Assembly: GCF_011745625.1 (NCBI RefSeq)
Contig: NW_027191470.1
Span: forward strand, 310,001-374,000
Length of the DNA stretch: 64,000 bases
DNA from: Cladosporium halotolerans
Lineage: Eukaryota
Reading direction: 5' to 3'
Shown: piece by piece, positions 1 through 64,000 of the stretch
How the letters are laid out: every line of letters starts with the position of its first letter
Numbering within the stretch: position 1 is the first letter of the stretch
Notes under the pieces: generated by a model
The model's database searches: none
Told to the model about the DNA's origin: nothing
What the model saw: only the letters and a program-made list of their open reading frames with translations
Made by a program: the position numbers and the translations under genes

Positions 1-998
1 TCACGTCTCTTCATCTTCAAGGTGTCACTTCACTTACGTCTCTACACACGAACCACGTGGACGCGCATCATTACGCGCATTGTATCTCAAAAAACCCGGG
101 TGGTCCCGTGCACGACCATGTTGTCATGGTACGCGCACGAGCAAGATGAGATTGGAGAAGGTAGCAGCGTACCTACTATGGCCAAGTATATATTGCCAAA
201 ACATCTTGAGACCTCTTCCACTCGAAGGTACAAGTGTAGATTTCGCCGTGTTCAGCAGGTCCTAACAACCGAATATGCATGCTCTAGGCGAAATGACTTC
301 TTTGTTCACCACAAGCCGCGAACGAACATTCATCGCAATTCAAACAAAGGCATGGTTTCCTCATTTTGGATTTCATCATTCGGATCTTGACGGTTCTCGC
401 ATTCTGCACTTAACAGTATGATTTAGATCTTAAGTCGAAAAGATGGCTTTCTGGTGGGGCATCACATCAATGATCCGATCTAGTGCACCCGAATGTATTC
501 CACCGAGCCGCATTATCGCTCCACTAACACAGAATTTTGGATCCAGCATCAGCAGAGCAGGCGCCATCACTAAGCATCAAACAGCATTGGCTACCCGAGA
601 CGGAGGACGAGGCAGCGATGTAAGCGTCAAAGATGGGTACCAGCTACAGAAGCGCAACCTAAGCGATAGGGAAGCGAAACTGCCTCGAACCTTGAATGCG
701 AACCCAGCACCCAGTACATATTGCCTCACGGGAACAAATTACGAATGGATGCAAAAGTCAGATCAAAACATGGAACATCAATGGAAACAGACTTGACAAC
801 GGTGCAAGCGATTGCAGAAACAGAAATCATTTGAAGAGAAGCGAGGAATACGGCACGATGAAATATATCTATACAGGATCCTGAATGAGGAAATAGCTCT
901 ACAATCAAGCCCAACCCTTAGACTCGTGAGAATGGATGGCCCCCCTCGTCGCTCATCGCAAACAACGCAAACCCCGACATCACAGTTTCCCCCCTGAA

Positions 999-2051
999 TC
1001 ACTCAGATGAGGTATAGCGACTTGTGTCGACTACGGCACTGTGCTCTACGCCATTCGCATTCTTCGCGTTCACAATCTCCTGACGAATCTCCAGCACGCT
1101 CCGGCCCGAGGCCTCCGCAGCAGCTTCAATGGCGTGCGTCAAGCGCTTCGTGATAACGCAGACGTTCTTGATACCGCGGGGAGTCGCGGCGTTGATGCGC
1201 TCGAAGATGTCGGTATTGCTGTAGTTACGCGCGAGACGGATGATGGCGTCGCCTTGGATGAGTTCTGGACGAGACGCGAAGAGCTCGTCGTCTGAAAGAT
1301 GGTCGTGCTCGAACTTGAGGTATGCGGTGTGACGGGGCTTGCGAGTCGGCTTCGGGACAGTCGCACTCGCGGGCTGGTGTACAGGCGTGGGTGCAGGTGC
1401 AGGAGCAGGGGCCGGTACGTCTGCCATTGGAACGTTGGTGTTTGCTTGCTGCTCCACCACATGCCCACTGAAAGCGCGCCAGTACTCCTCGTAAGCGCCA
1501 TTGCCATCCATGACACACCATCTGTACAGCCAAACAGTGTCAGTGATAGTGCCATCTGCAGCCTTGAAGGTCTGCGCACGGAAGTGCGTCTTGAACCCAT
1601 CGACGGTCAGAGTGACCACTCCCACCTGGATAACCGGCCTCTTGGATCCGGTCTTGAGCTCCTGATACCGAGCAACGAACCGAAGAATGGCGAGAACTTT
1701 GGCAATGTTTTGGTTGACAAAGTTGGGCTTGCCGAGGTGCTGGATCGAGGTCGCAGGGTCGAGAGTCTTCAGTTCGAAACCGAGCGCCTCACGCTGAGAA
1801 TCTGACAGACCTTTTATCTTCTCGACGTCTGCTGGGATGCGGCCAGCCTTCTGTAGGTGGCTGATTGTGGCTTGGAGGGCGTACGAGGCTTCTGAGGACC
1901 CTTCTGGTGCTACTGAGGAAGAGATACTCAGATCAGCTGCAAGGGCTTCAGAAAGGAGGTTCAGATCGTTGGATGTACCCCATACTGGCGCCGGAGGTGA
2001 ATTGGACCCGAAAAGACCGCCGACGAAGCGACAACCCAGACCTGATTCCAT
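999..2051 (-). CDS. Hypothetical fungal protein (~350 aa) with a Pro/Ala linker and a helical C-terminal domain
   Basis: Long ORF 999..2150 begins at TTG; its first ATG is at 2051 (MESGLG...). Codon usage looks coding and there is an APAPAPAP linker. No family recognised, and the 5' end or an intron there is uncertain. Confidence 0.65.
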   Translation of the reverse strand: MESGLGCRFVGGLFGSNSPPAPVWGTSNDLNLLSEALAADLSISSSVAPEGSSEASYALQATISHLQKAGRIPADVEKIKGLSDSQREALGFELKTLDPATSIQHLGKPNFVNQNIAKVLAILRFVARYQELKTGSKRPVIQVGVVTLTVDGFKTHFRAQTFKAADGTITDTVWLYRWCVMDGNGAYEEYWRAFSGHVVEQQANTNVPMADVPAPAPAPAPTPVHQPASATVPKPTRKPRHTAYLKFEHDHLSDDELFASRPELIQGDAIIRLARNYSNTDIFERINAATPRGIKNVCVITKRLTHAIEAAAEASGRSVLEIRQEIVNAKNANGVEHSAVVDTSRYTSSE

Positions 2052-2433
2052 GTTGGTGAATTTGGGTAGATCTGTGCGATTGTGGTTGTACCAGATGACA
2101 GGTGGACCAAGAAAGTGCAAGAGGTTGTGTTGAATCGTCCGTTGCAGCAAGTTCCCTTTGAGGATGGCCGTCTCCTATATTTATTGTGCTCTAAGTCCAA
2201 AATTCAATTCACCGCACAAAGGCATTGTTGGACCAAGTGAACTTGAATGCCCAATCCATGCCTCAAGCCACTGCGCTGTGACTGTATCATGCGACAAGTC
2301 ACTAAAGACAAGGGCAATGCGAGCAGTAATCTCGGTACTGCCCAGAACCAGTGTAGTAGGCAATGGTCTTGAAGTGCTGAGTGCGAGCAAGCATCCTCAG
2401 CCTCCTCTCCCAGAGAAGGTGTTGCTGCTATTC

Positions 2434-3672
2434 TCATCCCGTGACGAATCGTAGCCAGTTTGCAGCCAATTGTGTAATACCAGCCTCCAGCTCCCACCCC
2501 TTGACTTCGCAGAGCTTCTTGACGATCTCCTCTAGATACCGATCCATCCTGTCTCCAGCAGTATGCAGATCGCTCTCCATCAACAGTCGATCGTCCGGAA
2601 CAGCACGCACGGCAGCTTCGACCTTCCCCTTCCCATCCTCCAGCCACGAATTGATAGACGTGCTGAAGCTGAAGTAGACATCGCACGGCACCGTCGGCGC
2701 AACATACAGCTTGACCGTCTCCGCCGGGCCCGAGTACGAATGCAAGCACACGCGAGGCGGGTACGGTTTCGGCCCAGCCTCTCGCGCATCTTCATCCTCA
2801 GCATCCTCCGGCTCAGCATTAGCCTTCCTCGCAGCCTCCGTCCGCTTCCTCTCTCTCTTCGACACCGGCTTGCGCTCATGCCCCTTCCACATCTCAGCAA
2901 GCGTGTCGTGCACGATTCCATGCGCCTGAACGCCGTGCACCGATACCGCACGCTGCATTTCGCCCGCCAGACCCAGCTGCGCAAGCAGCACTTTCCGCTG
3001 GTGCTCCATGCTGACTCTGTACGGACTCAGCCTGCGTCCTTCACGGCCGCCAGGCGTCAAAGCGGTATCTCGTTCCTCCAGATGCTGCGGGAGCCAGTCT
3101 TCCGGTATCCGGAAGGACTTGTCGAGGCCGACTTCGCCGACGAGCGCGAGGGGGTATTTCTGCAAGTAGGATCTCATTTGGGAAATAAAAGCGCCGAAGG
3201 GCCGGGGATCCGGGAGCGAGAGCAGGAAGGCGCGGTCGTCGGACTTGGGCGTTAAGACGCTTTGGTAATGGGTTGCTTTTTGGTCGTCGGTGAGAGAGGT
3301 GGCGTTGGCGTATTCGGTTTCGTCGAACATTTGGTGCGAGAACCAGGGGTGCCAGCCGAAGGCGGGGACGATTTTGTGTTGTTTGCTTTGGAGGAAGGCG
3401 GTTGTCAGTATTTGGGATTGATCTGAGCAAGGACGACAGCCTCACCTCCAACTCATGTCGCCGCTCAGCAGCTCGTCTTGTGTGACGCCAAACTTGTCCG
3501 CAGCGTTTGCCACGAGTTCCTGGTCCTGTGCCCTCGTCGCCATAACCGTCAAGACCCTCGCACGCATGCTCGGAATCGATTGGAGGTTCGGCAGCGTGTC
3601 TGTAGGATGGCAGTGGGCATCGAAAACACCCAAGTGCCATGGAAAGGCATCGTCGGCCTTCGATTCTGGCAT
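2434..3672 (-). CDS. scn1: TatD-family metallo-hydrolase (Cut9-interacting protein Scn1-like), 2 exons
   Basis: Exon 1 3672..3446 contains FDAHCHPTD; an alternative ATG lies at 3699. Intron 3445..3386 (GTGAGG...CTGAC...AAG). Exon 2 3385..2434 reads in frame through [33 protein letters not shown] and ESDLH, which are TatD motifs. Confidence 0.9.
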
Positions 3673-4324
3673 GCCATCTCGAGCTGTGGTGCAGCACATT
3701 GTGAGGCTGGTGCGCTTGCCCTTTCCAGTTCTTTCTGTACTTGATGTACAATGTGAATATTAGAATGCTGTTGTTTTTGACAGACGTTTAGAGACAAGCA
3801 TTGTCGATATCGATCGATGAAGCTGAGAATCACCGCTCTTGTTGTGATTATGATGTCATCTTGAAGGCCCGCTATTGCTATTGTATCGCGAAGTGTGTAC
3901 ATTTTATTGTTCGCGATTCTGAAGCATAGACGCAATGTCTTATAGAGCAAGTACTGCATCTGCACGCCTGCAAGTGTCGCAATGAGACAACACAGGTGGT
4001 CGGCAGACCACAAAATTACACTCTAGAATTTCAACTTTGCTCACAACACGACATGTAAAGGCGTGCACATTCGTTAATGATCATCTTGATTGTACAAATA
4101 TTCAGTTGAGCTGCCAAAAAAATGCAAATCTATCGACAACTCCATCCCTCCCATCCCTCCAAGAAAATCACAAAACATGTCGTCGAATCGTAGAAACAAT
4201 AAGCAGTAAATGTGGGTATCATGCCCCTCTGCAACAGTTCCTTGGTCATATCTCATTCATGAAAGGTTCTCCAAACAAATGCTTGCTGGCTTTCTGTCTC
4301 TTTCTTCTGCGAGGATCAACAATA

Positions 4325-5620
4325 TCATTTGCCCTCTAGGTTTTCGAGAGCCTGCTGTCTGCTGTCGTGCACGGCGCTGTCTGTGGGGTCGGAGGCGTCG
4401 CTCATGCTCTCGGCGCTGTGGCTGCGCGCGAACGTGACGCGTCGCGGAGTCGCGAATTCTGCTCGCAGTGGAGAGGCTTGTGATGAGCTTGCTCGGCTGG
4501 TCGTTCGCGCGTGCGAGATCTGGGAGGCGTGTGGCGAGCCGAGCTGGAAGAGTGCTTGAAGTGCTTCTCGTTCTGCTTCTGCTGTTTGTGTGTCTGTGCG
4601 GATAGGATGAGGGCGGCGTGGCTGCTGGGAAATAGGCGTGCGTGGAGGAGACATGGCGCCGTTGTGTCTCACACGCTGGACTGGAGGTGCGTAAGGGTGG
4701 CTGCGGTAGCCATTTGAAGGTCTGATGTCTGGCGCTGGCTGCAGACGTGGGATTGCTCCTGATAAGTGAGGTGCGCGAGTCGGCGCAAATGTCGTATACG
4801 ATCCCGGTAAGCGTTTGGAGGGTGGCGATGCAGCACCTTCCATGGCTGCGGATGTCTGTGGTTCATACATTGAAAGACGAGCCGTACCGTTGCTGAGACC
4901 GCTACTCAAAGGTCGTCTGTTGTAGTCCAAGTGCGACATGCTGTGTCGGTTCGCAGCCTTCTGCGCTGCCAGTCTTTCAACTTCTGAAAATGGCTTATGC
5001 TCCCATCCGTTCTGTACTTTGGTCATGGCATATCCCAAGCGTGCCTTGAGGTTAGCGGCCAGTTCACCCGCTCTGCTACTACTTGACGAAGCAGCCGACG
5101 TAGCGCGTGAACGATTACCCTTGAAAATACCATTCGAAGGCGTCAGACTCCCACCGAGTATGTCTTTCGCGCGTCCATCTGCGCTGCGTTTTCTCCCGTT
5201 GTTCGCGACCGGAGTCGAAATGTCTGCCGGGCTAGCGAGCACCTTCACGTCGCCATCGCGATCAGTCTGAACCTCTGGCGTGCTGTCGCGAATGCTCGCA
5301 TCCTCGCCAGCGTTAAATGTCGGCAAATGTGCCTTTTGAATCGGCGCAGACGAAGAAGGCGACGTTGAGTCAGTGTAGGACGTCAACTGCGACGCGATGC
5401 TGCCCGCGCTCTCAATTTGCGACGCGGTGCTGCTCGTATAACTGCCTATGCTCGTGATCGATTCCTGCGACGCCGGAGCGGATAGTTGCTGCGATTGCAG
5501 GTCGGGAAATTGCATGGTACGCGTCGTCTGGTCGTAAGTCGGCCTCGGACGCGACTCGGTCAAGTGGGCCGCATGCTGCCCTGGCGGATGTAAAGGGTAG
5601 GAGGCATGTATGGTCTCCAT
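4325..5620 (-). CDS. Whi5/Nrm1-family G1/S transcriptional repressor
   Basis: 431-aa Ser/Pro-rich ORF containing the Whi5/Nrm1 GTB-type motif LKARLGYAMTKVQNGWEHKPFSEVE and many S/T-P sites (SPPRTP, TPRR). Confidence 0.85.
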   Translation of the reverse strand: METIHASYPLHPPGQHAAHLTESRPRPTYDQTTRTMQFPDLQSQQLSAPASQESITSIGSYTSSTASQIESAGSIASQLTSYTDSTSPSSSAPIQKAHLPTFNAGEDASIRDSTPEVQTDRDGDVKVLASPADISTPVANNGRKRSADGRAKDILGGSLTPSNGIFKGNRSRATSAASSSSSRAGELAANLKARLGYAMTKVQNGWEHKPFSEVERLAAQKAANRHSMSHLDYNRRPLSSGLSNGTARLSMYEPQTSAAMEGAASPPSKRLPGSYTTFAPTRAPHLSGAIPRLQPAPDIRPSNGYRSHPYAPPVQRVRHNGAMSPPRTPISQQPRRPHPIRTDTQTAEAEREALQALFQLGSPHASQISHARTTSRASSSQASPLRAEFATPRRVTFARSHSAESMSDASDPTDSAVHDSRQQALENLEGK

Positions 5621-5741
5621 TGTGTACGGATGCTGTAAGGATCTTGTGCGCGAGTAGTTGGTGGGTTATGGGATTGGTAGCGAGGGTCGGGTGGAAGACC
5701 CGTGTGGACGACGATCGGCGCTCGCTTGCGGTCGCCGTGTG

Positions 5742-6423
5742 ACGCGGACAACGCTTCGGACGCGACGGGAGATGGGCGCGTGTCGCAAGGCGGTCGCTGG
5801 GTCGCGGGAGTCTTGGAGAGGAACGGACGGGAAGGGCAGGAGAACGCGGTGTCTAGACGGAGGAGGCAGGGCGTGTGTGATATGATATGCTGGTTGTCAT
5901 GGAGGAGTGGAGTGCGCGAGCGAGCACCGCATCGTTCGAGAGGGCCGGCCTCGACCCCACTCGAACTGCTAGAGACGCGCGAGCACGTGCGGTCCACTAT
6001 TTTTCCCTGTGACCACATGCCGTTCTTGAACCGCGACAATTCAACGCATCGTAGTCGGATGAAACGTACCGCATGGATCACTTCCATAATTGTTTCCAAA
6101 CTTCCATTTCTATGCCCGATACCCACGAGTCTACAATGTCCATCCAACAATGTCGACAGTCAAGCCCGGAGCGAACCGTCCTGCACGCACTTCCTCATGC
6201 ATCGTGAAGACGCGCCGTTCATGCGCGCCACAGCCGCTGATAAGCTTGGCAATGCAATAGGTCTGAACAACATCGCGTCTCTAAAGCGCGTTGTTGAATG
6301 TTGGACGACGCGCACGCCACAAACAGAGTCGCATACGAGTCAAGGATTGCATTCATCTCTGTGCCGCTCGCGCAATCGTGTGCTCTAGCAGGCCATCAAA
6401 TATAGACGCGCCGTTCAAACGCG
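5742..6423. promoter_or_regulatory. Cluster of MCB-like ACGCG cores upstream of the Whi5/Nrm1-family gene
   Basis: ACGCG or CGCGT occurs at 5742, 5760, 5844, 5975, 6210, 6274, 6287, 6308, 6406 and 6419. Confidence 0.5.
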
Positions 6424-7144
6424 CAGGAAGGTTGGGGAGGCGATTGTGAGATTACCATAGGCCATGCTCAAAGCTCGCAGAGTCTCAGGCCATGTGGGTG
6501 TTCGCCGTAACCGCATGGGCTTCTCGGGAAACTGTGCTACGACAGGCGTGGACTTGTTTCGTTGCTCATAGCGAACATTCTTCTGCCTGACATGTGCCTG
6601 AGCAAAGCCAGTCAGGTCGCAAACTTGATCTTTCCCGGACGACAAAGAACCGAACAACCATTGGGTATTCGTGTGGCCAAAATTCGTCCATTGATCGTGG
6701 ACGGATACCGTGAGCGCAGCCGAGTCACTGCGTGCTGAAGTGAGCCGTAACAGTCGCTTGGCTAGCACCAGTCGACCCACACAATCGGACTCAACCATCG
6801 AAAAGACCCCTAAAGATTCTTTGTATACTACGGTCGAGTCCTACGACCGATCTGGTATTGAGTGAGGCCGAGAAGATGATCCCATTCCTTGTGTCCGCGG
6901 ACCAACGATGCAGCTTTAATCGCTAACAGACCTCACGGTCGCTGCCAGAACCTGCAGTGAAAGACAGGGCGAAAGTGAAGGCAGTGAGAATTGGCAGCAG
7001 CGGGCGTGCCTTCCTCAAGTTCGAGCCTTTCTTCCACTGTTTGTTTTCACGCGATACAACCGTCACCCTCGACCTCCCAATCTCTTACATCCTCCATCAA
7101 CTCGCTAACAACCTCGCTCATCACCACCCATCGCCATTTCAGCC

Positions 7145-8560
7145 ATGGCCTCACTAGGCGCAGCCAACGACATCTCCGGCACTCTGTGCCCGCGCTGCAC
7201 CGACAAGGGAACCCTGACTTGCTCGCGCTGCAACGACATCAAGTACTGCTCGGCCGAGTGCCAGAGAGCCGACTGGGCTACGCACAAGGTCCTTTGCGGC
7301 GCCATCAAGGACCTCGGACCCCGCCCCTCCAAGGACATGCGTCGCATCCTTGCGTTTCTTCCGGACGAGGAAAAGCCGCGATTCGTGTGGGCGCCGCTCA
7401 TGCAGAACTTGTTCAGCCGGCATGAATCCGTTGACATCTCCAGCTTTTTCGAGCCCGCGCCGATGTACAGGCAGAAACCGCAGGTGAAGAACCCGTGGAC
7501 GAACGGAACGCTTGGCTACGGTCTCGACATTCTCTTCGACGACGACTTCAGCCACGCTTACTCGAATGACAACAGAGCCGTGGTCGCCGCGACGAAGGGA
7601 GCGAACACTCTCAGCTGGCGTGGGCCGGTATTCGCCTACTGCGGGCTACTTGGCGGAGGGACAACTGACAAGCGCGACATCGTCAACATCCGTGACATGA
7701 GCATGCTGGGGTACGCTCATGTCGTCGCCAACTTGACCGATTATCACAACAAGGACCCTCGGCACGCGCTGCGCAAAGGCCCGAAAATCGCCTGCGTCAA
7801 GGTCGCCTGCGACAGCGATCGTCTGCCCAACGCGCCGTTCCCCCAGGCCGTCCAAGTCCCGCGCTCGCACCCCGTCTTCCAACGCGAAGGCTGCGTCTCG
7901 CTCGTGTCCGAGGTCGTCATCCCCTTTTGGAGCTTTGCCTCCCGATAGCAAAACCACTGACAACCCCCATCGCAGCTCGCGGGCATGCCGCTCGCGACGT
8001 ACAAGTATCCCGGCTCCAAGAGCATCGCAGCCACGGACGCCAGCAACACGATCGTCTCGGCCCTGCACATCTGCTGCGACCTGACCAGTCCCGAGTGCGC
8101 GCTGCCGGTGGAGCCGTTTCGCTCCGGAGACGTGGGCACCCAGCTCGTCGCGCGCGCGGACCGCACCCCGCTCGACTGCGACACGGTCGAGGTCTTCGGG
8201 AAGTTCTGCGTTGCGGTCGTCGTGACCTCGCTTTGTATGATTCGTGACATGTTCAGGGACGATGGGATGGCCCGGGAGCGACTCGAACAAATGCCCAAGG
8301 GACTTCTCGCTGACGCCTTGCAGCCAGTGTGGGCTGATCACTTTTCGCGGTGGAAGGCTCTCAAGGCCGCAGCAGCTGGTGCTGGCACTGCTGGTAGTGT
8401 CCTCGGGGACGCTGACGCTAATGTTGGCGCTGCTGAGAATGCTGGCAACGACGATCAGCCGGAGCAGTCCGAGTCGACTTGGCCGCACTCAAGTCTGACA
8501 TGGATTGTTCTCCAAGGCAATGTGGAGAACGTAATGGATTCGATCGCTGCCCTCGATTAG
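7145..8560 (+). CDS. MYND-type zinc finger protein, 2 exons
   Basis: N-terminal CPRC-x7-CSRC-x5-C-x3-CQRADW-x2-HKVLC matches zf-MYND. A probable 63-nt intron 7913..7975 (weak GTCGTC donor, ACTGAC branch, CAG) joins ORF 7145 in frame to ORF 7985..8560. Confidence 0.75.
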
Positions 8561-11500
8561 CAGCAGGCAAAGATCAAAACGGGTCTGTGGAGGATCGTGG
8601 GAAAGTATATAGTATCGCTCCCCCTCAGGCGGAGCGCACAAACCTCCTCAAGCACTCAGTAGCTCAAATGACAATCCGAAAATCAAATCCAAAAATCGTA
8701 CTCTCACGACACGACAAACCTGCAAACCCACCTCTGTACCCATCGATCCCTGCCTTTACCCAAAGTCCCCATTGCCAACAGTGTAATAGGACCCATCACA
8801 TCCCAGGTCCCAATTCTCCACCCACAAATCAATAAACCACACCCAACCCAACCCAACCCAGCCAAAACAACAAAAAAAAAACGTCCCCCCAATGCGCCCC
8901 TCCCCCAAACCCAGCCTAGCGCCCGCCACCCACACCCAGCACCCACGCCGCCGTTCCTGCATCCGTCGCCCGTATTGCGCAATGCGGGAAGCACGCCAGC
9001 CCTTGCCTCCGCCGGCAGCCCGCCCCAGAGCCGCAAGCAGCGCTGGCCCTCCGCGTGCGACGTGGGCTCGGCTCGCGAGCTCCGAGGGCACAGTACCCGC
9101 TGGGCAGCCGTGCAACGTGACAGCCGCGGCGGCGCCGGGCTTGGGAAGCGGATGCCGTGTCGGGGAGGGAGTGCTGGGCAGGAAGGGATGGGAGGGAGGG
9201 GGAGGGTGACCGGGTGCGCGGGTTTGGTGTGACGTGGATGACAGGTTTGGGGGGGCTTGCTGTGCTGTTCGGGGGTTCGGGGGAGTGTGGGTTATTGGGA
9301 GATGGAATTGGGGGGGATGAGAGTGTTAGGGTTGGGATGGTGGGGTGTGGGGGTTGCTTGTGGGATGGGGACGAATGAGGGCGGAGTGTAAGTCTGAGAG
9401 CTATCGCGGAGAGACATTTTCGATGTGGTTGTTGAAGGTTCGAAAGCAGTGAGATTGGTGTTTTGTCCAAATACCTAGATGGGAGGACTATCGTGACAAG
9501 ACATGCAGACCAGCGGTATGGATTGACGTTCAACGAATGACGATCCTCGGTCGTACCTGAGCAACCAGCCAAAGAGGCTGCCGCGAAATGGCGTCTCTCA
9601 AAAAAATTCACCGAAGGCGGCACAACATCTTGTCAGATAGCCGTGTTAGCGTGGCGAGGTAAACCGACGGCGCCTTTGACATCTGCGGAGATGTTCGCGG
9701 CCGGGGGTGTTTATGCAGGCAAGCGATGGGAATGATCAGAGCCGAGACACGGACTGCCTTTTACTGACCACTGATGGCGGTCCGGATCACAGGCCGGTCG
9801 CCTCTGAGTGGGATGCCTTGCCGAGCTTTTCCTGCAAATAGGACTGCATGCATGCAATGATGCGTTACCACGCCTGGCGCCGTGGCAGAGGTTGATGTCT
9901 GCCGTAGAATGGTCTACAGTACAGTGAGATAGGTGCGGGTGGGATAGGATACACATGGACTCGAAGCAGAGCCATGACTAGATGGGTGGGGTGAGAGGTG
10001 ACATGCACGTATTGGGACGTTCGCTGAAATGTATCACACCCTATTCGACGCTTAGTCGCGTGACGTTGCCCGGCTGGCAGCGGGATGCAGTTTAGCAAGG
10101 CAATAATTGCCGTCTGCGAAAGGCCATATGATCGACCGGGGATAAGCTCGACGCAGGTGCAGGCAGATTCGTAGTGCAACCCTGCAAGCATTGGCCGCAC
10201 ACGTCGGTTTCCGGCATAGCTCAGACCGGGTGGCGAGGAAAGTTCAAGGTGTGGCTGCAGGTGATCTGTATTGAAGAACCCGGTCGGTGGGATCTCTGTC
10301 TGTTTGACACGCCCGGGTGCGGCGACGTGTCAGCATGTGCGAGCTTGTGCTCGGCCAACGGCGCGGGAGATGCGGATGAAATGGAAGACGCATGACGTGC
10401 CGGCCACGGCCGACGACGACACGCACGATGGACGACAGGGCGATGGGTTGCACGCAGCTCGACGTGGTGTCGACTCACTAGACCATCTGGGCGGTGGGGC
10501 TGGCACAGGTCGGCGGATGGTGGCCGGCGGCAGAGGGAGGTGTAGTGAGCGCTTTGTGACAGATCGCGTAGAGATATAGGTGGAGGCCGCGATGACAGGC
10601 TGCCATTGGCGCAGGCGCGGCGGGCGCTGCAGGGGCGGGCATGGCGTCTGCGCGGCTCATGCAGGTCGCCGGACGCGGAAGGGACCACGCTGCTTGACGC
10701 TGGATCGGATATGCCACGGGCAGCGCGCGCTGCAGCAGGCCGGCGATGGCGACGAGCGGTGATGCGGACGGTGGGGCGCGGAGGGAGGCGGCAGGCGGGA
10801 GATGGCAGAGCGGATGGCGTGAGTAGGTAGGTGTGGGAGCAGCAGGCAGGACACGAGAGGGCAGGGCAGGGTGTGGAGGTGAGGTCGGAGAAATGCTGCC
10901 TCAGCAGTCCAGGGCGGCCGCTCGCCAGGCTCGCCCGGCTCGCCAGGCACCGGGGCAGCGCTTGGTGGGATCGCGGGCGCGCAGGCAGGTGCGTCGGCTC
11001 GAGGCTTCCTGGCTGCGGGCGCGATCTCGCGCAAACTCTAACCAAGATGGTGGGACGCACTCCGCCGCGCTGGGCGATGCGAGCTAACCCAAACCCTCGC
11101 CCGCCGCCCGCCTGCAGTGCCGCGTTCTGGAAGAGCGCAGCAGGGGAGGCAGAACAAGCGGCAGCGCAGCACCCAGCGGCAGCACCCAGCGGCAGCAGCA
11201 GCAGCAGCAGCAGTGAGAGCCCGCCCAGCACTACTGCGCGTCCTCCCTCCCGCCCTCTGGCCTCATGGCATCCCCCGCCAGGCCCCGTCGCTCGAAGCAG
11301 CAGCCCTGGAGCGCGCCAGACTCCGCCCGCCAGCCCGCCAGCAAGGATCAGCTGTCTTGCCCGTCCGTGGCGCCAAAAATCGCCGTGAGCCCGCCCGCGC
11401 CGTGAACCCTCGCGCACCTCCACGCCCTCGCTGCTTGCTGCTTCGGGCCTGCAGTGGCCATGGGCGCGCGGGCTGGCGAACGGCGCGCGAACCGGGGCAG

Positions 11501-11850
11501 CATGTCGCAGCGTCTGCAGCGATCCCTCGTGCCACTCGGCCTCTGCCTCACTGCTGTTTCCATCGCCACAGCTCCCCTTTCGACGCCGCTGGTGTGTGCC
11601 TGACCTGTCACTGGCTGCGCTAGTTGCGGGTCCTGTCGGTGCGAGCATACGGACGCTGCCTCATTCTGCCGCCGCCTCCCTGGCTGCTGGCACACTCTGC
11701 CTCGACACTCCCGCCTATATAGCTTTCCCGCCGGCGCCGCGTACCGGCCTGTCTGCATCTCATCCAGGTTTCCGGCAATCCTTCAACCCCTCGCCGTGTC
11801 ACATGCCAATCTGCCTGCTTCGTCCAGTCGACCTACCCTGACATAGCTTC

Positions 11851-11873
11851 GACATTGACATTGACATTGACAT
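11851..11873. repeat. (GACATT)n hexamer microsatellite, about 4 copies
   Basis: Sequence gacattgacattgacattgacat is read directly. Confidence 0.9.
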
Positions 11874-11962
11874 CACCCCTCAATCGTTCTTGGACCACGC
11901 ACCATTGACGCCAGCAACGTCCGCAAGAGGTCACCTTCATACATTCAACACGCATTGGACGT

Positions 11963-11968
11963 TATAAA
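11963..11968 (+). promoter_or_regulatory. Candidate TATA box of the Cys-rich microprotein gene
   Basis: TATAAA lies ~110 nt upstream of the 5'UTR intron donor at 12075 and is followed by a C/A-rich leader. Confidence 0.5.
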
Positions 11969-12155
11969 GCCTCATATCCTGCTCCTGCACTTTCGAAGAT
12001 TGCCCACGCACTCACTCGCGGCTGCCATATCCGCCTGAAACGAGCACAACCTCCTCCAAGTCCCAACGAAAAAGGTACGTACTCACGGCGTCCATTGAAG
12101 TCACACCATCGTCAAGACATACCAAGTTACTAACAAAATATTTAGCCTCATTACA

Positions 12156-12320
12156 ATGGCCAAGCCAGGCAAATGCGAGCACACCTTCAAGGTGATCAAA
12201 TCCGACACCACCCTCATCCTCTGGAACTGCAACATGTGCCACTCTGGGCCCCACTGGTGGATCTACGAATGCGCCAAGTGCAAACTCAAGGCGTGCAAGA
12301 CATGCATGGCGAAAGCGTAG
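12156..12320 (+). CDS. 54-aa Cys/His-rich zinc-finger-like microprotein (not in the ORF track)
   Basis: ACAATGG start context. Translation is MAKPGKCEHTFKVIKSDTTLILWNCNMCHSGPHWWIYECAKCKLKACKTCMAKA*, with three CxxC pairs and mostly C/G-ending codons. A 5'UTR intron 12075..12145 (GTACGT...TACTAAC...TAG) precedes it, and a second intron ends at 12371. Confidence 0.8.
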   Translation: MAKPGKCEHTFKVIKSDTTLILWNCNMCHSGPHWWIYECAKCKLKACKTCMAKA

Positions 12321-14055
12321 GTTGGTGTCGAAAGCTGCTTCGTTTGAGTTGCTGGTGCTGACTCTTCCTAGATCATAAACCTACCTCACAAACACAGATC
12401 GTCGTGCAACATCTGCGGCCACTATGCAGACGCACGATCTATCCTTCGACATGCTCTTCAACGCATTGCTACACCATTCCTCTGCCAGCGACAGACACTT
12501 CTCCCATTTTCCTTCAGCAACAATGTACCACCAATCTAGGGATCATCCGGTTATCGTGATAGCGTTACGTCTTAGCAAGGAGTTTCGGAAGCGGGGAGCG
12601 TAGAAGAAAAACAAGTCCGGCGATGACAACGACGACGACTACGGCAGCAAATCTACCAACCGACAGGCAAGGCAAATGCAAGACGACGGGGCGTTCAGGT
12701 TGATGACATTTACGACAACGCGGGCATGAGACTTTTTTTTGCACCGACACAGGAACACCTCAGAAGGTTCCAATTTACAAGACAGGTTTGCGTCCGCGAG
12801 GACAAACAGGCGGGGATTGTTTCCTTTTCTTTCTTTCTTTCTTCCCGAGTCAAGGTAGTGAGCGTTCTTGCTAGTCTGCAGCTGCGAATAATGAAATTCT
12901 CTCTCTCCCTAGTAAGCGATCTGCTTCTCTTCTGCTGTGATCCCATCCCCTGCACAGCACAGGCTTGCGCGTTGCCGTCAATAACAGAAATCAAGAAAGA
13001 CAGCAGTAACGAGTGAGAGTGTCCGTCAATCCCGCGGGTTCGATAAATCATAATAGGCCGTTCATATCATCATCGTCACCGTCGTCGTCACCGTCGTCGT
13101 CGTCGTCACCGTCCGCTCGTGTCTCATCACATCACCAATAGTCCCTCTCCACATCCACTCCCGTCGCCACGCACACCTCCCCCGACCTCCACCGCCATTC
13201 TAATTCGGGCAGGTCTGATAAAAACGTCAATCTCAGCAAAAAGCGCTCAGATCGCCATGCACACGCAATCGAGACAGATAGATAGATCGGTGCCGTGCAT
13301 GTTCCCACTTACCGAGCCACAGCTCCCGCACGTCTTCGAGCCGCCCGCGATCGCGGCGCTGCACTTCGGGCAGGTGTTGTGCATTTTTGCTTGCAGGGGT
13401 TGGGTGGTTTGGATCTCGGTAGCGAGATGGAGATGAGATGGGTTTTGTGACGGGTTCGATTTTTTTTTGTTATCGACGCGTGTTGAGTAGGTATGACACA
13501 GACTGCAGTCGGGGCTGGAAGGGGAAGAGGACGGTGAGCTTACCCAAGCGAGGCTGCGTCTGCGCTGCGTCGGTTAGGGGCGGCCGGGGCCATGCCAGGC
13601 GCGGCGTCCGCGGTGTCCGCGTGCCTGGTTTGAGATTTGGGCTGTCCTGCAGCAGCCGAGGCTTGCCTACAGAATAGTACGGTGCAGCAGCAGGCTCGCT
13701 TGTGGGAGAGTGAGAGATATGCGAGGCCGGGGAGGCGGGCGCGGGATACTCGCGAGGAGGATCGCTTTTACGCGGTCTGCTAGATTTATTAATTTTAGAC
13801 CCTCGAGGCTCAAGCGACCCTGATGGCCGCACGAGCTTTACTGTATCTGAATCAAGCCTCTGGTGACGTCTCTTGCCGGGTGCCCTGTGTTTTGCCCTCC
13901 CACGCTTGCGTCGATCATCGAGTCCCGACCCCACGCCTTGCTCGCGCGACACTTGGATTTTGTGGGAGGCGCTCAGTGCTGAGCTCCCGTGCAATCCACT
14001 TGTAGCCTCGAGCCAAGGAGCAGGACCGACACCTCCAAGGCTTGGGTCTGATGCC

Positions 14056-15423
14056 ATGCTCGTCCGCCCATTCGCGAGCATAGCGAGGCCCAGAGCGGGT
14101 CTCTGCGCCGGCCGTCTCGCCTCGCGTGCTCACCACAACCGACGATACATCCAGACCGCTACAGTGACCGACGCCGACATCCAGCGTCTGGCCGCGAAGC
14201 CGCTGCACCCATTGACCCTCGCCGACCTCTGCAAACATGGCCGCCCGCCCCTCTCGACCCAAGCCTTGTTCAACAGCGCCAACTTCACCCTCCAAATCCT
14301 CCCCTCCCGCCTCGCCCACCGCATCCAGTCCCTCCGAGCCCTGCCCTACATCGTCGTCGCCAACCCGAACGTCAGCAAGATCCACGGCAACTACCTGCAC
14401 AGCCTGAGCACCCTGCTGCCCTACGCCGAGCGCAAAATCGAGACGCTGAAAGATGAGATTGACTTCACAGAGGTCATGGCGGACCTCGTCCACACGCACA
14501 GCAACACCATCGAGGTCCTGGCGCGCGGCTTCCTCGAAGCGCGCAAATACATCTCCCCCGAGGAAATCACGCGCTTCCTCGACGAGCACCTGCGCGCGCG
14601 CATCGGCACGCGCCTGATCGCCGAGCAGCACATCGCGCTGCACTTCTCCTCCCAAGCGCACAAGGACCTCTCCTCAGACCACGACCACTTCCACCGCACG
14701 AGCCAGGACTCGACGTACATCGGCGTGATCGACACGGCCCTCAAACCAGCCACCATCATCCGGAACTGCGAAGCGACGGTCGGCGAGATCTGCGAGCTGC
14801 GCTACGGCGTCCGGCCCTCCGTCGTCCTGACCGGCGACCCAGACACCACCATCGCCCACATCCCCATGCACCTCGAGTACATCCTCACCGAACTCCTCAA
14901 GAACTCCTTCCGCGCCACGATCGAAGCCGGCATGGAAAAGGAGCCGATCGAAATCACCATCGCGCCCGCGCCCGCCGCGGAAGAAGAGCAGCGCTCCTCC
15001 GACTCCTCCCCACGCAGCAGCACACTCAGCACCGCAACGCAAGGCTCCACGCCCTCGACCGCGAGCCCCAAAATCCGCCCCCTCGACCTCAGCACGCCCG
15101 GCGTGACCCTCCGCATCCGCGACCGCGGCGGCGGCATCAGCCCGTCCGTCTACCCCAAGCTCTGGGAATACGGCTTCACGACCTTTAACGAGGACGAGAT
15201 GAACGACAAGCTGGCCGGCGGAGGCGGGGCGGGCGGCATGAACGCGCTGGATGTCATATCGGGCGGGGCCGCGGGCGGCAGCACGCTGGCGGGGCTGGGC
15301 TACGGGCTGCCGCTGGGGAGGGCGTACGCGGAGTATTTCGGGGGAGGCATCGCGGTGCAGAGTCTGTGGGGGTGGGGGACGGATGTGTATTTGAGTCTGA
15401 GGGGGGTGGGGAGGGTTAGTTAG
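14056..15423 (+). CDS. Mitochondrial alpha-ketoacid dehydrogenase kinase (PDK/BCKDK family)
   Basis: Arg-rich presequence MLVRPFASIARPR; BCDHK_Adom3-like region (RLAHRIQSLRALPY, RIGTRLIAEQHIAL); GHKL boxes ELLKNSFRA, IRDRGGGI and GLGYGLPLGRAYAEYFGG. The ORF track starts at TTG 13873; the first in-frame ATG is 14056. Confidence 0.93.
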   Translation: MLVRPFASIARPRAGLCAGRLASRAHHNRRYIQTATVTDADIQRLAAKPLHPLTLADLCKHGRPPLSTQALFNSANFTLQILPSRLAHRIQSLRALPYIVVANPNVSKIHGNYLHSLSTLLPYAERKIETLKDEIDFTEVMADLVHTHSNTIEVLARGFLEARKYISPEEITRFLDEHLRARIGTRLIAEQHIALHFSSQAHKDLSSDHDHFHRTSQDSTYIGVIDTALKPATIIRNCEATVGEICELRYGVRPSVVLTGDPDTTIAHIPMHLEYILTELLKNSFRATIEAGMEKEPIEITIAPAPAAEEEQRSSDSSPRSSTLSTATQGSTPSTASPKIRPLDLSTPGVTLRIRDRGGGISPSVYPKLWEYGFTTFNEDEMNDKLAGGGGAGGMNALDVISGGAAGGSTLAGLGYGLPLGRAYAEYFGGGIAVQSLWGWGTDVYLSLRGVGRVS

Positions 15424-16399
15424 GGGGAAAGGGGGCGGAGAATTTCGAGGCTTTTGACCGGCTTTCGAGTGGTTGGCTGAGGGCGAAGGCGGCTGTATCT
15501 GTGAGAGGAGAGGTATGTCGTGCACAGAAGGCGCTCGGAGCTGCTCGGAAAGCGAGGGAGCAGAGCGTCTGGACGCTAGGAGCTCGGGCAAAGCCCCATC
15601 AGAGAGCATCCTGCCGATATCATGGACGGGCGAGGAAGCCGTTCGATGATTGACGGATGGAGGAATGAGTGTACACTCCTCACGAAGTGTGAAAACACGG
15701 CAGGCTCCTCGACTGGACTGAACAAGACCAGGCACGCCTCGTGGAGCCAAAGCTACTATCCTATGGGAAGATATCAAGGTCAGACTGTCAGACAGTAGAG
15801 CTGAATGGCAGGGCAACCTCCACGCTTGGATTCGGCCGGGCTGGAGCTCAGAGAGCCGGTGCTCCCACGTAGCTAGAGTAGATATCAAGGAGGGACGTAC
15901 TTTTGGACGCAACGTCCACGCTTGATTCGCACGCTGACGTGAACAGCCTTTAGTACAACTACGTTACGATACAGTTGGATCGGACGACATAGTTCTCTTC
16001 GGCTTATCCTTCCATGATAATCCTCTCAGATGCCCTCCACGACTACACGATCCCCACCCGCTTTCATCACCCCAGCATTCCTATAATATCCCGATTTGGA
16101 ACAATTGCGACTTGGGAAAAAGATAGACTTTCACAAACACGGTCCGTGCGCATGACGTCGATGCTCAACTGTCGCGGCGCGATTGACAATTATCACGCCT
16201 CAGAGACTGAACGCAGACTTCAAAACACAGAAAGTCACCATATTCCTTCAGACCTCTCAATATCCACAAAGCAAAAAATTCACCCGAAGATCGGAGACCT
16301 CCCAACAGCGCACCCCCACCGCCCACGGCGCAAGCAACCCTTCCTCGCCCCACCACCAAAACCAATCAAGCTCATAACAACGACAACGACAACGACAAC

Positions 16400-17008
16400 A
16401 TGACCTTCCTGCAAGAACTCTCCTCCTGGTTCGCCCCCCGCTCTGCCGACCCCGTCCCCGAGCCTCCCAAACCAGGCGACCCAGCACCCACAACCTCCAC
16501 CATCCAACTCTCCGGCTCCCCCACGATCCTCACCTTCCTCCGGCACTGCGGCTGCCCCTTCGCGGAGAAGACCTTCCTCAACCTCCGCGAGACGGCCCGC
16601 GCCCACCGCTCCACGACCTTCCTCGCCATCTCGCACTCCTCGCCCGCCGCCACTTCCGCCTGGCTCGCCGCGCTCCCGCAAGCCGGCAGCGAGCCGGACA
16701 ACCTGCACGTGCTCGTCGACGAGGCCTGCGAGGCGTACGCGGCCTGGGGCCTGGGGGTCGTGGGCTTCGGGCACGTGCTGAGCGTGGGGGGGCTGGGGAG
16801 TGTTTGGAGGCTGGGGAGGGAGGAGGGGATTTGGAATCGGCCGACGGAGAGCGGGAGTCGGTGGCAGAGGGCGGGGAGTTTTGGCGTTGATGGGGAGGGC
16901 GTTGTGAGGTGGGCTAGGCCGGCGAGGGGGGCGGAGGAGATTGTGGATTTTGAGGAGGGGGTGGGGGTTGTGCTTGGGAAGGGTGGGGAGGCTGAGGAGA
17001 GGGCGTGA
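16400..17008 (+). CDS. AhpC/TSA-like (peroxiredoxin-like 2, thioredoxin-fold) protein
   Basis: Motifs TFLRHCGCPFAEK, VLVDEACEAYAAWGLG and GSRWQRAGSFGVDGEGVVRW are typical of AhpC-TSA_2 proteins. Good ACAACATGA start context. Confidence 0.85.
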   Translation: MTFLQELSSWFAPRSADPVPEPPKPGDPAPTTSTIQLSGSPTILTFLRHCGCPFAEKTFLNLRETARAHRSTTFLAISHSSPAATSAWLAALPQAGSEPDNLHVLVDEACEAYAAWGLGVVGFGHVLSVGGLGSVWRLGREEGIWNRPTESGSRWQRAGSFGVDGEGVVRWARPARGAEEIVDFEEGVGVVLGKGGEAEERA

Positions 17009-17393
17009 GGGGCGCTGAGGATTGAGTGGGGTCGGTGAAGGGATGCGTTTCGCTGAGGGGGTTTGAGGCGCGAGTTCGGCGTTTGGGATACCCGGCTGCA
17101 CCAGACTGGATTGGCTTTGGGGAGTTTCGGTAAACACAGATGAGAAGAATTGATCATTTGACGTCTAGTACGCAATGATTCACAGTTCCATGTGCTTGAG
17201 ACTTCGCGTCATTGAAGCATCAGGGCATAACGGCAAATCAGGGATCTGCAAATCTCATTGTTTAGGTTGAAAGTATTGTTGTTTGACATTTCATTCCCGT
17301 ATCGATGTCCCATCTAATCATTATCTAAACGGTCTTCCCTTGTTATTTATCTTTCGTTACACAGAGCAGCCGCTGAGCGATTCCCTCATCGCA

Positions 17394-18658
17394 TTACTCG
17401 TGACCAATAGGCTTCTCACGCTGGACATACGCCATAGGCGCAACGCCAGCGACAAACGGACCCGGCTTCTCACCGTAGTGAGGGTCAGCGCCGATAAAGT
17501 TGTTCGGGAAGCCCGGCTCGAACGGAACAATCGACTCAAGGTACTGGATGTCCTCCGTCGAGAGCTTAATTTCAAGCGCCTTGATGTTGTCCTTGAGGTG
17601 CTGGACCTTCCTTCCGCCAACAATAGGGAAGACATTAGGCGTCTTGGCCATCACATACGCAAGCGCAACAGCGGTCGGCGACTCGATGCCATGCGCGTTG
17701 GCGACCTTCTCGAGCGCAGCGGAGATCTTCTCCTCGTTCTCCGTCTGCTCGCCGGAACCGATGATGGCGCGCAGGCCCTCGTTGTTCTTCTTCTTCTCCT
17801 CGAGCATCTTCTTCGTCTGGAACTTGCCGCCGCCGATCGCGTCCCACGGCGCGATCGCCATCCCGAAGTGCCGCGCCATCGGGATGATCTCGCGCTCCAG
17901 GTCGCGCAGCATCACGTTCCAGCGGCCCTGGTAGATGCTGAAGGGCGTCTTTCCCGTGGCGCGCGCGTACGTGTTGGCGGCCGAGACGATGTAGGCGGGC
18001 GTGTCGCTGATGCCCAGGTAGAGGACGCGGCCCTGCTTGACGACGGCGTCGAGGGAGTCCATCAGCTCTTCGATGCTGGTCGTCCAGTCCCACCAATGGA
18101 CGTAGAGGATGTCGATCCAGTCGGTCTGGAGTTTCTTCAGGGAGTCACGCAGGGAGACGTGCAGGGAGCGCTTGTGGTTGCCGGAGGCGTTGAGGGAGCC
18201 CAGACCCTTGCCTTTCCTGTGGCCGACGTAGTCTTGGATGTTCAGTCAGTGGAAGTCTTGCGGGCGCTTCAATCGGGGTTGCACTTACTGCTTGTGAACT
18301 TGGTGGCAATGACCATCTCGTCTCTGTTGCCACGCTCCTTCATCCACTCACCGATCCAAGTCTCGGACTCGTCGTCCTGGTAGTTGTTGGCGCTGGGCGT
18401 TGGTTAGTGTCATGCCTTTCATTCTGTTCCAATCTTGATAACTTACGTATCGATGAAGTTGCCACCGGCCTCGGTGAAAGCATCGAGAAGCTCGAAGGCA
18501 GTCTTCTTGTCCATCGTACCCAGCATGCCTTTCCATGCCTCACCCAAGCTCATGGCACCGAGCTGTAGAGGCGAGACACGGATGCCGGCCGTCTTGGAAA
18601 GGACACGGTACCTGCCCAGGGGGGTGGGAGGGTCCGGGGCGGGCTGAAATAGCGACAT
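17394..18658 (-). CDS. Aldo-keto reductase, aryl-alcohol dehydrogenase / norsolorinic acid reductase-like, 3 exons
   Basis: Exons 18658..18447, 18392..18289 and 18232..17394; introns 18446..18393 and 18288..18233 have GTAAGT donors. The spliced protein carries the AKR tetrad D (GNFIDTA), Y (NNYQ), K (IATKF) and H (LYVHWWD). TATAAA on the minus strand at 18769..18774. Confidence 0.93.
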
Positions 18659-19625
18659 GATGAAGAGGACAGATCGTTAAGTGTGTGCTGATTGGAGTTC
18701 GAGTTGGGACAGGTGGAAGATTGATAGATGAGTCGCGCAGTGGTCTGTACGAGGGTTGATGTATGGGATTTATAAAAGCAGGTGAGTAGCAGCAACGGAC
18801 TTTAGCGGTTTGTAACCTCCTTGCGTCGGTCAAACAATGATGGTTGTCATCGATGGCTAACTCCGACTTAAACACCGCCTGGCCATTGAGTGCTTTCCCC
18901 GGGCCCTCGGACCCTATCATAACGTCACTCGGCGAAGAAGGTTCGTCCGAGAGCGGGTCATTCGCGTCACTTACCTCTTTGCGACTATTTGTCCTTCAGA
19001 TCAGAAAGGGGAGAGGAGAGATTGAGTTCATCTCAAGGTGCATAAACCACACCGTACCTTGTGCATGTCACAGTGTAGCGGAGCGGGGCCCTAAGTCCGG
19101 CCTTCTACTTACTATGCGATATAGATTGGGATGCCAAGTTAATTGGCCTAGACCCTCGATTGTGAACCTTGAAGTGAGAAGCGTTATGTGATAATGATTT
19201 CTTTTCAACTGCATGAACTACGACGCATGGGAACCAAACAAAAAAAGAACGCACTCGCACTAAACAGCGTATAAGCATATAAGCATAGGCATAATCAGTT
19301 TTCATCTCTCGATAGCGCCTGGACGCCTCGCAACGCTTGTTGTCCCAAGCGATCGACGCACCGGCTGCGTCACCGTGTGGGCGGGCGGGCGGTGGTCGTA
19401 GAATGAAATCGTCTGTATCTCTCCATCTGCCTCTCCATCTTCATGACTGCCGCTTTTTTCTGCGACGCCATTGCGCTATTCTCTCATCGATGCTCTTTCA
19501 CATCCGCTTGATCAGGCCGTTGGGATCGTAGGCTCGTAAGATTTGTCTCATTTCATTTCCTTTAGAGGAAACAATGGTATGTGCCTAGACACGACTTTTT
19601 TCCAGCTGCTTCACGAGCGAGCTGC

Positions 19626-20542
19626 TTAGGAAGCCTTCTTCTGCACCGGGGTCTGGCCACCAAGGTAGCGGCTGATGTCGGTGGCATCGTGGGCCTGCTT
19701 GGAGATGCCCTTGAACTGGTCCCAAGCCTGGCGGGCAGCGGGCGGTGCGTCCTGGCGGTTGGCAAGGGCATCACCGCGAGCACCGGCCTGGCGGAGCATG
19801 CCCTGGACGAAAGTGCTCTGGGAGATGCGGGTGCGCAGGAAGACGGTGTAGATCACAAGAAGGATCCAAGAGCCGCGCTGGAAGATGATGGCAGAGCCGA
19901 GGATGCGGAACCAGAGGGTGAGCTCGAGGGCCGCAACCAGAGACATGCTGGCATCATAGTAATCCTTGACAAAACGGCCGATGGTCTCAGAAAGACCGGA
20001 AGAGGCGGGCTTCTGGCCAGCAGGCACAGCAGGCGGCGGCTGGATAGTCGGGAGGAGGATGCCGCGGGTGTAGGTCGCGACGTGGAAAATGCTGTAGACA
20101 GTGAAGGGCAGCAGAGCGAGAGGGATCTGGCGGGAGAAGAGCCAGACAAGGGCCATGGCTGGAGATTGTTAGTTTTGTGCTCGTTTTCCCGGGTTATTTC
20201 GCACGCATCAAGCGCGCTGCGTGCGGGGCACAGCTTACCAAGGTATTGCACATTCTCGTCGGCGATCAGCTGGAGAGGGCTGCCCTGGCCCTTACCGCTC
20301 TTGGCGCGAGCACGGTAGCCCTTGAAGACCACGATGCCGTAGGTGACAGCAGCGGCAAGGAAAGCGGTGCGGTAGGAGAAACGGGCCCAGCGGCTGGCGG
20401 AGTTGAAGGTGATGTAGCTCAGGCCGTAGCGCAGGGTGCAGAGCAGCAGGGTCACGTGGCCGGTGAACCACGCGAACTGGAGAGTCTGCGCGAGCGCGAT
20501 AAGGCGCTGCTGCGCGGTCTGGCCAGGAGGCGGAGGAGCCAT
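19626..20542 (-). CDS. pom33: Pom33/Per33/Tts1 (TMEM33) ER and nuclear-pore membrane protein, 2 exons
   Basis: Exon 1 20542..20239, intron 20238..20159 (GTAAGC...CTAAC...CAG), exon 2 20158..19626. Motifs LQFAWFTGH, DENVQYL-AMALVWL and LALLPFTVYSIFHVATY. Confidence 0.92.
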
Positions 20543-21952
20543 TGCAGTGGTTTGAGCGGTAGGAGTGTTTGCTCGTTTGTGCGTGCGGTGGACGCCTGAT
20601 AGGAAGCTCTGTTAGGGGAGAAGTGGATAGCGACGAGGGCGTGATGCTCGACCGCTTGTCTGTGGGGTTTAGCGATGTGCTTTGAAAGAGGAAGAAGCAG
20701 TCGTGAGCACAAGCAGCAGCAGATGGTGGTTGGGCAGTGGGTAAGGTGGCCTTTTGGGAAAGCGAAATGGAAGCGCGCGGTGACAGTGCACGCTTGGTTG
20801 GCTTTTGGTGGGGCAATCAGGTGCGATGACGTCCCCAAGCCCCAGCTGTTGGTAGATCTTGTTTCTCGACTGCGCCAGGCGCACACTACCAGCCCACCAG
20901 GCCAGCCGTTCGGTCTGCGCCGACTCGTCGTGATCAACGGGGCAAGCGTGGACCAGCTGACGACAAATGTGTCATGGTGCTCTTTGGGAGCAGTAGTTTC
21001 GTCAGGCATACAGAAGGGCTCACATTGGGCACCTAGACTAGAGGCATGACATGACCGATAACGGTGAAAAATGAGATATGCTCAGTGCGTGCAGAAGAGG
21101 AAATCGGACGTTTTGACGTTGCAGAAGGACAATTTATGTGAATGTGGTATCTGGCTGCCCTTCACACCAGAGGATATCCCTTGAGCCGAAGCAGTAAATA
21201 GCATCGTTATCATTCATGCTTAGAAGTCCGTTGCTAGAACAAGGCATGTGGGGTTGATGAATGGAACGCCTCAGCACGAGGCCGGAGAGCTACCCCAAGG
21301 GTAGTATCTCACAGCCAAACTGCGAAGATATGCAATAGGTGTTAACCTTACGACCAGGATACTTTCATCAGGAAGTCCCCGTGGTGGCCTACGATGGGTG
21401 GAATCCTAAGCCTTATTTCACCGAGGCTCACTGAAGAGAATGCACGAAAGCTGCTTAAAGTAAGGCATCGTGGGTTCTGTAGATATTCCTGTCCTGGTCG
21501 GCTATTTTTTGGATGTATCAGATTATGGGTTGAATCTGAGCCTCATTCACAGAATTAAAATCAAGTACCAAAGTAGTTTCACATGTGAATGCCAGCCACA
21601 AGGCTGTCACCTCATCACTGCCAATGAGATGCAAAGCATGTTTCTTCACTAAAAATCAAGTGCTCCCAATCGGCAACCACAAACTCCAGGTGCCAAGAGT
21701 CGCGTGCCTGGCGGGAGCAAGGTTCACTAGTGCGGCTTACGTCAAGCCAGGGAAATTCAAAACCTTTCCGGCCGCGGCAGAGCTTTCGAGACGATTGTGT
21801 TCACCATGTAGACCACCTCTCGTCGGTCGCCAGCCGCAAACACAACCCCAAGCAAAGGATGCCTCTTTGGAGCTCCGCAACAACCAACCTCATCAGCCCT
21901 TGGTAGCCCGCGCCGAAAACCACCCGTCTGCGCCCGCACACCGCCGGCAGCC

Positions 21953-23876
21953 ATGCGTCAGACCTGCATCTTCTCCGGCTCCTCCCACCCTCTGCTGGTG
22001 GAGAGCATTTGCGAGCGTCTCGGCCAGAATCCCAGCCAGGTCGAGCTGCGCAAGTTCGCGAACGGCGAGACCAGTGTCGAGATCAGTCAGTCGCCGCGCG
22101 AGCGTCTAGAGGTCATCACTGTCCTGCTAACACCGCCTTGCAGAGACTTCAGTCCGTGATAAGGATGTCTTCATCGTGCAGAGCGGCAGCAGCCAGTAAG
22201 ACACCCGCGTTCCGTGCCAATGGCGATACTGACGTCGCAGGATCAACGACAATGTCATGGAAATGCTCATTATGATCAACGCCTGCAAAGGCGGTTCCTC
22301 GAAGTCCATCACTGGTGAGCTCCACAGCTTCCATCTGAGCGCGTTCAGGATGATAAGCTGACAACATGTTCAGCCGTCGTCCCCTACTTCCCATACTCCC
22401 GCCAGTCCAAGAAGAAGAGCCACAGAGGTGCCATCACTGCACGTATGCTGGCCAACCTCATGCACATTGCCGGTGTGAACCATGTTATCACGATCGACTT
22501 GCATGCGAGCCAGATGCAAGGCTTTTTCAAATGCCCCGTGGACAACCTGGTCGCCGAGCCTCTGTTGGCAAAATGGATCAGACACAACGTTCCTGACTGG
22601 CCCGAGTCTGTCGTGGTCAGCAAGAACCCTGGTGGATCAAAGCGGGTTACATCCATGGCTGATGCACTGAAGCTGAGCTTCGGCATCATCACTACGGACA
22701 GGCGCCGTCCGTTCACTTGCAACAATAGCATGATGAACAGCGCTATCCTGGAGCCCATGGCTCTGGACGGAGTCACCGACGATCTCAACGCAGACGATGT
22801 TGAGCCGCAGCAGGTCTACACGCACTCAGATCTCACACGCACACAGAGCCGCAATGGCTCCGAGCCGATTGAGCAGGACTTTGCCCGCCAGAGGGCCAGC
22901 TCTAGTGCGAGCAACAGCCAGTCTCAGGGACGTGACAGGAGGCCCTCCCGCCCGGAACGCCCGCGTGCTGTCACCAACATGGCTCCTGGTGTCCGTAACC
23001 GTCTCGCCAACGGCAACGACATCCCTTCGAGCCCCTTAGCACGCACATCTACCCGCATCGACTCCATCGACAGCCCTGAGATGCCTCAACCGGGCCTGCT
23101 GCGCCGTAACCCGACCGCTATCGGCGTTGTTCAGCCCAACGCAGACGAAGATGGATATGAGAGCCCCGGTGGAGATGAGGATGAGGACGAGGTTTGTCTC
23201 CACTTTCTTTATTATTTCTCTCCAGGGACCGTGCTAATGAAAACAGAGAGCTCGCGATGTCATTACTGGTCGTCTGATCCACGGCCACCTTGTAGACGAC
23301 GACGCTCCCTCTCCCAACATGTCTGTCAACTCTGGCTTCTCTCCACAGCAGCACAACGGTCAGCGCACATCGAGCGACGAGGAGTTGCCGGAAGCCATGA
23401 CCCAGAGCTTCATGTCTGTCGCTTCCTCACGCCGCACCGGCGGCCTTGGTGGCACTGGTGACGCCGCGGCTTCGGACGAAGAGGAAGAGGAAGCTCTGCA
23501 CAACCCCGAGATCGAGACCACAATCACCCTCGTCGGTAATGTGCGCGACAAGCCTGTGATCATCATCGACGACATGATTGACAAGGCTGGTTCCTGGATT
23601 GCTGCTGCTGAGACCGTCGTCAAGCGTGGTGGCGCTACAAAGGTTTACTGCATGGCCACTCACGGCATCTTTGGCGGGAACGCTCTCCAGGAGCTGGAAG
23701 ACTGCGATGAGATCGACAAGGTCATTGTCACCAACTCATACCCGATTCCTCCGGAAGCACACGACATGAAGAAGCTCGTCGTCCTCGACGTCAGCGGTCT
23801 TCTCTCCGAGGCAATCCGCAGAAACCACCACGGTGAGAGTATCAGCGCTCTGTATCGTCACTTCGACCGATACTAG
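21953..23876 (+). CDS. PRS5: Ribose-phosphate pyrophosphokinase subunit with a long internal insertion (Prs5-type), 5 exons
   Basis: Exons 21953..22085, 22144..22195, 22241..22314, 22374..23191 and 23247..23876, all with GT-AG introns and in frame. Motifs FANGETSVEI, PYFPYSRQ, DLHASQMQGFF, IIIDDMIDKAGS, ATHGIF and EAIRRNHHGESIS. Confidence 0.93.
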
Positions 23877-26543
23877 ACCTGGATACCCCTGTACGGATAA
23901 TGAGAGAGTTCAGCATTGCCTCGAACAGAGGCCCCTTCATGCGATGATTCGTTCGAGCGAGAATTTGCTTTTGATCAGAAACCCGAGGGAAGCACGCTAG
24001 CTTCTTAGATTGCATTGATTTGCTGGACCGGTTCTTACACGATGCGTTCACGAGATACAAAGAGGTAATGGCTGAAGGCGAACACGAAGAGCTCGAAATT
24101 GCTTTGCCTAGACATACCTAACTGCAAGTTTGTCATGAAATGCGATACGACTGCTGCTGGTTTCATCGCCTCTGCTGATCGAGTGTCATGCCCCTGATGA
24201 GCCAAGGTAACAGTATTCACTAACCTTTTTATCTCGTTCCCCCCGAATATTCCCTTGTGATCACACCCAGCGATGCAGATTGTAGGATCTGCCCGGCCCG
24301 ACCTTCTTCATAGGACGGGCAGGAACGGAGCGTTGGCAGATTGAAATCATCTTGTTCTCTTCTCCTTTTCTTTTCTTTCGAGGGAAGACTTGGAGAGGGG
24401 AGCTTGATGCCGAGAATAGAAGGCACGCCTTTCAGACTTCTCTGCATGGAGAGTTGGCGCTCTTAATTGAGCGTGGGAGAGGCGGGCAAGAGAACCTCTT
24501 GGACATTTCTGCAATATTCATCTCCTTCACCTTTGCTCTTCACTTTTCACACGGACTGTTTCGTATCCCGTGGTGTTGTCTGCAGGCTGCATGCACGCGT
24601 CGCTCGATGCGTCCGGAGCTGTACGACGCCTGGCGGGGAATGATTGGTAGCTCACAAGGTAAGGTTGCCTTGAAACGTCCCTTTAGACGGGCGGGCATGC
24701 AGTCGAGACGTGACCGCGTCACTCTTCAATCACGCTGAGGTTTCGCGGACCAAGCATTATGCCGAAACAAGAATGTATCAATCAAAGTCGCCCGTGTCAC
24801 CCGGCCGTAGCCAACGCCTCACAATCCTTCAGCATCAAACGCGCTTCCCGCCCGTCACCCGCGCACGCCGCCGGCGCCATCACACATCGTCACACGCCGT
24901 CACGTGCCGCATGCGACGAGGCGCAGCAGAGCGAGAGCAGCGGCACACGTACCGTCGCCTGTAGGGCGGGCGCAGGCGGCTGCTGCGCGCGTGCTGGATG
25001 ACCAGCGGGCGCGGCTGGAGTGGGTGGTGTGGGTTGACGAGCGATCGGCTGGCGCCGCATCCTTGCTCGCGCGCCCCACCGCCCTGCATGCACGTCGCCT
25101 GCTGCAGTACGAGACGCACGCCACGCGAACTGGCGGTGCCGTGGGGGTGACGCTGGTGGAGGAGGTGGTGGAGGCGCGGAGGGCGGGTGCTGACGGGGGT
25201 GGTGGGGTGCGAGGTGAGGTGCTGGTGAGATGCTGAGCGTGCTTGTATGTATAGGGTAATATTAACGCTGTGCACACACTTGCGGTGTGATCGCTCCGCG
25301 TGGAAGACGGTGTCCCTCGTCCAGGCCGTGGCGTGGCGTATCTGTCGCAGGGCAGGGCGTGGGCCACAACGTTCGCCGGGCCGCGAGTGGCGTGCGGTCG
25401 GCGGCCCACATGGGGCCCAGGATGCGATGCGGAGCAGGCGGGCGGCCTGGCGAGTGGGTGGTGAGGCAGGCCGGCCGCTGATTCGGCGCCCTCGCAGCCA
25501 ATACCGCGCCATAACCCTGCGATGGCGCTGGTATTTTTGACGTGCATCACCTCACACGCCGCCGCTAGGCCACCGCACCCACGCCCGCGAGCAAAAGCGT
25601 GCAGCCGAGCTGGTGCGCGTTCGTCGTTGATCATTCACTGTCTGTCTGGCTGGCCTGGCCTGCCAGCCGCACGCTGCTTGCTGCTGCTGCTCTGCCCGTC
25701 GACAGCACCTACATACACTGCAGGCTACCTTACCTCACAGCACGCACAGCACCGCACCGCCGCCCTCACCCTCGCACAGCGCTCGCCTTGGCCTGCCCAC
25801 CGCGTCCGTCCACATGCATCCGGCGCGTCTGCCTTGATCGTCCAGCACCGCCGTCACGAGAGCTGCGTGCCAGCCAGTCAGGTACCGCCGCGCAGGGCTG
25901 AGCGTGTGAGACATCGACTCGCCGTAATCCACCTGCGCGTCAGCTCGCTCGACAGCACCAGACACCTCGCCTCATCCTCTGCGTAGCGCTGAGCAGCAGC
26001 TGCCCGCGAGCCTCCCACACCAACCGAAACACCCTCCGCGCCCGTCCGACGCCGCCCTCGACTGCGCTGTACACAGCCGCAGAGCGCCTGCGCCTAGCCG
26101 TCTCTGTGCCATCCTCCCGGCCCAATACCTGCCCTCCATCCCTTGCTTGCTGGCCCGGCAGCCTGCGACCCATCCTCCCGCCCAGCCCGCCAGCACCGCC
26201 CGAATCGCAAATCTATCCGTCGCCTGTGCGACTCGCCGCCGCTGCCCGCCACTCTGTGACCGGAAACCGCGGGCGGCTTCTGGTGTGAGATCTATTGTTA
26301 TAGGAGCGTGGATTGTCGGTCTTCGAGGGTGGATACCAGCCAGCGAGACGAGGCACGCGAGATCTCGAGAGGGAAACTGGGTCGAGCTCCGAGCCCATAT
26401 TGGACCGCAGCCGCGCCATGTCATGCGAATTCGATGAGGAGAGCTTTCGCCAGGGCATAGGCACATATCCTCCGCGGTGAACCAGCGAGTGCATCCGCGC
26501 CCACGAGTCACGCGCTCCCGCAATCTCAGGTCAAACTGCAGCG

Positions 26544-29500
26544 ATGAGTGCCGACGTTGCGCGGTGTGAGCCGACACCGCCCGCCAACACTCCAGCTTCT
26601 TTGATCCCTCGTATGACGCAGCGATATGCGCTGCCCATTCACCATCCGACCAGCCGGTACAGCACCGACGCCGCGATTTTGAGTGGTGACCGGACGTCTC
26701 GGGTTGAGAACACTCTGAGAAGGAAGACACCCAATGGCACTCTGACTGCAGGGTATCAATCAGATGAAGGACGGAACCCCCACAAGCATCAATTGGTGCC
26801 CAGAGAGACGCCGGCAGATCACCTCATATCGCAGCCGAATCCCGTCGGCAACAAACGCACTTTCTTAGAGCATCAGCAACAACGGCAGCATGGGCAGCAA
26901 TCTCCCTGGCCCGCTGTCGATGTGCAGGGCTGGGCTCAGACGCAGAATTATCAACCACCGCAATCGTTCCCAGTCATGGATTCGATGCTGAATCAAATGC
27001 CACAGCATCAATACAACACGGCACAACAGTACTATGCTTCGAGCCAGCCAACCTTTCTACAGCCTCCGTTTCAATATCTAGGCCCGACCGCATCCGGAGG
27101 GCAAGTCACTGGTCCTTATGGGCCGTATTGGCACGACGGTACCTTCGTGCCATATCGACCTGCCCCTGTACGAGATCCACGACTATATCAACATCCTCAT
27201 GGCGGTTGGCTTGGGTCGCTGCCTGGTCCGCATTTTGGACAACCAGCAACCGGGTTCCCGCCTAGAGCTTCTTCTCTCAACTATGGAACACAGGCCCTCG
27301 ACGCACAAAACTTCGGGGCTCCACCGGGTTTTTCAACTCCGCTTTACATTAACAATGTCCAGCATGCTTACAGGGAGCCGCTAATTCAGCAGCAAGGAAC
27401 TCTGCATGTCGACCCTTCACGCGGCCTTCCCCAATCGATGGGTATGGTGCCACCAGGACCAAATTATGCCAATCCTCCACAGCTCGGCTTGCAGGATATC
27501 AGTGCAGAGTACGGCCCTTCTTCGCCGAACGGTCAGCAAAGAGACAGGACATTCATTTGGGCGCTGCAACAATATCGAGAGCTGCTTGCGTTCATCCATC
27601 TTACTAAACGCCAACAAGTGGCCGCCAGGCAGGTCGACGGTCAGACACAAGTCACACAGCGGCCTCATTTCTACCCACAGCCGCCGAAGCTGTCGCGCGC
27701 AGGTCATTCTTTCCACGGCAGCAGGCGCAAGTCAATCACGGTGTCTAAAGAAGCGATCGAGAAACGCCTCCGTCGCTCTTCGGATCCGACAAGCGCACAT
27801 TCCTCAGGGAAAGGCGGGTCGCCCGACGATCGAGACGGTGATGATGTCGAGACGCCGAAAGCGCGCTCACCGACATCGGGCCTGATCACTGGTGCTAATT
27901 CACTGGATATCGGCCAGAGACAGAATGCGTCCGGGCACGGGCAACCGCAGGGCAGTCAGACAAGTAGCTTTGTCAACGGACAACAGGAGAAAGTGCGCAC
28001 ACTCCGCAGGTCGAGCGGCTCGTCCATTCAGTCAGTCACTTCGCCAGGTTTGCCGCAAGACAATTCACCGCCTTCGAGAGCAAGCCTTGCTCTTTCGCAA
28101 ATAACAAAATTGTGTCAAGAGACTGACTGGCGGTGGATTGATGGAATGCACTTGGGTGGCTGCATCGCTTATGGTCTTGGGAAATATCACAAGGCTCTCA
28201 AGTGGTACTCCAAGGTGCTCGAACAGGATCCAAAGCATCTGGAGGCTTTGTCCAACCTTGCCGCTACTATGCTCGCACTTGGTCGAAGGCAAGAGGCCGA
28301 GCAGCACTGGATGAAGGTCGTGAAGGCGGCGCCCAGTCATTTCGAGGCTGTGGAGCACTTGATTGGTCTCCTCTGCACTGAACACCGGAGCAAAGACGCC
28401 ATCAAAGTCATTGAGTATGTCGAAGCGAACTTGCGGTATCCTCGCAGCTCGGGTCTGCTTCAGACGCCTGACAAGCAGAGCGAGTGCGACTCCTCTAACG
28501 CCAGCCGATCTCCGGTAATCTCTGAAGTGTCTGATAAGATGGCCTTCGACTTCGATGCCGATGCAGACTCTGTTCCCGGCTGGAAGGATCCGGCGGGCGC
28601 GTCTGAACCTGGCTTTGGATCTAGTGGGTTCGCGATTCCTGGCTGTGACAATGGACGTATCCTCGCTCTCATACACGCAAAAGGTAATATGCTCTACGGG
28701 ACTGGGGACAACGGAGGCGCGGCACGAGCGTTCGAGGACGCGGTGCTCATTGCAGCGGGGAGACAATTCGACAACATCCAGGGCTTGGTCAACCACATCC
28801 TGAAAGTCGTCTCTCTGAACCTTCAACAACGTGGACCACACGATCATCGTCCTCTTCCGATGGAGCCGATCCTCTTGACACCGGAGCAAGCGCTGGCGAC
28901 TGCTAAACTGTGCTTTCCATTCTTTGGCGAATTGCCTGGCTTGCAGCACGTGCCTGGTAGTCCCCAGAGCACTCCTCGTAAAGCCGGCATCTCCACAACT
29001 AGCAACTCCCTCTTGTCACTGGCAAAGATTTTCCAAGATGGAATGTCAAATACCAGTCGCGCGGCTGGCGTCACTCCCCTCGCGTCAGGGGTCCGTGATA
29101 TTCTGGCCTTGTACTACCTTTCTTTGTCGCTTCAACCATCACCTTCCACCGCGAACAATGTCGGTATCCTCCTCGCCAGCGTGCAACAAGTCGCGCCGGC
29201 GACTCACGTTCCGCGCAAATATGACATTCCAGGTGTCGTCCCAGGCAGCGGCATTGCACTAGCTCTGCAATACTACAATTACGGCCTACAGCTCGATCAA
29301 CACCACGCACATCTCTACACAAACCTCGGCAGTCTCTTGAAGGACATCGGCCAGCTCGACGCGGCCATTGGCATGTACGAGCGCGCGGTCAAGTGTGACG
29401 GTAAATTCGACATTGCTCTCGCGAACCTCGCCAACGCTGTTAAGGACAAGGGCAGGATCAGCGACGCTATCACGTACTACAGGCGTGCCGTGGAGGTCAG

Positions 29501-31505
29501 TCCCGAGTTTGCAGAGGCTGTCTGCGGGCTTGCCAATGCGCTGAACTCGGTGTGCGGTTGGCAGGCTAGAGGCGGCATCGCGGACGACGGTGGTAAGCGT
29601 GATAGGTGGCATGTCGATTCTACTGGTATGCTCTTGGATGCGAGACTGCCTGGAGCCGTTAGCTCAGGCTGGATCAAGCGTGTCGTCGATATCGTCGAGA
29701 AGCAGCTCCGTGATGGAGAAGGCTGGGGTCGGGCTACGCTTGGGCCAACGACACTTCACGACATCGTCCAGCAAATTCTGACTCTAGATGGCGCTGACAA
29801 GGATCGTGCGGAGAGAGAGGGAAGCCTTCGTAAGACGATCGCATCATGGGCGGGCAAAGTTTGGGAAGGCGCAAGAATCACACGGCTGGTCGAACGAGCC
29901 ACGCGCCGGATCGCCTGGCACTGGTACAACGACCTCTACGTCTTGAAGAGGCATCGGCCCGCTTCGAGCTACACCCGCCCAATGTTACCCGCCAACCTTC
30001 CCGTGCCAACTGCGCCGACAGTCTTGCCCTTCCACACCTTCACAGCGCCGATGTCCGCCAAGCAGATCCGTCTGATTTCTCAGAGGAATGGGCTCAGGAT
30101 CTCGGTGTGTACATTGCGCTCGCCGTGGCTTCCCAAGCAGGTGTTTCCTCCGCCAAAACCGCCAGCGCCGTACTTGCGTGTCGGCTATGTCTCGTCTGAC
30201 TTTAACAATCACCCGCTTGCGCATCTGATGCAGTCGGTCTTCGGCTTGCACGACACTTCTCGCGTCAAGGCGTATTGTTACGCGACTACTGCGAGCGACA
30301 AATCGATTCACCGGCGGCAGATCGAGAAGGAAGCTCCTGTCTTTTACGATGCAAGTGCGTGGCCTGTCGAGCGATTGGTGGCTCAGATTGTCAATGATGG
30401 CATCCATATCTTGGTCAACCTCAACGGCTACACCCGAGGAGCTCGCAACGAGGTGTTCGCGGCCCGTCCGGCGCCTATTCAGATGTCGTTCATGGGCTTC
30501 GCCGGCACGCTTGGTGCAGAGTGGTGTGATTATCTCCTGGCCGACAAGACATCAGTACCGCCCGAGACCCTTCGTCCCTGGCGCCGCAACATCGACCTCG
30601 AAGATCAAATGGTCGACGATAACAGCGGCGGGGACAACGAGGACTGGGTATACGGCGAAAACATCATCTACTGCCGCGACACCTTCTTCTGCTGCGACCA
30701 CCGGCAAAGCGCCCCCGACGCCAAAGACAACCACACCAGCTGGGACGAAGAGCAAACGCGGCGCTGGCAGATGCGCAAGGAGCTCTTCCCCCAGCTCTCC
30801 GACGACACGATCATCTTCGCCAACTTCAACCAGCTCTACAAAATCGAGCCCACCACCTTCCGCACCTGGCTGCGCATCCTCGCCCGCGTCCCCAACGCCG
30901 TCCTCTGGCTCCTCCGCTTCCCGGACCTCGGCGAGTCCCACCTCCTGCACACCGCCCGCCGCTGGGCCACCCCCGACGTCGCCGCCCGCATCCTCTTCAC
31001 CGACGTCGCCCCCAAGCACCTGCACATCTCGCGCGCCCGCGTCTGCGACCTCGTCCTCGACACCCCGGAGTGCAACGCCCACACCACCGCCGCCGACGTC
31101 CTCTGGAGCGGCACGCCCCTGCTCACCCTCCCGCGCTACGCCTACAAGATGTGCTCGCGCATGGCGGCCTCCATCCTGCTCGGCGCGCTGCCCAAGGACG
31201 CCGAGGGCTCGCGCGCGGCGTCCGAGCTCGTCGCGCGCTCGGAGGAGGACTACGAGGAGAAAGCCGTCGCGCTGGGCGCGGGGCTGGCGTATCGGCGGGA
31301 GAGCGGGGGCCGCGGCGCCGGCAGGCTGATGGAGCTGCGCCGCATGCTGTTCCGCGCGCGGTGGAGCAGTGCGCTGTTCGACACGGGGCGGTGGACGAGG
31401 GATCTGGAGGACGCGTACGAGGAGGCTTGGAGGCGGTGGGTCGAGGGGCGCGGGGGAGATATTTGGCTGGAGAGGTTGCCGAGGGGGAGGGTGGAGGAGC
31501 TGTAG
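26544..31505 (+). CDS. ogt: UDP-GlcNAc:peptide O-GlcNAc transferase (glycosyltransferase family 41, TPR-containing)
   Basis: 1653-aa ORF with TPR repeats (LYTNLGSLLKDIG, ALANLANAVKDKG) and GT41 catalytic motifs RVGYVSSDFNNHPLAHL, LNGYTRGARNEVFAARPAPIQ, NFNQLYKI and LDTPECNAHTTAADVLWSG. Confidence 0.95.
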   Translation: MSADVARCEPTPPANTPASLIPRMTQRYALPIHHPTSRYSTDAAILSGDRTSRVENTLRRKTPNGTLTAGYQSDEGRNPHKHQLVPRETPADHLISQPNPVGNKRTFLEHQQQRQHGQQSPWPAVDVQGWAQTQNYQPPQSFPVMDSMLNQMPQHQYNTAQQYYASSQPTFLQPPFQYLGPTASGGQVTGPYGPYWHDGTFVPYRPAPVRDPRLYQHPHGGWLGSLPGPHFGQPATGFPPRASSLNYGTQALDAQNFGAPPGFSTPLYINNVQHAYREPLIQQQGTLHVDPSRGLPQSMGMVPPGPNYANPPQLGLQDISAEYGPSSPNGQQRDRTFIWALQQYRELLAFIHLTKRQQVAARQVDGQTQVTQRPHFYPQPPKLSRAGHSFHGSRRKSITVSKEAIEKRLRRSSDPTSAHSSGKGGSPDDRDGDDVETPKARSPTSGLITGANSLDIGQRQNASGHGQPQGSQTSSFVNGQQEKVRTLRRSSGSSIQSVTSPGLPQDNSPPSRASLALSQITKLCQETDWRWIDGMHLGGCIAYGLGKYHKALKWYSKVLEQDPKHLEALSNLAATMLALGRRQEAEQHWMKVVKAAPSHFEAVEHLIGLLCTEHRSKDAIKVIEYVEANLRYPRSSGLLQTPDKQSECDSSNASRSPVISEVSDKMAFDFDADADSVPGWKDPAGASEPGFGSSGFAIPGCDNGRILALIHAKGNMLYGTGDNGGAARAFEDAVLIAAGRQFDNIQGLVNHILKVVSLNLQQRGPHDHRPLPMEPILLTPEQALATAKLCFPFFGELPGLQHVPGSPQSTPRKAGISTTSNSLLSLAKIFQDGMSNTSRAAGVTPLASGVRDILALYYLSLSLQPSPSTANNVGILLASVQQVAPATHVPRKYDIPGVVPGSGIALALQYYNYGLQLDQHHAHLYTNLGSLLKDIGQLDAAIGMYERAVKCDGKFDIALANLANAVKDKGRISDAITYYRRAVEVSPEFAEAVCGLANALNSVCGWQARGGIADDGGKRDRWHVDSTGMLLDARLPGAVSSGWIKRVVDIVEKQLRDGEGWGRATLGPTTLHDIVQQILTLDGADKDRAEREGSLRKTIASWAGKVWEGARITRLVERATRRIAWHWYNDLYVLKRHRPASSYTRPMLPANLPVPTAPTVLPFHTFTAPMSAKQIRLISQRNGLRISVCTLRSPWLPKQVFPPPKPPAPYLRVGYVSSDFNNHPLAHLMQSVFGLHDTSRVKAYCYATTASDKSIHRRQIEKEAPVFYDASAWPVERLVAQIVNDGIHILVNLNGYTRGARNEVFAARPAPIQMSFMGFAGTLGAEWCDYLLADKTSVPPETLRPWRRNIDLEDQMVDDNSGGDNEDWVYGENIIYCRDTFFCCDHRQSAPDAKDNHTSWDEEQTRRWQMRKELFPQLSDDTIIFANFNQLYKIEPTTFRTWLRILARVPNAVLWLLRFPDLGESHLLHTARRWATPDVAARILFTDVAPKHLHISRARVCDLVLDTPECNAHTTAADVLWSGTPLLTLPRYAYKMCSRMAASILLGALPKDAEGSRAASELVARSEEDYEEKAVALGAGLAYRRESGGRGAGRLMELRRMLFRARWSSALFDTGRWTRDLEDAYEEAWRRWVEGRGGDIWLERLPRGRVEEL

Positions 31506-32017
31506 GTAGGTTTGTTGGGGTCGGGTTTGGATCAGGGTGGGCTTTTTCTCTTCTCTTCTCTTCTCTTGTCTTGGAAATTTGGCATTCGTTCTGGGTTGTT
31601 TTGCGTCGGCTGAGGCGTCGATGCGGCGTTTTGGGGGAAACGGTTTGAATGTTTGAAGCTTGGATGGTATGGTATGGGATGGGATGGTGGCAATATTGGG
31701 GAGAAGGGAATATTCCGCTTCGGCAGACAGAAGCGAAGGCAAACGATTCCCTACGAATCACGATAGAAGCAAACGCTTGGCGAGTTGTACCGACTCGATT
31801 TTGTTCGAACGACCCTTGATTACTATCCCTTACACATTACAGCAGAAGCTGTCGTAGCCGGTCTGTGCCCCTCTGCTATGTTACACTGTGACCATGACTT
31901 CAAATCACTCACCTCCCAAAACCCTTGTCCGTTGAGACCGGACGCCCAAAACTCCCTCCCTAAATCAAAAATGGTGTACATCCGATCCGCCCTCCCAACC
32001 GCCCAAGTCAATCTCTC

Positions 32018-34062
32018 TCAAGAAGGCACGCCCTCATAATCCCACCCGTCATCCCCCCTCTTCCTCCTCCGCCGCGTATTCCTCCGATTCGCCGCACACT
32101 TGATGAACACCGTCAACAGCGCCAGCACAAAAACAATCACCGCCGCGACCGTCGGCACGACGATCGTGCGGCCCTCCCCGACCTGCTGCGCCTGGTACGG
32201 ACACGTGCCGTTCTGCCCGATGACCCAGCAGCGCACGACGTCGAGGTCGTTGAAGTCGACCCACAGCAGCTCGTCGTCGACGGCGTTCTCCGCGCGGTAC
32301 GAGCGCCAGGCGGAGGACAGGTAGGCGTTCTCGAGCGCGCTGCGCGAGGCCGTGAAGGCGTTCGTGCCGCGGCAGGCGTCGCCGGCTTTGGCGTAGGCGG
32401 CGCTCGCGTCGGAGATGCGGAAGGTGTAGGGTTGGGAGCTGACGCGGCAGGCGGCGTGGTGCGAGGCGCCGCAGTCGTGGGCTTGCCAGCGGGAGGTGGT
32501 GGCGTTGAGGACGGCGCAGCGGTTGAGGGTCGCGGGGTTGGTGTCTGGGAGGGAGTTGTCGGGGGCTTGGGGTTCGTTGTCGGCCCAGGACCAGATGGTG
32601 GCGAGGGCGTAGGATTTGTAGGGTAGAGGATCGGTGTCTGCTGTGGTGTTGGAGAGGGTGCTGTTGAGGACGGCGGAGATGCCGCAGTCGGTGAGGTTGC
32701 TGGCTTGGGCGAGGTGGAGAGAAGCGTCTGCTGGGAGAAGGTCGGAGGAGTACGTTCCGGTGATGGCCCAGGAGTTGTTTGCGCTTTCGACGGAATCGGC
32801 GTCCGGGTTGAAGATGCAGCCGTTAGTTATGCTTCCGTTGCTGGCGTATGTAACGTCTCTGGGGCTTTCGATGTAATCCGGCGGGAAGATTGTGGAGGCG
32901 TCAGCGGATCGATTGTAGCCTTCCATTTCTGAGTCGATGTGTCCAAAGCCAGCAAATAGCCGCTTGGCTCTAGCGAATTCAACGACACTTTCGCTCGGCC
33001 AGCCGTCAGCGGTTGAGTCGATGTTGTTGTCCGAGTTCACATCATAGTAAGCTGTGTCTGGAGAGTCAGAAGGGCTTACTGTTAACCAGCTGCCGGGTTG
33101 GTTGAGATCGGCTCGCTGGTCTGCAAGAGCCTGTGGTGTGTAGAGGTATTCCGAGTTGTTCGCAGCGATCAAGCTGCTGAGCATGTTGTTGCCTTGAGGG
33201 AGATTGCCATCCGAAGGAGAGGAGCCGCTGCTGTCAGAGTCTGATGCCGGCGCGGCGGCGTGTAAGTTCATGATCAGATACTTTGTGGTGGCGTTAAGGT
33301 TGTCCTCTGTGTCGAGAAAGTGCCCATGTAAAATCTGCATAAATGCGTGGAAGTCCAGCTGTGTCGAACAGATGTATCCGCCAACACTCAAGAGCGTCCC
33401 ATCATTCGGGACGTCAGTAGGTTCAGGCCCTGGTGCTTGCACACCAGGTGCTGAGCTGTCGTCGACCAAAGTCTGTGTCGTTGTAGCAGAAGGAAATGTC
33501 GACGCGGGAACGAGAGATCTGCTACTCCGTGAAAGCGAAGTCATCTCTTCCGTATCAGTCTGCCGTGGTCTCAGCCTTGCAGTGGCTGTAGCAAACTCGC
33601 TTTCCCGCAATGGCGAAGCTTCCGACGTCCCGCCCAGCTCCTCTGCGGCCAGCGTAGTGCTTTCCACTGAGGTTTGTGAAGTCGTCGATGCTTGTGTGAC
33701 GCTCAGCTGAGGCTGTACCTCTCCCAGCTCAACGGGGCAGAAGCTCCATGTCGTCCGGCTAACGTCCCAATACAGGTCAATTTCCAGTCGTCTGAAGCCA
33801 GCCGCCAGGAGGTTGGAAATGCATTTTGCGCCAGATGCGCTGTCGTAGCGGCCGAATGCAAAGCATGCCGGGGTCAGCAACACTCCTGGAACAGTCACGT
33901 AATTGACTGGTATCGCTGCCGACAGGTCGCGCTGGGACTGCAGAACGTTAGCAATGCGCAAGGTCGGTGGCGATGGTGAGGTCCTGGACGCACTAATGAC
34001 CGGATGAAGTCCAAGTCGCCTGGCAACGCGTCTGCATCTGGATCGTACAGCGAGGCCGACAT
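32018..34062 (-). CDS. MTC6: Mtc6-like (maintenance of telomere capping 6) membrane protein with a C-type-lectin-like domain, 2 coding exons
   Basis: Exon 1 34062..33994 (MSASLYDPDAD...), intron 33993..33938 (GTGCGT...GCTAAC...CAG), exon 2 33937..32018. Motifs SQRDLS..PVNYVT.PGV, GFRRLEIDLYWD, WSWADNEP and LWVDFN...CWV, then a C-terminal TM helix and basic tail. A probable 5'UTR intron lies at 34110..34067. Confidence 0.85.
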
Positions 34063-35739
34063 GCCGCTGCGCCGTCAAGGATCCGGATCGGCCAATTATA
34101 AATTACATACTATGACGCGGCAGTGCAAGTGCAAGTGAGGTTCGCGATCACGTGGCGACCGACGAGCTGGTGGAGGTGGCTCAGTCGTGCTGTGGCTGCT
34201 CAGTCTCCAGCCAAGAGATGAGGCTCTCTCCTGCCTCAGGCCGGCAGATTTTGACATGCAGCCTCCCAACCCCATCCCTGCGCAGATCGGCTTCGCTTGT
34301 GCCGACCGTCAAGCCTCTGCTCGCCGTTTCAGGCCACCCTACGAACTACCGAGAATCCAGGGAATGCTTGCTATCTTGAGACGGGCCAGATGATATCATG
34401 ATCTGCCTGTCACAATCGGCGCGCTCGTCACAGGCTCTGGTGGGACTCGTGTCTGAAGATCCCCGACAATCCGCCTAGAGCATATCGTGAGTCGAGGTGG
34501 ACATTCGAGGCTCGTTCGGCGGAAGGGTTACGATTTTCGGACAAACCTTCTGACTCATTTTCCCGAGGAGCTGGCAACATCACGAGCTCAGAAACGCCCC
34601 TTACCAGACACGAGGCGCGAAGAAAATCACCCCCAGTAAAAGGAGGCTCACCGAGTCACCTGATCTCCAACGAACCCACCCGTCAGCCCCACCTCCAAAA
34701 TCGCAACGGCACCGGAAATCGGCTCAGCGCTCATCAGGCAAGACCCCTGATTCAGCAGCCCACCCTCGAAGTCGCGTACCGTACATACCAGGCCTCACAT
34801 ACATCCTCGAACCCAGCAAGTCCCAAACCCAGTTCGAGGCGGTGAAGCGTCCCAAACCAGCACCTTTCCCACCTCTCTCACGCCATCAAGTGCCAGCATA
34901 CGTAGCGTACCAAAGAAAAAAAGAATGGAGTCTCCAAAATAACAGCAACCCAAAAAAAATCGTCCCCACCAACCTGAAACCAGGCGCGCCCCCCTCTTCA
35001 ACCTCTGACGGGCGCGTGATGCCTGCCCACCACGCTCCCTTTTCTCTCGGCCGTTTCGTGGGATTTCCGTTTGTCGTCGTTGGCGCCTGTGCCCTGTGCC
35101 CTGGGCCGACCGAGGAGCGCCGTTGCGGGCTGCGCGTGGGTGAGAACGCTAAACGTGCGCAAAGCTTCCCTGGAGCCTGGTGATCACAGAGCTGCTGCCT
35201 CGCACGCGCCCATCGCGCGCCATAGCTCCCGGAGGGGAGGCGGGCTTCTGTTGACGAGGGCTTCAACGTGAGCGTGCAGCCGACGACGATTCGTCTGCGT
35301 CCAGCATGGACTAGCATCAACATACCCGTTCCTGTCCTGCCCTGATCTGCCCTACAGCACCACAACGCGCACCGCTCTCCTCCCAAGCCCGCAACCGCCC
35401 AAACACAAAAACAACACCCGCCCACCAAAAACCTCCGCTCCCGTCCGTCAGAGGCAGAAAAGCGCCGCTAGCGTCCCGGCGTCACTAGCGTACCGGCCGC
35501 TTTGGAACGACACCAGCAACGCAAAGCCAAACTCTCTAACCGGAAAGCCAAAAGAGCCAGAAAGAAGCGGGACGCGAAAAGCAAAGGGGAGAGAAGAAAA
35601 AAACTCTCTGCAGCATCGTCCCGTGCGTGGGTTAGAGTTTGGGCCCGTTTCGTTCGTCGTGCGTTCGGCCGGGGCTGGGACTTGGACGTGAACGTGGCGC
35701 CCTGGTCGCGTCGATACCTAGTGTAGCCTTTTCGTTCTT

Positions 35740-35754
35740 GCGCGCGCGCGCGCG
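35740..35754. repeat. G(CG)7 alternating purine-pyrimidine tract
   Basis: Sequence gcgcgcgcgcgcgcg is read directly. Confidence 0.85.
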
Positions 35755-37149
35755 GGAGAAGAGGGCGGGAAAGTCTGACTTGATCGCTCCCTTGCGGTCT
35801 GCGATGGCTGTTTTCCTTTCTCCCCCTCGGTTCTTTTGCCTTTGGGCAATTTCCACGCTGCCGGAACCGCTCCTCGAGCTTCCGAGGTTCCCTCGCGCGC
35901 CATGCCAAAACGTGTTCTGAACCGTAAACAGCACCAGCCTCGCCCCCTGACGTGTCTCGTGGTGCCCGCGGCGCAGGAATAGCACGCGAAGCAGTCTGCC
36001 TGGCCCACCGGCGCAGCGAATCCTGCTAGCCAGCTAGTAGTCATTCGACCCCCCCGACGCCCGACGTCCTCAGAACGGCGGTACCGCAGCGTCCGGCGAC
36101 GTACCTTATGATCTGCGCTGCAGAGCAGCCAGTCCGTCTGTACGCGGTGGGTCCGCTCTGTCTCCCCTCCACTGCCTAGCCTAGCCTGCAGGCCCCGCGC
36201 AAAGCCCGGCCGGCGCGCGCCTTGAAAGGGAAATGTGACGAGAGATCAGATAAAACGCGCCTGCGTGCGTGGGCGGCCTGCGAGCGGATCGGGCGTGTTT
36301 GCAGTGCAGTTTGCGCGTCCGCACGACGCGCGCGAACTCTGGTGCCGAATCGGGACGGTTCCTCGTACCGGATGTGGGAGGCGGGCGCATGCGGGTTTTC
36401 GCTGGTGCCGAGGTGGCGGTGAAGAGGCGGGCGCTGGTGTATAGTGGGCAGGGCGTTATTGGCGTGCATGCGTGCGTGTGTGTGGGGTTGCTGGCTGCGC
36501 TGAGGTGGTGAGGCGAGGAGGATCGCTGATGGGTGGTGAAGGTGTGGAGACGGAGATGGGGATGGGGATGGAGGGGAGAGCGGTGATGCTTACGATGCTG
36601 GGTGTTTTTGACATTATCGATGCGGGAAAGCATGGCTATGGATGGATAGAGGATGGCTTGAGCCAGTGTTTTGATGATTCTCTCCCTTCTCCGCCCCATG
36701 GGTATCTCCTATGCCGCTGCCGACTGCATGCGCTCGAGATGTGCTCGCCAAGGTGAAGACTGATAATCAAGAGTGAACAAAGCGCGGGTAGATTTTTAGA
36801 GAAATCTCGATAGCGATGATAGAAACCCCAATCTTAAAGTAAGAGCAAAAGCGAGCGCTGTGTGGGTATATGCAAATGTGAAAAAGGAAAATGGCAAAAA
36901 CAGAGGCAGAAACAAGACCGAGCCGCCAGCCGCTCCCATCCAAAATCCTTGAATAGCTTCTTTCTCATCTTCTTCCTTCTCCTCCCAGGGAAATCCGTTT
37001 TGTTGTCGTCCTTCGGTGATAGTCATACAGAAAGATAAATAGATCCCGTTATGATCCGTTGAAATTACGATTATAAGCGAGCGAGGTAGTTGCTGTAATA
37101 ATATGGCGTGTGCGTGAGGATGTCGGTCTTGCGGCCATTAAGATTGCCT

Positions 37150-38376
37150 TCAGAGGGTGATGTTCGAAAGGCTCATCTTATCTTTCGGCGAACCCTCGGG
37201 GGTGTGGATAGACGGCACGGGCGTGCCACGGCCGTGCATAAGGGCTGGGTCGATCGCAAGCTGCATGGGCGACTTGCGCTGCTGAGGGTGCGAGTCAAGA
37301 GTGGGAACAGCGAGATCGGGGATGCGAGGCAGCTGGACGCTCTGAGCGGAAGGCGACTGCTGCATCGAGTAGCTGCCGTGGGCGCGCTGAGGGGTGAACG
37401 CCGCGGGCGCCTGCTGGTACTGCTGCTGCATCTGGTAATGCTGCATTGGCGAGGGCTGGCGCGAAATGGGCTGCTGCATGGGCTGGATGAACTGCCTCTG
37501 CTGGGCGTGGAACATCTGAGGCTGCGCCGGGAGGAAGGGTTCCTGGAGCATCTGCGGCTGCTTGTGCTGGTCCTCATAGCGAGTGATCTGCATGGTAGGC
37601 ACCTGGAAGTCGGCGTCGCTGGCGAAGACGTTGGGAGTACCAAGGCTGAGCTGGGGTGCAGCAGACTGACGACGGTCACCACGGTTGCCGGAGAGGGGAG
37701 GAAGCTCGATGGGGGAGCCATTGTGGTGAGGTGAGCGACCAGAGATCGACGAGCGGTCAGAGACCATCGAAGGAGCTCCGTCGGCAGACATCTGAGAGTA
37801 GGTGGAGGGAGAAGGCAGAGGAGTCTCGACGAGTCCTTGCCTGAGGGCGTGTGCGTTGGAGGGCAGGCTCATGTGTTGAGGGAACTGCATCTGAGGCTGC
37901 TGGTACATAGGCTGCTGGAAGTACTGCTGGTGCATCTGAGGAACCTGGGGTGCCTGGAAACCGGCAGGCATCTGAGGGTGGCCGAGGGTGGGAACGGTCT
38001 GCTGCTGGCTGGGCTGGCGGACGGCGACTTCCTGGCGGCGGTTGTTGTTGGAGCGGCGGCGACGGTTCATTCCGCCATTCCACCAGTTCTTGACGGCGTT
38101 GTCGCTGCGGCCGCGCAGACGACGGGCGATCTCAGCCCACCGCTTGCCCATCTCGGCGACCATCTGCTCGATGAGGACGCCCTCCTCGGGAGTGATGGGG
38201 TCATGGTTGAGGTTAGGCTTGAGGTTCTGGTGGAAACGCTCGCGGCACTGCTTGGGCGAGCGGGTGCCGATGGTCGACGAGATGCGCACCCAGTTGTGGG
38301 CGCCGTGAAGGTTGACGAGGTGGAGCAGGTACTGGTCCTCGGTTGCGGACCAGGGTCCTCTCTTGTGCTGAGGCAT
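37150..38376 (-). CDS. flbD: Two-repeat Myb transcription factor, FlbD-like
   Basis: ATG at 38376 gives MPQHKRGPWSATED...RSPKQCRERFHQNLKP...GKRWAEIARRLRGRSDNAVKNWWNGGMNRRRR, followed by a Gln-rich tail ending KMSLSNI. The upstream part of ORF 37150..38646 includes a 5'UTR intron 38570..38423 (GTACGC...GCTGAC...AAG). Confidence 0.9.
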   Translation of the reverse strand: MPQHKRGPWSATEDQYLLHLVNLHGAHNWVRISSTIGTRSPKQCRERFHQNLKPNLNHDPITPEEGVLIEQMVAEMGKRWAEIARRLRGRSDNAVKNWWNGGMNRRRRSNNNRRQEVAVRQPSQQQTVPTLGHPQMPAGFQAPQVPQMHQQYFQQPMYQQPQMQFPQHMSLPSNAHALRQGLVETPLPSPSTYSQMSADGAPSMVSDRSSISGRSPHHNGSPIELPPLSGNRGDRRQSAAPQLSLGTPNVFASDADFQVPTMQITRYEDQHKQPQMLQEPFLPAQPQMFHAQQRQFIQPMQQPISRQPSPMQHYQMQQQYQQAPAAFTPQRAHGSYSMQQSPSAQSVQLPRIPDLAVPTLDSHPQQRKSPMQLAIDPALMHGRGTPVPSIHTPEGSPKDKMSLSNITL

Positions 38377-39152
38377 GATTGCGAGACCCGTTGAGGTGTG
38401 GTGTAGGTGAATGAATGGAAGACTTGAGGAAGTCAGCAACGGCGTCGTTGGGTTGGAGTGGCAACGAGGACGGTGAGTGTCGCAGGCAAAGCAGATGAAG
38501 TAGAGAGCGTGGAGGAGAGTGGTGCGGGACGAGGTGAGATGCGAAACGCAACGACAACGGGCAGGCGTACCTTTTGACAGTTGAGGGCAGGCGGGCGGGT
38601 ATGTCGCAAGTGTAGGCGTTTGGGTGGCCGTTGCAGAGGCGGGCACAACGGCAGTTCAAATGCTTGTGGTAGGACTCCTGGATTGGCCGGCGGGCAGGCG
38701 CATCTGAACACTTTCGCGCGCGAGGTGAATCAGGGCGAGGGGCCAAGAGGAGCGTTGCAGCGGTAATTTGGATTGGCTCCGCGCTCGACGTCGCGGTGTC
38801 GTGAGAGCTTCGGGCGCTATCGTCACGCCCGGTAGATCGAAGGCTAAGCGCAGGCCAGGTGGAGTTGGCTGAGGGGCTGACCCAAGACAGCAGCGCCCAC
38901 GGACGTTGTTCGCGCGCAGACGGCGCGCCTGCGAGTCAACGGCGCGGGTAGTGCGCTGCTAACGGTGCTAAGGAGGCTAAGCTGGCGGATCAACGCGCAC
39001 ACGGATCAAGGGCCTGCCTGGCGCGCGCGTGCGGCGTGGCAGAGGGTGGGTTGGGGCGGTGGCACTGGGCAGTGGATGTGCTGGTAGTCTGAGGCACTGG
39101 TGGGTGGATGGCTCGCGGGCTGGGGGAGCGGTCGCGGACGTGCGGCGAGACT

Positions 39153-39204
39153 GAGGCACTGACTGGAGGCACTGACTGGAGGCACTGACTGGAGGCACTG
39201 ACTG
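39153..39204. repeat. 13-bp minisatellite GAGGCACTGACTG x4
   Basis: Perfect copies at 39153, 39166, 39179 and 39192. Confidence 0.95.
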
Positions 39205-39879
39205 ACGATACAGGAGGCGGGCGGGCGAGCAATATCATACCGCGGCCGGGCGGCGCTCTGGTATATGTACGGGGCAGTACTGGGCGGTACAGTGCGCACA
39301 CGCTGCCGCAGCCAGGCCCAGGCGGGCGCCGTGGTCGCTGGGCACGGCGGCGGCGACGCAGTCAGTGAGGCCTGCTGCTCGCGCGCGCCGTCCGTGCCCC
39401 GCGATCCGGCGCGGTGGGAGAGGATGGCCGCAGGGGTGTGCGGTGTTGGCGGGCGCTGGACGCTGGTATGGGCCGTCATGCGCGCGGCGGCCGAGGGCGT
39501 GGGTGGTGTGCTGGTGTGGTGGTGCTCCAGGGCTCCAGTCCCCGTGCCGCGGCGGCCGCAACGCCTGCCCTGCCCGGCAGGCTGGCAGATGCCCGGGCTG
39601 CAGCGAGGCGCCGCCCAGGCATCGTCACCCCGGGCCTGCTGGCACATACATCCCTCACCCTAGACAGGCTCGCGCAGCGCAGTAGCGCGCTCGGAACAAG
39701 GCGAACTGGGCGGCAGCGAGTCCCTGCGCGAGCGATCGCCCGCCCGCGCGACCGCATGCGGCGAGCCCACGGCCGTGTCGGGCATGGCGCCATCTGCGCT
39801 GCAGGCAGAGCAGGCCGCGTGTGGACGGTGGGCAGCTGAGTCGGTGCTCACTACGATGCTGTAGCGCACCGCCATGGCT

Positions 39880-39912
39880 AGTCCACCAGCAGTCCACCAG
39901 CAGTCCACCAGC
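39880..39912. repeat. 11-bp tandem repeat AGTCCACCAGC x3
   Basis: Perfect copies at 39880, 39891 and 39902. Confidence 0.95.
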
Positions 39913-40098
39913 AATACCAGGCGCACGCACGAGTCCACGACGGCGCCCACGAGGATGGCCCGACAGCGCGACAGGCCCCGTCGCACGCGAGCGCCTGTCC
40001 GCTGCGCATCGCCGCCCGCGTCCGTGTCGTCGGGGTGCCTGCGGTGCGGTGCGGCGTGGGCGCCGGCAGCTCCATCCAGCGCTGCGCCGCCGTCGACA

Positions 40099-40135
40099 TG
40101 GGTGTCTGTGGGTGTCTGTGGGTGTCTGTGGGTGT
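40099..40135. repeat. 10-bp tandem repeat TGGGTGTCTG x3.7
   Basis: Copies at 40099, 40109 and 40119, with a partial copy at 40129. Confidence 0.95.
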
Positions 40136-43100
40136 GGATTGGGACGGCCATCCGGCGTGCGCGTCGTGCTGTTTCCCAATGCGTCTGCCTGACGAGCGCC
40201 CGCGCGCCACCCTCCCCACGCCTGCTGCTGCTGTCTGTCTGCCGTCGGCGAAAACGTCCAGGATCTCCCGCCAGCGCTGCCGATCCTGGCGCCGCCGCGC
40301 AGGGGTGTGGCCGGCCGCTCGCCCTGTCGCCGCGCGCCACCGCCCTCCCAAATTAGGGGGCGAATGTCTTGCATTCTGCAAGACAGCAGGCGCCATAGCC
40401 AACCGTCGTCTATCATACAGAACCGCACTGCGCTGCGCCAGACCGAGACACCCCGTCCCGGCAGCCGGCCTGCCAGAGGATTGCAGCCGTTGCCGCCAGC
40501 ATAGCGCAGGGGCAGACCGTTCGCCCGTTGCGCAGTAGATTGACGGCGATGATCCTCATGTATCTGTGCTGACGATCATCCGCCGCACCGTTGCCGTCCT
40601 GCGGGCGGGCATCGCCCGAGACCTACCCGTCCTCGCCGTCGCAGCCTTTGCAGCAGCTCTCGCGGCAGCCGACGCGGCGCCGGGCTCCTCGGCGGCCAAA
40701 GGATCGGAGGCTGAAGAACTACTGACGGCGCGCGAGCGACTCGCGCCCATGCCGGGGATGTGATAATGCAAGGCTCTCGCCGGCCTTCACACACCACCGC
40801 CTGCGCGCTGCCAAAACCTTCCGCGACCTTGCTGCAGAGAGGCGCCGGCGGCGGAGCCTCGACGTCGCCATCGTCCACCCTCCGCTGCGGACTTGGTCGC
40901 CGACGAGGCCTCGAGGCTCGGTGCTCAGGGAACGTGCGCGTGGTCAGCTGCTCGAAGGCATGGGCCTGCTATTTGGAATGAAACCCCGGTCCACTGCATT
41001 TCACAAAACAAGGTTAGCGGGAGGCAGCGTCTGAGTCGCGCCCGCAGCCCGCCCGCTTGCGTGCCTGAGTGTGCCTGTCTCTGGCCCCTACGCTGCTACT
41101 ACGTCTTTGTGCGCATTGCTAGCGCTCTGAATTCCGCGTGCTATCAATCAATCTATGCCTGGCTATGGAGACTTTCTTGCGCACGCACGGCTGGCTGAGC
41201 GGTCTGCAAACGCAACGGCGCGCTACTGTAGCCCTCTGCGGTCAGCGCTCCTAGCTTGCTTTATGCTGAGACCGAGAACGGCGGTGGGTGGCTGCGCGCC
41301 ACACTGACCTACCACCAGTCACTCCACCGCCCCTCCAACGGACACACATCAGTCAACGGTCATCCCCTGCCCTGGCGCTGCGTGCGTGGGGACAAGGACG
41401 CGCTCGTCGACATGTAGTAATAATGCTGGTCATGCACGCGAGCTCACGATCGGCCGTGCCCTATAGCACGCCCGCATAGCGCTGGCTGGTAAGATCTCCC
41501 TCGCAAAAGCCTGTCTCCATACCCTGGCCCACGCTGCTTCTCCATACACGCAGTGGCCGCGGTACCGTCTGCACAGTCAGAGACGAGTACCTTTTCAGCG
41601 TGAGACAAGCGGCGTTGAGGTCCGCCGCCCGCATACCGCCTCTTCTGCGATCGCCGTTGACTGCGACTCGCAATCTGTCGCGTCTTCGCCAGGGGGAAGG
41701 CAGACCACGGCGCCGTCTGTAAACAAAGGCCAGGGGTTCGATCAAAACCCCGGCCGGACCGCTGTCGTTCTCCCAGACGTGCCACACACACCGACGACAC
41801 CGTGCCACGCATGCACCTCCGAACTACGTCCACAAGCCAAACCACCTTGTCGCCGCCGTCCCCACGCTCGCGGATCACACAAGCGACAATGTGTGGCAGC
41901 TAGCACAATGGAGCGACCGAGTTTCTGCACCTCGCGAGTCGTTGGCAGACGCCCGCTCTCACAAAGCCCTGCTGCTGCGATCCGACTGGCCCGGCGAGCC
42001 GCACGCACGCTCGCGTGCCGGGCCTCGCGACTCGCCCGGCAGCCCTGATGTGCAGGAAGTGGCTCGGCGGAAGATCGCGCGCAAGACGGCAGACCCATGC
42101 AACCCACGGCGGGTGTCGCAGGTCGCGGGCGGGCGGCGCAGCCCCCAGCGCAGACTATGCCCGCTTCTGCCAATCCAAGCGAGGGCGCGGGCCCGGCGTC
42201 GCGGGCCAGACGGTGCGAATCTTGCAGCGCAACGGCGCCTGTTTCCCCAGATCTTGCAGAAATAGTCTCCACAGCGTCGGGTCGCCGCGCAGACAGCCCT
42301 GCACAAGCCTGCCCTGGCACGCCTGCTTTGGCTCCCTGCGAGGCCGCCCGTTTCTGACTACTGCGCAGCCCATCGCCCGCCGAGGCCAATCGCTGCGGTC
42401 TGGCAAGGATGCGCTTCACCTCTCGGCGCCGCGAAGACGCTGCCCACGAGTCGCCGTCGCAGGTCGGGGCAGGCCGTCGGATCGCACGTGAGCCCTCCCT
42501 CAGCAGCAGCACCTCCTCCTCTTCCTCCGTAAAACCTGCTCATCGACGAGTCAGCGCGGCGATCCTCTGGTGGTCACACGTGCAGATCAAACCTGCTAGC
42601 CCGTCGCGCGGACACGGCGCCGGTGGAAAATCTTGCTGACGTCGTCCGAAAAGCCTCGTTCGGAGAGTAGTACCTAGCGCCGCGATCCCCTTCTTCACGC
42701 GCAGCCAGCCAGCCCGCTCTGCCGACCACGCCAGGCCAACCAGGCTCTCCCGCGCCCTTGAACCTTGGGATCCCACGCTACTGTGCCTCACACTCCGCCG
42801 CCGTTGCGCATCTCGCATTCCGAGATCCTGCCACCCTGGCGACGACAGCCCGCGCCGTTTTAGCTTCAATGACGACGACCAGGGTCTGCTCTCTTGCTCG
42901 GCGATCGCAGGGATCTCATTCCAAATTTCGCCTCCAACCCATGTCGACTCGTCTCGCACCATACACAGGGGAGAGGCCGAGTGGCAGGCACACACGCACG
43001 CACGCGGAAGGCCGCCCGCGCCTCATGATCTTGAACGTGCGGCCACACGGCTACCAGCGTCGCGGATGCGTCCATCACGGTAAGTCTCGACAGATCGCCT

Positions 43101-46004
43101 CGATCGCGCCCGGCTTCTCGCTTGCAGAGTACGTACTCCCATGGTGGGGTGTATGTATGCACTCTATCGTACGCGCTGCACTCTATCTGACTTCCGACTC
43201 GACACCCCAGCTGCAGCTGTCGCGCCGCTGCACGCTGCCGTCCAGTCATCGATCGTTGGGTCCGCCGCACAGCATATGCGACGTCGCTTGGGGAGCGGTC
43301 CGCCCAGCCTGCCGTATGAGATCTCGAGATTTCAATCGTTCTACTGTGCAGTCTCTTTCGCGACGCGGCGCCGCTGCCCCCCTGCTCGGCCGGCCCGTGA
43401 GGGATCCTGCGTCCACTCGTGCTGGGGAGCAAAGCACGAGATCACATCTACTGTACGCATCCTGGAGTCTGCACACCCAACGCACGATGTCTCAGCGTCA
43501 TCGATACGGCTAAGTACATACGTTCGTTGTTCCCTCAGATCCAGTCCCCTGACAGTATAGCACGGCACGCACGCTTCGGCGACACGAGACGACCTGGCAC
43601 GCACGCCTGCTGTCTCGGGCAGCCGCAGGCAAGACCACGTTCCACTCGCACCGCATGGTTCCTATTGATGAAACCACCTGCCCAATTTCCCCATCTCATC
43701 TCATCTCATCAATCTCACTCTCCCCCTGCCCACTCAACCCCAGACAGAAAGAATCTGAATATACGCAAAATTCCTCCTCGGAGAAGGCAGCAACTCGGCA
43801 TGCCGAACCGCCCAACCCAACGCCTTCCACCGTAAGCGCCCGGCCCTCCCGCGCAACCGAGTCCAGTCCACCGGTACGGTAACGGCGAAACGGCTACAGT
43901 CCCAGCGCCAGACAATTCGTCCGCCACCGGCGCTGCCTCGCGATCTCACGCATGCATGGGCTGGGAAGATATAACATGTCTCGATGCAAGTTGCATGCAC
44001 GCAGACTTGCCCGCCCGACGGGTCCCGACTGCCCTCCCCTCCCTGGCCTCCTCCCTGGCGCCCACGGATCTATTTAGCCGGAGACCATGGTGTTGTTTCA
44101 CTGCGGAAGTCTGCAGGTGGGAGGGAGGGGAGAGGGAGCTCGCGTGCCGTGCAGATGCTTGGATGATTGTTGTCGACCTACTACTAGTACTACTGTGCGG
44201 TCTCTACTCTCAAGAATGACAGGTCGAGCGCCGCGCTGTGCGCTGCGTCGTGCTGCCTCCCGATGCACGCGAGGGTGGGCTCGTGTTCCTGCGGGTCTGA
44301 TTGATGGGATTCGCATTGCCCGCTTCGAGTCTGGCCGGTCTCGCTTGGGCGCGAGAAGGCAGGCGATTCGTTCGCTGCCGGTGCTGGTGCGAGAAGTACC
44401 GTCTGCCGTGCGCTTTTTGCCGCGCTCGTGCGTGTGACGTGTCGTCCTTTGCGAGCGCGTGGCTTGTGGGATCGAAGCCGGTGGCATTCCTCCGACATGT
44501 ACCGTCTCACCTCACCTCACCTCATCTCATCCTCCATCTCGTCGGCGCCACGACAGGTACTTGCTTCGCCGGTAAGTCTCGCAAGTAAGTACGGTCATCA
44601 ACCCAGCCCTCCATCGCACAAAGACCCGCTCCCGTGTGCCCTACGCCGCACATATGATGTAAGCTGTCGGCAGGCACGCACGCGTCCGTCCGTTCGTGGA
44701 ACTTCACCCGTCCACGTGCAGCCCTGCGTCTTCTACCCGCCCAACCGAGCCTCGGAGCCCTACTTCGCTATAGCAGAAAGCGGCCGCGCACAGGCACACA
44801 GGCGCCTGGGGAGCGGAAGCGAGCCTGGAAGCCCTAGAGTCCTGTATCGCAAAGCGGCCGCTCACAGCATCGACAACCGTGTAGATAGATAGATATACAT
44901 ACACACGCGCCGAACCGAGCCCTGCCCTACGAATAAGCCCTGCGTCTCTCCGTTCTACCGCAGTCTCCAGCAAGCCAGCAGTCATCAACGCGTCCGCAGT
45001 CCGCGCCCACGTGCGCGTCCGCTGCACCTCGTAATCCGGCCACGCCCCAAAGCGTCCATTGCTACTCTTGCTGCTGTCTGCCCTTGCCGATGCCGGTGCC
45101 GGTTCGGTACCGCTCGCCACGCTGTCTGAGCAGGACGCAGACGCACGTTCTCCGACGGCGCGGTGCGGGCTGCCGCGCGTCTGTTCTGTCTTGTCTTGTC
45201 TTTTGCTGCTTGGGCGGGAGGGACTGCTGGGGTTGAGAGGGGAGCTCGCGGCGCAGGCGAGGGAGGGATGGGATGGGATGGGGGGGCTTTGGGGAGGTGG
45301 GTGGTGGAAGGGGGGGAGAGGTGGTTTGGGTACGGGTGTGAGGGAGAGGAAGCACTGGGAGGGAGGGAGGGATGGGGACTGGGGGTCGAGTAGCGAGGCT
45401 GTGGTTTGGATTGGGGTAGGCGCTCGGAAGTGGGGATGGTAGTTTCTTGTGCGGTGCGCAGGCGTGTTGAGACGTTGAAGTGACGTGTGGTGGTGTTGGT
45501 TGTGAGGGGTGGTCTGCCCCAACCCTAACCCTAGTACGATGGTTGGGGTTGGAAGGGTTGGGTGATATTTGGGGTGAATGAGCCTGACAACATGTTTTGG
45601 TTGTTTCGTTGTATTCACATGTTCATACGGTCATATCGTCTGTTTCTGGTTGTATTGTGCTGTGGTGGTTGTCCTGTAGTGAACGTGTCAGTGACCTAGC
45701 GATGGAATTCGAGAATTGCATGCAAGACATGTATGTCTATCAGCTTTAAATGGGAGACCTCACGGGCCTGTAACAACTCAGACGATCAGCTTATATTTGT
45801 AAGAACGTTCCACAGGTCCACATATCAATGCCGGGTGTCTTCCCATCCAGTCGGCACTATCACGTTGCGGTCTATGGGGCAGCAAAGGTCCAGTCCAATC
45901 ATTCAATGCATATCTATCTCTCTACGTGACACTCGTGACAGCCGTCAAGTCGCCGGTACGTATGCATGCTCTTCATTCGCACATCTGCTATCTTCCAATG
46001 CTGC

Positions 46005-46391
46005 TTACTGGGTCTTGACCTCGCTGTCGTTCTCGACGTTGATGTGCTCGTTCGACTGCATCGTGTGGACCTTGTCGTCAGGGAATGAGGCTCTGTTGGT
46101 CGTCAGTATCCATGCTGCAAGCAGTAGGGCAGAGCTCAGGCAGAACGATTGACGTACGTGAAGCCCTTGACCAGCTTGAACTCGTGCTCGATCTTGCCGC
46201 CCTGGTCGGTGCACTGCTTCTTGGCTCTGTGGTGGGTTAGTCGATTGTTGGGTTGTAAGTGTCAAGGGGCAAACGTACGCGTCGAGCTGCTCGGCACTAG
46301 CACCCTCCTTGAGCGAGACCTGTGATACTTGGTTAGCTCAGTCGGGTCGTGGAGGGTTGGATTGATGAGCTCGTACGTTGATCTGAGGCAT
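46005..46391 (-). CDS. Peptidase inhibitor I9 family (subtilisin-propeptide-like, POIA/Pbi2-like), 70 aa, 4 exons
   Basis: Exons 46391..46377, 46319..46279, 46226..46158 and 46092..46005, separated by three GTACG...CAG introns. Spliced product is MPQINVSLKEGASAEQLDAAKKQCTDQGGKIEHEFKLVKGFTASFPDDKVHTMQSNEHINVENDSEVKTQ, with I9 hallmarks GGKI.H.F.L.KGF and VE.D.EV.TQ. Confidence 0.9.
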
Positions 46392-46654
46392 CTTGTTTCT
46401 GATGCTGGTGTGGATGAGGCGGCTGATTCGATGCGTTTTGGCGTTGATGATGGAGCTTTTGTTAATGGAAGTGGCTGTGAAGAGTTGTTGGGGATGTCTT
46501 CGAAGTAGAGGAAGATAACGCAAGATAGATAGGTAATAACACAACACGGCAATGCTGTCGCCTGACCTTGATGCTGTCCCACTATCTGCCCCGCCGCGCT
46601 GCGCAGTGACGTCTGCGGACCGCACGTGCTGGACTTCCAGACCCTGATCCTCGG

Positions 46655-46686
46655 CGAGATAAGATCAGACTCCGAGATAAGATCAG
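46655..46686. promoter_or_regulatory. Duplicated 14-bp GATA-containing element CGAGATAAGATCAG in the I9/BMS1 divergent promoter
   Basis: Exact copies at 46655..46668 and 46673..46686, ~135-165 bp upstream of the BMS1 ATG. Confidence 0.6.
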
Positions 46687-46821
46687 CGCTAGCCGCTTTG
46701 GAACTTTTCGCGCCAAGATTGCCCGACTTTCTCGGTCTCGCCTCTTGCCTGGTTTGCTATTGCATCTCCCACAGCGCTGCGCCAGCAACTCTGTGCCGGA
46801 GACAGACGCTTTTTCGAAACC

Positions 46822-49800
46822 ATGGCGGGAGAGGAACAGACGCACCGGGCGCATCGCCCGGCGAAGAAAGAGAAGGCGAAGACCTCCGGACAGCCTAACC
46901 CAAAGGCTTTTGCTTTCTCTGCTCCCGGCAAACTCGCCAAAGTCGCGGCGCGCAGCGGCGATGTCAAGGAAAAGAGATTACATGTGCCTCTGGTGGATAG
47001 ACTGCCGGAGGAGCAGCCGCCGCTCATTGTCGGCGTGGTCGGACCGCCGGGTGTTGGAAAGACGACTTTGATCAAGAGCTTGGTGAAGCGGTACACGAAG
47101 CAGACGATCTCGCAGCCGCAGGGCCCGATCACGATTGTTACAAGCAAGAAGAGGCGTCTGACCTTCTTCGAGGTGCCATCAGACAGCCTGGCCTCCGCGA
47201 TTGACACAGCAAAGGTGGTGGACATTGTCCTCCTCATGATCGACGGAAACTTTGGCTTCGAGATGGAGACCATGGAGTTCCTGAACGTGCTCTCGAGCTC
47301 CGGCATGCCCGGCAACATCTTCGGCATCCTCACACACCTGGACCTCTTCCGCAAGCAGGACGCCCTCAAAGCGCAGAAAAAGAGGCTGAAGCACCGCTTC
47401 TGGAGCGAGCTCTACCAGGGCGCGAAGCTCTTCTACCTCTCCGGCGTGATCAACGGCCGCTACCCGGACCGCGAGATCCTCAACCTCTCGCGCTTCCTCA
47501 GCGTCATGAAGAACCCGCGCCCGCTCGTCTGGCGCAACAGCCACCCCTACGCTCTCGCCGACCGCATGCTGGACCTCACGCCGCCCACCAACATCGAAAA
47601 AGACGCCAAATGCGACCGCACGATCGCCCTGTACGGCTACCTGCGCGGCACCAACTTCCCCTCGCAGGACGCGCGCGTGCACGTCCCCGGCATCGGTGAC
47701 CTGAACGTCAGCCAGATCGAGTCGCTCCCGGACCCGTGTCCCACGCCGCAGTACGAGCAGGCGCAGGAGAAGGCCGGGCTGATCAAGAAGCGCAAGCGCC
47801 TCGACCAGAAGCAGAAGGTGATCTACGCGCCCATGAGCGATGTGGGCGGTGTTTTGATGGACAAGGACGCGGTGTACATCGATGTCAAGAGCAACAATTT
47901 CGACGCGGACTCGGATGAAGAGGGCGAGAGGGGGTTTGGCGAGCAGATGATGGTTGGGTTGCAGGGAGGCAAGAAGATGCTCGGCGAGGCTGACCAGGGC
48001 ATCAGCTTGTTTGGGAAGGGCGACAGGATTCAGACTGTGGAGGATGACGAGGACGATGTTCAGGACACTGGAAGGAAGGGCCGCCGCATGCCTACGCTCG
48101 CCAATGGCGAGGAGGGCGAGGAGGGTGACTCTCCTGACGACGAGGGATTCGTGAGCGCTGATTCTGACGACGACGCCGACCTCGAGCGCTTGCAGCAGGC
48201 GCCTGAGAAATTGGGTCGATCTCGCAAGGACAAGGAGAGCAAAGATAAGGAGGTCGAGGGCGATATTGCTTTTGCCGACTCGGACAGCGATCTTGGTAGT
48301 CTCTCTTCGGTCTCTGATCAAGAATTTGACGAAGGTGAAGGAGACGAGGACGAGGACTCAGAGGACTTCGACGATGAAGACGATGGCGAGATCCGATGGA
48401 AGTCACGATTGGCAGAGCAGGCGCACGCAAGACACGGCCGCAGGCAACCATACCGGGTCGCCGAGCTTGCGCGGATGATGTACGACGACATGTTGTCTGC
48501 CGCGCAGGTCATCCGCAAATGGCGAGGGGATGATTCCGAGGAGGCAGGTGGAGATGAGGGCAACGATGACGAGGACGAGCTTTTCGAGAAGAAGCGCCCC
48601 GGCCAGAGTGACGACGAGGACCGCATGATGCCACAGTTTGACCACCAGGCGCTGGAAGACAAGTGGACCAATGAGGAGAACATTGAGGCGTTGAAGCAGC
48701 GCTTTGCGGCAAGGCAGCCTACGGGCGCCAACGCGGAAGAGCTGGGCGAAGGATTTGAAGGTTTCGATGGAGATGGAGAGGGCGGCGATGACGACGAAGG
48801 CGATGGAGAGTTCGAGGACTTGGAAACGGGTGAGGTTCATGCTGGCGGCGATGGCGAGGAGCAGGAGGCTGAAGATCTTGAGGATGAGCGTGCAAAGAAC
48901 GCACGCCGTAAGGAAGAGCTCAAGCTCCGTTTCGAAGAAGAGGACCGAGATGGATTCTTGAACCCGAAGAACGCGAACCGTGAGGCTAATGGTGAAGCCG
49001 CGGAGCGGGAGTTCGGAGAAGATGAGTGGTACGACGCCCAAAAGGCGCTGCTCCAAAAGCAACAAGACATCAACCGGAGAGAGTTCGAATCACTGGACGA
49101 AGCCTCAAGAGTTCGCGCTGAAGGCTACAAAGCTGGTACTTACGCGCGACTTGTGCTTCACAACGTCCCTGCCGAATTCATCGAGAACTACAACCCTCGC
49201 TACCCTCTGCTGGTTGGTGGCTTGCAGCCTACTGAAGAGCGCATGGGATTCGTGCAAGTTCGCATCAAGCGTCACAGATGGCACAAGAAGATCTTGAAGA
49301 CCAACGACCCTCTGATCTTCAGTTTGGGCTGGAGGCGCTTCCAGACGACACCTGTGTACAGCATCAGCGATTCGCGAACGCGGAACCGCATGCTGAAGTA
49401 CACACCAGAGCACATGCACTGCTTCGGAACCTTCTACGGCCCCCTCGCAGCGCCCAACACAGGTTTCTGCTGCGTGCAATCCTTCTCAAACAAAAACCCC
49501 GGCTTCCGCCTCGCCGCGACCGGCGTCGTCCTGAACGTCGACGAAGGCACGGAAATCGTCAAGAAGCTCAAACTCACCGGCCACCCCTACAAGATCTTCA
49601 AGAACACCGCCTTCATCAAAGACATGTTCAGCACCTCGCTCGAGATCGCCAAGTTCGAGGGCGCCTCGATCCGCACCGTCTCCGGCATCCGCGGCCAGAT
49701 CAAGAAGGCGCTCAGCAAGCCCGAGGGCCACTTCCGCGCCACCTTCGAGGACAAGGTGCTCATGAGCGACATCGTCTTCCTGCGCGCCTGGTACCCCGTG

Positions 49801-50331
49801 CGCCCGCACCGCTTCTACAACCCCGTGACCAACCTGCTCGAGCCCGGCGCCGCCGACGACTGGGCCGGCATGCGCCTGACCGGCCAGGTGCGCGCCGACG
49901 CCAACCTGCCCACGCCCAGCGAGAAGAACTCCGCCTACAGGAACATCGAGCGCCAGCAGCGCCACTTCAACCCGCTGCGCGTGCCGCGCAAACTGCAGGC
50001 CGACCTGCCCTTCAAGTCGCAGATCGTGCAGATGAAGCCGCAGAAGAAGGAGGGCTATGCGCAGAAGCGCGCGGTCGTGGCGGGCGGCGAGGACCGCAAG
50101 GCGCGCAGGCTCATGCAGCAGGTGCAGCTGCTGCGGAACGAGAAGGTGGAGAAGAGGCGCGCGAAGCAGGAGGAGCGCAAGATGCCGTACAAGGCCAAGG
50201 TGGCGGAGAACGAGGAGATGAAGAAGGCGAGGGAGAAGAGGGAGAGGGATGAGTTTTGGCGGAGGGAGGGGAAGAAGAGGGGGAGGGAGGAGAGTGGTGG
50301 TGGGGGTGGGGGAAAGAGGGCGAAGAGGTAG
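46822..50331 (+). CDS. BMS1: Ribosome biogenesis GTPase Bms1
   Basis: Motifs [20 protein letters not shown]-loop [33 protein letters not shown]; acidic middle region; C-terminal [18 protein letters not shown] and [17 protein letters not shown]. Confidence 0.98.
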
Positions 50332-52395
50332 ATGTGGGAGGTCGGAGGGTTTTGAGGCATGTGGTGTGTAATTTGTGGTGTGTATCTCATATATGTATCC
50401 ATCGGGATCAAAGGTGTTCGTCACTTCTCACGCTATCATGACGGCCTCTCAACCAGCATCACAGCACTCCTACGCACCATACGACGTACACATGGCAAGG
50501 CTAGCAATCCCCTAACCAAACCCCGGAACAACACTCCGCATTGCAGCTGTATATAACCTCAGAACACCACTGCCGTATCACCGCGAAACTCCCGCGGAGG
50601 GCCAACGTCAACACCAACATCTACCAAAAGCCCAGCCAATAGTCCAAACGGGCGGCGCCCAAAACGGTTGTTTCTGTACGTGCGTTCGTTCGCCGTTGCC
50701 CATCCCTGGATCTGCACTCGCGCTCCGGAGCTGCCAACGCTCGAACAGGACGGCGCACGAGCTGGAATGCCGATTTTGGGGGTCGGTGGGTCAGGTGGTC
50801 GTCGTACGGTCTGTTCAAGGGCTGTTTTTGTGCACAATGTACAGTCATTATTCTTCAAGTCATGAGACGCGGAGAGGTTTGGGGGAGGATAAAATGCTCG
50901 CTTGGTAGGCTACCGTGCCAGATGTCGTATTTTTAACTTTGCGGACGCGCCCGGCGTTCGAGGGCTGGGTTCGCGCGAGGGGTCTGAAACTGAGACCTGC
51001 GACTACTGAGGGTCTGGGTCCGGGGACAGGGACGGACAGACAGAGGTGTGAAAGGACAAGGCGAGACGAGGCGAGACGAGACGCGGGACGTCCCGGACAC
51101 GAATGTACGAGGGATTGCCGTGCGACATCGTCTGATGGAAAGCCCTATGTACTTGACACGCGGCTTGGGGAGTGGTTATTTGCTTGGAGATTGGGAGGTG
51201 CTGGGAGGAATGCGGGCAGCCGGGTGACGTGGAGGGCGCGCGGGCGCGAGGATTCAGCCGGCGGTGGGCTGAGGATTGAGATGTACAGATGATTACCCTA
51301 CTACTGTGCCAGGAGGCGGCGTTCGGCATGCCGAGCAGGATTCTGAGGCAGGTTGGTGTTTCAGGTTGGGTGGTGGTGTAGGGGCCTCGTGGGCGCGGGT
51401 GAGCGTGCGCGCAGGGATTGGGGCGAGATGCCCTCGATGGGCCACGCGGATCCGGGTGCTGCAGTGCTGCTCTCATCGCGGCGTGGTGTGATGATGGCCG
51501 CGGTGATGATAAGCTGCGTGGATGTCGCGACTGCGGAGTGGGGGATGTGTGATTGAGTGAGGCAGGGCGGAGCTAGCGGCGGGTGAAGAAAGGGGTCGTA
51601 CCTGAGCATCTTCATCGCTGCGAGGGTGCAGACGGCTCACGGCCGAAGATGGCTCTGCACTCTCCGAGACGCTCCACAGTGGGCGGTGGTAGTGTTGGTA
51701 GTCTACCGGACGGCGGATGGCGCGCAAGCCTGCCGCCCGGCTGCCTGAGGATGGCGCGCACCGCTACCGCCCGGCTGCCTGAGCCCACTGCCGGCTGCGG
51801 CCAGGCGAGCCCGAGCCAGGGAGGCCGGGCGGGAGCTGCGTGGAGGATGCGGGAGGAGATGCTGCTGCCGGATGTTGGTAGAAATGTGTTGAACAATACT
51901 ACCTGTCGACAGCGTTCGGAGTGGGTAGTCGCAGGTGTGCATACACTACTGAATATACTGTATTATTGTGTTACTTCTATAGATAAATACTTGTACCAAC
52001 GGCTTGCGTGGCGGGCTAAGGAACAGCCTGGGGACGCTGGATCGTCGGCGCAGCAGACACCCACCGACGCCCTGCCCTCCGTCGCCCGTGGGCCGTGCCC
52101 GCATTCAGGGCTGCTGCCACTTGCGCCCTCCCGCCTCGTCTGTGCCTGTCGCTCTGCCAAAGCCATACCGCACCACCGCGCAACACAACCCTCACGTGGT
52201 GGCGCCTGCCATCTGCCCTGCACCGCAACACCCCCCCTCCTCCGCGCCCACTCCACCGCTGCACCGCCGCGACCGACCTCTCCCTGCCTGATCCTCCCCT
52301 GCATGCCCGTCTGAGGCGCGGCGTGAGGCCCCATCGCTGCCGCTGCTGCTCAAACACCTCCACCACCACCGCCGCCCACCCACACCTCACCGGCC

Positions 52396-55300
52396 ATGGA
52401 GTCGCCCGCGCCCGAGTCGCCCATGGAGGGCGAGGACGCCATCTACCCGTGCAAGGGCTGCGGCGAGGTATGTCCTCTCTCTGCCCTTACTTCCGCCGCA
52501 ATACCTCGCTGACATTGGCCTGCGCAGATCCTGGAGGAAGGAAAGGCTTTCGAGCTGGGTTCGTATCTCCACTCCCGACCGCACGCGAAAAGCCGCCATC
52601 TAACACTTCCACAGCCGGCAACAGATGGCACATTGACTGCTTCCGATGCAACACCTGCGGCACCCTGCTCGACTCCGACGCCAACCTGCTCCTCCTCGGC
52701 GACGGCTCCCTCATCTGCAACAACTGCACCTACAGCTGCAATGCCTGCGGGAACAAGATCGAGGACCTCGCCATCCTCACCGGCGACCAGGCCTTCTGCG
52801 CCAGCTGCTTCCGCTGTCGCAATTGCAAAAGGAAAATTGAGAATTTGCGTTATGCGCGCACTTCGCAGGGCATCTTTTGCATGAGCTGCCACGAGAGTCT
52901 GATGGCACGACGGCGAAAGAAAGCAAAGGGGACAAAATCAGCCACAAGCGGTACCAATGGCCCCGGGTCGACGACCACCGTGGAGAAGGCTCTGCCCTCA
53001 CTGCCACCCGGAGCTGCCACCGAGAGTGCCTTCTCCCCTGAGCTTGAGACGCCGCCCGCGGAGCAGTTTTCGGCCACGCCGAGCGGTCGGCGACCTTCTG
53101 CGCAGAGGACACTGCGCTCTGAAAAGGATACCCCGGCGAGTAGCTTCAGAAGAGATGTTTCGCCTCTTTCGGACGAGGCGCGCAAAGGTGGGTTCACATG
53201 CGCTCAGTGGCTGAAACTGTTCCTGAAGACGGCTGACACACTTCCACAGATGGCCCTACCCTGCCCGCGAGTACTTACAAAGAAGGCCGCGGTTCGCGCA
53301 TGTCCTCGCTCTCGGATGACGGCGAGAACGAGGGCTTCCTCCCGATGGCGTTCGACCCCAACCCCGCTCCGCGACCGTCTGTTATCCCCCGAAAACGAGT
53401 ACCTAATCCCAACGACGCATCACCTGCCGAACCGCCGCCGCCGAGAGACTACTTTACTGGTAGGACGACTTCGAAACCGCACAGAGACGTTTTGCGCGAG
53501 GATCGGCCATCTTCTTCAAGATCCGTCTCCACAGAGCGCGAAGGCAGTCATGCTCCGCAGCTCTCTAGTCAAGCGAAGGGTAGTCCGCACATCGCATATC
53601 AAGAGAAGGGACGACCGCAGAAGCGCGTCACGTCTGGACAGAACACCCCGTTGTCGTCGGCTTCTCCGGCTGTGGGAGGCGCTCAACAAGAAAGGCCGGA
53701 GCGCCCGAAGATGCAGACGCTTGACACCAGCTCCTACACGCTAGGACGAAATGAGGGATTCAAGCTTCAAGACGTACCCAAAACGAAGAAGTCGCGGAGC
53801 GACTCGAGCAAGGAGAACAAATCGCCAAGCCTCGTCTCACCGATTGATGCGGACGACAAGGACCGCCATCTGGACCGGACGATATCCGCATCGCCTGTTT
53901 CTGCAGAATCGCCGCAGTCAGGCATCAATCCATTCGATGACCCTAGACGAAAGGAAGGACACCCTTCAGCTCAAGCGCCTGCGCTGTCGAGATTTCCAGA
54001 CAGGCCGGCCCGTGGAGACTCGCTCGCTGCGTCCTCTTTGAAACCAAGCTCAATACGCTCCTCCCCAGAACCACCCACCCCGACCACCAATGCGACATCT
54101 CTGAAGCCATCACATGGACGCCAGGAATCTGCATCTTCAGTACCAGGCTCATTCGTTGATGCCCAGAGCACAATATCCCGCGACAACAGCCGTTCCAAGG
54201 CGATAGAGTCCCCTCCTGTTCGTAGCAGCTTTGATGCGATCCCACCGAGAGCGAGCAGCCGACCTTCTGCGCCGAGCAAATCGGTTGGCAATAATGGCGA
54301 TTTCATTGCGCCGCGATTGCCTCCTCCGCCGCCTCCGGCCAGCTCGCACAGAGCACAGGAATCTATCAGCAGCATTCAAGATACGAAGTCTGACGGTCAG
54401 CTCTCTCCTGCTCTGCGAAGCGCCGGATTGCCGAAGCACAGCGCGGATGGCTCGTTTTCAATGGAGGAAGAGATGACACGGATTTTGCGAGGAGACAAGC
54501 CAAGTGGTGACCGAGGAGAGGCTTCCATGCTGCGACGGGTGTCGAATGCTGTCAAGCACGGCCGCAGCTTCAGTGACAGAGGCGTCCCCAAGAACGGCGC
54601 GCCCATAGAGCCTGCATTGACCACACCGATGATGATCAGCAGTCCGATCATGAGCTCGCCTTCTGCGAAGGAAACGCCAGAGTCCATGCGGGCGTCACTG
54701 AGGCGTGCGCAGGCGAAGATCGCCGAGCTCGAAACGCAGAACAGCGCGCTGGAGGAGAGAGTCAGCGGCTCGTCGGACATCAAGCAGGTGAACAGCGAAC
54801 TGCGCGAGAAGCGCACGACGATGGCGTTCCTCGACACCCAGAGGGAGATGGTCGTTCGGGAGTTGGAGGTCATGACCGATCATCTGGGTAAGGTCAAGGA
54901 CAAAAACCAGCCACTGGATCTGCCTGCGCTCAAGGATTCGATCTTCCGTGAATTGTCGGAGTCCCTGCAGAAGCTGAAGGATCATATGGGTGGCCAGATT
55001 GAAGATCTCATTCGCAAGCGTACGGAGCTTACGGACGAAATCGGCAACTTGATTCAGATGAAGGACAGAGGATTCCAGGAGTTCGAGTCGCTATCGACCA
55101 AGAACGCGCAGCTGGTGGAGATGAATAACAGCCTGCTGCAGAACATCCAGGACCTCTACAAGTCGAACCGCGGAGCTGATGGCAAGGGCGGCGCGAACGG
55201 CCTGGGCATCTACCAGCCCGGCGCAAAGGGAGAGAAGCAGGATGTGCATGAGATGCGCAACCTCAACATCGTCCACACCGACGGCTCCATGCCCCACCTT

Positions 55301-56380
55301 CTCCACGAGACGGAGGCGGAACCGGCAACCGTGCTGACGGCACCCCAAGTTGTCAACATACGCAAGGGGCAGCCGAAGAAATTCAATTGGCGCAAGGGAG
55401 GCGAGAAGATGGCCAAAAACGTTACAAAGGGCCTCAAGGGCGCCTTCGCGACCGACCGCGTCCAGACCAGGGAAGGTCTCGAGATCGGCACTCCCTACGG
55501 CATGACGCAGCAGGCAGTGGGAGGCGGCGAGGCGGGCTCGTTCAACGCCAAGCAAGGCGCGCCCGGCACAGGAGCAGGGTTTGGATTCTTCGGGCAGAAG
55601 AATGGAGGCTTGAAGAACGGACAGCTGGCCGGCGGCAAGAACAGCAGCAGCACGAACCTGGCGGCGCCGTCGAACGATCCTTCTGGTAAGTCAGGGACAT
55701 CTCTGCCCCCTCAACGTCTCTCCGAACATGCGCTAATGTCGACTCCAGTCCTCTTCGGCACCGACCTCGAGCTCCGCTGCGAGTTCGAAAAGCGCCTCAT
55801 CCCCGCCATCGTGACCCGCTGCATCGAAGAGGTCGAAGAGCGCGGCATGGACATGGAGGGCGTCTACCGCAAGTCCGGCGGCAGCGGGCAGGTGAAAGCG
55901 ATCCAGGCGGGCTTCGAAAAGGAGCCCAGCAGCTACGACATCTCGGACGAGGACCTCGACATCCACGCCGTCACCAGCGCCCTCAAGCAGTACTTCCGCA
56001 AGCTGCCCACGCCCCTCATCACCTACGACGTCTACGACTCGCTGCTCGAGGCCGGCGCGCTGTCCAACATCGAGGGCAGCGAGAGCGGCCCCAACCGCGA
56101 AAAGCAAACCCTCGCCCTCCGCAGCGCCGTCAACGACTTGCCGGAGCACCACCGCAACTGCCTCGAGTTCCTCTGCCACCACCTGCGCCGCGTCATGGCG
56201 CGCCAGGACAAGAACCTCATGACCTCGCTGAACCTGGCCGTCGTCTTCGCGCCGACGATTATGCGGCCGAGCAGCATCGAGCGCGAGATGAGCGATATGC
56301 TGGCGCAGCGGACGGCGGTGCAGGCGCTGCTGGAGCTGGGGGAGGGAGTTTTCGGGGAGGAGAGTGATGAGGAGGAGTAG
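52396..56380 (+). CDS. LIM-domain Rho GTPase-activating protein (Rga-type), 5 exons
   Basis: Exons 52396..52467, 52528..52558, 52615..53187, 53250..55685 and 55749..56380, all in frame. Two LIM domains (CKGC...WHIDCFRCNTC; CNAC...CASCFRCRNC), a coiled coil, and a RhoGAP domain (RGMDMEGVYRKSG, LKQYFRKLP, NLMTSLNLAVVFAPTIM). Confidence 0.93.
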
Positions 56381-57707
56381 AGAGAGGGAGTTGCATGTTT
56401 TCTTCTTTTCCTTTTTATTTGGGTTTTGGGGCTTTTGAGCGGCATTGCGTGCGGCGGGGAGTGGCACGTGGGATTCCTCACTTTTTCCTCTTGCTTTTCT
56501 TTTTTTTTTTTCTATCTCTTCTTTTTCTTTCCGTCTCAGATGGAGATGCCCATCCGCGGCCGTTCTGCTTTTCCCTTTTCCCTTTTTTTTCTCCTCTCAG
56601 AAGCGGAGGGAGGAAGGAAAGACCCCGCGACCCGCCGCCACCACCTCTCCCCCAAAAGAGCCGGGCCACTACTGGTCGATTGTTGGATGAGATCAACGGA
56701 AGAGAATGGCGCGGCGGGCCGGGTCTGTGGTTGAAAGGACTTTTTTCTGGGGGGTTTCGGGACTGATTGATTGACTGGCTTTGTGTACGAGAGATGGGGA
56801 TGGGACGCGTGCGTCCTCGGACGAGAATGCAAGCAGGATGGGGTCTATCTTAGGGGGGGAGGGCCAGACAGACAGACGAAGAGTGGACGAGGCAATACAT
56901 CGATGTTGAATCTTTTTTCTTGACAATCTTGCGCCGGTGTTCTGCTGTGATTGTGTTGTTCGTGTTCGGATACTGGAGCGTTTTTGCAGAGATGGGCGTT
57001 CCTTTCGCTGACTAGCTGCCATTCCATCGAGCCCGTACAACTTTCTCGCCTCGCTCCAGTTAGTCCGCTCTTGTTGAGGATTGATACAACAAAATCAGCG
57101 CTGTGAGCTGCACTTGGTGTGTCCCATGTAGCAGTAGGGTTGGACACCTGAGGCATCCATCCTGTCAGTAAGTGAAGTCCGGAAATTGTGGGTAAAACGC
57201 TCGCGGATCAGACCGTCGGTGATGGCCTGAAGTGACCATCACGACAACAGGGATTACGGAAGAGATACGATAATTCTAATATCCAATACTCGTCTTCCGA
57301 CCTAAAGACGTCCAAGCTTTCCTGTCGCGTTCTCCCAAGACAACGATAAGCTCACGGCAGGGATGGGGGGAAGAAGCGGGGTCGACTTGGGGGTAGAAGC
57401 TTGACTCGCGCCTCGCTAGCGGTGTCACGGTCGCTCGACCTCTTTCCTCTATTGGTCGATAACCTCGATACTACTGTGACGGACGGGCGTGGCTAGAGCA
57501 GAGATAGCACGCTGGCGGGTGGAGATGTCGCGTGGCCCGGATGCGACCTCAGAGGGCGCCGTGTCGTACGGCACTTTTGTTGAGACGGTGAGCTGTGTCT
57601 TGTTTTCTTGCGATGCACTTCTGCTGATTGAGTAGGCTTTGACGAACGACGCGACAAGAGACGTACATGGGCAGTGTGTGAAGCGAGACCGCAAGTCTTC
57701 GTCTAGA

Positions 57708-59523
57708 ATGGGTTCGAGCGATGAAGAGCGCCATGAATCGGTTGCGAAGGTCGGCGGCGTGACGATTGGGTCTTTTGCTGGCGAGGAAGCACGTCAGGGA
57801 ACCGATCACGAACATAGTCTGTCTCTGTTCGAGGCATTGAAGCTATACCCGACCGCGGTCGGCTGGTCGATTTATTTCTCACTTGGAGTATGCTCCCATC
57901 ACATATCAAGTTTACTGGGCTCACGCTGATCGAGGTGCAACAGGTTATTATGGCAAGGTAAGGCACTAATCCTGGCTGGACTGTATGTTACCATGTCACG
58001 TTCTAACTTGACGAAGCTTCGATCCACAACTGCTCGGCAATCTCTATGCTACACCTGCTTTCCAAAGGGACTTCGGATACCAATACAACGGCGAATGGAT
58101 CATATCGGCGCCCTGGCAAACGGCTCTCTCAATGGGCAGCCCCATCGGCCAAGTCGTCGGCGCCTTCTTCGCCTCATACCCCATGGAATGGTTCGGGCGA
58201 AAGAAGACTTTCGGCGCCTGCGTCGTCATCACAGCAAGCTTCGTCTTCATCCAGTTCTTCGCCAGGTCGCTGCCCGTCCTACTCGCAGGAGAACTACTAG
58301 GCGGCCTCGTGCTAGGCTTCTACATCGTCGTCGCCCCCGCTTACGCGTCTGAGGTTTGCCCTGTTGCGCTGCGAGGCATCCTGACGTCCTGGATCAATCT
58401 CAGCTTCGTCACGGGCCAGTTGATCGCCAACGGTGTCATTGCTGGCACGTCGAAGCTCGACAACCACTGGGCGTACTCGGCACCTTTCGCGGCGCAGTGG
58501 TTCTGGCCGCTTGTCATTTTGATCATCTGGCCTTTTGCTCCGGAGTCTCCGTACTGGCTTGTCCGCAAAGGTCGGATGGACGACGCTGAGCGTTCTCTGC
58601 GTCGTCTTGCGTCGGAGAAGATCGATCCGAAGCCTACGCTTGCTATGATTGTCGAGACTGATCGGCTGGAGCATGAGATGGAGGCGGGGAGCACGTATCG
58701 AGACTGTTTCAAAGCTATCAATCTCAGGCGGACTGAGATTAGCGTTGGCGTTTACACTATCCAAGGGTATGCTGATCAGTGACAATGATGCAGTGACCTG
58801 GCTAACGATGTGATAGTGATCCGACTCATGCCTCGCCCCCACAATCCATAAACCAATATCCAAGGACCCCGTTCCATGCTAACCAAACTCCCACCCCTAG
58901 TCTTCTCCGGCATCTACCTCGTCGGCTACGCAACCTACTTCTTCGAACTCGCCGGCCTCGCCACCTCCCACGCCTTCGCCATGGGCGTCGGCTTCCTCGC
59001 CCTCGGCTTCCTCGGCACCTGCTGCTCCTGGATCCTGCTGAGCTACTTCGGCCGCCGCCGCATCTACAACACCGGGCTCGCCGCGCTCATCACCCTGCTC
59101 TTCATCATCGGCATCCTCGACTGCATGCCCCACTACTCCTCCAACCCCGCGCTGGCCTGGGCGCAGAGCAGCCTGATGCTGCTGTGGAACTTCACGTACG
59201 ACCTGTCCGTCGGCCCCGTGTGCTTCGTGCTGATCTGCGAGACGAGCGCGACGCGCGTGCGCAGCAAGACGATCGCGCTGGCGACGGCGGCGCAGGCGGT
59301 CGTCGCGATCGGGATGACGGTTGCGATTCCGTACTTGATCAACCCGGACCAGGCGAACGGGAGGGGCAAGATTGGGTTCTTTTTCGGTGGGCTTTCGCTG
59401 GTGTCGTTGCTGTGGGCTTGGTTTAGGGTGCCGGAGACGAAGGGGAGGACGTATGAGGAGTTGGACATCATGTTTTCGAGGGGTGTTGAGACGAGGGCGT
59501 TTAAGGATTATCGAGTTGAGTGA
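57708..59523 (+). CDS. MFS sugar porter, maltose/alpha-glucoside permease-like, 4 exons
   Basis: Exons 57708..57887, 57944..57957, 58017..58765 and 58901..59523. Motifs WFGRKK, YASEVCPVALRG, PESPYWL, FGRRRIY and PETKGRTYEELD. The third intervening sequence (58766..58900) needs two-step splicing, as described in findings. Confidence 0.92.
58766..58900 (+). other. Putative [D1,2] spliceosomal twin intron (stwintron)
   Basis: An internal intron 58767..58816 (GTATGC...GCTAAC...TAG) splits the external donor G|TGATC. The external branch point GCTAAC is at 58878..58883 and the acceptor TAG at 58898..58900. Only this route restores the reading frame. Confidence 0.8.
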
Positions 59524-59743
59524 AGCGGATGCATGAAGTATAGCTGTCGCCTTTTTGAGTGGATGATGATAAAATCGATTGTGAAGAATGCCATGTGGTA
59601 TGCGCTCCTATGCGCCGGTGTCATAATGCAAGAACCTCCTGCCCATGCCTCAACGCCGACTAATGCCAAAAATGAATGTAGTCTTGACCAGAACCATTCG
59701 CATGGCACATCCTAAGCTCAGGTAGCCAGCCTGGAATGCATGC

Positions 59744-62700
59744 TTACTCAAATCCACTACCACCCGCAAAACCCATCCTGGCCATCGAGCTGCTGTTCGC
59801 CCTACGCAGCTCAGCGATCTTCGCCGTATTCTCCGCCCTCCTCCTGGCGCTGGCCTCAACGATCGTGCGCCTCTCCTCGGCCCTCGCCTGGTAAGCCAGC
59901 GAGCTCTTCTTGTTGCCACCGACTCTGGCACCGCCACCGATCGTCACGCCACGATCGTTGCCGCCTCCAGTAGTGATACCTCGGTCATTGGCACCAGCGC
60001 TGGCAATGTTGGTAGTGGCGCGGCGGAGCAGAGATGGAGTCTTGGAAGCGCCGCCGCTAGAGCCGCCCGTTGCCCAGGCTGATCGGCCGTCGGCGGAAGT
60101 CGAGCTACTGCTGCCACGCTTGAGGCTCAGGCGGTCGACAACGGCTGGCTTTGCGGCGGTTCGGCGCTGTGGTCCCGGGAGACGAGCTGGCGGCGGCATC
60201 ATCGCCTTGTCCTCCATCGATTTCGGGTTTGGGGCAAAGCCGCCGTCGTTCTGGCGGGTCATCTCGGCTTCGATTTCGTCGTAGTCACTGTCATGTGGCG
60301 AGGGACCGGATTCCGTTGGCTCGTCTTCGATCTCGAGATCGGATTCGTCGTCCATGACCGATGGGCCGACAAGTGTCTGATCCGGCTCGTCGAGAAGGAA
60401 GCTGAGGCTTTCGCGAACTTGGTTGATGGATGTCGGGCGAGAGAAGGCGGCGTCCGCCTCCTTAACACGGCGCTGCTTGGCGGGTGGCCGTGCTTGGGAA
60501 GAGTCGTCGCCATCTTCCGCAGGCCTCTTGTTGCCGCTTATCTCTTGCAAGGGCACTCCGTCGACCTCAGGCTGCGTTTGCTGTGTTGACTGATCTTCAG
60601 TATCTTGTTTCTCCTCCTCTTCAAGATCAATCGCATCCTCCGCCTCCTGTTCGTCATCATCGGCAATGGCTTTGAGGAAAGCATCTTTGCCCTTGCTGTG
60701 CTTGCCCGTCTCGGCCCAACCCTTGACATTCTCGTCCTGAAGGAGCAGCTTGCGCTTGCGAGTTTCCTCACGCAGACGCATTTGTCGGCGGCGGGCGATG
60801 TAGTCGTCTTCATCTTCGTCAAGATCCCAGGCCCCACGCTGCCTACGCCTGAAAGCGCCGGTCGTGATGTCTTTGTAGAGCTTCTTCGTCGCCTCCTCCT
60901 CGGCAACACGCTCACGCGCGGCATGGTGGGCAGCGATCTCGCGTTCGTCCACCTCAATGTGCGAAGAGTCGATCATGGCTTGATCCTCGGCTGTCTCGGG
61001 CGCGATCATCTCTGTATCGTCGCCACCGAGGCCGGCGTACTCATCCTCGGATTCCTCGGCCTGATCGTCCATCATCCGCTTCATCTCCGCGTTGGCCTCG
61101 AGGCGATCGCCTGCATTGAGATCATCCAGGCGCCTGCGCTTCATCTCCTTGAACGCGTCCTTTTGCGAAGGCAAGGCCGGCTCTGCCTCATCCTCGCTAT
61201 CGTCCGCAGCCAACTGTTTACGTTGTTGTAGACGACCACGTCGGGGTGCGGCCTGTGCTGGGCTTTCGCTCACTCGCAATTGGACGGTAGACTGGGTTTC
61301 GTGATCGTCCTCGGCAGCCGTGACGAGAGTTGATTCTCGCTGCAACTGCCCACGACGGAGTCCGGTCCATGGAGAAGGCAAACCGGGGTCTTGGGTCGGC
61401 TCCCAGCCAGGGGTCTCCGAGAGATCGCTTTGCTTCCTGGTAAGAGCCGGGGCCGGAGTTTCAGGAGCTTGTGTGTCCCAGCCAAGTTGTACTTCCTGGC
61501 TCTCGGCGACACTGGGTCCCGTCACAAATTGAGTTTGGCTCTCGTCGTTCTCAACGTGCGTGTCCATGGCAGGCAACGAAGGAGGCAGTGCCGCGCTGCC
61601 TGGTGGCGGCACATATTGCAGAATATCGAAGCTGTCCTCCTCTTCCATCTCCTGTGAAGGGGCTTCCATCGTGGCATTGAAAGCCTGGGTTGCAGACATC
61701 ATGTTGACGTCCGCTTTCGCGGCGCCGAATCCGAAGGCAGCAAATGGGTCATCCTCTTTGTCATTATCGTTGGCGGATGCAGGGGCTGCAGCAGTCGAGG
61801 AAGTCGTCTTGTCTGCTTCTTCCTGCTTGTCATCGTCATCTTCGTCATCCTGGATAATATGCGATTTGCGAGCTTTGCGTGAGGCTGCGGGTTTTGAGGG
61901 ATCCTCGTGAGGTTGATCGGCCTCCATCTCGTCGTCATCGACACCAACGTCCTCTTCTGCCTCCTCATCCTCCTCATGCTCCTCCTCCTCCTCCTCGCTT
62001 TCGTCCGCGGCGTCGTCGAGGAGCTCGTTGCCACCATCAGCGTCGTCATCCTCACCAGCTTCTTCGTCCCCACTCTGGTCATAGTAATCTTCATCTTCAG
62101 TCTCATCATCACTCGCCTCCATGTTGCCTTCACTTTTCGCCTCCTTGTTTGCAGCCTTCTCCGCCTTTCTGAGATTCTGCGCATCCAGACGGGCCTTTTC
62201 CAACAGATTTTCGAACTCCTCTGCTTCTTTCTCTTTCTCCTCGGCCGTCTGGATCACAATACCTTTGACCTTCAACTCCGCAAGGCGTTCCTGCTGCGCT
62301 TCAAAAGCCTGCTCACGCGCCTTCTTTCGGAGTCGAGCTTCTAGCACTTGCGGGTGGACTGAGGGTTTGACGTTTGTAGGCCTGTTCGGTTTCGCGTCGG
62401 TGTGGCCTAGGTGGGAAAGATGGCGGAGGTTGTGGATTGCGCTGGAGTGTGCTTCTTGCTTCTTGATCGGTTTGACTCGATCGAAAACTTGGAGGTGCTT
62501 CGGCAAGGGTTGCAAAACCTCAAGATCGTCATCGCTTTCGTCGTCTCTGTAGGTTTGAGGTGCAGACTTCCTGCCCCAGCGAGCAATTTTGGAGCCTTGC
62601 TCACGCGACGCCGAAGGCTCGGTGACGTCTGCTTCTTGTTTTCGCCGGGTGGGGGACTTGACAATTTTGTCGACATCCAGCAGCTCCTGCTGATCTTCTT

Positions 62701-63832
62701 CGGCGGCCATGCTTGTGAGTGTGTCTTCGCGCACAGGAATCATCTTGGTGAGTGCGCCTCTCTCGACAAGCATTCTCTGTTTGTCAAATGGAGTGGGAGG
62801 GCTCGACGGAGGTGTTGAGACGGGTTCTTTGGGCGGACCGCCGGGAGATGCTTCGATGCCGTCGCTGCTAGGCATCGACGATGAAGGCTTGTCGGCTTGT
62901 ACCGCCTGATCCTGAGGCTGTCGAAAGTTGAACCGTGCTAGCAAGTCAGACGTGCTGAACTTTTTCTTGACTTTGATTTGATGCGCTAATGCTTGCTGAC
63001 GAGCCAGCCTCTGTGTTTCCCGTTCCATCTCCAGCATGGCCTTCTTGCTGGCTTTGCGAGTAGGTCTCGCGGCATCGGAAAGGATTCGATCAACATCAGG
63101 ATTTGCGGGAGCATCCTGAGAGCCCTGGAAGACTTCTTCAGGAAGATCAGAAGATACGTGCTCTGCCGCAGATTCGGCGTTGGTCTTCCGAGCCTTGTCG
63201 TTCTTCCGTTTCTCGTTTTCCTTAGCAAGACGTTCCGCTCGCTTCTGTGCGACTAGTTCAGCCAGTCGGTTTGGTCCAGGCAAGTCGTCCTCTCCGTCAC
63301 TGTCTTCCAGAGTCGTCTTTGCCGGGCTCACGAATAGACCTGTCCCTCTTTGGCTCTGCGATCCAAGAGGAGAGCCAGACCCAGTTCGCTCGGGGACATC
63401 GCGTCTTCGTTTGCTGCTGGAGTTTCTAAGTGGTGTGGCGGAGTACAAATCGTTCTCACTGTCCGCCTCAGAATCTTTTCCTGGCCCACCAATGCCCAGC
63501 ATCCTCCTCGCAGCCCGACCCTGAGGCCTTCTGACGATCCCCTCGTCTTCCTCAGCTTCAGAGTTTGGGTGAGACGAGGTGCGCGTTGCGGGTGCAGATC
63601 TTGTGGGTGATTCACCAGACAGTTCGTCTCCATCCTCGCTATCGTCCTGAAATGGCCCGGACGAGATTGTGTTGGGTTGCACTGTCGAGCGCTCAGTAGG
63701 AGGCGAGGGCGTAGGCGCCTCATCGATTTCGGCAAGCATCTTGTTAATCTTGGACCGCGGGCTTAGGTAGTCGTCGCCCAGATCAATGGCATCCTGATCG
63801 GATGGCGGCGGCGATGAGCGTTCGGCCGCCAT
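59744..63832 (-). CDS. MRC1: Mediator of replication checkpoint Mrc1 (claspin-like)
   Basis: 1362-aa acidic ORF with RKASKKAMLEMERETQRLAR, the MRC1-domain signature DDQAEESEDEYAGLGG and KLYKDITTGAFRRR, plus numerous SQ/TQ sites. Confidence 0.93.
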   Translation of the reverse strand: MAAERSSPPPSDQDAIDLGDDYLSPRSKINKMLAEIDEAPTPSPPTERSTVQPNTISSGPFQDDSEDGDELSGESPTRSAPATRTSSHPNSEAEEDEGIVRRPQGRAARRMLGIGGPGKDSEADSENDLYSATPLRNSSSKRRRDVPERTGSGSPLGSQSQRGTGLFVSPAKTTLEDSDGEDDLPGPNRLAELVAQKRAERLAKENEKRKNDKARKTNAESAAEHVSSDLPEEVFQGSQDAPANPDVDRILSDAARPTRKASKKAMLEMERETQRLARQQALAHQIKVKKKFSTSDLLARFNFRQPQDQAVQADKPSSSMPSSDGIEASPGGPPKEPVSTPPSSPPTPFDKQRMLVERGALTKMIPVREDTLTSMAAEEDQQELLDVDKIVKSPTRRKQEADVTEPSASREQGSKIARWGRKSAPQTYRDDESDDDLEVLQPLPKHLQVFDRVKPIKKQEAHSSAIHNLRHLSHLGHTDAKPNRPTNVKPSVHPQVLEARLRKKAREQAFEAQQERLAELKVKGIVIQTAEEKEKEAEEFENLLEKARLDAQNLRKAEKAANKEAKSEGNMEASDDETEDEDYYDQSGDEEAGEDDDADGGNELLDDAADESEEEEEEHEEDEEAEEDVGVDDDEMEADQPHEDPSKPAASRKARKSHIIQDDEDDDDKQEEADKTTSSTAAAPASANDNDKEDDPFAAFGFGAAKADVNMMSATQAFNATMEAPSQEMEEEDSFDILQYVPPPGSAALPPSLPAMDTHVENDESQTQFVTGPSVAESQEVQLGWDTQAPETPAPALTRKQSDLSETPGWEPTQDPGLPSPWTGLRRGQLQRESTLVTAAEDDHETQSTVQLRVSESPAQAAPRRGRLQQRKQLAADDSEDEAEPALPSQKDAFKEMKRRRLDDLNAGDRLEANAEMKRMMDDQAEESEDEYAGLGGDDTEMIAPETAEDQAMIDSSHIEVDEREIAAHHAARERVAEEEATKKLYKDITTGAFRRRQRGAWDLDEDEDDYIARRRQMRLREETRKRKLLLQDENVKGWAETGKHSKGKDAFLKAIADDDEQEAEDAIDLEEEEKQDTEDQSTQQTQPEVDGVPLQEISGNKRPAEDGDDSSQARPPAKQRRVKEADAAFSRPTSINQVRESLSFLLDEPDQTLVGPSVMDDESDLEIEDEPTESGPSPHDSDYDEIEAEMTRQNDGGFAPNPKSMEDKAMMPPPARLPGPQRRTAAKPAVVDRLSLKRGSSSSTSADGRSAWATGGSSGGASKTPSLLRRATTNIASAGANDRGITTGGGNDRGVTIGGGARVGGNKKSSLAYQARAEERRTIVEASARRRAENTAKIAELRRANSSSMARMGFAGGSGFE

Positions 63833-64000
63833 TGTCGGAGAAGAGGCCTGCCGACCCGCAATTCCTGATATATTGGCAATTGCTTATTGCAGATGATGGA
63901 GTCGAATTCGAATTTGTTTTTGCCGTGTGGGTGTGGTGCGTGAATACAGAGGTAGTGTAGGTGGTGGTAAGAGAGCTCGAGGTCTGGCTGGACGTTGGAG

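Follow-up and report, generated by a model that had tools for sequence, protein, structure and literature searches.

The variable spacing n of the C1 motif is 13-14 residues. DC1 domains are found mainly in plants, as repeats within larger proteins. ZZ fingers end in two C-terminal histidine ligands, and RanBP2/NZF fingers, of the motif W-x-C-x2-C-x3-N-x6-C-x2-C, hold one zinc. The complete C1 motif, as given in PMC8178753, is HX12CX2CXnCX2CX4HX2CX7C, and the same paper names Cys564 as the C-terminal zinc ligand of Vav1. Atypical C1 domains are described in PMC2427238 as lacking the lipid-binding features, and may act in protein-protein interaction. The CL domain of kinetoplastid KKT2 and KKT3 has a C1-like shape without the C1 motif, and in KKT2 CL one zinc is held by an N-terminal cysteine and histidine rather than by an N-terminal histidine and a C-terminal cysteine (PMC8178753). 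The window analysed here, a 64-kb stretch of Cladosporium halotolerans DNA, contains one copy of a gene whose short product is predicted to be a variant of the known C1 fold, not previously characterised.

A three-exon gene with a 54-codon reading frame

The original prediction placed introns at both ends of a very short coding sequence, and two introns, one before the start codon and a second at the stop codon, are skipped in assembled contigs (Table 1). Intron 1 has GTACGT at 12075, TACTAAC at 12128-12134 and TAG at 12143-12145, just where the 5'UTR intron had been drawn, and ends 10 nt before an ACAATGG start. The predicted 165-nt ORF with its cysteine/histidine pattern is present, running from the ATG at 12156 to the TAG at 12318-12320 and encoding 54 aa. 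Contigs X1 and X4, from two studies of guessed run type, skip intron 1 at a 12074|12146 joint with GT..AG ends, the junction that had been proposed for checking in RNA; in X4 the spliced contig spans 11899..12072 and resumes at 12144. At the stop codon, two alternative 5' splice sites lie 4 nt apart, GTAGGT at 12317 and GTTGGT at 12321. The X5 contig joins 12316|12372, removing 55 nt, while X1 and X4 join 12320|12372, removing 51 nt (12321..12371). Use of GTAGGT splices out the stop, adds one serine and brings in a new TAA at 12376-12378; use of GTTGGT retains the TAG. GT..AG joints across the two introns thus come from contigs of three public studies (X1, X4 and X5), and because the run type of all three is guessed, not recorded as RNA, the spliced contigs are taken to be RNA-derived by inference.

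Table 1. Coordinates of the gene and its surroundings, in positions of the window
Feature	Position	Strand	Support or remark
Exon 1, 5'UTR	11899..12074	+	Minimum extent; true start at or upstream of 11899
Intron 1, in 5'UTR, 71 nt	12075..12145	+	GTACGT...TACTAAC...TAG; X1 and X4 contigs
CDS, 54 codons + TAG, context ACAATGG	12156..12320	+	Intact ORF, constraint
Intron 2, at stop codon, two alternative 5' splice sites	12317..12371	+	X5, X1 and X4 contigs
Exon 3, 3'UTR	12372..12750	+	Approximate end; conserved element ~12549-12590
Conserved non-coding island with a conserved TATATAG at 11716-11722	11427..11768	+	blastn against related loci
Convergent neighbour, Cys-rich 28-aa zinc-ribbon microprotein	13384..13200	-	

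Related loci tell the same story. A cDNA-like contig of one relative (L017) cleanly lacks both the counterpart of intron 1, a segment of 55-60 nt with GTATGT or GTACGT at its start, and that of intron 2, 60 nt of the form GTAGGT...TATAG; genomic sequences of the relatives L002, L007 and L012 do have an intron similar to intron 1. Of 61 unique loci, 17 show a strict intron pattern where intron 1 lies, compared with 11 hits at 1280 control positions, and 26 show an intron pattern starting between -6 and +60 nt of the stop, compared with 46 in 1280 controls. The spliced leader of 186 nt contains no ATG, so that translation would begin at its first AUG, that of the ORF; the nearest ATG upstream is at 11803, 353 nt away, and 40 codons 5' of the ORF's own ATG there is an in-frame stop. 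This is a genuine three-exon gene with a lone tiny ORF in its middle exon and a product of 54 aa, or 55 when the upstream splice site is used.

The ends of the transcript are less sharply drawn. A TATAAA had been noted at 11963 and is indeed found at 11963-11968, but it lies inside transcribed exon 1; since the spliced X4 contig begins upstream of it, at 11899, the main core promoter in X4 is not this element. On the other side the X4 contig ends at 12754 and the X5 contig at 12748, a weak hint of the transcript 3' end, while the unspliced X8 contig continues past this point and X1 extends into the convergent neighbour gene.

The region before the gene had been called free of genes for ~3.4 kb, and no coding signal was found there: none of the 10 ORFs in 8500-11900 has a Pfam family, codon periodicity is absent and the region was rejected as coding sequence. 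By blastn, 18 of 80 loci match the island at 11427..11768, in full or in part, with 73-77% identity; the alignment has 1-, 2- and 9-nt indels among invariant blocks, and the ORFs overlapping the island match no Pfam family. It is a candidate promoter or regulatory region. Conserved non-coding islands upstream lend some colour to the suggestion of complex regulation, which is not supported in the form in which it was made. The 3'UTR element is conserved in 5 relatives, and its consensus fold, at -2.35 kcal/mol with 1 compensatory pair, is unconvincing; a search of 11400-13500 against Rfam returned no family, only a sub-threshold snoRNA match at E 0.9. The gene and its convergent microprotein neighbour are kept paired in 16 related loci, and among 15 clades of loci no conserved neighbour pointing to a pathway was found beyond close relatives.

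Constraint, homologues and predicted fold

Each of the 80 related metagenome loci scanned with the closer alignment A1 has kept an intact ORF, which in 64 of them is exactly 54 codons long. Low dN/dS had been named as a sign of a real gene, and against 10 close relatives omega is 0.005-0.018, with 1-2 non-synonymous and 10-19 synonymous differences; the median over 703 usable pairs is 0.13. By codon phase, substitutions in the coding sequence number 1/0/17, 2/0/15 and 1/0/13, a third-position bias that contrasts with their even distribution over phases in the upstream islands. The ORF is conserved far beyond chance.

The encoded protein has a mass of 6.2 kDa, a pI of 9.1, 9 lysines against 3 acidic residues and 13% cysteine. 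Its N-terminus, MAKPGKCEH..., is hydrophilic, which by inspection agrees with the predicted lack of a signal peptide. The spacing, also read by inspection, is C7-x-H9-x15-C25xxC28-x10-C39xxC42-x4-C47xxC50, and the chain ends 4 residues beyond C50 with no further cysteine or histidine. When 28 stand-alone members from several classes are aligned, just eight columns are invariant: C7, H9, C25, C28, C39, C42, C47 and C50. These seven cysteines and His9 are the putative zinc ligands. H29 and H33 are variable, being kept in 115 and 114 of 180 aligned stretches, respectively. The most conserved stretches apart from the ligands are I14-K-S-D-T-T-L-I-L-W23 and H29-S-G-P-H-W-W35, and residues 10-24 contain no proline.

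Homologues with conserved Cys/His positions, which the original prediction had asked about, are plentiful. Relatives with 68-98% identity are annotated as 'hypothetical protein' in Dothideomycetes, and the sequence as such is therefore not new to the databases. An exhaustive profile search collected 159 cluster representatives, the named ones spanning five classes of Pezizomycotina, and all eight ligands are found in homologues of 48-98% identity such as Zymoseptoria tritici MYCGRDRAFT_48452, Cladosporium fusiforme Q7P37_000067 and Neurospora crassa NCU07009. A member is retained even in Blumeria, an obligate parasite with a reduced gene set. In the ESM Atlas, scores of at least 0.9 were reached only by Ascomycota 'hypothetical protein' clusters. 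One relative bears the automatic UniRef name 'Phorbol-ester/DAG-type domain-containing protein', and one from Orbilia was auto-named 'RanBP2-type'. The protein stands alone or keeps an internal start methionine in 118 of 141 classed representatives, and many of the relatives' database models have spurious N- or C-terminal extensions. The domain is also embedded in larger proteins, with Myb and C2H2 (P0027, P0165), C2H2 (P0042), bZIP (P0109) or ubiquitin-like (ULD_2) domains, and it forms the C-terminal part of ORFs continuing in frame from COX1, COX3 or ND4L. Clear fusions number 6 among the 159 representatives, and some may be merged gene models.

The same-family hypothetical proteins in the databases have no described function. 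Literature searches with the locus tags of seven named relatives, and for stand-alone or atypical C1 domains in fungi, returned nothing relevant; for NCU07009 and FGSG_12680, the family members of Neurospora and Fusarium, the sole mention is in Table 1 of PMC5509106, where the knockouts are scored as wild type for sexual development. This phenotype sits oddly beside such strong constraint and offers no functional handle.

The AlphaFold2 model has a mean pLDDT of 80.6. In Foldseek most of its top matches are C1 domains (Munc13-1, RAF1 CRD, PKC C1B), with probabilities of 0.9-1.0 and TM ~0.6, at E values of 0.02 or higher for every match. The top match in VIA-align is the C1B domain of PKC-delta, whose residues 231-276 superimpose on model residues 9-54 (rmsd 1.7 Å over 43 residues) with a Z of 5.3, which is below the safe level, since a Z under 8 may mean a common arrangement only. 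Among the first 28 rows, 24 are C1, DC1 or KKT2 domains and the other 4 are TFIIH p44/Ssl1 fingers. Further C1 domains follow with Z of 4.9 (Nore1), 4.8 (Munc13-1) and 4.3 (Vav1), then DC1 (3.2), KKT2 (3.1) and ZZ fingers (2.8 or less). Sequence comparisons with the PDB are fainter: the single protein finds only Vav C1 domains (E 0.8-1.2), the wide alignment A2 only the TAB2 NZF (E 0.19), and the trimmed alignment A4 gives marginal matches to DC1, NZF, KKT2, Vav and KSR. In the Vav1 alignment H9 takes the place of the N-terminal histidine, C39/C42 that of a C-x2-C pair, C47 that of the histidine of H-x2-C and C50 that of its cysteine; the last residue of the model falls opposite Vav1 561, short of Cys564. 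The predicted model thus matches the C1 fold in its two small sheets, short C-terminal helix and two putative zinc sites. The suggested stand-alone, cross-braced finger of C1/DC1 or ZZ type is supported by these searches; C1 domains lead both fold lists, and in VIA-align DC1 and ZZ rank lower. A single-zinc ribbon of the RanBP2/NZF kind was set aside because such chains are missing from both lists.

Possible functions of the small finger

On balance we favour a genuine coding gene for a C1-like two-zinc finger that most likely has no enzymatic role and acts as a small binding module. On the pattern of C1 domains, C25, C28, C47 and C50 would hold one zinc, while the other would be shared by C39, C42 and, from the N-terminus, C7 and H9; this C7-x-H9 element would stand in for the N-terminal histidine plus C-terminal cysteine of a true C1 domain. 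Such a compact, cross-braced treble clef would leave no space for a catalytic site, and its zinc-braced core would present both conserved loops, ringed by lysines, at the end where C1 folds bind ligands. It may then behave as atypical C1 domains do, binding protein rather than diacylglycerol. The presence of this domain within Myb plus C2H2, C2H2, bZIP and ubiquitin-like-domain proteins also speaks for a binding module. A protein is the leading candidate for the partner, though short of an even chance; nucleic acid or chromatin is a lesser possibility, some partner of another kind would be less expected, and an anionic membrane least of all.

The alternative that survives best, although we consider it unlikely, is a nucleic-acid- or chromatin-targeting finger: a basic protein of 6 kDa that would enter the nucleus and bind DNA, RNA or chromatin proteins, the module having been recruited for such binding by transcription factors and mobile mitochondrial ORFs. 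The high pI and lysine excess would suit this role, as would the presence of the domain inside Myb plus C2H2, C2H2 and bZIP proteins and at the ends of the in-frame COX1, COX3 and ND4L ORFs. The W-x-C-x2-C-x10-C-x2-C core resembles the TAB2 NZF (E 0.0088 with A4 against PDB sequences), but NZF fingers bind ubiquitin and not nucleic acid, and their absence from the fold lists counts against this line as well. The structurally similar KKT2 CL is a centromere-localisation domain according to PMC8178753. Against these points, C1-like folds are not classical DNA binders, and the fusions are few (6/159), some of them perhaps merged models.

Taken further, and no less speculatively, the family may form a distinct zinc-finger class throughout Pezizomycotina, a portable nucleic-acid- or chromatin-targeting module whose free form acts as a dosage-sensitive regulator; we rate this improbable. 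The module would have a C1-like shape with its second zinc closed by the N-terminal C-x-H, a closure which to our knowledge is otherwise described only for the KKT2/KKT3 CL domain. The whole 54-codon unit, start methionine included, would have been taken up more than once, both by transcription factors of the nucleus (Myb/C2H2, bZIP) and by mitochondrial ORFs that continue in frame, appear to be mobile and carry a copied C-terminal piece of COX1, while the free form would be held under extreme purifying selection as a regulator.

Quite unlikely is a lipid sensor of the typical C1 kind, in which L20, L22, W23, W34 and W35 at the loop tips would insert into membranes and the lysine ring would bind anionic lipids or diacylglycerol. 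The aromatic and aliphatic residues beside lysines in the conserved loops, the phorbol-binding PKC-delta C1B as top structural match and the phorbol-ester/DAG-type name of one relative speak for it. The loops, however, have the wrong lengths, 15 rather than 12 residues after the histidine and 10 rather than 13-14 between the cysteine pairs. A Pro/Gly/Gln trio is required for phorbol binding, and the lack of proline in residues 10-24 also tells against such a sensor, as does the C1_1 profile, which matches only 1 of 65 members (E 0.0099).

More doubtful still is a titrating 'microProtein', that is, a free domain pairing with the domain in Myb/C2H2, bZIP and ULD_2 proteins and so blocking or modulating them. 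Larger domain-bearing proteins do exist in Pezizomycotina, in other species, and the free form is a single 54-aa domain; but the free state is common and widespread (118/141), only one copy is found in the window, and because the fusions are sporadic a target may be lacking in most species that have the free form. There is very little to recommend a metal-handling peptide, a zinc or copper buffer or chaperone working with the convergent zinc-ribbon neighbour. Both are Cys-rich microproteins and the pair is retained in those 16 loci, yet rigid spacing and a conserved hydrophobic core and loops fit a structural finger and not a metallothionein, and the adjacency is limited to fairly close relatives, as descent alone predicts. 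That the ORF arose by chance in a non-coding RNA, or is a single exon of some larger gene, deserves next to no credence: the shortness of the ORF and the longer database models (66-159 aa in close relatives, fused forms to 1102 aa) would allow it, but it is already contradicted by the constraint with its third-position substitutions, by the intact ORFs of mostly fixed length, and by the upstream in-frame stop and AUG-free leader, and 59 of 82 longer models keep a methionine 3-12 residues ahead of the first cysteine while their extensions are mutually unrelated.

Whichever partner the binding module may have, microproteins below 60 aa are routinely missed or mis-modelled, as the unrelated extensions in the relatives' models illustrate, and here comparative data settle the gene structure and the true product of 54-55 aa. 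With omega ~0.01 the sequence is among the most constrained in these fungi and offers fungal cell biology a well-defined target. The tiny reading frame is flanked by introns, the first ending 10 nt ahead of the ATG and the second lying at the stop codon, where the choice of splice site decides whether the stop is retained; this makes it a neat case for studying the expression of very short genes. The finger would be a free-standing extension of the C1 fold in which one zinc ligand has moved, and as such would be informative for the evolution of treble-clef fingers.

Relation to known zinc fingers

The protein pattern, C-x-H-x15-C-x2-C-x10-C-x2-C-x4-C-x2-C, does not match the C1 motif, and the protein has no match to Pfam C1_1 (PF00130) at E up to 10. 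To say that it works like an atypical C1 domain, for which Vav1, RAF1 CRD, KSR, Nore1 and MgcRacGAP are the comparators, is therefore an analogy. The protein and C1 domains alike have about 50 residues, and the model predicts for the protein the paired zinc sites and the short helix at the C-terminus that C1 domains have; the C-x2-C-x4-[H/C]-x2-C segment aligns residue for residue with that of Vav1, and both have an N-terminal histidine with an aromatic residue two positions on (H9-x-F11). In the fungal protein the histidine is followed by x15 instead of X12, n is 10, a cysteine replaces the internal histidine, and the final X7C is missing, as the chain stops 4 residues after C50. One zinc can thus not be held by the pair of an N-terminal histidine and a C-terminal cysteine, there being no cysteine after C50, and the extra invariant C7, two residues before His9, probably supplies the missing ligand. 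The fungal protein is also free, at 54 aa, whereas C1 domains are modules of a kinase, GEF or GAP.

The only Pfam family matched is C1_2 (DC1, PF03107), with 18.6 bits (E 0.0025) below its cut-off of 26 bits. The alignment spans positions 4-48 of the 48 in the profile, and among 65 members only 9 score at E 0.01 or better, the best at 0.0017. The DC1 domain of Arabidopsis At1g60420 (PDB 1v5n) is likewise the best PDB-sequence match of the family profile (E 0.008, residues 20-51), and its structure superimposes on the model with an rmsd of 2.1 Å over 45 residues (Z 3.2). ZZ fingers (CBP, p62, Ada2, HERC2) share three C-x2-C pairs, a similar spacing and the predicted cross-brace, but the structural matches cover residues 18-54 only and are clearly weaker (Z 2.2-2.8) than those of C1 domains, the two C-terminal histidine ligands are missing from the fungal protein, and nothing in ZZ fingers corresponds to its N-terminal strand, which carries C7 and H9. 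For NZF, the spacing W23-x-C25-x2-C28-x10-C39-x2-C42 fits, but Pro32 occupies the position of the asparagine. A possible parallel for the second zinc is KKT2 CL (PDB 6tly), as C7-x-H9 suggests the same solution, with C-x-H in place of the C-x3-H of KKT2. KKT2 CL is part of a large kinase with C2H2 fingers after it, in an unrelated lineage, and its matches are marginal (E 0.017 by profile, Z 3.1 by fold) and do not demonstrate common descent. In the free-standing fungal protein, a C1-like shape would thus be combined with a ligand arrangement like that of the KKT2 CL domain.

Gene structure and splicing

The TATAAA, the 71-nt 5′UTR intron, the ACAATGG start and the 54-residue ORF with its Cys/His spacing, C7-x-H9-x15-C25xxC28-x10-C39xxC42-x4-C47xxC50, are all present in the sequence where the original prediction had placed them. 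The protein (6.2 kDa, pI 9.1, 9 Lys, 7 Cys) has a hydrophilic N-terminus and, by inspection, no evident signal peptide. The nearest ATG 5′ of the start codon is 353 nt away, a spacing reached by only 17 of 914 ATG-to-ATG gaps in the window, and no ATG occurs in the spliced leader, which is at least 186 nt long. The TATAAA at 11963 supplies an in-frame stop in the spliced frame, 40 codons upstream of the start.

Coordinates of the gene and its surroundings in the window (X1, X4 and X5, assembled contigs from public runs)
Feature	Position	Strand	Details
TATAAA	11963-11968	+	From sequence
Intron 1 (5′UTR)	12075..12145	+	71 nt; 5′ GTACGT, TACTAAC at 12128-12134, 3′ TAG
ORF, 54 residues	12156..12320	+	165 nt; context ACAATGG, 10 bases after intron 1
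Intron 2, upstream 5′ splice site	12317..12371	+	GTAGGT...TAG, 55 nt; X5 joint 12316/12372
Intron 2, downstream 5′ splice site	12321..12371	+	GTTGGT...TAG, 51 nt; X1 and X4
Conserved non-coding islands	9603-9888, 10109-10354, 10483-10728, 11427-11768		68-95% identity with relatives
Convergent microprotein gene	13384..13200	-	Exon 1 13384..13313, intron 13312..13215, exon 2 13214..13200
455-aa ORF	14056..15423	+	Downstream; synteny conserved in 8 related loci

Assembled contigs from four coded public runs, which are not recorded as RNA, were aligned to 11500-13300. X1 and X4, from two studies, join 12074 to 12146 and skip 71 nt with GT..AG ends, exactly the junction predicted for the 5′UTR intron. 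The TATAAA stands as a motif but lies within exon 1, because the start of the spliced X4 contig, at 11899, is upstream of it. The unspliced X8 contig looks like DNA of a relative. At the 3′ end of the ORF, X1 and X4 keep the TAG and the intron begins directly behind it, while in X5 the TAG is removed, one Ser is added and TAA follows at 12376-12378, the end coordinate of the original prediction. Two 5′ splice sites 4 nt apart straddle the stop codon (12317-12321), and both forms occur in near-identical strains (X5 and X1). L017, a metagenome locus of a relative, uses the upstream site. Compared with the genomic loci L002, L007 and L012, L017 is without a 55-60-nt GTATGT/GTACGT segment just before the start codon and without a 60-nt GTAGGT...TATAG segment at the stop, so it is a spliced, RNA-derived copy and a further, independent witness to splicing. 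The X4 and X5 contigs end at 12754 and 12748, a weak hint that the 3′ end of the transcript lies near 12748-12754; the X1 contig continues into the convergent neighbour gene.

Relatives were searched with a strict intron pattern (GTRNGY, CTRAY branch site, YAG), with random positions in the same loci as controls. Of 61 distinct loci that could be tested, 17 have an intron whose end lies no more than 40 nt from the ATG (11 of 1280 control positions), and 26 have one that begins in the range -6 to +60 nt relative to the stop (46 of 1280 controls). In the Cladosporium-like group, the GT lies directly behind the stop codon or overlaps it. Since these patterns are enriched at both ATG and stop, the arrangement of intron, tiny ORF and intron is conserved in part of the family; flanking introns may benefit the expression of so short a gene.

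The upstream stretch, described earlier as gene-free, is indeed without recognizable protein-coding genes: in 8560-11900 none of 10 ORFs has a Pfam family and no codon periodicity was found. A 475-aa ATG ORF at 10221..11648 (-), in a stretch of ~70% G+C with an Arg/Ala/Pro/Ser-rich translation, likewise has neither and is most likely a base-composition artefact. The conserved islands show flat codon-phase counts and indels whose lengths are not divisible by three (1, 2, 4, 7, 11 and 19 nt). In the one nearest the gene, TATATAG at 11716-11722 is conserved and some blocks, GTCACT and TTCGAC among them, are invariant; part of this island may be transcribed, because X1 and X5 contigs cover 11525-12013. 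Complex regulation from this region, as proposed, is plausible. Five relatives share a conserved element in the 3′UTR (12549-12590), whose TGATAGCGTT and GGAGT blocks do not vary; in L026, a more distant locus, 29 nt are still 97% identical. The element has no Rfam family and no convincing RNA fold, and inspection reveals inverted GATA-type motifs. The convergent gene, unannotated, encodes 24 aa from exon 1 (CPKC...CGSC, zinc-ribbon-like) and 4 aa from exon 2, with Pfam Zn_Ribbon_1 at E 9e-5, below the cut-off. Its splice is indicated by loose ends of the X1 and X4 contigs at 13215 and by the intronless L017. Its exon 1 is conserved, with substitutions at third positions (0/0/9), and 16 related loci retain it beside the C1-like gene. 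Judging by its sequence, the 455-aa ORF beyond it may encode a mitochondrial pyruvate or branched-chain ketoacid dehydrogenase kinase.

Coding constraint and distribution of the family

A scan of metagenome contigs found 80 loci, and the ORF is intact in all of them; it has exactly 54 codons in 64, and one further 54-codon ORF (L040) has an ambiguous base. Between the window and its 10 closest distinct sequences there are 10-19 synonymous and 1-2 non-synonymous changes (omega 0.005-0.018). The 52 distinct coding sequences give 1326 pairs, of which 620 are saturated at synonymous sites; over the 703 usable pairs the median omega is 0.13 and the maximum 0.71. By codon phase, the substitutions number 1/0/17, 2/0/15, 1/0/13 and 4/4/18, with zero indels, and DNA similarity with relatives begins ~3 nt before the ATG and ends at the stop codon. 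Together, these results rule out both a chance ORF and a part of a larger gene. Both low dN/dS and homologues with conserved Cys/His positions, named in the original prediction as support, were thus found: C7, H9, C25, C28, C39, C42, C47 and C50 are the sole invariant columns in 28 stand-alone members of several classes, and H29 and H33 vary.

A word-indexed search gave 10 proteins with 68-98% identity, all labelled hypothetical or uncharacterised; the named ones are all Dothideomycetes (Cladosporium fusiforme, Zymoseptoria tritici, Zopfia, Acidomyces, Dissoconium). Exhaustive HMMER searching of 1.84 billion cluster representatives gave 159 at E up to 0.001 and 71 at E up to 1e-10, with members in Sordariomycetes (Colletotrichum, Neurospora crassa NCU07009, Dactylonectria, Magnaporthiopsis), Leotiomycetes (Blumeria, Oidiodendron, Drepanopeziza), Pezizomycetes (Sphaerosporella) and Orbiliomycetes (Drechslerella, Orbilia). 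The sequence family is thus already in the databases as hypothetical proteins, uncharacterised and outside Pfam.

Among the 141 single-stretch representatives classed (multi-stretch proteins were dropped, and 15 more left out, 9 without C-x-H at the match start and 6 with N-terminally truncated matches), the domain is N-terminal in 59 and further in for 82, and in 59 of these 82 a Met stands 3-12 residues ahead of the first Cys. Because the extensions share no relatedness with one another, most of the longer forms are modelling artefacts. Spurious extensions that hide the true 54-aa product are frequent (P0002-P0006, P0011, P0163, P0072 and others): N-terminal ones read through the 5′UTR or its intron and C-terminal ones through the stop-codon intron, as in the 112-aa model of NCU07009. 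Several mitochondrial-looking ORFs of 203-472 aa (P0062, P0146, P0155, P0152, P0097, P0130, P0142, P0048) end in the same finger after a Met (e.g. ...YMAQC.H). They continue in frame from a respiratory gene, which is COX1 in P0062, P0146 and P0155, ND4L in P0097 and, following its first 98 positions, COX3 in P0152. Several carry a piece like the COX1 C-terminus (SPP.PH...LP.QS), even when joined to another gene, and no Pfam family covers their middle part. In this, they resemble mobile in-frame ORFs of fungal mitochondria.

Predicted fold and possible role

The sole Pfam match is C1_2 (DC1; E 0.0025, 18.6 bits against a cut-off of 26, profile positions 4-48 of 48). Among 65 family members, C1_2 appears at E 0.01 in 9 and C1_1 in 1, and neither passes its threshold in any. 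The AlphaFold2 model (65 sequences; pLDDT 80.6, pTM 0.59) has strands at 11-15 and 35-39 and a helix at 48-53. No PDB entry reached E 0.001 in Foldseek, where C1 domains (Munc13-1, E 0.022; RAF1 CRD, PKC C1B, GEF-H1, MgcRacGAP, Vav1, chimaerin) make up most of the best rows, which also include an Arabidopsis DC1 domain. In the independent VIA-align search (48,161 chains), the top match is PKC-delta C1B (Z 5.3, modest by the tool's own warning; rmsd 1.7 Å over 43 residues, model 9-54 onto 231-276), and the first 28 rows comprise 24 C1, DC1 or KKT2 domains and 4 TFIIH p44/Ssl1 fingers. The family profile gave marginal matches among PDB sequences to DC1 (1v5n, E 0.008), the TAB2 NZF (0.0088), the KKT2 central domain (0.017), Vav C1 (0.045) and KSR C1 (0.07). 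As both structural searches agree, albeit with modest scores, a C1-like fold is predicted. Of the two resemblances first proposed, the C1/DC1 one leads; ZZ fingers come after it, at Z 2.8 or less and over residues 18-54 only.

The most conserved non-ligand stretches, I14-K-S-D-T-T-L-I-L-W23 and H29-S-G-P-H-W-W35, presumably correspond to both ligand-site loops of C1 domains, and for this reason the protein is probably a small zinc-braced binding module. According to PMC2427238, lipid-binding features are missing from atypical C1 domains, which may work through protein-protein contacts. The main rival is a nuclear or nucleic-acid role, which is kept alive by the basic charge of the protein and by the occurrence of the domain inside Myb+C2H2 proteins (P0027 and, from Epicoccum nigrum, P0165), a C2H2 protein (P0042) and a bZIP protein (P0109); the domain also lies inside a ubiquitin-like-domain protein (P0131) and an EF-hand protein (P0147, possibly a merged gene model). 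A typical DAG-sensor role is unlikely because of the loop lengths. No conserved neighbour points to a pathway across 15 clades of loci. The sole functional data found, in Table 1 of PMC5509106, are knockouts of NCU07009 (family member P0072, 48% identity, all eight ligands) and of FGSG_12680 (a putative family member), both wild type for sexual development.

Predicted zinc ligands compared with C1 domains

The finding is real, and its original reading as a stand-alone two-zinc finger is essentially right. As a conserved hypothetical, the gene is nothing unusual; its interest comes from how deeply it is conserved, from the ligand rearrangement, from the introns on either side of the ORF and from the unit's apparent capture by transcription factors and mitochondrial ORFs. 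Structurally, the model suggests a variant of the C1-like two-zinc finger not described before, stand-alone, extremely constrained and with a relocated ligand. In the C1 motif as given in PMC8178753, HX12CX2CXnCX2CX4HX2CX7C, 12 residues follow the His, whereas the fungal protein has 15, and its two corresponding Cys pairs are 10 residues apart. According to the same paper, the N-terminal His516 and C-terminal Cys564 of Vav1 hold one zinc. Fungal C47 aligns with the internal His of Vav, a Cys in its place, and the final C1 ligand is missing because only 4 residues follow C50 and the chain stops opposite Vav1 residue 561. C7, which is invariant and lies two residues ahead of H9, would be the obvious substitute, giving predicted zinc sites C25/C28/C47/C50 and C7/H9/C39/C42. 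A possible parallel is the CL domain of Bodo saltans KKT2, C1-like with the C1 motif absent, whose corresponding zinc is reported (PMC8178753) to be closed by the N-terminal Cys580 and His584; like it, the fungal protein may offer an N-terminal Cys/His pair, C7 and H9.

Follow-up and report, generated by a model that had tools for sequence, protein, structure and literature searches.

Both the sequence of the window, the 64-kb stretch of DNA that was analyzed as a whole, and contigs assembled from public runs indicate, with a probability of about 0.88, that positions 58766–58900 are a true spliceosomal twin intron (stwintron) of the [D1,2] type within a gene encoding a 521-aa MFS sugar porter. 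The splice elements are present in the sequence, and the mature junction and the intermediate RNA are both found in contigs. The nested structure is more than a chance match of motifs, because RNA-derived contigs carry both of the predicted junctions. A preliminary description of this DNA had read the region as a [D1,2] stwintron, and the sequence layout, the reading frame and both RNA species agree with that reading.

Splicing of the region would proceed in two steps. In step 1, the spliceosome would cut out a canonical internal intron of 50 nt (58767–58816), after which G58766 would adjoin T58817 and a new donor, GTGATC, would be created. In step 2, the external intron of 85 nt (G58766 plus 58817–58900) would be removed via the second GCTAAC element and the TAG at 58898–58900, and the final join of G58765 to T58901 would restore an in-frame Val codon.

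Gene model, splice elements and reading frame

The transporter gene is located on the plus strand. A 5' leader intron (57588–57635, 48 nt, GT..AG) is marked by a joint at 57586>57635 (cut +1) in contigs of the runs X16 and X6, which also cover the coding part of exon 1 (57708–57887, with the ATG at 57708). Intron 1 (57888–57943, 56 nt, GTATGC..CAG) and intron 2 (57958–58016, 59 nt, GTAAGG..AAG, supported by sequence and contigs) enclose a mini-exon of 14 nt (57944–57957), whose letters stand between both sides in the X16 and X6 contigs. The contigs show a joint at 57889>58014 with 9 intervening letters, which together with GT and AAG on either side give the mini-exon; its frame was checked. 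Exon 3 (58017–58765) ends on G58765, which opens the Val codon and on which record 6 of the X16 contigs also ends, and exon 4 (58901–59523) runs from T58901 to the TGA stop at 59521–59523. The complex intron between exons 3 and 4 thus covers 58766–58900, or 135 nt. In X16, the exon contig has 28 loose letters upstream of 57538 that do not match the window there, and these may come from another leader exon farther upstream or from an alternative start; the X6 contig is collinear to 57500.

Scripted joining of the exons across 58765/58901 gave a 521-aa MFS sugar porter. The Pfam profile Sugar_tr (PF00083) was matched at positions 18–260 in exon 3 and 267–452 in exon 4, with E values of 1.5e-46 and 2.5e-31, respectively. 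The closest database proteins were MFS sugar porters of Mycosphaerellales and Cladosporiales, with 80–85% identity over exon 3, and for several of the closest relatives the source names were general alpha-glucoside permease or maltose permease. Both the profile along the whole protein and the names of its relatives place it in the sugar porter family (PF00083), alpha-glucoside/maltose permease subgroup. The gene had been described as an alpha-glucoside transporter, which these relatives and the profile support; by homology, its substrate is probably an alpha-glucoside or maltose.

Among four large frames scanned, no gene for an alpha-glucosidase or a regulator was found beside the transporter gene. 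A frame for a BMS1-like ribosome-biogenesis GTPase (46693–50328, plus strand) and a LIM frame and a RhoGAP frame (52020–56377, plus strand) are located upstream, and an MRC1-like gene on the minus strand is convergent with the transporter gene, the two stops being about 220 nt apart (59524–59746). One X16 contig of 4952 nt spans from exon 4 across the gap between the transporter and the MRC1-like gene.

At the end of exon 3, ATC CAA (58759–58764) is followed by G58765, G58766 and G58767. G58766 supplies G1 of the external intron's split donor; X16 record 7, the intermediate contig, still has it, and the mature contigs do not. The internal intron (58767–58816, plus strand) consists of the donor GTATGC (58767–58772), 28 nt, the branch element GCTAAC (58801–58806), 7 nt and the acceptor TAG (58814–58816), all of them canonical elements, and its 50 nt lie within the required minimum of at least 42 nt. 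TGATCC begins at 58817, directly after the internal TAG, so the layout is that of G/GT....AG/T, with G58766, GTATGC at 58767, TAG at 58814–58816 and T58817. The remainder of the external intron (58817–58900, plus strand, 84 nt, or 85 nt with G58766) contains its own GCTAAC (58878–58883) and the TAG at 58898–58900. After the first cut, the external intron reads G+TGATC, 56 nt, GCTAAC, 14 nt and TAG, 85 nt in all, which is a GT..AG intron with a branch element of its own. The re-formed external donor, GTGATC, is non-consensus, with T rather than G at +5. The preliminary base-by-base account of these elements matches the sequence at every position.

Two other internal acceptors of the form AG/T, at 58779/58780 and 58793/58794, would define introns of 13 and 27 nt without a branch element; they were rejected because they are too short, lack a branch element, and because the RNA shows 58816/58817. 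The [A2,3] route is ruled out, as had been argued earlier, since base 58901 is T. The two nested parts differ in base composition, with C at 0.16 and G at 0.30 in the internal intron versus C at 0.43 and G at 0.11 in the external remainder, a contrast in a small sample that might reflect separate origins.

The frame of exon 3 is open to a TGA at 58780–58782, and that of exon 4 is open from 58852 to the stop at 59521–59523. The last base of exon 3 is the first of a codon, and G58765, T58901 and C58902 together encode Val. Among the four joins compared, only 58765/58901 gave the 521-aa protein. One-step excision of 58767–58900 would leave an extra G and shift the frame, yielding 489 aa including 175 out-of-frame residues; unspliced RNA would reach a stop 5 codons past the junction; and the intermediate RNA would encode 517 aa, of which 203 are out of frame. 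Late stop codons are therefore to be expected in the intermediate, whose altered frame (58817–59423, +1 relative to exon 4) is open for 203 codons, and in the one-step missplice, with 175 codons.

All 18 aligned orthologues read ..IQ and then V with no gap, while exon 3 of the window ends on Q and exon 4 starts on V. Since the orthologues are contiguous across Q/V, the required junction is fixed independently of any splice-site argument. The mature joint can be placed at three shift-equivalent positions, at which the excised stretch would start with AG, GG or GG and never with GT; a single GT..AG excision therefore cannot produce it, and no single canonical excision of any kind gave an in-frame mRNA. 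The earlier frame arithmetic, in which the one-step route leads to a frameshift, is thereby borne out: only 58765/58901 is in frame and collinear with the 18 orthologues.

RNA evidence and alternative explanations

Contigs of four public runs (X1, X6, X15 and X16) were aligned to positions 57500–59800 of the window at a likeness of at least 90. The X16 contigs were 100% identical to the window, with four of four pieces in the 99+ class, and came from the same organism and study as X15 but from another sample. They lack the leader intron, intron 1 and intron 2, and X16 was therefore taken as RNA-derived; on the same grounds of missing introns, the runs that carry splice joints are most probably RNA. 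X15 contains a long DNA-like contig that is identical to the window, has no joints and shows the same GGG, and it may be the source data set of the window.

The mature joint, 58763>58899 with 2 ambiguous letters, corresponds to 58765/58901 and was present in contigs of X16, X1 and X6, i.e. in three runs from three studies, as the preliminary description had predicted for mature mRNA. In X16, it is carried by record 8, a contig of 58 nt with a word depth of 28.5. X6 contains one contig of 6200 nt with the mature joint and more than 255 letters on each side, and X1 a contig of 203 nt with the mature joint and 82 letters on its shorter side. Both of these runs are from other studies and only 95–99% alike to the window, and they confirm the mature reading frame in relatives, not the stwintron itself.

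The predicted intermediate was also found. A joint at 58765>58816 with 1 ambiguous letter corresponds to 58766/58817, and the skipped 50 nt are those of a GT..AG intron. The joint is carried by X16 record 7, a contig of 143 nt with 0 other letters and a word depth of 23.5, which covers 58736 to 58765 or 58766 and then 58816 or 58817 to 58928. This contig thus keeps 58817–58900, a stretch that X16, X1 and X6 lack in their mature contigs, and enters exon 4 up to 58928. The intermediate was seen in one short contig of one run, in which the exon-3 side of 30 letters (31 with the ambiguous G) equals the minimum for a bridge. No X16 contig over 58767–58815 or with the one-step 58766/58901 form, a missplice of the type described in PMC12403724, was found among those aligned; their lack says little, because contigs drop rare variants.

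The 58766/58817 RNA is probably the precursor of the mature mRNA, and the claim that splicing takes place in two ordered steps is supported insofar as both RNA species exist, the order of the cuts being deduced. The word depths of the two junction contigs in X16, 23.5 and 28.5, sum to 52, which is near the 54.7 of the contig for exons 1–3, as far as so rough a measure of abundance in one run can be read. A plausible reason for the high depth of the intermediate is the weak second donor, whose T at +5 may slow the second step. Words of the gene were also sampled in X1–X14 and X18–X20, which bear about a dozen organism labels from 13 studies and hold about half of the gene's sampled words; their occurrence in libraries of other organisms fits a ubiquitous environmental or plant-surface fungus.

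The GGG run at 58765–58767 had been questioned in the preliminary description. If one of these G were an assembly error, or if the gene were a frameshifted pseudogene, a single ordinary intron would be sufficient. Homopolymer errors are common, and the same GGG in X15 is not independent if X15 is the source of the window. However, two G precede TGATCC in the X16 intermediate, and a single one is left in the mature contigs, whereas a genome with two G would leave only one in the intermediate. Two retained G plus a GT donor require three genomic G, and the assembly-error reading therefore fails. The mature mRNA is full length and in frame in three runs of three studies, which also contradicts a pseudogene with transcripts joined only at 58766/58901, and we consider the chance of either practically negligible. 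A different proposal would be that 58766–58900 is excised in one non-canonical GG..AG step, the 58766/58817 RNA being a dead end that arises from use of an alternative 3' splice site. In its favour, the external donor needed by the two-step route is weak, with its T at +5, and the depth of the intermediate-like contig in X16 (23.5 versus 28.5 for the mature form) could be that of an accumulating end product. However, GG..AG introns of the U2 type are extremely rare, the intermediate places GT exactly at the needed base with AAG before it, and the aligned contigs gave no sign of other non-canonical splicing in the gene. The two-step logic has also been verified experimentally in other [D1,2] stwintrons, according to the accessible part of PMC5587772, and one-step excision appears very unlikely.

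It is also possible, although unlikely, that the 58766/58817 RNA is a stable and perhaps regulated isoform with a retained external intron; its product would be the N-terminal half of the transporter with 203 out-of-frame residues attached, and the output of functional transporter would be lowered. The similar depths of the two junction contigs in X16, the sum of which comes close to that of the upstream exons, and the long open stretch of the altered frame are in keeping with such an isoform. So is the 6200-nt contig of X6, in which the mature joint is crossed and no alternative path is reported, since the proportion of the two forms may vary between strains or conditions. However, word depths of contigs reflect abundance poorly, and here they come from one run only. 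A search among 8000 scored candidates found no database protein with the out-of-frame exon-4 tail at E ≤ 1e-5, which is weak evidence against this reading. Such an isoform would be compatible with the stwintron explanation and would not replace it.

Distribution of the intron position and annotation

An alignment with orthologues had been called for, and a metagenome scan based on the orthologue alignment found 79 loci, of which 68 had both junction flanks; the 11 without a flank were left out. In all 68 loci the Q and V codons are adjacent and no intron is present. The gaps seen in L020, L045–L047, L049, L058, L068 and L071 are due to a different intron about 16 codons downstream, and the gap in L060 is due to an upstream intron. 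The intron is also absent from the closest loci (L004, L009, L010 and L012), which have 88–90% identity over exon 4. Between exon 1 and exon 3, where the gap in the window is 130 nt, 10 of 67 loci, including these four, have a gap of 139–156 nt, which fits the two-intron layout with a mini-exon; 33 of the 67 are intronless there, and 24 have a gap of 61–91 nt, apparently one intron.

The only named Cladosporium protein among the matches listed, P0001 of C. fusiforme, is also the closest named protein; it has 90% identity over exon 4 and contains an insert of 56 residues, placed exactly between Q and V, that starts with G-T and ends with P. Because the insert breaks up a conserved transmembrane stretch midway, it is read as an unspliced intron, and the protein suggests a canonical phase-1 intron of 168 nt (G/GTAC...CCAG/TC). 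Its second residue, T, is incompatible with a G/G/GT start. When the 56-residue insert was compared with the three-frame translation of the window intron, the best score of 24 was reached by 423 of 500 shuffles, and no homology was detected. At residues 215–250 or so, P0001 has about 33 further extra residues before APAYASEV that the window does not have, and these are probably another unspliced, species-specific intron in the gene model.

The absence of the intron from 68 of 68 loci, together with the ordinary intron that C. fusiforme appears to have, suggests that the position is lineage-specific: one species would have a canonical intron there, the other a stwintron. The comparison of orthologues thus yielded intronless loci throughout and, as deduced from a protein, one species with an ordinary phase-1 intron. 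It is tempting to combine these observations into a recent intron gain in a Cladosporium-like lineage, conversion between an ordinary intron and a stwintron in close species, and a rate-limiting second cut that leaves about half of the transcripts as frameshifted intermediates and acts as a throttle on the transporter. We consider this combined reading doubtful. If it were true, motif censuses that demand G at +5 would systematically miss a class of stwintrons.

A gene predictor limited to single GT..AG introns is bound to truncate the transporter gene, shift its frame or read through it. It had been forecast that automated annotation would probably mis-model the gene, and this receives indirect support from the C. 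fusiforme orthologue, whose model reads through its intron at this place. No protein model of this gene from this genome was found in the protein collection, and among proteins of 136–436 aa there was no truncated gene model closer than 88% identity. The search with the out-of-frame exon-4 tail, a mark that mis-spliced models of this or related genomes would bear, likewise gave no hit at its cut-off, which is weak evidence.

Comparison with published stwintrons and other elements

[D1,2] stwintrons are a well-known kind of intron, of which the one in the window is a further, well-supported example. Hundreds of them are in print: a single Hypoxylon genome has more than 100, and sister copies across the Xylariales number in the hundreds, as stated in the accessible parts of PMC9024468 and PMC12403724. 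No report of this particular stwintron was found in the paper texts searched. Searches for Cladosporium in the stwintron literature returned a general review only, and searches for twin introns together with maltose permease returned nothing. The words 'maltose' and 'glucoside' are absent from the text of PMC5639578, PMC12403724 and PMC9024468, 'permease' and 'sugar transporter' from that of PMC5639578, and 'MFS' from that of PMC12403724 and PMC9024468.

Stwintrons are natural experiments on the origin, movement and recognition of introns. The present one is useful because both of its junctions are in public RNA contigs and its intermediate may be abundant, because it lies outside the Hypoxylaceae and Xylariaceae, where most stwintrons have been catalogued, and because its position is missing from every homologous locus compared and its re-formed donor is invisible to the published motif.

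That motif, search model A for [D1,2] stwintrons, allows 24 external donors, all with G at +5, according to the accessible part of PMC9024468. By-eye comparison with model A as given there showed that the internal intron conforms in its leading G plus GTATGC, its donor-to-branch distance of 28 nt (25–80 allowed), its D-Y-T-R-A-Y branch motif, its branch-to-acceptor distance of 7 nt (4–20) and its H-A-G followed by T, and that the external intron conforms in its donor-to-branch distance of 56 nt (25–110), its second branch motif, the following 14 nt and its H-A-G. The remainder of the external donor, GATC, is not among the 24 allowed, and the published census method would therefore miss this stwintron. 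Model A is a search heuristic and is not part of the [D1,2] definition, and PMC9024468 itself states that stwintrons with less canonical elements escaped it. Validation of stwintrons in the field, as set out in the accessible parts of PMC9024468 and PMC12403724, consists of exon fusion and 'splinter' reads. Here the 'splinter', from which the internal intron alone is removed, was found in X16, and precise exon fusion in X16, X1 and X6.

Unique [D1,2] stwintrons of Pezizomycotina include one in the DHA1 antiporter gene of Aspergillus nidulans (accessible part of PMC5587772) and 81 sequence-unrelated ones in Hypoxylon sp. CO27-5 (accessible part of PMC9024468). Like them, the stwintron of the window has an external donor split between G1 and T2 by an internal U2 intron, normally spaced branch elements and acceptors, two of each, and an exon fusion and a 'splinter' that are detectable in RNA data; if it were removed in a single canonical step, one G would be left behind and the frame would shift. 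Unlike them, it is located in a sugar-porter gene of a Dothideomycete and has an external donor with T at +5, and the contig depth of its intermediate is near that of the mature form, as measured in one run.

Repeated, internally symmetrical 'sister' [D1,2] stwintrons are described from Hypoxylaceae and Xylariaceae in the accessible parts of PMC8469720 and PMC12403724. The stwintron of the window shares with them the [D1,2] layout and an intron position that is not common to relatives (the latter as described in the accessible part of PMC12403724). In contrast to sister stwintrons, its 135 nt fold no better than shuffled sequences (z = +0.55; 140 of 200 shuffles at least as stable), and within the 64-kb window a search for similar copies returned only chance matches of 10–11 nt. 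The features of a repeat element, namely many similar copies and terminal inverted repeats or a stable structure, were thus absent within the 64-kb window.

Introner-like elements of Dothideomycetes are reported, in the accessible parts of PMC3609843 and PMC4457414, to decay until they are indistinguishable from regular introns. The intron of the window resembles them in its lineage-specific position in a Dothideomycete and differs in being nested, in having no stable structure and in the lack of a further copy in the 64-kb window. Neither the fold nor the copy search ties it to sister stwintrons or to introner-like elements, although a decayed origin of that sort is possible.

Finally, the proposed mechanism can be compared with recursive splicing in the long introns of animals, in which the first splice regenerates a 5' splice site for the second. 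In both cases the first splice makes the 5' splice site that is used by the second. In recursive splicing, however, the regenerated donor is made up of the end of the upstream exon and an intronic GT within a very long intron, whereas here a complete small intron lies inside the donor of another small intron.
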